DNA from: Octopus bimaculoides
Lineage: Eukaryota
Assembly: GCF_001194135.2 (NCBI RefSeq)
Contig: NC_068981.1
Span: 118,261,888 to 118,304,639, forward strand
DNA: 42,752 nt
Direction: 5' to 3'
Shown: positions 1-42,752 of the stretch, piece after piece
Numbering within the stretch: position 1 is the first letter of the stretch
Layout: every line of letters begins with the position of its first letter
Position numbers and translations under genes: made by a program
The notes under the pieces: generated by a model
What the model was told of the DNA's origin: nothing
Database searches by the model: none
The model's input: only the letters and a program-made list of their open reading frames with translations

Positions 1-46
1 CATCATCATTATTATTATTATTATTATTATTGGATATTATTGAAAA

Positions 47-160
47 GGAAGCGCGCTAGCAGAATTGCTAACGCAACGGACAAAATGCTTCACAGTATTT
101 CATCTGGATCTTTACGTTCTGCATTCAGAATTCACCGAAGTTAATATTACTTATCATCCT
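47..160 (+). mobile_element. Truncated tRNA-derived SINE (same family as 19583-19793 and 19813-20020)
   Basis: gctagcagaattgctaacgcaacggacaaaatgctt...gttctgcattcagaattcaccgaagtt...tcatcct aligns by eye with the 5' half of the two copies at 19583-20020; ends before the central domain. Confidence 0.7.
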
Positions 161-460
161 CTAGAATCTGAATGAATTTTAACGTTAAACTTTATACCAA
201 ACTCCCTCAAATCAGAAATATTAGCTTCTTTAAAATGACGAACATATTTGATAAAATTATCTGAGCTGAAATCTCTCCAAAACCACTCCTAGGTGGTCAA
301 GTTTAAATGTTTCTTGACATCTCTCAGTTCGATCAAGCTAAATAGAACAAACAGTTGTACCAACCCCATCTACCAGCAAAGATATTCTTCTTAGGGGATT
401 ATGATAACATAAAATTCTAAGATGTTCTTTTAAAATAAAATTCGACATCAGTATTTGAAC

Positions 461-499
461 GCTACTTAATTTCATCGATCGTAGAAAGATGAAAAGCAA
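461..499 (-). mobile_element. SINE central-domain fragment
   Basis: Reverse complement ttgcttttcatctttctacgatcgatgaaattaagtagc resembles tttgcattttatcctttcagagacgataaaataagtacc at ~19679-19717. Confidence 0.5.
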
Positions 500-1519
500 T
501 GATAAGTAGACTTGTACTAAAAAGATAAAGGCTATAATTTATCATTGCAAGGCATTTTATTTTGTTCGTCACTTTAGCGTTTCTGATATCTACTAGGTTT
601 AAGCGTCTAAGCCCTTCACGACATGATGCAACATAGTAAATGCTTGAATTTTCAGAGGTGAGACAACACTCAGAATTATACAACCTGACATTCTTCTTAC
701 ATTAAAGATGATAATTTTGAATTGGAACGCCTAGAAATTAATTCCCCCAAAATATAAAAAGTTTGCCTAACAAATACAACACGAAACTTTACTTCACTAC
801 AGATCCACAAATTCATTGAATTTGTTTTTACTCTACACAAGCAATATCATTGATTCTTTTGTTATTGTTCAGCCATAAGTTGACCGTGACCGCCTACACC
901 TGTGATACAATGTAATCCCTTTCTGCATTTGAACGGTACCCATCGAAGTCTACACTATCTAGTGTGCCACTCCCTTCTAAAGACGATAGCATATAGTGTG
1001 ATAAAAATTTTGGGGCTGATGTTTCTTGCAGGTCGAGAGATATCATAATTACCCATTCCCTAATCAGAAAATTATATTTTACATTCTTCTTACTGCTTAG
1101 CTTCAATTGGGTGGTGAATAAGCTGACTTATGACACAGCGCAAGATCGTATGAAACAAAGTTCAAAATGTTATGTATTGCACATTAGTATGTGACGTATT
1201 TCTATTCTTGAAGGAGGCTATGTACGATTTGAGGGAGATTAAGATTTTAGATAGTCGATGAATTTGTAGGCACATGTTTGTTTCTTTATGATGAAAGGAA
1301 TGTAGTCGATTAATTCGACTTCAATGCGTTAATGGCAAGAAATGTTATTGAATAGAAAAAATTGAAGGTAATCCATTGTAGTCAAAGGTAATGATATAAC
1401 AGAGTCGCTCAGCATAACGATAGTGTCTAGAAAAGTTGCCGATGTGCAACAGATATCGACAAATATTGGAACGATAAATACTTAAATACTTAATGTATAT
1501 GTGTGCTTGTGCGTGTGTT

Positions 1520-1584
<65 letters not shown>

Positions 1585-1644
1585 GAAGAAAGAGAGAGAG
1601 ATGCATATATATACATAGATGCATACACACATACACACACACAA

Positions 1645-1710
<66 letters not shown>
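1520..1710. repeat. Compound microsatellite (TA)n/(GA)n/(CA)n running into an assembly gap
   Basis: Directly visible. Confidence 0.95.
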
Positions 1711-2387
1711 NNNNNNNNNNNNNNNNNNNNNNNNNNNNNNNNNNNNNNNNNNNNNNNNNNNNNNNNNNNNNNNNNNNNNNNNNNNNNNNNNNNNNNNNNN
1801 NNNNNNNNNNNNNNNNNNNNNNNNNNNNNNNNNNNNNNNNNNNNNNNNNNNNNNNNNNNNNNNNNNNNNNNNNNNNNNNNNNNNNNNNNNNNNNNNNNNN
1901 NNNNNNNNNNNNNNNNNNNNNNNNNNNNNNNNNNNNNNNNNNNNNNNNNNNNNNNNNNNNNNNNNNNNNNNNNNNNNNNNNNNNNNNNNNNNNNNNNNNN
2001 NNNNNNNNNNNNNNNNNNNNNNNNNNNNNNNNNNNNNNNNNNNNNNNNNNNNNNNNNNNNNNNNNNNNNNNNNNNNNNNNNNNNNNNNNNNNNNNNNNNN
2101 NNNNNNNNNNNNNNNNNNNNNNNNNNNNNNNNNNNNNNNNNNNNNNNNNNNNNNNNNNNNNNNNNNNNNNNNNNNNNNNNNNNNNNNNNNNNNNNNNNNN
2201 NNNNNNNNNNNNNNNNNNNNNNNNNNNNNNNNNNNNNNNNNNNNNNNNNNNNNNNNNNNNNNNNNNNNNNNNNNNNNNNNNNNNNNNNNNNNNNNNNNNN
2301 NNNNNNNNNNNNNNNNNNNNNNNNNNNNNNNNNNNNNNNNNNNNNNNNNNNNNNNNNNNNNNNNNNNNNNNNNNNNNNNNNNNNNNN

Positions 2388-2427
2388 ATACATACATACA
2401 TACATACATACATACATACATACATAC
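2388..2427 (+). repeat. (CATA)n microsatellite immediately 5' of R4/Dong-like copy A
   Basis: Directly visible; starts at the gap edge. Confidence 0.95.
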
Positions 2428-2433
2428 TCCTAC

Positions 2434-2843
2434 GCACTTACTCTTCCAGATTACAAGTTTAGTGTATACATGTAGCTATTGGGGTGCTGGAATATGTAAT
2501 ACACTGCCTAAATACCAATCTTCAGAAATTAAGTTTCTCAAAACCAGAAGGGAGAAAGCTAATTCGAATACTACACATCCAATCTATCACTGGAACTGTT
2601 AAAATCTGTAAAACTTTCCAGATGTTTATCATTTAATATATATGAACATATCTTGATATGCAAGTACAAGCATGAGAAAGCATACATAAAACAAAACATA
2701 CAAATATATACATATACATACATACATACATACAAAAATACCCTGTTGACGTTGTTGAATTTCCAGTGAAAAAGCCTTGGATCTAGGTTAGAAATCGCCT
2801 CTTCTCTATTGGAAAGAAATCTTGAAATAAAACTGAATAATGA
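2434..2843 (+). mobile_element. 5'-truncated R4/Dong-like non-LTR retrotransposon, copy A (end of REL endonuclease + 3' UTR)
   Basis: Colinear with 30855-31217 (e.g. ccagattacaagtt, agtttctcaaaaccagaa(g/a)ggagaaagctaattcgaa, ccctgttg, ttggatctaggttagaaa, aagaaatcttgaaat, actgaataatga); roughly 80-85% identity by eye; followed by a (CATA)n tail. Confidence 0.9.
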
Positions 2844-2899
2844 CATGCATACTGCATACATACATACATGCATGCATGTATACGTAGATACATGCATGC

Positions 2900-2930
<31 letters not shown>

Positions 2931-2947
2931 CATACATACATACATAC
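2844..2947 (+). repeat. (CATA)n-type tract between R4/Dong-like copies A and B
   Basis: Directly visible; degenerate at the 5' end, pure at the 3' end. Confidence 0.9.
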
Positions 2948-3375
2948 TTACAGTAGTTGCCCAACAGATATCAGTATAAATCTAAAGTATCCGTGAAGTA
3001 GAAAATACGTACGTTGAACTATTGGGAATTTATAGATATTCCACTTGCACTACAAGTTTAGGTTCATACCAGTAATTACTGAGGCGATTTGATACGAAAC
3101 CAACTGCCTCAACACCGATTTTGAGAAATTGCAATTCTCACAACCGTTATGGAGAAACCAAAGTCGAAGACAAGCCATCAATTATACAGTAAAATATGTA
3201 AAACTTAACTAGTATTTTACAAGTAAGTACATATGGAAAAATACAGACATGCAACTATATGTATGATTAGACATACATAAAACAAAGCATGCATATCTGC
3301 ACACGTAGCGATATCAAATACTTGCACAAGCACGGACATGCATGTGCAACTGCCCTGTTGATATCGTTGAAACTA
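2948..3375 (+). mobile_element. 5'-truncated, more diverged R4/Dong-like copy B (REL domain C-terminus + part of 3' UTR)
   Basis: Translates with stops/frameshifts to SCPTDISINLK..IREVENTYVELLGNL*..HYKFRFIPVITEAI*YETNCLNTDFEKLQFSQP, matching NCPADVNIKLKISERKKTYA*LLINLQLLYPDYKFRFIPVIIGALGCVTHCPNANVEKLGFSKP at 30775-30970; UTR motifs atgcaactatatg and ccctgttg are shared. Confidence 0.8.
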
Positions 3376-5342
3376 CAATAAAATGATAAAGAATATACGC
3401 ATAAGGAATATACACTATCTCTACTGTGATGTGTGATTTCCAGTGTGCGACTAATTTTTACTATTTGCTTCCTTTCTTGTCTCTAATACCATTATTGGTG
3501 TTATATGCCTATGTATATACTCTTTAATAATGATTCAGAGTAGTACATACCGAACCGATGTATATTCTCTTTAGTAATGTTAAGTTTACTTTATTTCAAC
3601 TGTCATTTTTAATGTTTGCTCTACTATCTTATTCCTTGCCTTGTACTTTTTATTGAGTCATATAATTTTTGTTACGCAAATAGATTTTGATAGTGCATTC
3701 CTTTTTAAATCTTCCCAGTCCATAACTTAACAAATGAAATCGGTCGTTTATCATTTATCATGAAAAAATGCACCTTGAATACCTTCAAATTCTATGCGCG
3801 CGCGTGTGTGGTGTGTGAGAGAGACAGAAAGAGAGTGTGTGTGTTGTGCATGTGCGTATGTGTGTGTTGTGCGCGCGTGTGTGTGTTGTGCGCGCGTGTG
3901 CGTGTATGTGGTGTCTGAGGCGTAGAGAGAGTGTGTGTGTGTGTGTGAGTGTGTGCATGTATGTGTGTTTTTATGCATATATTCATAGGTGTGTAAGCTT
4001 TATTTATACCACATGAATGTGATGAATTTGACTACTTGAATTTTTCTTTGTTACAGATCACTAATAACGGGTAAAACACACACACGCACACACACACATT
4101 TTGAAGGAAATATATATGTGTGTATGTATATACGTATGCATATAATATATATACTCAATCTCATATATGTGAGTGTGGATGTATGTGCATACGTATATAA
4201 TTATGGATATATGAATATATGTATATATATGTATGTATATATACATATGTATGTATGTATATATATGTGTGTGTGGGTGTGTTTATGTATGTACGTATGT
4301 ATATGCCAAATATACATTGCATGATCACAGAGGAGGTAAAATAGTGGCGAACAAAATTTGCTATGCTTTTTCGATGCCGCCGCCGCTTCAGGCTATTTTA
4401 CAGTTAATTTTATGCTGCTATTGCATAGATGAAAGATGTGTTCTTCCCATTATAATGAATATAGAAACTGTTTTACTGATCAAAAGAAATAGTACCGTAG
4501 CATACACTATAATGTCAAAACAATATTCGAGGCATTCCCTCGTTGTGCAACTTATGTAGTTATCTGTTATTACTTTTTTGTAGTTTAAATTATTTTCAGC
4601 TTTTTTGCTTCAGCAGTGTACCCTGAAACATGATCCTCATATTTTTTGTGTTAAACTATATTTAAGTGCGTCTGTTCATGTGTGTGTATATATACACGTA
4701 ATAGCATACACATAAATGTAATACCATAAATTCCAGTATTCAACTTGATATATTATACTATGTAACTAATTTCATTTTGGATCTGTATTTGTAGGAGATT
4801 GACAAAATGGATGTCATAGAGGCACTATACCTGAATATATCACGTCGGTCTTACGAATAGAATGTCTTAGAGTAGTCTCTGCTCAATCAGAGCTGACGTA
4901 TAGCCAAGCAACAGCAACGTTCGTATTATTTTTTCACCACATACATACAAATGTATAATACGTTTGTTTGCGTATAGTGACATTCAATCTCAAAATTAGA
5001 TTGACCGGACGGTATTAATCTATGAAGACATTTTGGCAATCATATTCACATCTTTTTGAAGCTGTTTATCAAGAACATTATCAAATGTACCCTTTCAAAT
5101 TTTTAGTATAGTTAGCTTGTGCTTTGAAGAGCTGGTGCTGTTTCTAACTAGGTAATTGATAATGTAAATGTTCTCACATTTAGTTATATATTGATATTTA
5201 TACGCGTGCATAAATGTGTATATGTGTTTATCTTAAACATTTGACTGTCAAACCTACTCCAATACTAACATCACAAAACTAATAAACACTTTATGGAACT
5301 CTCCGACATCTGTTTACTGACCGGCGGCTTCTAGTCAGGTCG

Positions 5343-5499
5343 CAAGAGTTCCAGCACTGCTTCGAACAGTGGAAACGCGTCTGCACCGATGCATTGCTTC
5401 AAATAGAGAATACTTTGAAGGCGATAAAAGTGTAAACACGTAAAACTAAGGGAATAAAATAGTATTACAAAATTCCGGTTTCTTTTGAGAACTCCCTCT
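5343..5499 (+). mobile_element. Mariner (Tc1/mariner) transposon 3' remnant: transposase C-terminus + probable 3' TIR
   Basis: QEFQHCFEQWKR / (frameshift) RCIASNREYFEGDK matches the typical mariner C-terminal motif F..CF..W..RW.KCI...GEYFEGD; followed by aaattccggtttcttttgagaactccctc, which resembles a mariner terminal repeat. Confidence 0.75.
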
Positions 5500-6239
5500 C
5501 ACAGGTCAAAAATGACAATTAATTATCGAAATAACAATTAAAAAGGTTAATAATAAAGTGCAGAAGCAGATTATACCGGCCATTTGGAATTACACAAAAT
5601 ACATTTTCAGTTTGATTCATGTTGATGAGTAGTGGGGAAATATTTTGCGCACCAACACTCTGTTAACATATACATACACACATACTCAAGCACATACGCA
5701 TTCACAAACATATGCACGCATAACACACACACACACACACACATACGACAATAAATGCACGTACACACACATATATTTGACATTTCGAGTTCTGTTTAAC
5801 ACAAGACTTAATAACAAGGAAGATTATTAATATTTTTGTTCTACTGCGTTGAAGTAATGATATTTATCTTCTATTAACAAAAATATATCCTTTCTAATTA
5901 ACTTATTGAGTTCTCAAAAATCTGTCCGCCAAAGCGCTTAAACTGATATAAACACAGACACACAAACACATGCACACGTACATATATATATATATATANN
6001 NNNNNNNNNNNNNNNNNNNNNNNNNNNNNNNNNNNNNNNNNNNNNNNNNNNNNNNNNNNNNNNNNNNNNNNNNNNNNNNNNNNNNNNNNNNNNNNNNNNN
6101 NNNNNNNNNNNNNNNNNNNNNNNNNNNNNNNNNNNNNNNNNNNNNNNNNNNNNNNNNNNNNNNNNNNNNNNNNNNNNNNNNNNNNNNNNNNNNNNNNNTA
6201 TATATATATATATATATACGTACATGTGTGTGTATGAGT

Positions 6240-6287
<48 letters not shown>

Positions 6288-6571
6288 GGGAGAATATGAA
6301 TGTATATGTGCGTTTCTAAGTAAGTTTCTGTAAACGTATGTGTGAGGAGAGCGACAGACAGAGGCTGGCAGAGTGGTAGGTAGATAATTAGGCAAACAGA
6401 AGGAGGAATTTTTTTATATCGGATTGGAACAAGACAGAGTGCCGTTTTGCCTTGGGCATTGACCGCAATACTTTCCTCCGTGTGCCACTTTATCAAAGTC
6501 CATTTGCCGAACACTTTGTAGCACATAAAAGGACGCAACAAGAACAACGTAAATTTGAATCTTGATTCACA

Positions 6572-6612
<41 letters not shown>

Positions 6613-7573
6613 ACGCACACGTGCGCGCGCACTCACAAACACACATAAACACACACACGCCCGTGCGCGCACACACACACTCATACACACTTATGTATAA
6701 AAATAAACAATTCAATAAAGAAGCAGATTTAACGTGCTACTGCCATTAATACTTCAGCTGCATACTTTTCGCTGCGGGATATTTTTCTTTATGTAGTACT
6801 TCGTTCATAAGACAACATTTCAGCAGCACTAGTTACGGTTGAGCAACAGTGCGTTTTATAATATTAATTTGAGCACATAATATTTTTGTATATAGTGTCA
6901 GTAATTACATTTCAATGTTAAGATGGAAATTATGACATGAGACATAGAGTCAAAGAGGTAAGTTGAAACGGTGATAAAAAGAGCGCTTAGAGCTCTCGGC
7001 GTAAGTAAATTTCAACGAGTCAGCCGTTTAACTACTTATAAATGACGATGAAGTAAATAGATTGATACTTCGTTTTCACGATAAGTATTCTGTTGTCTGA
7101 TCAAAATACTAACTTGAAAATAGTTCACTATTCCACAAAGTTGTGTAACGTTAACGTAAAGCTGAAGCCAAATAAGTGTGATACAGTGTGAGGTAATACT
7201 CTAGCTGTGAATTAGAGTTACACAGTCCGATCTTTGATTTACGCTTATAGTACATCTTATGGGATTCGCACAATTTCCATCTACGAAGTATCACTAAAAA
7301 CACTGCGGTCGTTCTTAACGAAGAACATTAGAGAACTACTTGATTAAAGAGGTTTATGTTTTATGGTATATCTGTATCTTTGTGTTGGTATGTGTGAACG
7401 TATATAACATTATACTATATCTGCTTTGTTTTGTTGTTTTTATATATCCCACCCACTACCATTAGCATTGTTGCAATACCAAAACAATAGTATAAAACGA
7501 GAACAACGTCTGTACAAGCATGTATACATTTATTTATCAATTTATCTATCTATCTATGTGTGTGTATGTGTGT

Positions 7574-7610
<37 letters not shown>

Positions 7611-7630
7611 CGCGTAGCGGGGAGTGTCTA

Positions 7631-7665
<35 letters not shown>

Positions 7666-8105
7666 GTATATATTAAATGCATATTGTATGTGATTAGTTT
7701 ATACGACCAGAAGCTACGGGATAGCACGCTTGGAAACGTCGCCTCATAATGCCAAATGTTAAAAAACACGGAATAGTTCAGTTGTGGCAAGAAAACTCGC
7801 ACCGTGATTGAATGACAATGGTGGATATCGATATTTCGCTGAGTTAAAGCTCGTCAGTATCGTACATTCGATGCACGCATATCAGTGCGCACACACAGAC
7901 ACAGACACACACACACACACAGAAGCACACACAAAAGCACACACACTAAACACACACATATACAAACATACAAACGTACACACACGCACATACAAACACA
8001 CATACACACACATACAAAAACACACACATACCAATTAACTATATATAAAAATACGCATATTTATATATATATATATATATCATTTAAAAATTATCATTAA
8101 TATAA

Positions 8106-8140
8106 CTAGCAGAAAGACTGCCCTCCGGGCAGTTTTCTGC
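8106..8140 (-). mobile_element. Helitron-like 3' terminus (GC-rich hairpin followed by CTAG|T)
   Basis: Minus strand reads aa-ctgccc-gga-gggcag-tctttctg-CTAG-t. A hairpin ~8 nt upstream of a terminal CTRR followed by T is the established Helitron 3' signature. The 5' TC end cannot be placed. Confidence 0.5.
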
Positions 8141-8589
8141 CAGCCCCTTGATAATATTTTCACATTTGATTCCCAATTCTAATAATTTTTATGATATTTT
8201 ACGTCTAATTATCTCTTTGTATAACAGTACTCACTTGCTTAGTAAATGTCACTTTCATTATTTTATCACAGTCGTAATCTCTCTTTTTGAAACAAACATC
8301 ACGGTAATCCAACCACGGAGAGGAGGCAGTTTGCTACGTTTTACGTTCTCCTCAAAGCAACATAGATATTTCACTTCAGCGGCCCATCTGTAGGTTTTGG
8401 AATGTGTGTGTGTGTGAGACAGAGAGAGAGAGAGAACTTTGCAAACGATAAATGAAATAAATATGAAATGAAAACAATCGTATAAATAAAAGGGCATTAC
8501 TACAGTTGTATATATCCCTAACTTTGTTGCCTCATAATATCCACAAAAATGAATACTTTTTAACGAAAGTTTCTACAAATATCGCTTAG

Positions 8590-9970
8590 ATGTTGCGGCT
8601 TCAACGTATATAGGAATTTATGGGAAAGAATTTTTCCGATTTTGGCCATTTCTCTTTAACGTAAAAACAATGGAAAAATTCATACGATCCGACTTTTTCC
8701 CGTCATAACTTCTAGCAAAAGGGTATCTTTTAATGTAAATTTATACAAATACCTTTCAAACAGCATAGATTACGATTATAAAGGAATTTTTGGGGGAAAC
8801 TTTTTCTGAGGGGTGGGGAGAAGTTTCTGATCAGGAAGACCAAATAAGTTAGAACTTATTTGACGGGGATTTTCCCCATTTTTTAAATCNNNNNNNNNNN
8901 NNNNNNNNNNNNNNNNNNNNNNNNNNNNNNNNNNNNNNNNNNNNNNNNNNNNNNNNNNNNNNNNNNNNNNNNNNNNNNNNNNNNNNNNNNNNNNNNNNNN
9001 NNNNNNNNNNNNNNNNNNNNNNNNNNNNNNNNNNNNNNNNNNNNNNNNNNNNNNNNNNNNNNNNNNNNNNNNNNNNNNNNNNNNNNNNNNNNNNNNNNNN
9101 NNNNNNNNNNNNNNNNNNNNNNNNNNNNNNNNNNNNNNNNNNNNNNNNNNNNNNNNNNNNNNNNNNNNNNNNNNNNNNNNNNNNNNNNNNNNNNNNNNNN
9201 NNNNNNNNNNNNNNNNNNNNNNNNNNNNNNNNNNNNNNNNNNNNNNNNNNNNNNNNNNNNGGGAGGATCCATTTCGGTAAAAAAAAGTATTGCTAGAATT
9301 TTTAGAGGGAAAACTGAATAATTTCAGTGGGATTTGGCTGTTGGTTCTAGCAATCTGAAGACAGCCCTCTACATTTCTCTCATGTATTGATGTTTCTCAA
9401 TATTTTTCTCTCCCTATATGCTAAAGAAAATAAAATTTGAAAAATTATGAATTTTTTGCAACCCCCACTCCCTGCACCCAATTATTTCCGTTTATGAATT
9501 AAAATATTGGAGAGCCTGAGATGGTCATTGCTGGCATTTATCCACAGTGATTTAAAGAAAGAGTTTAATACTTTTCTGTTAGAAAATGATTTTTCTTACA
9601 CACACACACGGCTTCACTTGATTGAGGTGTCGGGGAAGTAAAAATTTAGGTTAGAGTTTCTATGTTGTTGCTTGTATTCCATCAATGGACCACGCGTGTG
9701 GTACTTCGGCATTATCATTCTATAAAATGTGTTTAATGATAGAATAATTTTGAAAAAACATCAATATATGTGAGAGTGAAAACGGAGGGTGGTTTGGGTT
9801 GTGCTAGAGACAACAGCCAAACCACCCTTGAATTGTTCACCTTTTCCTCTGATGATATTTACAATTTTTTTGTTTTTACCAAAAAGTCCTCTCTCAAGGT
9901 TTTAAGTTTTAAAAAATAGCCAAAATCGGTCCGGATCTTTATTATTGTAAGGTCTATAGCGTCGCAACAT
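8590..9970. mobile_element. Putative non-autonomous element bounded by imperfect inverted repeats (contains a gap)
   Basis: atgttgcg (8590-8597) / cgcaacat (9963-9970) and ccgattttggc (8636-8646) / gccaaaatcgg (9919-9929) are exact reverse complements at similar spacing; internal 12-bp perfect hairpin at 9786-9828. Confidence 0.45.
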
Positions 9971-12267
9971 GCATAACAGCAAAATCACTTCTTAAATTAA
10001 AAAAAAAAATTATACCTGTATATTAAAACATTATTATTTTATCAAAAATATTCATTTCAGAAACTCCGGAAACTGATAATATTCTTGAAATTGTGCCTCG
10101 TATCAAAGTTTTACGGCTGTTATTAAATTATCATTAATGAAAATAGAGGTGAGAAAGCGTGAGAGATTGTTGCAAATGAAAACGGAAAATGTCGCTTGCA
10201 ACAAATTAATATTGTTCATTATTACACAATAAAATCTACTCCGCAGTAAATGCAAGGAATATTTAAATTTGTGAAAAATTAGAGTTCAATAATTGAATAA
10301 ACTTCAGAAATGGAAATTACAGGAAATTTCTTAGAACATGAATTTATAAAAACATTCCAGGCGGTCAAGCCTTTTAGTACTTTTAAATTTTACACACCTT
10401 ATTAATAAATAACTTTCTACATTATAATATAGATGTTATAATTTCCTCAATAATCAGGTGTTACGATGCATCAAGTGCATTTAGTGCGGCTTCTCATACA
10501 AACGAATATTTTGTAAAATGCTCAACTGTTATTTTTCTTTATGTGCATGTGCTAAGGTATATCACTATCAAAGCACTAGATGACTTTGTGACGCGATATT
10601 AAATAGCTGTGTTATTAAACTGCATGCTAAGTACACTTTGAATAGTCACCATAATGCTAAATCATTATGTAATTATTATTTGATTTATGGTGTATAATAT
10701 ATATTGTATAGCCTCATTAATATTATTACTAGTTGTACATTTAACATAGTATGTATCATTTATTCCCTTTTCAGAAGAATTCGTCTAGAAGAGAGTAACT
10801 ATGCATGTGTTTATTGAAAAATCGTACTAAAAGTGAAATATGGAATCAAAATATGGTGTTTTGTACATGTGTGTCTTAAAAGATCAGGGCAGTTTTGATT
10901 TACATATATCCGCTAAGTGTAATAGTTTTTGTCATGTTTACGCTTACGGTTCTCACCAGTCAGTAATAGATTTTTGTGTATGAATGTCACGTCAGAATGG
11001 TTTCCATGTTAAGTATGTTATAACATCATTTGCTGATGTTAAATTTAAAAGTGGAAAACTTACCAAGCGGAATTCCTATTATATGTGTATATTATATGTC
11101 TATATTATATGTCTATATGTCTATATGTCTGCAGAAGATAATTGAGCAAAGAATGTTTTTTAATTGATGATATTCTATAGGAAGGGAGTAATGTTAGAAA
11201 GTATGTTATACTGGGCGAACAGACTAGGCTACAAGCATTCCTCTAGATGAGAGATGATTAAATTATATAGAAAAAGAAACATACTTTATATTGACAGATT
11301 GTTTGTAACAGATGGATTAGAACGACCATATCGAGATTTTACTTATGAAAACAGAAAAAAAGGACATTGTTCAAAATCTCAAAGTACAGCTGGTTATATT
11401 TATCTAGATTGGGTTTCTAATGATTATTTTGATATCATTTTTTTGTAGTATATTTTTCAGTTAGAAATAAAATATCTAATTGGGGATTCCTTGTTCAAGA
11501 AACTTCAAGTGAAGACTCGTGCCTTTGCAAAGATTATAAGTAGCGTTTGCGACTTAATTTTAATTAAGCACCACTATTCTGTCACTGCCATTAGTTTGTA
11601 TTTGGACGTTTTCAATGTAGCCAAAAAACAAGCATTTCGTAATATTCAACTCGTATTTCGTTTAGGAGCAAAGAAGTGATTTATGTACGCATGATCAAGA
11701 GTAACTACGTTACATTTCAATATTATCCAGTACTTATTGTTCTTTACAAAATCCTTGTACATTTACTTTTAATGACTTCCAGTGATCTTGGAGACTACTT
11801 TAGATTTCAGAATGATGTCCTTTCTTCTGTTTCCATCGATACATACACACACAAGATATACACATATACACACATACATAGAAACATACGCATAAACACA
11901 CACGCACGCACAAATACAGGCACACACACACACACATATATGCATACATATATACATATATATGTATATCTATTTATATGCATTTGTGTGTATCTGTGTG
12001 TGTGTGTCGTGTGTGTAATTGTGTGTGCATATACTTAGCTGTGTATGTAATCGTTTGAAGTCGAATGCAGTACGTGGAGACATTTTTTTTATTGCTTATA
12101 CGTCTTTGCTGAACACTTTCTGCTTTAATTGTTGTATCAGTTCTTAAATTCTATGGGAGAATACGTTATTGATTTTTACTGCAATATACGACGAAGAAAA
12201 AAATTTAGCACTAACACACGCGCACGTACGCGCACACATACACATACACCCACACATATACACCACA

Positions 12268-12324
<57 letters not shown>

Positions 12325-12552
12325 GTATACTCGCGTATATACAGAAACACAAATAGCCATACACATATCAATACATGCATACATATCTGTGCATGCGGGT
12401 GAGTCCATAAATATGTGTATGTAGGTGTGTGTATGCATATAGGTGTGTGTCTATAAATACAGAAATGATAGATACATATAGAAATCATATATAGTTATAT
12501 ATGAACAACTCTCTCTGTCTGACTCTGTTTATCTATCTATTTCTCCATCTGT

Positions 12553-12584
12553 ATGTGTGTGTGTGCGTGTGTGTGTGTGCGTGT

Positions 12585-12661
<77 letters not shown>
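12553..12661. repeat. (TG)n microsatellite abutting the Gypsy 5' LTR
   Basis: Directly visible. Confidence 0.95.
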
Positions 12662-12662
<1 letters not shown>

Positions 12663-12665
<3 letters not shown>

Positions 12666-12927
12666 GGCGAGAATCATTGACACTCCAGTGGAATTGGAAG
12701 AATGGATTAGCCGAATTCTTAGAAAGAGTAGCATATTGGTTGAGACGATGGACATTGTAGGAGTTGTGGAGAGTTCGCAAAAATCGTAGGAAGTCGTTGA
12801 GATCGTTAAGAGTTTGTGTTTATTGGATAATCGTGTTTAATGGATTATTTAGACGTAAGTTATGCGAAGACAGTTGTGTCTATCACCGCTTCGTTAAATC
12901 TGTGTATCCAGCGTATAGCAGTATATA
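12663..12927 (+). repeat. 5' LTR
   Basis: Starts TGTGGCGAGAATCATTGACAC; about 13 mismatches over the first 85 nt versus 16011 onward (hand count); followed by aatgcgacaa, possibly a decayed tggcgacga-type PBS (inference). Confidence 0.8.
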
Positions 12928-12928
12928 A

Positions 12929-13700
12929 ATGCGACAACAATTGTTGCAGCAGCAATTACAACGACAACAACTATACCAACAGTTGCTGGATTTATTGTTA
13001 AAGTTCAAAAATATTTCGGGTTCGTTCTCGCCACGACGTAGCAAACGCAATTTCAGAATTTAGTTATAACCCAGAAGTAAGTATTACATTACTTTTTCTG
13101 CATGTTTCCGAAGATATGAAGAAATCTTCAAAAGGAAATGCAAAAATAGGACGGATAATGAAGATTATTAAGAAAATTATCCCCTGCCAAACTCGAACGA
13201 TGCTGTAACACCATTCTGCCAAAAGAAAAAAAAAGAAATCATATGAAATTTGTTTCGATGAAACAATTAAATTGTTATCGATTTGAGAGAAGTTTCCTGT
13301 TCAATACGCGCTAGGAGTGTTTGAATTTAGTAAAAATAGATGAAGATATCGTCACTTATGCTGGAGTTGCCAATCGAGAAAGTTAACAATTCAAACTAAA
13401 AGAATTAACCCCGGCCGTTTTCAAATGTCTAATTTTTGTCAAGGATTAACTGTAAGCAAAAATGCAGAGATACGTGCCCGGATATTGACAAAATTAGAAT
13501 AGGACCAGAATTTGACTCTGCAGGCAGTGGCAGAGGAGTGTCAGAGAATTATTGATGCACAACATAACGCAAATATTATTGAAGAAAAGAATTACTCTCA
13601 CTTGCAGAAAAGGAAAAAGGAAAACGAAGATCAAAAAACAATCCATGCTATGGGTGTATAGGTCTACATTTTAAGAAAACCTTCCCATAAATATATACTG
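12929..13700 (+). pseudogene. gag: Gypsy gag remnant
   Basis: MRQQLLQQQLQ...FSP / VANAISEFSYNPE / FRRYEEIF / ILPK / EDIVTYAG / FKCLIFVQGL...AEIRARILTKLE* / EECQRI, then a decayed zinc knuckle CYGCIGLH at 13646. Confidence 0.75.
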
Positions 13701-13789
13701 TAAAAATATAAATCGTTTTTCTTCCAGTAAAAAGATGTCGTCAGTCGAATTGAAAGAAATAGTAAAAAATATTTTTCCTGAAGTTCTGT

Positions 13790-15870
13790 CCGAGAAACTA
13801 AGTCTGTGTACCAAGACAAATGCGTGTTTTCAAGTAAAAGAAGACGCAATACCAGTGTTTTAACCAAAAGGAATGGTACCCTTCGCAGCGATGAAGCAGG
13901 TCAATGAAGGACTAGAGAAACTAGAAAATACTGGAGTTATCCAAAAAGTGGAATATTCTAAATGGGCAGCACCAACTGTATATAATAAGAAAAAGAATAA
14001 TAAAATAAATGTGTCTTAAAATGTGCCACTATCTCCAACCTACTCCGGAGGACATTTTTGCGAAATTGAACGGTGGAAAGTTATTTTCTAAATTGGATCT
14101 TTCTGAGGCATACCTACAAATTAGAGGAGACGATGAATGCTCGAAATATTTAACAGTTAAAACATAAAGGATTGTATAATTACAAAAGGTTACCATTTGG
14201 TTTTAAAGTCGCGCCTGCGATTTTTCAACAGATGATGTATGAAATGTTAGCGGAGTGTTTATTCGCAATTCCATATCTAGATGATATACTCTTGAAAAGT
14301 GAATCCAGGGATCAACACGTTGAGCACGCAACACATGTATTTGAAAATAAAATATTAAGGGGGACGGCTTTACCTTGATTGAAGAAATGTATGAATATTT
14401 CATACGGGAAATAAGATATTTAGGACAAGTTATTGACAAGAATGGACGACGACCTGATCTGTCTAGGAACGACGTAATTAAAAATATGCCTCCTTCGATT
14501 GATATAGCAACCTTACAAACATTTTCAGGACTGGTAAATTATAACCAAAATTATATATATATTGTTAGGGCTCCACTAAATAATTTGCTGAAAAGGTATA
14601 TGACATGAAATTGGTCACAGAATCGCCAAAAGGCGTTAGACAAAACTAAAAGAATATTAATATCTGATTTGTCGTTAGCTCAGTGTGACCCTGCAGCAGA
14701 GATGTTTGTTGCTTCAGACGCTTCTGAGTATGGTAGAGGAGCCGTTATACTACATAAATATAAGCATCGTAACATGATGGCGGTGGCTCATGCCTCATGT
14801 TCTCTGATATCAACAGAGAAAAATTATAGTCAAATCGGAAAAGCTCTAGCGATCATTCTTGCAGTAATTTCATAAATTTTTGCACAGTAGGAGTTTTCGT
14901 TTACAGACTGATCACCGACCTTATTACCGATATTTGAGTAAAAAAAAAAGAGTTCCTAGTTATGCTGCCTAATAGGTCACTATTCTGGGTCACGATATTA
15001 TTATAGTACGATTTTAAGTTGGAGGATATTCTATCCAAGAAATTAGGCCATGCAGATTGTCTATCAAGACTGATTTCGAAAAACGCAGAACCATTTGAAG
15101 ATACAGTGATTACCGCTTTACGGGCGGAAAAGAAAATTACAAATGTTTTGTATAACGTCATTCGTGAACTGCCAGTTACATTACCTGAAGTAAAATCAAA
15201 ATCGGAGAGCGATAGATTCGTTATAAAAATGAAAGAAACACTGAAGGCTAAAGGAAATAAAAATATGCGTAACACAAATGGGAGTAATTTCTTACTGTGT
15301 GACAATGTATTGTTGTATGCACAAAGAGTCGTAGTTCCAACGGCACTACAAAAGAGTTTATTAAAGGAATTTCATGTGTCACACAGGGATTTTGCGAATG
15401 AAATCACTAACGAGAATTTACGTATATTGGCCTACAATGGACAGGGACATTGAAGAGTCGTTGAAATCCTGAAATGGTTGTGCCCTTGCAGCCAAGTCAC
15501 CATCGATAAAATGTCAACCGTGGCCTAAAACCAGTAGTATATAGACCAGGTTTTATATAGATTTTGTTGGCCGATCAAATGGCACGTATTACCTGATTGA
15601 AGTAGACAGTTATACTAAGTGGCCGGAAATATGTAGATGAGGGTAACCAACCTCTATGTAACAATACATTTTTTTCATGAACTTTTTGCAAGATATGGTG
15701 TCGCGAACACCATAGCATCCGATAAACGTACGCACTTTACAGCGTATGAGTTTTAAAATCTTTGAAAAATGTACGCAATTGAACACACCTCTACTACGCC
15801 ATATCACCTATGATGAAACGGACAAGCGAAACGGTTCGTGGATACATTTAAAAGAGCATTAAAGAGACCT
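13790..15870 (+). pseudogene. pol: Gypsy pol remnant (RT, RNase H, integrase)
   Basis: SKWAAPTV; PTPEDIFAKLNGGKLFSKLDLSEAYLQI; RLPFGFKVAPAIFQQ; YLDD at 14274-14285; FVASDASEYG (RNase H); LLKEFHVSH; IDFVG...YLIEVDSYTKWPE; NGQA.RFVDTFKRAL (integrase core). Confidence 0.92.
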
Positions 15871-15999
15871 TTGATGTTCCAACGCCACAAGAAGTTGAAC
15901 CTAGCCGTAGCAGCACAAGAAAGAGGAAACAAACAGAACGGTTGGAAGTAGTACCTAAACGGAAGAAATATTAAACTTCCCTAGGAAGTAAATCCCAAT

Positions 16000-16011
16000 G
16001 GGGGGGTGGGG
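16000..16011 (+). other. Polypurine tract of the Gypsy element
   Basis: gggggggtgggg immediately 5' of the 3' LTR. Confidence 0.75.
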
Positions 16012-16238
16012 GTGGCGAGAATCATTGACACCCCTATGGGATTGAAAGAATGGACTAACCGAACTCTAATAAAGAGTAGTGTATTGGTTGAGACGGCGGA
16101 AGTTGAAGGAGTCGTTGATAGTTTGTGCTTATTGAAGTATCGTGTTTAGTGGAGTAATTTGAAGTACGTCGTGTGAAGACAATTGTGTCTATCCCCGCTT
16201 CGTAAAATCTCTATATCCAACGTATAGAAGGATATACA
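16011..16238 (+). repeat. 3' LTR (about 40 nt shorter than the 5' LTR)
   Basis: gtggcgagaatcattgacac...tgtctatc.ccgcttcgt...gatataCA; colinear with 12663-12927. Confidence 0.8.
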
Positions 16239-17739
16239 AATTTGTGAGCGAATGTCCATGATATTTGTATATTTATTTTATATTTTATATTATTCTCACT
16301 TTTTGCAATATGGTTCATCTAGGAGACAGCAAATCTGCTTCTAGAATCATTGGATTAGTGGATTTAACCAATACGGGATGTTGGAAAATGTTCGGTGCGA
16401 TACGGTGCAATGGGAATGAGTGTGGGTGATTGTGTGTGTAGATTTATGTCAATATATAAATTTTAGTTTGAATTAATCTAAGAAGAGAACGAAATATTTA
16501 GGATGTGTTACAGGGCAGAATTGCATACTAAATGTATCTTTGCTTCATATGTCCCGTACGTATTTTGGCAATAGTAACTGGATTACTCGAAGCATTATGA
16601 TTGAATTGAAATATTTCAAGACATATGTTGAACTTAGGTCTCTCCAACTGAAGTCCCAATCCCACCAAACATTCCTGGTGAGGCAGATGGTTTTCTAGGC
16701 AACTTGCAAGTGAAAACCAATAGCTGTGAAAGACTAGATGTAATGAGGATAATCAAAGTTATCCGTTCTTGTGTATATATATATGCATTTTTAAGATGCA
16801 TGCGAAGACTGGATTATTGATAGATGTGCGGAGGAAAACCAACCATGAGTCCTTGAGCTGCATCTACCACAAGTGCGAAATGCAGTAAATCGCTGAGGTG
16901 GTTGAAAAAAGATATATCACCGTGACCATACTACTGTATCCATGACATGCAGCTTATCCATGACATGGTGCTATCAATTTTAGCGTAAGACGGGACTCGA
17001 ACTTGAAATAACAAATGATGTCTGACCTCCCTTTCTGACAGTTAATTATCGTGCCTTCTGTAAAAACGAACTAACACCACTTCTGTTGTTTCATCGCAAG
17101 GAAGATTGTAATATAGGCAGGAGTAATCAAGGCAGAATGCAGCTACTTGCACTACTGTACCTTTACTTGCAACAGCATGTGGGAACGACGGACATGGTGT
17201 GATAACGATGAAAGATATACTAAGTAAACATTTACGTTATGGCTCGACCTACATGAAATATCAGCAAAATCTTTCACATATCACAACTTCCCTTCTTTAA
17301 AAAATAATGAGGAAAGTATCTAATGTAGCCTTATGTACAGTATGTCTGGAGGAAGAAAGTGAAATGATTATCGATGATACGTCTTTAATCATAGATTTGA
17401 TCGACCTCAGCAAACTTGGTTGGAGAAGCAAAGTAAAGAATAACATCTAGAACAACGATAACAGTAGATGTTGCAGCAACACCAACGACAACAATAGCAA
17501 AAAGCTAGTCAGAAATGAAACACTTAAAGTAACATCTCTGAGTTAATGATAGATAATGGTGTTTGTTTATCACTGCTAACAGCCCCAGAATAAGAAAATT
17601 ATTAGAAATAATTAACTTGAAGCACAATTCAAACAAAGATTTTAACACGAGTTAAGCTAACAGTGTTACTGTTTTATCACTTACAATCCATTTAGTTTCT
17701 TAAATTTGATTGCCTGCTGATTATTTTGACGCTTTCAAG

Positions 17740-18790
17740 ATCGTCAGCATCATCAATCATCATCGTAATGATCGCTGATATCATTATCGTCACCGTCAAG
17801 TGCATCGTTATCACCATCGTCATCATCAACACCACCAACATGAATACTGCTCCAACTATTATCAGCACCTCCACTACCATCACCTTTACAATAACTACTA
17901 TTACTACTACTACACACAACGTATCACCCTCACGCATTTATCACCACAAACTGTACCTATACCACCACTACCACCACCAATAACAAGAACTTAAGCACTT
18001 AACACAACTACAACCACCAGAACTAACTGCAGCATCACCACTACCAAATTCATTATCACCAATACGATCACTGCAAGTAAGAGCACCACCAACACAAACA
18101 CCAGCATCTTCTCATCACCACCACCACCACCACCACCACCACCACCACGATTGCTATCATCACCAACAGCACTACAAGAATCACCTTCAACATCACTACC
18201 GGAAACGGCACTACTACTGTACCACAGCAATCATCAGCACAGCCAACATCACAACCACCACCACCACCGCAAACATCATTGCCACGAATTCAATACTACA
18301 AACGTCACCACAAAGACTATTGCTAAAACAACCATACTCACCACCGTTAGCGCAGATATAATTCTAAGTCCACCAATAACAACATGGCCGCCAACGCAAG
18401 AATAAGTATCATCATTCTCACTACCAGTAACACTAAGACAGACTGTTACCATTGCAGTCACCATCAGTACAGCGAGGGAATTTATGTGTGGTTGTTAAAC
18501 CTGCTAGTGATGGCAGTCGTATCTCATTCAAACAACACTCTACTCTCTTCAAGAATCTAATTAAGTCTTAGATAACTCAGAATAGAATAGACGAGCAACG
18601 TTATAATTATATATTTGAGCTGGGGTTAAAAATCTACAAATATAGTCATACTGCATTCATCATCATCATCAGTCATCATCACCACAATTAATCATAATCA
18701 TCATCATTATTGTCATCGTCGTTGTTGTCCTCAATTTCATCATCATCGTCGTTGCTGTCATCTTCATCGCCGTCGTCATATTCATCAGCA
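17740..18790. repeat. Low-complexity (CAT/CAC/ACC/AAC)-rich trinucleotide region
   Basis: Directly visible; gives His/Thr/Ile/Pro-rich spurious ORFs on both strands. Confidence 0.85.
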
Positions 18791-19488
18791 TCGTTTTCGC
18801 AGCTTCAGAAATTGTTTACATTGTTTTTCCTTGTTTGTTTCACTCTGTAGAACACTAAGTGTTGCCTCTTCCTTTAAACTAGAAATCTACTGTCGTAATG
18901 TCACTTGAGAGGGAACTTGTATATGGTCAACTAATCTGGTAGGATATCTGCCAAATGGTCTTAAAGTATACCCTGTCGTCGCTAGAAACAGAAAGAGAGA
19001 ACAATATAATCTGATTTATGTTATACTTGATAAACAAAAGCGAGATAGTAAGACACCTAAAATAAGGACCGCATCTTTTAAATTTTGTAACAGACAGTAG
19101 AGATTTTCTGCAAATTCTTAGAAGAATATAAGTCAGGCATAATACCTGTTTAAATGTACATAAAGTAACAATGTTACGTTTCTTATAAAGAAAACAGCCC
19201 ACAAACTACGATAGCAGACTGTTTTTCCACCTTAACATTGGCACAACTTAAAATGTGTCTGATAATACCATCTGTTTTCACATTCTTTATATATAATAGC
19301 CAAGATAAAGTAACATACTATGATTTAATAAACTGCAACTTGAGATATAGAAAATATTCCACAGGATGCAAAAAGCTATTCAGGACAGAACTGATGGCAC
19401 CTTTTTACTTAAAATTATTACGAAACAGAGGGATTTTATAGAGTTTTCAAAGAGTGTTGTATTGTTAACAGTTAATTGTAGCGTCAAG

Positions 19489-19563
19489 GGTTGTTTAGCT
19501 TAATGGTGCAGTGCACTCAACTGGATTTTGAGAGTAACAGGGTTCGGTTCCCTGTAGCAACTG
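19489..19563 (+). pseudogene. tRNA-like cloverleaf (tRNA pseudogene or isolated SINE head)
   Basis: Acceptor ggttgtt/agcaact (with G-T pairs and one extra T), A-box-like tagcttaatgg, anticodon stem ctcaa/ttgag with 7-nt loop ctggatt, T stem caggg/ccctg with loop ttcggtt. D stem is poor and position 37 is not a purine. Confidence 0.5.
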
Positions 19564-19582
19564 GCTGACCACTTTTTAACCG

Positions 19583-19793
19583 CGGCCAACTGGCAGAAAC
19601 GTTTGCTCGTCGGGCAAAATGCTAAGCGGCGATTTGTCCGTGTTTAGGTTCTGTGTTCAAATGCCATCGGGGTGGACTTTGCATTTTATCCTTTCAGAGA
19701 CGATAAAATAAGTACCAGTTGAAATCTGGAGTCGATGTAATCGACATAGCCCCTCACCCGAAATTTATGGCCCTTTGCCAAAATTTCAAGCCA
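19583..19793 (+). mobile_element. tRNA-derived SINE with Deu/Nin-like central domain
   Basis: ctggcagaaacg...gttctgtgttcaaatgcc (B-box-like)...tcctttcagagacgataaaataagtaccagtt...gtcgatgtaatcgac...ccgaaattt...ccaaaatttc; homologous to the adjacent copy. Domain name is from recall. Confidence 0.8.
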
Positions 19794-19812
19794 GTATTTA
19801 AAAGTACATAAA

Positions 19813-20020
19813 GTCGGCGAGCTGGGAGAATTGTTTTCACGCTGCGCACAATGCGTTGAGATATTTCGTCCGTCTTTGTGTTCTGTGTTCAAATGCTGCC
19901 GAAATCGACTTTACATTTCATCCTTTCAGGGTCTATGCAATAAGTACTAGTGCTGGGATCAATTTAATCGACTCAGCCCCTCCCCCGAAATTACTGGCCT
20001 AGAAACAAAATTTGAAACCT
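19813..20020 (+). mobile_element. Second tandem copy of the same SINE
   Basis: ggcgagctgggagaa...gttctgtgttcaaatgc...tcatcctttcagggtc...aataagtactagt...aatcgactcagcccctcccccgaaatt...aaaatttgaaacc; colinear with 19583-19793. Confidence 0.8.
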
Positions 20021-20316
20021 ATATTTAATCGTGGTACATTCTTTAAAAGGGGTCTCTAGTTTCAAGAGTGTCTGCTATTTGCGTATCTGGTGTCCATAAC
20101 TCTGCGAGGAAAAGGATTGTGTAACAGATTATATATTTCATAGGTTTCCGTAGTCTCAGTGGAATATACTGATATAATAAGTATCAACGCCAAGTCCTCG
20201 AACTTCAAGGATTAGGAGAAGAAATAATGAGATAAAAAGATATTTCATACAGAAATTGTACGATGCATCTAAAGGAAAGAATAGATCTTAATAACAAAGG
20301 CCGGTCTATTACAGCA

Positions 20317-20363
<47 letters not shown>

Positions 20364-20828
20364 CGTCTGTGTGAGCGTGTGTGTGAGAGTGGAATAACAC
20401 TAATGAAATAATGTAACAGAAAGCAAAGAGTAAGTGCTTACATGGCTGCTTGATCTGCTTAATATAGAAACCTATCGCGTCACAACCCTCTTATAACAGG
20501 AACGACAATATAGATAAGGTAATCCTGGCAAAAGTAAGTATAGGATGATGATTGTAGAACGATTTTACTCAAAGATGTTTTCGCGTGGCAACAATAATGA
20601 AACTGTTTTGAGCTGAATGGCTGTTTTATTTAGGAAGAAATCATTACAGCTTTAATTCAGACAAAAATAAGCATTTTTACATCCTTTCGAACCACTGACT
20701 CAGAGACCCACAACACTGTTTCTTTCATCTGCCCAAATTCGTTATTTTGGAACTAAAAATCTCAAGAGTTGGCTTTAAGTCTTATGTTAACATGCCGAAA
20801 CAAATAACTAATCCACATTTTCTCTTGG

Positions 20829-21039
20829 GTTTATTTCAGTCATAAGATTGCGACCATGCTAGGTCACGGCCTTGAGGAATTTTTAGTCGAATGAATGGAA
20901 ACCGGTACTGTTTTTTGTTAATTTTTGTTGAGGCCTGGTACATATTATATCTGTCTTTTTGCCATACCACTAAGTTACGGATACATAAACAAACTAACAT
21001 CGCTTGTTAAGCGGGAGACACAAGACACAAAGACACAGA
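20829..21039 (-). mobile_element. 3' module of a composite octopus-type SINE
   Basis: tttcagtcataagattgcgaccatgc...ttagtcgaa...ccactaagttacgga...ttgttaagcggg...acacaga is colinear with 38701-38880. Confidence 0.75.
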
Positions 21040-21694
21040 TATATATGCATGTGTGTGTGTGTGTGTGTTTATATATATATACATATATATANNNNNNNNN
21101 NNNNNNNNNNNNNNNNNNNNNNNNNNNNNNTGTGTGTGTGTGTGTTTATATATATATACAGGCTGCAGGGCTACACCGACAACGACTTAGCGGAAAATCT
21201 GCCTGGGGTTAAACTTGTAGTAGCATGGAACAGCTACTGTGACGTGGCGATTAACTTCACTTCTTGGTATAGTTACTATTCTCATCTCTTCTTGAGATTT
21301 TACAACTAACTACTTTGCTTGTTGCAGATCAGTGACCGATGGACGCTTTGTATATGATATATTGCTAGCTGGAGGAGACTCTGCTCGTCTCTCTGGCGAC
21401 CAGGTGTTCGCGACTGAAAATGAGCAAACTAGCTCGAAACTGAGTCAGTCTCGCGATCCTGTTGTCTGCTGGAAAATGGAAGGGTTCACTCCCCTGCTAG
21501 CAATAAATATGTACAGGGTACGGAAAGATCTGCCTGGGGTTAAACTAGTAGTAACCTGGAACAGCCGCTCGGGAAGAATGGAAAATTCTTTGATGTTTCA
21601 AACCTACGCACTTCGACAGAAAGCGATGAGAGGAGAAAATGGAGAAAGAACGAAAAAAGAAATGGAGAAAGAAAATTTTTAACAGTTTAACATG

Positions 21695-21850
21695 ATACGA
21701 CAGGCCTATTTCAGTTTCTGTCTACCATATCCACTGAGAAGACTTTGGTCGACCCTAGGCTAAAGTAGAAGATACTCGCCCAATGTGCCACGCAGTAGGA
21801 CAGAACTCGAAATCATGTGGTTGGGTAGCAAACTTCTAACCACAGCCACA
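21695..21850 (-). mobile_element. 5' (tRNA-derived head) module of the composite SINE
   Basis: atacgacaggcc..ttcagtttctgtctacca...ctttggtcgaccctaggcta.agtagaaga.actcgcccaa.gtgccacgcagt...gaactcgaaatcatgtggttgggtagcaa is colinear with 38903-39070. Confidence 0.75.
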
Positions 21851-23909
21851 TTTGGATAAAACATTACCAGACTTATAAGGTCTGGTTGTTGTTGAAACTA
21901 AGGCTTCCAATCGGTCCACCATTCCACTTTTTACCTACACAGTGTACAATAGGATTATATTCTCCAATATCATCTCGTCTACTAAGAGAAGTTTTGCAGT
22001 CTATATCTAGCAAGTCAAATCACACTTCAAGGCTTCCTTGTTGACTAATTCACACTGTGTTTCCTTATATGAGTATTCAGTGAAATACTAAACCAATACT
22101 TCAGATAATAGTTCTTCAGTTACGATTCCATTTAATTAGATAATATTTTATTTTTGCTTAGGGTCTTAGTGCCGAATATAGTTGTTATTGTTTACGGAAA
22201 CCACTTTGAGAATGATTTAATAAGATCTTATTAAACCTATGTTCCTTGATACGGAATAGCAATAGATAATATGTTGAAAAGTAAGTTAACATTTGTTTCC
22301 AGAATCGAATATTTATACAATTATGTCAAACAGCTTCTCATTTAATTTGAAGATTTTAATTCAGTTACATAAATGTTTCTTGTGAGTGACCTGTGGAAAT
22401 AGTAAATAATTTCGCGTGATTTAAATATAAATAAAATGTGGGTAATCGTTAAAAAATTATTCCTTAAGTGTATGTTTTTTAGCTATATTTGCAAAATTAT
22501 GTGGGATACTAATTGCCGAGCCACATGTAGATGTATTTGATAGACACAATACACGCACATAAACACAAATGTGAATTTATGTGAGAGATTGAGAATGATA
22601 TTTGTGCATAAGTAAAACGATTAGAGGGATTTTTTTCTGTTTGGCTGCATCTTTTCAAAATTTAAAGTGAAGTGAAAATTTTCAAATTGTGTGTACTTAT
22701 GTAATTTTTCATGCTATATTTCAGGACATAATACGAACAAAAGTTTTTTTTTTAATTTATAGAGGTTTAATGTTTGAGCATTTTTACCCAGTCAGAAAAT
22801 ATTTTGTGGAAGCTGTCATTTTGTACGTGACTGCAAGTGACATTATCATTGGGTAATAGTACGTATTTTAATATCAGTTATAAACAAATTAAATATTTGC
22901 GAAATTCTGCTTTACGCACGCCGTATAACCCTCATAACTTTTTTATTTTTGGAATTTTTATAAATTTTTCAAATGTGTATTCTACACACAGGAATTAATA
23001 CGATTATGCAAACACCAAGACTAAAATTTTGGTGTTTGATTTAAAGCCTATCTAGCTGTTCGTTTGAGCACACCTCACGACCACGTCATAACTTGTCTTT
23101 TAAACTTTTAATTAGCAAAAATTGACAATATGGTTAAACAGAACAGCAACAGAGTGATAAGTAGCTTGCTAACAGCTTGGCTTCTCACTATGGAAGCAGG
23201 CACGTATATATCGGTGGCTTTCGATTGGCTAAAACTAACCAAACTTTGGAAATGTTTAAAGCTATTAGCTCGTTATTAGGCGATTTATGGCGAAAATGAA
23301 TTCCATGTCAATAATTACCATACAACAATACGCCAGATATGAAATCAATTGGAGTAAATGTGAAGAAATTGAAAAGCGGCAGCCAAGCAGAAAAGATCAT
23401 AATATATTAAACGGCCATGATTCTTCTGCTGTTCAATAAATTGCCCTCAAAAGCTCGTGAAATTAATACGACATATTTTTCATTAAGCCCAATCTCAAAC
23501 AACATTAGCATAAAACAATGTGACAAGTAAACGCCTTTAAATTTCAGATAAAATCTATCAAGCTGGTTTTCGTACATTTTCCCTCAACACAGTTTCAACT
23601 GAGGACATACAAAATGACGCTTGTTCCAGACACTTCGCAGCGGAGTCGAAACTAATACCGCATGATTGCGAAATGATCTTCTTAACGCTACTAGTGCGAA
23701 ACGCAAGTAAGTGGAAGGAAGTACTCAATAGTATCAATTACATTTCCAGAATTTTTATCCAGACCTCTGTTTGCGTGAATAAGCTTCAGCCAAATATTTA
23801 TTGCTATATACTACTTTATGCGTGTTTGTGCGAATATATCAGTTATATGATGCATACATATACATATATATGTGTGTAAATACATACATATATATATGTT
23901 TATATTTCA

Positions 23910-23951
<42 letters not shown>

Positions 23952-24498
23952 NNNNNNNNNNNNNNNNNNNNNNNNNNNNNNNNNNNNNNNNNNNNNNNNN
24001 NNNNNNNNNNNNNNNNNNNNNNNNNNNNNNNNNNNNNNNNNNNNNNNNNNNNNNNNNNNNNNNNNNNNNNNNNNNNNNNNNNNNNNNNNNNNNNNNNNNN
24101 NNNNNNNNNNNNNNNNNNNNNNNNNNNNNNNNNNNNNNNNNNNNNNNNNNNNNNNNNNNNNNNNNNNNNNNNNNNNNNNNNNNNNNNNNNNNNNNNNNNN
24201 NNNNNNNNNNNNNNNNNNNNNNNNNNNNNNNNNNNNNNNNNNNNNNNNNNNNNNNNNNNNNNNNNNNNNNNNNNNNNNNNNNNNNNNNNNNNNNNNNNNN
24301 NNNNNNNNNNNNNNNNATGAAACTATTAAAAGCATATATTAAACATATATTTGTGTGTATTTGTAGGGATATATTCAGGTAAGTGTGTACGTAAGGAGTT
24401 AGGGAGGGAGGTAGGTAGGAGGGGAAGGAGTGAGTAGAACGAGGGAGTGATGGAGGGGAAAGGAGGGAGGGAGGTAAGCAGGTTGATAGGTAGGTATA

Positions 24499-24564
24499 TA
24501 GGTAGGTAGGTAGGTAGGTAGGTAGGTAGGTAGGTAGGTAGGTAGGTAGGTAGGTAGGTAGGTA
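24499..24564. repeat. (TAGG)n microsatellite
   Basis: Directly visible. Confidence 0.95.
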
Positions 24565-25070
24565 CATACGTACATATGTAAGTAAATTGCTATTATTGCG
24601 TCTCCCAAACTACAATAATTTTACTGTCATATTAGCCTATTACTCATAGCACCAAATTAAATGGCAAACATTAAACGAAAACGAACAGTTCTAGTTTGTT
24701 CCTTTGCATATTGCTTATTGCATAGAAGCAACACCTACTCTCTGGTGAGAATATTACACGGAATCTTTATGAGGCTATTAATCTATGCTTCACAAATCAT
24801 ACGTAGTTTCAGAAGATGCTACAGTTAGTAACCTTTCGTTATTGGCATCATTCTCTTCCCAGAAGTTGTTTACCTATGACTCTATGCACATGAGTGTATG
24901 TATAAATGAATGCATGCATGTGTACATGTGAGTATATACGTACGTATTTATGTTTTCATGTCTGTTAAAAGTCTTAGTGTTTCGCTTCATGACTATTGCC
25001 TTTAAATAGACAGACATACAAACACACATACAGATGTATTGAAAGGAGAGAGAGAAAGAAAAAAGAGAGG

Positions 25071-25149
25071 AGAAGAAGAAGAAGAAGAAGAAGAAGAAGA
25101 AGAAGAAGAAGAAGAAGAAGAAGAAGAAGAAGAAGAAGAAGAAGAAGAA
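25071..25149. repeat. (AAG)n microsatellite
   Basis: Directly visible; pure tract. Confidence 0.97.
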
Positions 25150-25589
25150 TGGAGTGGACTAGAAATATATATTTAGTTATACATATATATATATAAGCAT
25201 GTATAGAGAAAATGAAAGAGAGATTCAGAGTGAAAACGAAAGTTAAATATACACAGACAGAAAAACCAGACTAAACCATACTTAAATTGCAGTGGGAGAA
25301 TATCGGAAGATGATTTGATTGCAAAAGCCATTCATTTTGTCTGTGCAGGCGTCAACAGAAGTGCAGTACTTATTTGCAATACTAAATGCAATCAAATAAT
25401 AATAAATACCATCATGGATTTGGATTAGAGTAAAATATATCATTGTCCACCTACAGACGGCTTCTCACATACAAACAATTATCCACACCCTCTACGAGAC
25501 TGAAAAACAGAATAGACACGGTTGAAGCTAATAGAACACATGAAAATAAATGAATCGCAAGAGATATGTAGGAAGTCAGAGTACGTAAA

Positions 25590-27340
25590 AGAAATTCAAT
25601 GGAAACCAGGATTTTTCAAAGCACATTGACTCCTTCGTATGAAAATCCTGCAAGGAGAAAATGGAGTTTATCCAGGATGAAGCGTGTCTAGCAGAATATC
25701 CGAAGATTTATTGTTCTTGTATTACACAAAACGCATACTGAACCAATAAAGTGATAGATTTAAGATAGTGGAATAATATCGGAAAAGATTCGATTAGTGG
25801 ATACTGATAAAAAAATATATGACTGCCAATCGATAGCATCAAACTCATCTTGTGTCAAGCAAGATCTCAATAAGAATATATATATATTCCAGTTTTGTTG
25901 TTGGCAAAAACAAATCTAGTACAAGACATGAAAAAAGTGTCAGAATTTAATATATAAGATAAATACAAAACTTAACCTATTCGTCCACTATGATTGTGTT
26001 AGAAACAAGATTACACCTTGGTGAGCAGGGAAGAAAGTATTTTCAGGATGTACTCAGCAATAGCTAATAAACAAAAACTTGATGTCATACGTGAGGCAGC
26101 ATGGATAGAGCATAGTTACTATGTGGCTTGATTACAAGAATACATTCACTGCAGAAACCGTGAATGCTCCAGATAACATAATCAGTGACGTAGGCAATTT
26201 AGCTTCGGCCACCATCACCAACTTAAATACAAAAAGTTGTTATGGTGTCACTGGTAGTAGTAAGAAGCTCTCAAGAGAGTTTGAACAGTAGATCTTGAGA
26301 GAAGAACCCTCTTCAAAGAAATGTTTCGGCCCTCACTTTATAGGCTCTTAGGTAGCCAAGCTGCATCCATGTCATGACTCTTAAGTACCTGCTAACACTT
26401 TTTAGCCCCTTGGATATCAGAGACTTGTATTATAAGGGTATTTTTAAGACCGAGAAACACGAGGAACTGGAAACATACAACTAAGACATGACTAGTTTGT
26501 GAACGACCTAAATGTGTACACTAGAATTATGACTGGTGCGCGAAGAGGAGCTTTGGTATATTGTGGATAGGTCAAAGGATATCGAGATTGTACAGGCTAA
26601 AGAAATATTTGTGCATTCTTATTGTAATAGAGGAAAACTACAAGCCATTCAACTGACACTTTTATCAATGGCTTAGTATGAGTATTTCTCTGATATCTGA
26701 TGAGGATTGTTATTAACATATAAGGACAGATAAAAATATATCTTCTGACAGAAATTATAAGAGAAATGTAAGCAGGTAATAGAGCACTCAGAAAAAAAAT
26801 ATGTTCTTCAGATCGCTCTTCATATATATGGGTATTCCACAATGATTGCTCTACCTGTATTCTCACAAAATATATGTTAGATGAGTTCCAGGCTTTTGAT
26901 GTTAATCCATGAAAAATGTTAGATCACACTAAAAGTTTCCAATTTAACAGCAATAAAATCAATCTTTACCTGAAAGGAAAACAAGGAAACAAGATTTTAG
27001 AATCAGTTCAAACTGCCTTTTGAATGTAATGTCTTTCGAGGACTTCTACTAACCAAACGGCATCTAGCATAAATGTATGAGAAATAATGTCATCTAAGTT
27101 GAAAGAGTCCTTTTCGGAAAATATTCCCTGGCTGGTGATCAAGTATATACACTCAAGGAAAAGTAAACTAAGATATATGACCAATACATTAGTTCTGACT
27201 GAAGGGATGGCTTTTCAATCGTCACAGTAATAGCATTAAAATATCTAATCCTCAAATGAAATAGGAATATAGGTAAATCTATTAGCTGAAACAACCGATA
27301 CAAATTCCATTGAATTAACACTGAGGATATTACCTTCATT
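25590..27340 (+). mobile_element. Old, heavily decayed R4/Dong-like copy C (RT region; boundaries approximate)
   Basis: Peptide remnants colinear with the younger copy D: GKDSISGY (25781) vs GKDSIVGY; SGCTQQ*LINK...VTMWLDYK (26121) vs GCADQLLTNK...VSMWPGYK; NLNTKS vs KLNTKS; FVNDL (26496, decayed FxDD); DEDCY*HIRTDKNIS vs DEECYWYLGVDENIS; NLYLKGKQG vs RPYLNLKQG. Confidence 0.75.
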
Positions 27341-27364
27341 AAAAATATGTTCACAACATATTTA

Positions 27365-27465
27365 CATGCATACATACAAACATACATACATACATGCATG
27401 CATGCATACATACATACATACATACATACATACATACATACATACATACATACGTACATACATAC
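27365..27465 (+). repeat. (CATA)n tract between R4/Dong-like copies C and D
   Basis: Directly visible. Confidence 0.95.
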
Positions 27466-28216
27466 ACGAAACATTCGAAGGGACAAGTTGCGCATTTGGC
27501 GTGGGGAACTATTTACCGAAAATACGATGAATACTATCTCCAACTTTGGATCTACAACTATCAGCCTTGTTAAATAACTTGTTAATCTCCAGATGAATTA
27601 ACGAAGGGAGCCTTTTATTCACGATAGTGGTGATTTTCGATTGAAACTTGAATTTAGCATGAGGACAGTTACTACAAACAACATGGCTGGACACATCATC
27701 AGCAACAACATAATCAAGGAACAGAACGAAAACAACCGCTGAACAGGTAAAAAAAAGTCTTTCTAGCAGTAGTTATAGAAGAAACCGTAACTACAAAGCT
27801 CATTTCTCTAGGAGTTATGAATTGAATAACGATCTATTTAACTGCTACAAAAAAAGCGAAACAAAACCCCGCTGTTGGCTGCATGAATCGATTGAAATCA
27901 TATGGGGACGATCTGCATCCAGAATTAAATCATTTTACTGCGAAGCAAATACGCCAAGAAGCAACATTTGTAGAACATAGAAAGAAGGTTAGTAACTGTA
28001 ACTTTATTAAAAAATCGAAAATTAACCTTCTTCCCAACTCTATAAACAAAAACGAAAACGTGAATGATATAAGACCCCTACGTGGTTTCGCAGCTAGCGA
28101 CATTCAAACAGATTCCATAGTGCCTGCCAGCCAAACTACATTGCTGGCTCAAGTAACTGACCACTGTCCCCCTACTGCGATTATGGTAAATAGCAGGCAA
28201 AACCGCAACGATTATT

Positions 28217-28282
<66 letters not shown>
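28217..28282. repeat. (AGT)n microsatellite inside the copy D ORF, running into a gap
   Basis: Directly visible. Confidence 0.95.
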
Positions 28283-28475
28283 NNNNNNNNNNNNNNNNNN
28301 NNNNNNNNNNNNNNNNNNNNNNNNNNNNNNNNNNNNNNNNNNNNNNNNNNNNNNNNNNNNNNNNNNNNNNNNNNNNNNNNNNNNNNNNNNNNNNNNNNNN
28401 NNNNNNNNNNNNNNNNNNNNNNNNNNNNNNNNNNNNNNNNNNNNNAAAATAACAAAGAAAGTACCATCATGGGTT

Positions 28476-30000
28476 TTGAAGACAGAGAAAAACATAACTG
28501 GTTTACGGAAGACTATCAGTCATGTAATGATGATTATTGCGTGCAAACAAGTAAATTATTATAGGTACCACCAACAGAAATTAAAGAAGGAGATAGAAAT
28601 GGTGTTTGGAGACAGCAAAAAGAGGACACTCACTTGCAAACTGATTAGACTCAAGCAGGAGCTAAAAGCTGTCAGTGAAAAACTCCGACATCAGAAGAGA
28701 ATAACCGAGAAAAGAACAATAAACAGATAAATAGAAAAATCTAACCGGAACCAAGCAGCAGTATACAGAGACATGAGAGGAGAAACATTAAACATCACGG
28801 AAGCTCCTTCACGAAAAGACATAGACACCTCCTGGAAGAAAATCTGGAGTGAAGAGAAGGAATTTAACCAAGATGCTCTGCGGCTGGAAGAAGTCCGAAA
28901 AAGTTATTGCTCCTGCAAGACATACAACATTGTTGGTGAAACTCTTGCAACTGTGATCCAGAAACTCCAGGATGGAAAAGCACCTGGAAAAGACTCGATT
29001 GTTGGATATTAGTACAAGAAGCTAACATTCTACTGACCATATCTTATCAATGTGTACCAGCAACATTTTATTGGGAACAGTAGCATACCGAACTGGTTAG
29101 CTCTGGCAGAGACAAAATTGATCCTCAAATGCTGAACCACCCACATGGCAAAAAAAACTACCGGCCAATTGCATGCCAGAAGTTGATGTATAAGATATAT
29201 AAAGCATGTTTAAACCTTTTCCTCCAGGACCATTGTGAAACCAATAACATTATCACAGCAGATCAATCAGCTGTGAAGAAGGGAGTCTGGGGATGTGCCG
29301 ATCAGTTGTTAACCAACAAAACTGTGATCTCAGAGGTGCGAGAGCATAGGAAGAACCTAGTTTCAATGTGGCCAGGGTACAAGGAAGCCTTTGACTCTGT
29401 TCCCCACTCATGGATGCTAGAAGCCCTTCATCTTGCTAAAATTCCAGTGAGAATAATCAAAGCCACAGCTGACTTGCCTTCATCGTGGGTCACCATCTTG
29501 AAATTAAACACAAAGAGTGAATGTATTATCACCGATAGAATACAGTGTCGCAAAGGCATATTAAAAGGAGACAGCCTCTCTGTGATGTTGTTTATACTTT
29601 CTGTAATGCCCTTGACATTCATGTTAAGGAAGTCTGAAGGATATCTCATTGGTTCACCAGGAAAGAGAAATACCAAAATTACACACTGTTTCTTTATGCA
29701 AAGAATATGCATGAGATGAAAAAGGTCCTTGACCTAGTTACAGTATTCTCAAAGGATGTAGGATTGGAGTTTGGTCAGGATAAGTGTTGTTATATGGTTG
29801 TGAAAAGGGGGAAAACTATAAACCAGACTAGTAACATCTCCATCAATGATTTGACGGCTTCCCCTGTATCAGACGAGGAATGTTACTGGTATCTAGGGGT
29901 GGATGAAAATATATCTTACAATATCACCTGTTACAAAACACGTGTCACTAAAGAATATTACAGCCGAATAAAGAACATTTGAACCTCAGAACTCTCTGCA
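28476..30000 (+). pseudogene. Reverse transcriptase region of copy D (ORF fragments 28476-28730, 28773-29012, 29129-29719, 29707-29982)
   Basis: Consecutive ORF-track fragments carry non-LTR RT motifs in order. Confidence 0.9.
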
Positions 30001-30539
30001 TTCAATAAAGCAATGGCCTACAATGCGTTTGCAGTGCCAGTACTCTACCAACATTTAGATCCGAGCCATTGATCTGAAAACCCGAAAAATACTAACAAGC
30101 ACACATAATTTCCACATAAACAGGAACGTAGACCGCCCCTACCTAAACCTAAAACAAGGCAGAACACACTTATGTCAAAGTGCATCCCTTGACCACGTTT
30201 GCATGCATGAGGCTGATAACATCATAAGATTTTGAAGACAGCTCATTAAGCAACACTCTTTGTCTGATAACCTAGAATACATGCCCAAAGAAGTCGCACG
30301 AGTCTACCACAACGTATTATCAGATGAAAGGATGAGCCTATATGAGCAGAAGACTATACATGGATATGTTAGTAGAAAGCTCCGTAATGATAGTAATATA
30401 GATCATCAAAGCGGTTTATCATGAACGAATAGCTTGATTACTACTTCCCACTTTGAAGGGTATGCGTTTGCAATCCAGCTACAGGAAATATCAGCCAAGT
30501 ACCTGATGCTCAAAAGGAATAGAGATGCAAGTAAAGCCG

Positions 30540-31020
30540 TAAAGTGTGACAACCGATTCAAACTTTGTGGAGTTCACATTGAAGATATCACCCACAGCAT
30601 AAGCAGTTCTCCGAAAATGTCATCACGGTAAAACCTACGATATGGTAGAAGCGATAGCCACTCATAATAATAAGGAATACAGCTGGAATGTCCCATTGAA
30701 GACCTCAATAAAATGTAAGCACAACAGACCTGATACAATGATTTGTGATAGAGAAGTAGAGAAGAAAAACTGTGGAAACTGCCCAGCGGATGTTAACATA
30801 AAGCTGAAGATCAGTGAAAGAAAGAAAACCTATGCTTAACTATTGATAAATCTGCAGTTACTCTATCCAGATTACAAGTTCAGGTTTATACCTGTAATTA
30901 TTGGGGCCCTGGGATGTGTAACACACTGCCCAAATGCCAATGTTGAGAAATTAGGTTTCTCAAAACCAGAAAGGAGAAAGCTAATTCGAAGACTACAGAT
31001 CCAATCCATCACTGGATGGA
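30540..31020 (+). pseudogene. Zinc knuckle + restriction-like (PD-D/ExK) endonuclease of copy D
   Basis: KCDNRFKLCGVHIEDITH; WNVPLKTSIKCKHNRPDTMICDRE; CPADVNI; IPVIIGALG. Confidence 0.8.
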
Positions 31021-31217
31021 TATATATGAGCATGTCTAGATATGCAACTATATGGATGAGCATACATACGTAAAACATACAAATCTGCACATACATACAT
31101 ACATAAATACATACCCTGTTGTTGATGTTGAAATTCCAATGAAGGAGTCTTGGATCTAGGTTAGAAACTGGTTCTTTCTCTATTGGCAAGAAATCTTGAA
31201 ATCAACTGAATAATGAA

Positions 31218-31262
31218 ATACATACATACATACATACATACGTACATATATACATACATACA
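31218..31262 (+). repeat. (CATA)n 3' tail/flank of copy D
   Basis: Directly visible; begins at the position equivalent to the tail of copy A (after actgaataatga). Confidence 0.9.
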
Positions 31263-32420
31263 TGTATATATAACTAACTAGTTTATATAGTGGACATTCC
31301 AATGGACGACCTTATTTGCGAAGTAAAACAATCTCTTGCTCGACATATATATTAAATACATACGATGAGAAATATAAAATGCATTATCGATGACCTATTC
31401 ATCTAAGTAATAATGTCATGATTATTTATTTAGATATAAATCCTATTTAGTAATAAAACATCCTCACAATATTATCCAATGCTATTTCTTATAGAACACG
31501 ATACTGTACAAATTTCCAAAGTAGGTCTAATAAAGGAGCAATAATATTCATTCAACGTTACAATTTCATTCAGAGACGGAATGACTAAAGCGAGAGAGTT
31601 TCTTGTGTATACAGGGTATAATTTACATCTGAATATTTCCTGAACTTTATGTTTCTCCCATATTATATTTCATATATCTCAAATAATGACTGAAGAATTA
31701 TGTTAGATGCAAATGTTTGTTATGTACTGCTTTTCTGTTTAGCCTATTTGCATCTCATACGCATTTTATTGTACTTAACAGTTCTTGTAACAGCTCAGAC
31801 ATGATGCATTTAACTGCTCACTTGTTTGTAATAAGCTGTTCCGGTATATGAGAATAAATTTAAGACACCTTTCTGAAATGCAATAAATGGTCGTTATAAA
31901 CTAATTTGTATTCGTTGGTTATTTGAAGACTGTCCACCAAAAATATCCAAGAACATAGAACAAGCTGGCAACAAAATTTAAAGAGAATAATATGTTGAAA
32001 CCGCTAATATACATTACTATTATTCATAATAAAAAGTGGAGTAAAATTCCTTTTACACTGTAAATCATACATTTCTTACAAACACATATTGAACAGAAAG
32101 AAAATTCACGAACTTTATGCACACCACATGGCTAACATTCTCATTGCGTGTAGCAGCCACATAATCTCAATGTTTCACTGTTCTTCTCAAATGCCTACTT
32201 CAGAAATGTCAAATCCAACTACACCTTGCATATAGGTGGCAAGACATCACTATTTATTTCCCATTGTAAACACGAGACAAAGAAAATATATTAATGACTA
32301 AAAATTACTAAATACTACACGGGATGGTTTAGATCACTGGTGATCTAAACGAATAGGTACGCTGAGTAAGCGCTATAGTTGGTCGTTCATTAGGGTCTAA
32401 GTTCACAGCTGAGGCGGGAT

Positions 32421-32500
32421 CTAACCATTAAATTATTGTCCTAACCACTAAATTATTGTCCTAACCACTAAATTATTGTCCTAACCACTAAATTATTGTC
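32421..32500. repeat. Minisatellite, 4 x 20 bp (ctaaccactaaattattgtc)
   Basis: Four head-to-tail units; only the first has one mismatch. Confidence 0.97.
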
Positions 32501-33062
32501 TTCTGTGACCTTACCTAGAGTGGACCTCCACCCACACTTTGCTGGAACTTTAATGTTTGTCCTGTCACCCCGATAGAATAGTGACATATCGCTATCCTTT
32601 ATCCTTACCTTTACTGTTATTTTTGTTTTTATTTTTATTCTTATTTTACCTTTTTACCACTAACTATTTTATTCCTGGCTCCTCCCTCTCTTTCTCTCAT
32701 TCTCTTTCACGTTTCTCTTCTCTATCCCACATACACCCATTCACAAACCCATTTATGTCTATCTTACTTTCTTGCTCTATATACACATATACATACTTTC
32801 TATCGCTTCAATATGAATACGTTATTCAAAATACTGCCAAAAATACCGCCTGAATTTACCTGAGATTTTAACTAAGGACTTGTACCTTCGTAGAAGTACT
32901 GACCAACATTCATGCCCTGTGGAAAAAAGATAAGTTGTGAACATTATTCTCCCGTCTGTATTCTAACTACATTTACTCTTTATTCTTCTACCTATTCTTT
33001 TATTTTTCTACTTTATTTCTTGTGAATTGTGAAATTTCCCTGCCTAGAACTTTCAAACCTTA

Positions 33063-33136
33063 TCTCTGATGATAGAAAACCCAGTGCGTGAATATACTAA
33101 TTTACCACTTGGGTTATCCAAGAAACGGCCGTAAGA
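33063..33136 (+). ncRNA. Type I hammerhead ribozyme-like motif (Penelope-type, palindromic helix III)
   Basis: tct-CTGATGA(33066-72)-helix II tagaaaacccagtg/cacttgggttatcca-GAAA(33122-25)-CGGCC-GTA(33131-33)-aga. ACGGCCGT is a perfect palindrome; helix I is only 3 bp; helix II is imperfect. Confidence 0.6.
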
Positions 33137-35153
33137 CTTCGAATTCACCTTACCCTAATTGAATTGTTCTAAATGACTTGAGATAGTTGTTCTGCCTTGG
33201 TTTTTGCTTTCTCCCCTAATATGATATGAATAAAAATATAATAAATACACAAAAGAAAAGTAAACAACGTATAATGTATACGGAGTGCACGAAACGGACG
33301 GAAGACAGACATAGAAGGTCTATAATTCTTAATCAATTATCAACTATCGGTATTACTCAGATTCGCACCATTAATGATAAAACTGAGATGCTTCCCATGT
33401 TGGCGGTGTCCGCGAAATTTGTGGAGAATATAGGACCGAGAGCAAAAGATATATGGAAGACAAGCGATACAACAGTAGACATACAAAAATGAATAAATGT
33501 AATTGTAGACGATGGACGAAGGACAAAGACACAATGAATAAGAAACAAACAGAATACAGCCTCAGGGCCGAAAAAAAACACGAATGGTGGGTAACGCTGA
33601 AAGGGCAATCCTATAGGATTAGGAAGATTTGAAAAAGCAAGGCGTGTAACAGTGGGACATATTGAATTTAGGACCGATCAGCTACGCGACCGGTGTAAAG
33701 AAGGGAGAAAAAGAAAGAAAGGATGGCCACGGGTCACGTATCAGCAGCAGGTAGAGGAGAAAGAGGGCGAGTGAGAGAGCGACAGAAAGAAAAGAAAATG
33801 AGAACGAACGAAGGGCAAGACAAAGAGAAAGAACAAAGGCAACGTATACCATATACTGAATGCACAAAAGCATCTAGACATTCAAGAATAACGAGTTTGA
33901 TTAGGAAGTTTCATTGTTTTACCTAATAAAAATACACACGTGAGCGCGTGCTCGCGCACGCACACGCAGTTGTTTATTTTGTGGGGAAGAGATTTCCAGT
34001 GGTCACAGTCTTCTACTGGATCAATCGCTGGAAACTGTGCATGAGAAATGATTTAACGTAAGTTGGTGCCGAACAAATAATGCAAAGAAATTCGTTCAAA
34101 GAACGCCGGTTTGTTGGAATTTCATACGATCTTTCATCCTTTAGAAGACAATACTATAGATGCCATGGCGATTGTGCCAATTACAATTACCGAGAGCTCA
34201 TCCTGAATATAGTTTGGTTTCTTGACAGTGGAATTAATTAATTATTATTTACAAGAATTATAGCATCTTATTCTCACAGATCGTAGCTGATTGTTCTAAA
34301 TTATGACACTATAATTAATTAGCTTGATTTACTATTTAATTAATTATTGAATCACCCGTGTTATTGAAAGCAAAACCAAATATATGTCTGTAATGTAGGC
34401 CATCGACATGTATCAACAAATGTTGAAATAGAATCAAAGAGACCAATCAGGAAAAGTAAATAGATTAGAATGAAAATCATGCTAATCACTCAACAGGGGT
34501 TTAGCAACGATTTCAACCTAAGTGGTTCCCTAGGATAGCGACATAATTAAATTACAATAGAAATTAGTTCACTTCGCCGTTCCGTTTACTTAAAATCTCG
34601 CCATGAAATCGTTGAGTAAAATGAAGAAAACAACATGCAATTTTGACATTTACTGATAGTGTCTTACTAATATATACAAAGATTTGATTGAAATATGTTC
34701 TTAAGATATACTGCATCAATTTTATTTCATCGTTTTATTTATTTTATATGATACGAGATTAAACACCAGTCTGCGAAAATCCATATCTTCCAAAGATCTG
34801 AGACTTTAAAATGGTAACAAACATTCCCCTTTAAAATCTCATCCACTCAAATATTATATCTATACTTACATAAAAACATGCATACACTCTACCACATTCC
34901 CCCCTCATATATGAATATATATATATATATACATATATATANNNNNNNNNNNNNNNNNNNNNNNNNNNNNNNNNNNNNNNNNNNNNNNNNNNNNNNNNNN
35001 NNNNNNNNNNNNNNNNNNNNNNNNNNNNNNNNNNNNNNNNNNNNNNNNNNNNNNNNNNNNNNNNNNNNNNNNNNNNNNNNNNNNNNNNNNNNNNNNNNNN
35101 NNNNNNNNNNNNTATATATATATATATATATATGCATGCAAATAAGTATATAT

Positions 35154-35193
35154 CGAGAGTAATCTACTCTTAATCTGACATAATCTGTGTCTA
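35154..35193 (+). repeat. 40-bp direct repeat, left copy
   Basis: cgagagtaatctactcttaatctgacataatctgtgtcta; 39/40 identical to 38210-38249. Confidence 0.92.
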
Positions 35194-35661
35194 CAAATAG
35201 CTACGGTCTACTTGATGCATTCTAACCTCCTACACCTATCTTACATATCTTACAGCCGTTTCCGATCGGTTACCAAAATGGTGTCTCTAAATAAATGCGA
35301 GAATAAAGTTCATCATCTTGAAAGGGCATTCGAATTAAGACAACAGAGCTTCATCAGAGTAAAAAACAAGAGCATTCAATATGAACAAAGGGAAGAAGGA
35401 ATGGGAAAGAACACATGGCCTAGACAAAAAGTCTAGAAGCCCAATATGTTAAAAGCATATAAGTTACCATCTAGGGACAACGGGGTCCGTAGGTAAAAGA
35501 GTGAGCTAGTAATGGTCCAGGAAATACTATAATTTATTAACAGGTAGATGTAATTTGAAGGCGGGGACAGGATGTTTATAATAAGAAGTTATCAAGAAAA
35601 TGTATATATGGAAAATACTGACATGATTATCAAAGGGCGGTACCTAAACAATTACCGTGGG

Positions 35662-35940
35662 GTTCTATATTTAAGAGATGAGGAATTATGTACATTATTT
35701 ACATTATTTACATTTGAAGGATATTTGTCCTCATTTTGTTTTTTGTTAACACAACGTTTCGGCTGGTATACCCTCAAGCTTTTATGAGGTGTCTTGGGGA
35801 AATTTCGAATTTGAGAATCCAGGTTCTAAATTTCTTGAGGACACCTGATGAAGGCCGGAGGGTATACCAGCCGAAACGTTCTGTTAACAACAAACAGGAT
35901 GAGGATAAATATCCGTCAAATGTAAATAATGTAAATAATG
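35662..35940. mobile_element. Palindromic insertion (probable Penelope-like inverted pLTR pair)
   Basis: Arms 35693-35795 and 35838-35940 are reverse complements (6 mismatches over a 79-nt stretch, hand count); each arm carries a hammerhead-like motif. Confidence 0.75.
35840..35885 (+). ncRNA. Type I hammerhead ribozyme-like motif (inverted, decayed partner at 35748-35794 on -)
   Basis: gacac-CTGATGA(35845-51)-a-ggccgg/ccagcc-GAAA(35873-76)-CGTT-ctgtt. The partner arm reads gacac-ctcataa...ccagcc-GAAACGTT-gtgtt, giving helix I gacac/gtgtt in the consensus of the two arms. Confidence 0.65.
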
Positions 35941-38209
35941 AATTACCGCATGGTGCTTAAGAAAATTTACTCACAGAAATTAATACCGAGAATCCCACAT
36001 ACGGTCCACAATGGGGCGAGTCTATTATTTGTGCATTGTAAAGTACCTATCAGATGGAGTTATCTTGCGTACCTGTATATATCTAATTATTACTACAATT
36101 GGCTATATACGAGCTTCAGCTTAATTTCATTTCCTAGTAGCTTTAATTGAATCGCTGAATTACCAGTACCAGTTGCCTCTCCTCAACCACAATCCGTGGA
36201 TTCCTTTACTCTTCCCTCATGCATGTTATAACGTTAGGATACTGAAGGGCATAAACGGCCCCACACCACCTATTCATTGACTTCTCCAGAACTTTTTTCA
36301 AATTGTAACTGACCAATTGTAGAGACTGCTGGACTTAGACCTGCCCCATTGTAGACCGTAGGTGGGATTGTCGGTATTAATTTCTGTGAGTGAGTTTTCT
36401 TAAGCACCCTACGGTAATTCTTTACTTTTACTTGAGATTACACCGTAAGCATAGGTTTGATAATCATGTCAGTATTTTCCTAATATACATTTTCTTGATA
36501 ACTTATTATAAACATCCTGCCCCCGCCTTCAAATTACATCTACCCGTTAATAAATTATAGTATTCTCTGGACCATTACTAGCTCACTCTTTTACCTACAG
36601 ACCCCGTACCCCTAGTCAGCTTCCACTAGTCAGCTTCAGTATCTTCAAAACTAACGCCTCTTCCTCCTCTTCCCGCTCTTCTCCCTCTTCCCTCTCCCCT
36701 TTTCTTTATTCTTAACAACTTAAGACAGTTGCCCATTCCCATGTTTCATTTCTTCAAATATGTTTTTCTATTTTGCTTTTTCACTCCGTTTTTCCGGCTT
36801 TACCACTCATTTTAAGTTACATCTCCTGTGAGTTCACTCCGGATCTCTTGACGACAATGTAGCCTTCTTTTAGCTAAGGTATCTTCGGTTTGATGTATCT
36901 AAGGTATCTTCTATTAGTGAAGTACCCCTCGTTGATGGAGTAATTGTTACTTCCGAGGTTGAGCTAGCTAGGAAACACATGTAGCCTGGATTTCACCTAC
37001 TCCATTCCCTCAATTTGGATTTTTATTCGCATTCATATCCACCCTAGATGCTAACAGTGAAATATAAAATAACTTTTTTCACCTTATCGAACTCCCATAT
37101 GGCAAAAACCTACAAATTTCAACGCCAATAAACTGCGATTATTTCTTTTTTATACATACTGCGGACTACTCGGAGCATACTAACCTCCTACACCTGGATC
37201 GCTTTGTACCTATGCTAGAAGTAATTATATATAACTAATGATTACCTATCCATTAAACAGAAACCATTCTGCTTCTGGAATAAATACACTGTGGTGTTAG
37301 CTTGGCATTATCTCAAAGTGTTTTTTGTTACTTATTTTAACTAACCCAAAAGAATAACATATAAATCAATTTTGTTCAGCATTGAACTCCGAAACATAAA
37401 TAGTCAGACATGAAGAGGTAATGTATCCAATAATTTGATTATTTGATGCTTTCCGTCTGTTGCAGTACAACGCAATATATTGCATAACCAAAGTGCATAG
37501 TTCGTTGTATCTAACCTAATGTATTGTTGAAACTTCGCAGATCGACAATGGTTGGACATTCAATAATAAACGTTGTGAGATGAGAACTATATGACTTTTA
37601 GTAATTATTCCTTTTCAAAAGAAATTGTAAATTGATTCAACATCTGTATGTTGTATGCATCATTTCTGAGCCGCTCCTTTCTGTCTTAAAAAAGAAAAAC
37701 TCATTAGACAATTTAGCCATCGATATGCAGTTGAAAGAAACGCCTTTCATCAGACATCTGCTCTGTTAAGGCTCAAATGTATGTATCTGTTAATAGACTG
37801 TATACCTGACAGTAACTCATAGATGAGCCGGTACTGCTTTTCTAGTCGCATTATTGATATAATAGAAATCGAAACCAAGTTTAGATCTTGTTCACCGAGA
37901 TCTTATCGACTATATTGTTAGGTGTGTTACCCGCTGTATTGATCCTGGAAGGGAAATAACTTAAGTCAATCCCAGCTGATATGAAAGCAGAAATCTTAAT
38001 TCCGAGTTGAATATTGCAAAACAGCTAATCCGGCATAATGTCATATGTTGTGGAGGAGAAAAGGATGTTGCGCTCGTGTATATTCCTTTGACATTAGCAG
38101 CAGCCACAAATAGCAATGAGGACGATGACAATCATGTCGATAATAAACAATAAAAACAGTGCTTCTACGAAAGGTTTTACTTACGCCGCCTCATCTTGAT
38201 AAAAGATAC

Positions 38210-38249
38210 CGAGAGTAATCTACTCTTAATCTGACATAATCTGCGTCTA
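38210..38249 (+). repeat. 40-bp direct repeat, right copy
   Basis: cgagagtaatctactcttaatctgacataatctgcgtcta. Confidence 0.92.
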
Positions 38250-38504
38250 TTCGTATAATAACAAAATATGAGTGGCTTTATGTTTTGATGTAAATATAAT
38301 ATATGCTTAAAGTAGGTAAACAATAGGCATAAGTAATGCTGGCATAGGATTCTGGTGGTGATGATTATGATGATGATGACGATGATGATGTTGGTGATGA
38401 ACATTATTAAACAATATAGTAGACAAACATAATCAGAAATAGAAAATTGTATATAAAGGAGAACAAAATCCTATATAGATGTATAGACATCGTTCCTACA
38501 CACG

Positions 38505-38537
<33 letters not shown>

Positions 38538-38565
38538 CATATATATATATGTATATCTTTCACAG

Positions 38566-38596
<31 letters not shown>

Positions 38597-38694
38597 ATTA
38601 AACATGCGTGTCGACAGAAACATATATTCGTATCAAACCACACACAGACACACACATACACACACATACATATACACACACACAGACAGGTATC

Positions 38695-39070
38695 TTTCAT
38701 CTTGTTTCAGCTATTTGACTGCGGCCATCCTGGGACACCACCTTTAAAGGCTTTAGTCGAGCAAATCCACCCCAGGACTTATTTTTTAAAAGCATGACCG
38801 AACCGCTATGTTACGGAAACTTAAACACACCAACACCGATTGTCAAGCGGGTTGGGGTCAAACACAGACACGAAGTCACACACACATAGATATATACATG
38901 TATATACGACGGGCTTCTTTCAATTTCCGTCTACCAAATTCACTTACAAGGCTTTGGTTGGCTCGAGGCTATAGTAAAAGACACTTTTGCTGAAGGTTCT
39001 ATGCAGTGGGAATGAACCCGGGAACATGTGACTGGGAAGCAAGCAGCTTAATATACATCCACGCCTGCGC
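38695..39070 (-). mobile_element. Composite tRNA-derived SINE (head module + CA/TA linker + second module), octopus type
   Basis: Minus strand begins gcgcaggcgtggatg...cccgggttcattcccactgc (B-box-like); both modules have homologues at 21695-21850 and 20829-21039. Confidence 0.8.
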
Positions 39071-39812
39071 ATCTATTTGTAAGAATGTGTGTATGCCGTA
39101 CGTATGTTGTATGTATGTATATTATGACTTCGTGCACATATTTGTTACATATTCACATACTTTTACTAAAAGATACACCACCAAACACCCACATACAAAC
39201 AGAATAGATCATAAGCATTTAAAATAGATAAATATATAAAAATGTAATATAACGATCCATAAAGTGATGTAACAGAGATTCAGCGGCATGAAGGCGCCCT
39301 AGAATCATGACCAAACGTCACTTTCAAATTACATACTCTGTCTTCAGCCCAGTGTCAGACTATATAGCCATGCAACATTAATAATACTTATAATTGTTTT
39401 AAGAGATGAGAAAGTATAATCGAATCTAATTTCACATTATCCCTGCCAAAGGACATTTCAAAAAAAATCTTGAAGATATACTTGAAGTGAAAAAGCCCCA
39501 TACTGAACCTTACATGCCTCATACTATCTCTTTCGCAAGAATCATGAGAGCGATAATTAAAGAAGTGCCAGGATCTACACAAAGATATGCTTTACATCCA
39601 GATCCGTCTTACATGGAAAGATTTGTATTTCGTGTAATTCCACAAATCAACCGTAACACTAAGTGAATGCAAGCAAAATGATTGGTCTCCCTCACTCTCT
39701 GATTTTTGGATAAATCCAGTTGATCGTGATTTTCCATGTTTGTAGAGCTTATTCTAAATTGTAACCTCTGGAACTCTGCCAAGATAGACACATAGTGACA
39801 TTAATGATGATG

Positions 39813-39813
<1 letters not shown>

Positions 39814-39881
<68 letters not shown>
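39814..39881. repeat. (TAA)n microsatellite
   Basis: Directly visible. Confidence 0.97.
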
Positions 39882-40090
39882 GATTAAAACGATAGATAAT
39901 CAGGTATAAAGAGTGGCTTGTTTTAAAATCCATTTGGATATATCTGACAAATTGCTTGACCATATAGCTATGGCAAAGCGACTAGATGTAATCATAATGA
40001 TATTGATTTTTGATATAAACACAAGGATTCATTTTTAGTGTTGGAGTAGGGTGGATTATATGGAGCATAGATTTTGACATGTGCTATATT

Positions 40091-40139
40091 TAATCGATCC
40101 TGAAAGGATGAAAAGCAATGTTGACCTCGGTGGGAATTT
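40091..40139 (-). mobile_element. SINE fragment (B-box to central domain)
   Basis: Reverse complement aaattcccaccgaggtcaacattgcttttcatcctttcaggatcgatta matches ~19895-19935. Confidence 0.6.
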
Positions 40140-40944
40140 ATCTCAGGTCGTACATGACAGTAACCTGATACGATATTTTATGCCAAAGTGTAACTAAATA
40201 GAGCAAAACATTTTTTTCCTTACGCTCTAGTAATTCTGCCAATCTACTGCCTGCCTCAGTAATGTTAAACACAAATTCTGTGATATGCCATATAATGTCA
40301 GAATCCAAATCAAGGAAATAGTAAAATATTAAAATGTGTATCAACGATGCTTCATAAAGGGGAGGAATTCTAGGAGTGCGAGTAAAAGTTACTCTTGCTG
40401 TTATAGAATAACTAGGAACAAGAAATCCCACCGCCGGCAACATTAATCCTATCTGAATTCATAAAATAGTACTTGAGTACATGTAATCGACTATGGAGTT
40501 GTATGACAATTGCTTTCAAGAAGCAATTCTACCATTACACAGTAAACAGATATATTAAATTTTTCCTCCATAATTAAGGACAATCAATGCAATTAACATA
40601 TCGCGCATAGCTAGAAGCAATCAGTGTATACAAATTGGAATGTACAACTCATGATCTTTTCTTTAAGTACACGGCTGATGCTTGGTTTGGATTTCATAAT
40701 TTCATGCTTCTTACAAATTTAAGATTCTAAAACTATGTAGAAAATTATTCTGTAAAGGTGAAGAAAAGTGAGTTTTAAGATGAATACCAACAGTCATTGA
40801 AGGAAGCGATGCACAGAAATTCCAAACATAACACAACGAGATACACATTTCTGCATGGATTTAGTCATTTAATGTTTCGGGAAGTGAAATAAATCCATAT
40901 AATGGAATTAAAGCCAATCATACAATCATCAGTAAAATGTACAC

Positions 40945-42752
40945 TAATTGCAGTCCTTAGCGATGTCCGGTTCCCAAACGAAGGCATCCTGAAAGAGCAT
41001 GGTGCCGAATACACCCTATATATTGGTCAGGCAAATTCCCATCAGAATGACTCTTTCAGGTTTCGGCTTCATGATAAAGAATTCAATCGCACCCAAGCTG
41101 GAAACCCTACCAGAAGGCCACTTTGACCGCATTATTTTCATGTGCCTCCCTCTGAAAAACAAGCAGCATGTCACGATCTTTACTGTTTACTCCCCGACTC
41201 TCCAAGCAGACCCAGCAGAGAAGGACAAGTTCTACTCAGACCTGTGCAGAATCTATCAGGGAACTCCCGTCGATTATAATGTCATAATCCTAGGAAATTT
41301 CAACGCCAGAGTGGGTCGAGATTCGGAAACCTGGATAGGACTCCTCAGAAATCATGTGGTTGGGAACTGCAACGACGATGGGCGCCTGTTGCATGCGTTT
41401 TGCATTGAAAATCAGCTCGTCATCACCATTACCATTTTCCAGCAAAGAGCGTCTGAAAACAACTTGGATGCATCCCCGGTCAAATCACTGGTAGTTCCCT
41501 GACTACGTTCTAGTGCACCAGTATGACGTTACGCAAACCAGAGTGATGTCTAGCGCAGAATACCATAATGACCATCGATAGTCTTTTGCAAACTCAAACC
41601 CCATTCAAGCCCAAACCCAAAAAGAGAGGATCGGCCAACAAGAAAATCAAGCCTAGCGGTCTGCAGCTAAACGAAGGGAAAGTAAACTTCCAGCCAGGCG
41701 TACAGGGAAAGCTTGATTAATCCAATTGCCCCCTCAGATCCCTCTCCAGAAATCCTGTAGAAACAACTGAAAACCGCCAGCCTACAGACCTCTGCAGAAA
41801 TCCATGGGTTTACGAAGGAACATAACAAGGATGTACTAATCCAAGAATTGGTAAAGAAGGAAAGTTCTCCCCACCAATTACACCTGGCACAACCATGCTG
41901 ACCCGAGAAGAAAGCGGCCTTTCACCAAGCCTGCAGCACAAACTCCGTGAAGTCCAGTGCGAGTGGTGGACTAACCTTCTACGAAACTCTCAAGGCATTT
42001 TACTGCCCAACACATCAAGTCCATAGTCTCCTGCGCAGCTCAGACGGCCAGGCGCTTCTCGCAGACAAGCATCCATCCTCAACCACTGGTCGGAATACAT
42101 TTAGTCTCTCTTCAGAGCAAACTGAGTTGTCCAGGAAAATGCAATCCTCCCCATCAAGCAATTACTAGTCAGAATGGAACCCGATGAGTCTCCATCACTA
42201 GAAGAGACTACAGTTGCCATTGGCTGGTTGAAGAGTAGAAAGGGAACAGGAGTCGATGGCATACCACCATACCACCAGAGATATGGAAGCATTGGGATTC
42301 TGTCTTACATACTAAACTCCACGTGCTCTTTGTTGCATGCTGGGAACGGAGCAAGCTGCTACGAGATCTCTGCGATGCTGTCATCATCACACTGTACAAA
42401 AACAAAGGGGAAATGTCAGACAGCTCAAACTACCGGCGGATCACACTGCTTTCTAGTGCAGAAAAAGTTCTAGGGAGTTTACTCCTCAACAGGATTGTTC
42501 TCTCCATCGCCGAAAATCATCTACAAGAGAACCTATGTGGTTTCAGAGCCAACAGGGGCACAACAGATATGGTTTTCGTTCTCAGGCAGCTCCAAGAAAA
42601 GTGCCGGGAGGAAAACAGAACTTTAAGCAACATTTGTCCATCTAACAACAGCGTTCGACACTATGAGCAGAAAAAGGCTGTAGCAGATCCTAAACCGACT
42701 CGGCTTTTCCCCAAAATTCAAACCATGATCACCCAGCTTCAAGAAGACCAAC
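40945..42752 (+). mobile_element. RTE-clade LINE remnant (AP endonuclease + start of RT), continues beyond the window
   Basis: IAVLSDVRF.NEG.LKEHGAEYTLY; FMIKNSIA.KL; VYSPTLQA...KDKFYSDL; IILGNFNARVG; CNDDGRLL.AFC.EN.LVIT; TWMHPRS; then NYRRITLLS, CGFRANRGTTDMVFVLRQLQEKCRE; many frameshifts. Confidence 0.9.

Follow-up and report, generated by a model that had tools for sequence, protein, structure and literature searches.

The question raised by this locus is whether a family of retrotransposons can insert, in one orientation, into a simple tetranucleotide repeat. Within a window of 42,752 nucleotides of the Octopus bimaculoides genome, two 5'-truncated copies (copies A and B) and one near-full-length copy of a LINE begin at the ends of (CATA)n tracts, and the first-pass annotation proposed from this that the family, which encodes a restriction-like endonuclease, cuts (CATA)n/(TATG)n in a fixed orientation. 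Alignment to the near-full-length copy, which served as the master copy, confirmed the three junctions, each copy starting 0-7 nt past a same-strand run. Taking the window together with its relatives, our analysis points to a Dong-type lineage that would use (CATA)n/(TATG)n microsatellites as its specific target and always enter them in the same orientation, a reading to which we give a probability of about 0.85 from sequence comparison. The window itself is AT-rich (about 28-40% G+C), has simple repeats throughout and contains seven N gaps, which indicates a draft eukaryotic assembly. The features of the window and the repeats flanking the related elements are collected in Table 1.

Table 1. 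Element copies, their parts and neighbouring repeats in the window, and the repeats flanking related elements.
Feature	Sequence	Position	Strand	Remarks
(ATAC)10 tract	Window	2388..2427	+	directly 5' of copy A; borders the N gap 1711-2387 on its 5' side
Copy A, 5'-truncated	Window	2434..2842	+	last ~70 codons and 3' UTR
(CATA)n-rich tract, 105 bp	Window	2843..2947	+	3' tail of copy A and 5' flank of copy B
Copy B, older, 5'-truncated	Window	2948..~3430	+	starts at ~30770 of the master copy
Older, heavily decayed relative	Window	25938..27334	+	collinear with residues 243-717 of the stitched protein
(TACA)n tract	Window	27347..27465	+	TRF 27363-27466, 26 units; abuts the 5' end of the near-full-length copy
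Near-full-length dead copy (master)	Window	27466..31217	+	starts directly after (TACA)26
Near-full-length copy, 5' UTR	Window	~27466-27764	+	about 300 nt
Near-full-length copy, N-terminal domain, putatively Myb-like	Window	27765-28152	+	family HMM match
Near-full-length copy, internal (GTA)22, then N gap	Window	28283-28445	+	
Near-full-length copy, RT	Window	~29130-30050	+	YADD box destroyed
Near-full-length copy, CCHC motif	Window	~30540-30610	+	two Cys lost
Near-full-length copy, PD-D-K nuclease	Window	~30700-30860	+	PD and D/K positions kept
Near-full-length copy, 3' UTR	Window	~31020-31217	+	
Near-full-length copy, 3' UTR stem-loop	Window	31144..31172	+	~45 nt before the tail; somewhat degraded
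(ATAC)11	Window	31218..31263	+	3' tail of the near-full-length copy
(CATA)n-flanked relative P0044	L002	5' (ACAT)n 49-103; 3' (CATA)n 4296-4349	same strand	
(CATA)n-flanked relative P0049	L029	5' (TACA)n 6505-6767; 3' (ACAT)n 10673-10764	same strand	
(CATA)n-flanked relative P0047	L031		same strand	(CATA)n repeat at both contig ends
(CATA)n-flanked relative P0045	L001			165 bp of (CATA)n adjoins the 5' end; contig stops short of the tail
(CATA)n-flanked relative P0073, Argonauta hians	L030			5' (ACAT)n; tail CATA(CA)6CATTCATAC, mixed CATA/CA
Copy 1, full length	L003			between (ACTT)26 and (CTTA)29
Copy 2, 5'-truncated	L003			starts right after (ACTT)n, ends in (CTTA)18
Copy 3	L003			5' end abuts the (CTTA)18 tail of copy 2
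(ACTT)n-type copy	L006			(CTTA)n at both ends
(ACTT)n-type copies	L004, L005			(CTTA)n at 5' end
(ACTT)n-type copies	L007, L008			(CTTA)n at 3' end
(AC)n subclade	L035			(AC)n at 5' end, (CA)n tail
(AC)n subclade	L036			(CA)n tail
Outgroup, Diaphorina citri	L032			flanked by (TAA)34 and (AAT)41
Outgroup	L033			(TAA)n tail
Outgroup	L025			5' (TAA)n
Outgroup, Coccinella element				between (AT)n and A23(TA)25

Copy A is 75% identical to positions 30854-31217 of the master copy, its homology beginning at about 2434, 6-7 nt past (ATAC)10, and it retains the C-terminal 'SITGTVKICKTF' coding sequence as well as the 3' UTR stem-loop at 2774-2799. For copy B the homology starts at 2948-2958, straight after the tract 2843-2947, with an identity of 69-78% to the master copy; its 3' end is decayed, and neither a tail nor a recognisable stem-loop is left. 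The head-to-tail arrangement of the two copies with different truncation points, as first described, was borne out, the two points lying ~85 nt apart in the ORF with copy B reaching further upstream. The end of copy B had been placed at 3375; it was found to run on to ~3430, with no tail. Because copies A and B are only 68% identical to each other, they represent separate old events.

The reading frame of the near-full-length copy is dead, with at least four frameshifts and many stop codons, and the family HMM match to its N-terminal domain indicates that it is complete at the 5' end. The older relative directly upstream of the (TACA)n tract has lost its C-terminal ~140 codons and its 3' UTR. 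Nesting of the near-full-length copy inside this older relative was considered and rejected, because the older copy has no continuation downstream of 31263. All copies in the window are old and dead.

A total of five perfect (CATA)n tracts of at least five units were found in the window, all on the + strand and all within or adjoining element copies. The chance that a random point of the window lies no more than 8 nt 3' of the end of a (CATA)n tract is about 0.001 per junction; this value, together with the association of all five tracts with copies, shows that the junction pattern is real and not due to chance. A search for minus-strand copies next to two (TATG)n-like tracts (4202-4305 and 39098-39120) gave none. 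The first-pass annotation had cautioned that (CATA)n is very common and that each tract might be the tail of a preceding copy. The former statement holds within the window, but only through the element itself. The latter was right for the truncated copies, whose 5' tracts are or may be tails, and every 5' tract within the window could be the tail of an earlier copy. The evidence from the window is therefore less independent than it appears, because the tract before copy B is the tail of copy A, the tract before copy A stands at the edge of an N gap and may be the tail of an unseen copy upstream, and the tract before the near-full-length copy follows the older relative. The same three observations would be expected if the family had no target preference at all, its (CATA)n tail arising from slippage of the reverse transcriptase and its arrays from template jumping within one insertion, from the 5' end of one RNA to the tail of another, or from local duplication. 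LINEs with repeat tails and random insertion do exist, as in the case of the I element and UnaL2 (PMC3747384).

The class of the element was assessed from its protein. RVT_1 was the only Pfam match, with no match to Exo_endo_phos, and the R2 proteins of the PDB (9nl3, 9dou, 8gh6) could be aligned from the RT through the CCHC motif (E~1e-28). The C-x2-C...H-x4-C and P-D...D...K columns are invariant in 11 intact relatives, which is the signature of a restriction-like endonuclease. The order common to the lineage is a putatively Myb-like N-terminal domain, RT, CCHC motif and PD-(D/E)xK nuclease, all in a single ORF. The N-terminal domain is conserved with the pattern W...E...Y...GYMKRMK.LWD..HP; no zinc-finger (Cys/His) pattern is visible in the N-termini, and a Pfam search of the N-terminus returned no domain and no Myb/SANT match. 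By hhalign, this domain is homologous to that of a (TAA)n-flanked clade (probability 96.6%, E 5e-10). Elements of the R4/Dong type are reported to have, in front of RT and a restriction-like endonuclease, a divergent N-terminal domain that resembles Myb/SANT but no zinc fingers, and to insert into rDNA or microsatellites (PMC7998251). The element is best read as a putative Dong-like member of the R4 clade, an assignment based on its (TAA)n-flanked insect relatives and the shared architecture and not on a tree with named references.

A stitched read-through of the dead ORF was used as query, and the contigs carrying intact matches were then inspected. The intact relatives matched by the stitched protein are 1149-1162 aa long at 39-41% identity, and those flanked by (CATA)n have intact ORFs of 1149-1158 aa with 40-57% amino-acid identity. 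Argonauta hians, a cephalopod, is the only named species among the matches with a comparatively close relative. Scans of viral contigs and prokaryotic genome contigs revealed no relatives. Insertion into (CATA)n in a fixed orientation by a family with a restriction-like endonuclease, as originally proposed, is supported mainly by these relatives, three of which (L002, L029, L031) show the repeat on the same strand at both ends and two of which (L001, L030) show it at the 5' end. In the latter two, the 5' (CATA)n borders DNA that does not belong to the element. L002 and L031 are short metagenome contigs that end inside repeats, which is also compatible with tandem arrays. For most relatives the 5' end was defined from the repeat boundary; terminal sequence is shared in three cases only, namely L001, L003c and the window copy. 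At its 5' end L001 agrees with the L003 family at 17 of 21 positions (judged by eye on the alignment) and more loosely with the window copy. The 5' tracts differ widely in length (55-260 bp), and some, such as that of L029, combine (CATA)n with other repeats. In seven of the eight junctions the 5' tract ends in ...CATAC or ...CATACA, a shared ending that faintly hints at a fixed phase of cutting. For four elements (the near-full-length window copy, L001, L029 and L030), the 500 bp ahead of the 5' tract were compared with the 3' UTR and showed no similarity, so these four tracts are not recognisable as tails of earlier copies.

Other repeats were found around the sister lineages. At L003, a locus that shares its assembly with L029, three copies lie on the same strand, and their family is about 50% identical to P0044. 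A scan of metagenome contigs yielded five further copies of this (ACTT)n type. An (AC)n subclade was represented by two sequences. The nearest outgroup, with 27-34% amino-acid identity to the lineage of the window, has insect members and is flanked by (TAA)n, the hallmark of Dong, or, in the Coccinella element, by (TA)n-type repeats. In a neighbour-joining tree of the proteins, which carries no bootstrap support, is rooted on AP-endonuclease LINEs and serves as a guide only, the (AC)n elements formed one clade, the (ACTT)n elements formed another that arises from within a (CATA)n grade, and the (TAA)n/(TA)n elements came out as the sister clade. The type of repeat follows the branches of this tree. 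Furthermore, (CATA)n and (ACTT)n lineages coexist in one genome (L029 and L003).

These relatives decide between the possible explanations. Insertion without target preference gains from the L003 locus, where the truncated copy and copy 3 both come after tails of other elements. However, the 5' tracts of the full-length copies in L001, L029, L030 and the window border DNA unlike the 3' UTR of the element; copies A and B, with their low mutual identity and a tail on A only, are unlike the products of one event; and the pattern of repeats at both ends recurs with four repeat units that follow the phylogeny. We therefore consider insertion without target preference quite improbable. Even less credit can be given to the idea that the 5' (CATA)n is made by the element, as a transcribed leader or a second-strand copy of the tail, at an arbitrary insertion site: within the window, pure (CATA)n occurs only where it adjoins a copy, so that the element could be the source of these tracts, and full-length copies always have a tract at the extreme 5' end, but copies A and B and the truncated L003 copy carry the tract at differing truncation points, where a fixed leader fails, the lengths and compound structure of the 5' tracts are as expected of pre-existing microsatellites, and no such mechanism is known for related elements. 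Both alternatives account for the window but not for the relatives. Specific targeting of (CATA)n is in turn supported, because independent relatives show the same-strand repeat at both ends in agreement with the phylogeny. Against it stands that no empty, uninterrupted target site was observed.

A conserved structure was detected in the 3' UTR. A hairpin of the form RCC-TT-stem-loop-stem-C-GGY lies ~45-70 nt before the tail in all (CATA)n and (ACTT)n members and in the Coccinella relative. In an alignment of 11 sequences, eight of its nine pairs show compensatory changes, and 87.8% of the stem-loop cells are paired, compared with 65% in shuffled alignments (none of 500 shuffles reached the observed pairing or covariation). 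Versions of the stem-loop slid by 1-3 columns scored far lower. By analogy with R2, this stem-loop is likely to be the handle by which the protein holds its own RNA.

For insertion into (CATA)n, we infer the cleavage specificity, the priming by the tail and the order of events as follows. The element protein would bind its own RNA through the conserved 3' UTR stem-loop, as the analogy with R2 and Dong suggests, and would nick a (CATA)n tract on its (TATG)n strand. The (CAUA)n tail of the RNA could then pair with the nicked strand and prime reverse transcription, with the second-strand cut falling inside the same (CATA)n tract. Under such a scheme the insert would end up with (CATA)n on both sides, whether it is full-length or 5'-truncated, and subsequent insertions would hit tails or flanks of copies already in place, producing head-to-tail arrays such as copies A and B and the three copies of L003.

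In the choice of microsatellite, the protein could further have less say than the 3' tail of the RNA, which would be the main determinant through its pairing with the nicked target. This suggestion comes from several observations: the N-terminal domain hardly varies between lineages flanked by (CATA)n, (CTTA)n and (CA)n, the repeat units are one base apart (CATA versus CTTA, CATA versus CACA), the (ACTT)n clade is nested among (CATA)n lineages, lineages with different repeats coexist in one genome, and the tail of the Argonauta element is mixed. We put it forward tentatively and hold it to be doubtful.

Comparison with known systems places the family close to Dong. Several LINEs are known to insert into microsatellites, namely Waldo in (ACAY)n, Mino in (AC)n, Kibi in (TC)n, Koshi in (TTC)n and Dong in (TAA)n (Grandi and An review, PMC3812793), and (TAA)n is the reported target of Dong across most insects, molluscs and cnidarians (PMC7998251). 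Dong of Bombyx mori and the Dong-like elements of the R4 clade have the same single ORF of RT followed by CCHC motif and restriction-like endonuclease, have no N-terminal zinc fingers but a divergent Myb-like domain, to which the N-terminal domain here may correspond, and enter microsatellites in a fixed orientation, as the present family probably does, with a 3' tail made up of the target unit. The (TAA)n outgroup shares the N-terminal domain, and one of its members (L034) has the same 3' UTR stem-loop in the alignment. The repeat differs: it is (TAA)n for Dong, and here it is (CATA)n, with (ACTT)n and (AC)n in the sisters and (TAA)n in the outgroup only.

The same microsatellite is used by Waldo of the R1 clade, since (ACAT)n is (CATA)n in another phase, and the insertion of Waldo is also orientation-specific (PMC3812793). 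However, Waldo has an N-terminal endonuclease of the AP type, whereas the endonuclease of the element described here is C-terminal and restriction-like, with no AP endonuclease domain; the AP-endonuclease LINEs among the matches are distant outgroups. The target shared with Waldo is a case of convergence and not of membership. R2 has the same RT, linker and CCHC regions (E~1e-28), and its target-primed mechanism and recognition of the 3' UTR RNA are presumably alike, but R2 carries N-terminal zinc fingers plus Myb and inserts at one 28S rDNA site, whereas the present element has no zinc fingers and is flanked by microsatellites. Additionally, Togen inserts into (TG)n in fish, and some HERO families of leeches are microsatellite-specific (Kojima and Jurka, PMC4640811). 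These are microsatellite LINEs with a restriction-like endonuclease and are placed near NeSL/HERO rather than R4, a comparison made here by description only; the (AC)n sister lineage might overlap with families of the Togen/HERO type.

The first-pass annotation had regarded the tetranucleotide target as apparently undescribed. As a general claim this does not stand, because (ACAY)n is already known for Waldo (PMC3812793); the target is new for Dong-type elements in the searchable literature. There, no report was found in which (CATA)n, (ACTT)n or (AC)n is the target of a Dong-type element, although entries in Repbase or Dfam may note such a target. Studies of cephalopod genomes describe abundant and recently active LINE/Dong-R4 elements and do not mention their targets (PMC8967140, PMC13282606, PMC9115989). 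What is new is the target, whereas the kind of site-specific element is already known.

Insertion into microsatellites is a known survival strategy of LINEs, for which the searchable literature gives only (TAA)n in the Dong type. In the family tree, close lineages are found on (CATA)n, (ACTT)n, (AC)n, (TA)n or (TAA)n, and the tail of each matches its repeat. This is a natural series in which to study how LINEs with a restriction-like endonuclease choose and change their targets, a matter relevant to re-aiming R2-type enzymes for DNA insertion. If the RNA tail did select the repeat, these would be naturally re-targetable site-specific LINEs. The findings also suggest that many tetranucleotide microsatellites of invertebrate genomes rich in repeats may be started or lengthened by such elements, and markers based on microsatellites of this type may lie within arrays of transposons. 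The window copies themselves are dead and ordinary, and the radiation of repeat specificity, with its cause, is the more interesting lead.

For Dong and R4, self-cleavage at the 5' junction by an HDV-like ribozyme has been reported (PMC3774820). An Rfam search of the element 5' ends gave only repeat-driven miRNA noise (mir-297/mir-466-type), and a strict hand-written descriptor of HDV-like ribozymes matched none of 13 5' ends, with the (TAA)n relative intended as positive control likewise blank. Several of the element 5' ends are GC-rich and well folded.

All perfect (CATA)n tracts of at least five units in the window lie on the + strand and were assigned to copies of the Dong-like element, and an internal (CATA)n tract in the 3' UTR is common to the near-full copy (31089-31114) and the 5'-truncated copy at 2434-2842. 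Locally, the element may be a main source of the (CATA)n microsatellite. At 27389-27467 (- strand) and at 4455-4623 of L001, a contig of a relative, Rfam reported families such as mir-297 and mir-466 below its threshold; these matches are artefacts of the (TATG)n repeat alone, and miRNA genes at these sites were rejected. The near-full copy also contains (GTA)22, directly after which an assembly gap starts (28283-28445), so that its assembled length may not be its true length.

Table. Repeats and probable transposon remnants in the window and on contigs of relatives
Feature	Position	Strand	Remark
Perfect (CATA)≥5 tracts	window 2388-2427, 2714-2734, 2901-2947, 27405-27453, 31218-31241	+	each assigned to an element copy
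(GTA)22	window 28217-28282		within element ORF, low-complexity linker after N-terminal domain
167-aa ORF, AP-endonuclease-like 'NFNARVG' motif; then weak RT match	window 40999-41502 and 42284-42628		
Different repeat, then (ACTT)n	L003:9026-9708; L003 upstream of 4387; L004 upstream of 401		
Coccinella septempunctata (ladybird) element	L034 flanks 3810-3887 and 7560-7632		(AT)n and A23(TA)25
Metagenome elements	L035 (1-47), L036 (3725-3751)		(AC)n/(CA)n flanks

The repeat classically targeted by Dong forms a clean (TAA)26.7 tract at 39802-39881, and no Dong-like coding sequence was detectable near it by the family HMM. Two other putative remnants were found in the window. The RT match following the 'NFNARVG' ORF is weak (E = 0.05 against the family HMM), and the two parts together are probably a fragment from an unrelated LINE of the AP-endonuclease type. 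The 144-aa ORF at 15019-15453 has 'LLKEFHVSH...', which we take to resemble the zinc-binding N-terminal part of integrases of the retroviral type, and may be an LTR retrotransposon remnant.

Among the relatives, the lineages flanked by (ACTT)n (L003) and by (CATA)n (L029) coexist in one genome, as both contigs come from assembly ERZ25878469. When their proteins were clustered at 90% identity, the clusters held 389 and 172 members, respectively, and such numbers indicate that both lineages were recently active. The flanks of more distant relatives (L034-L036) reveal that the range of specificity is wider than two tetranucleotides.

The repeat preceding (ACTT)n in L003 and in L004, a contig of another relative, has no RT similarity and separates copies of the (ACTT)n LINE from one another. 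Its end reads '...cggcgaataaaa' in L003 and '...tatcgaataa' in L004, followed in each case by (ACTT)n. This repeat may be a non-autonomous partner of the LINE, or another element using the same microsatellite. In addition, a perfect (AACG)60 array (L003:9751-9989), with an (ACTT)n tract on either side, lies a short way upstream of the truncated LINE copy, forming an unusual compound microsatellite within a transposon array.
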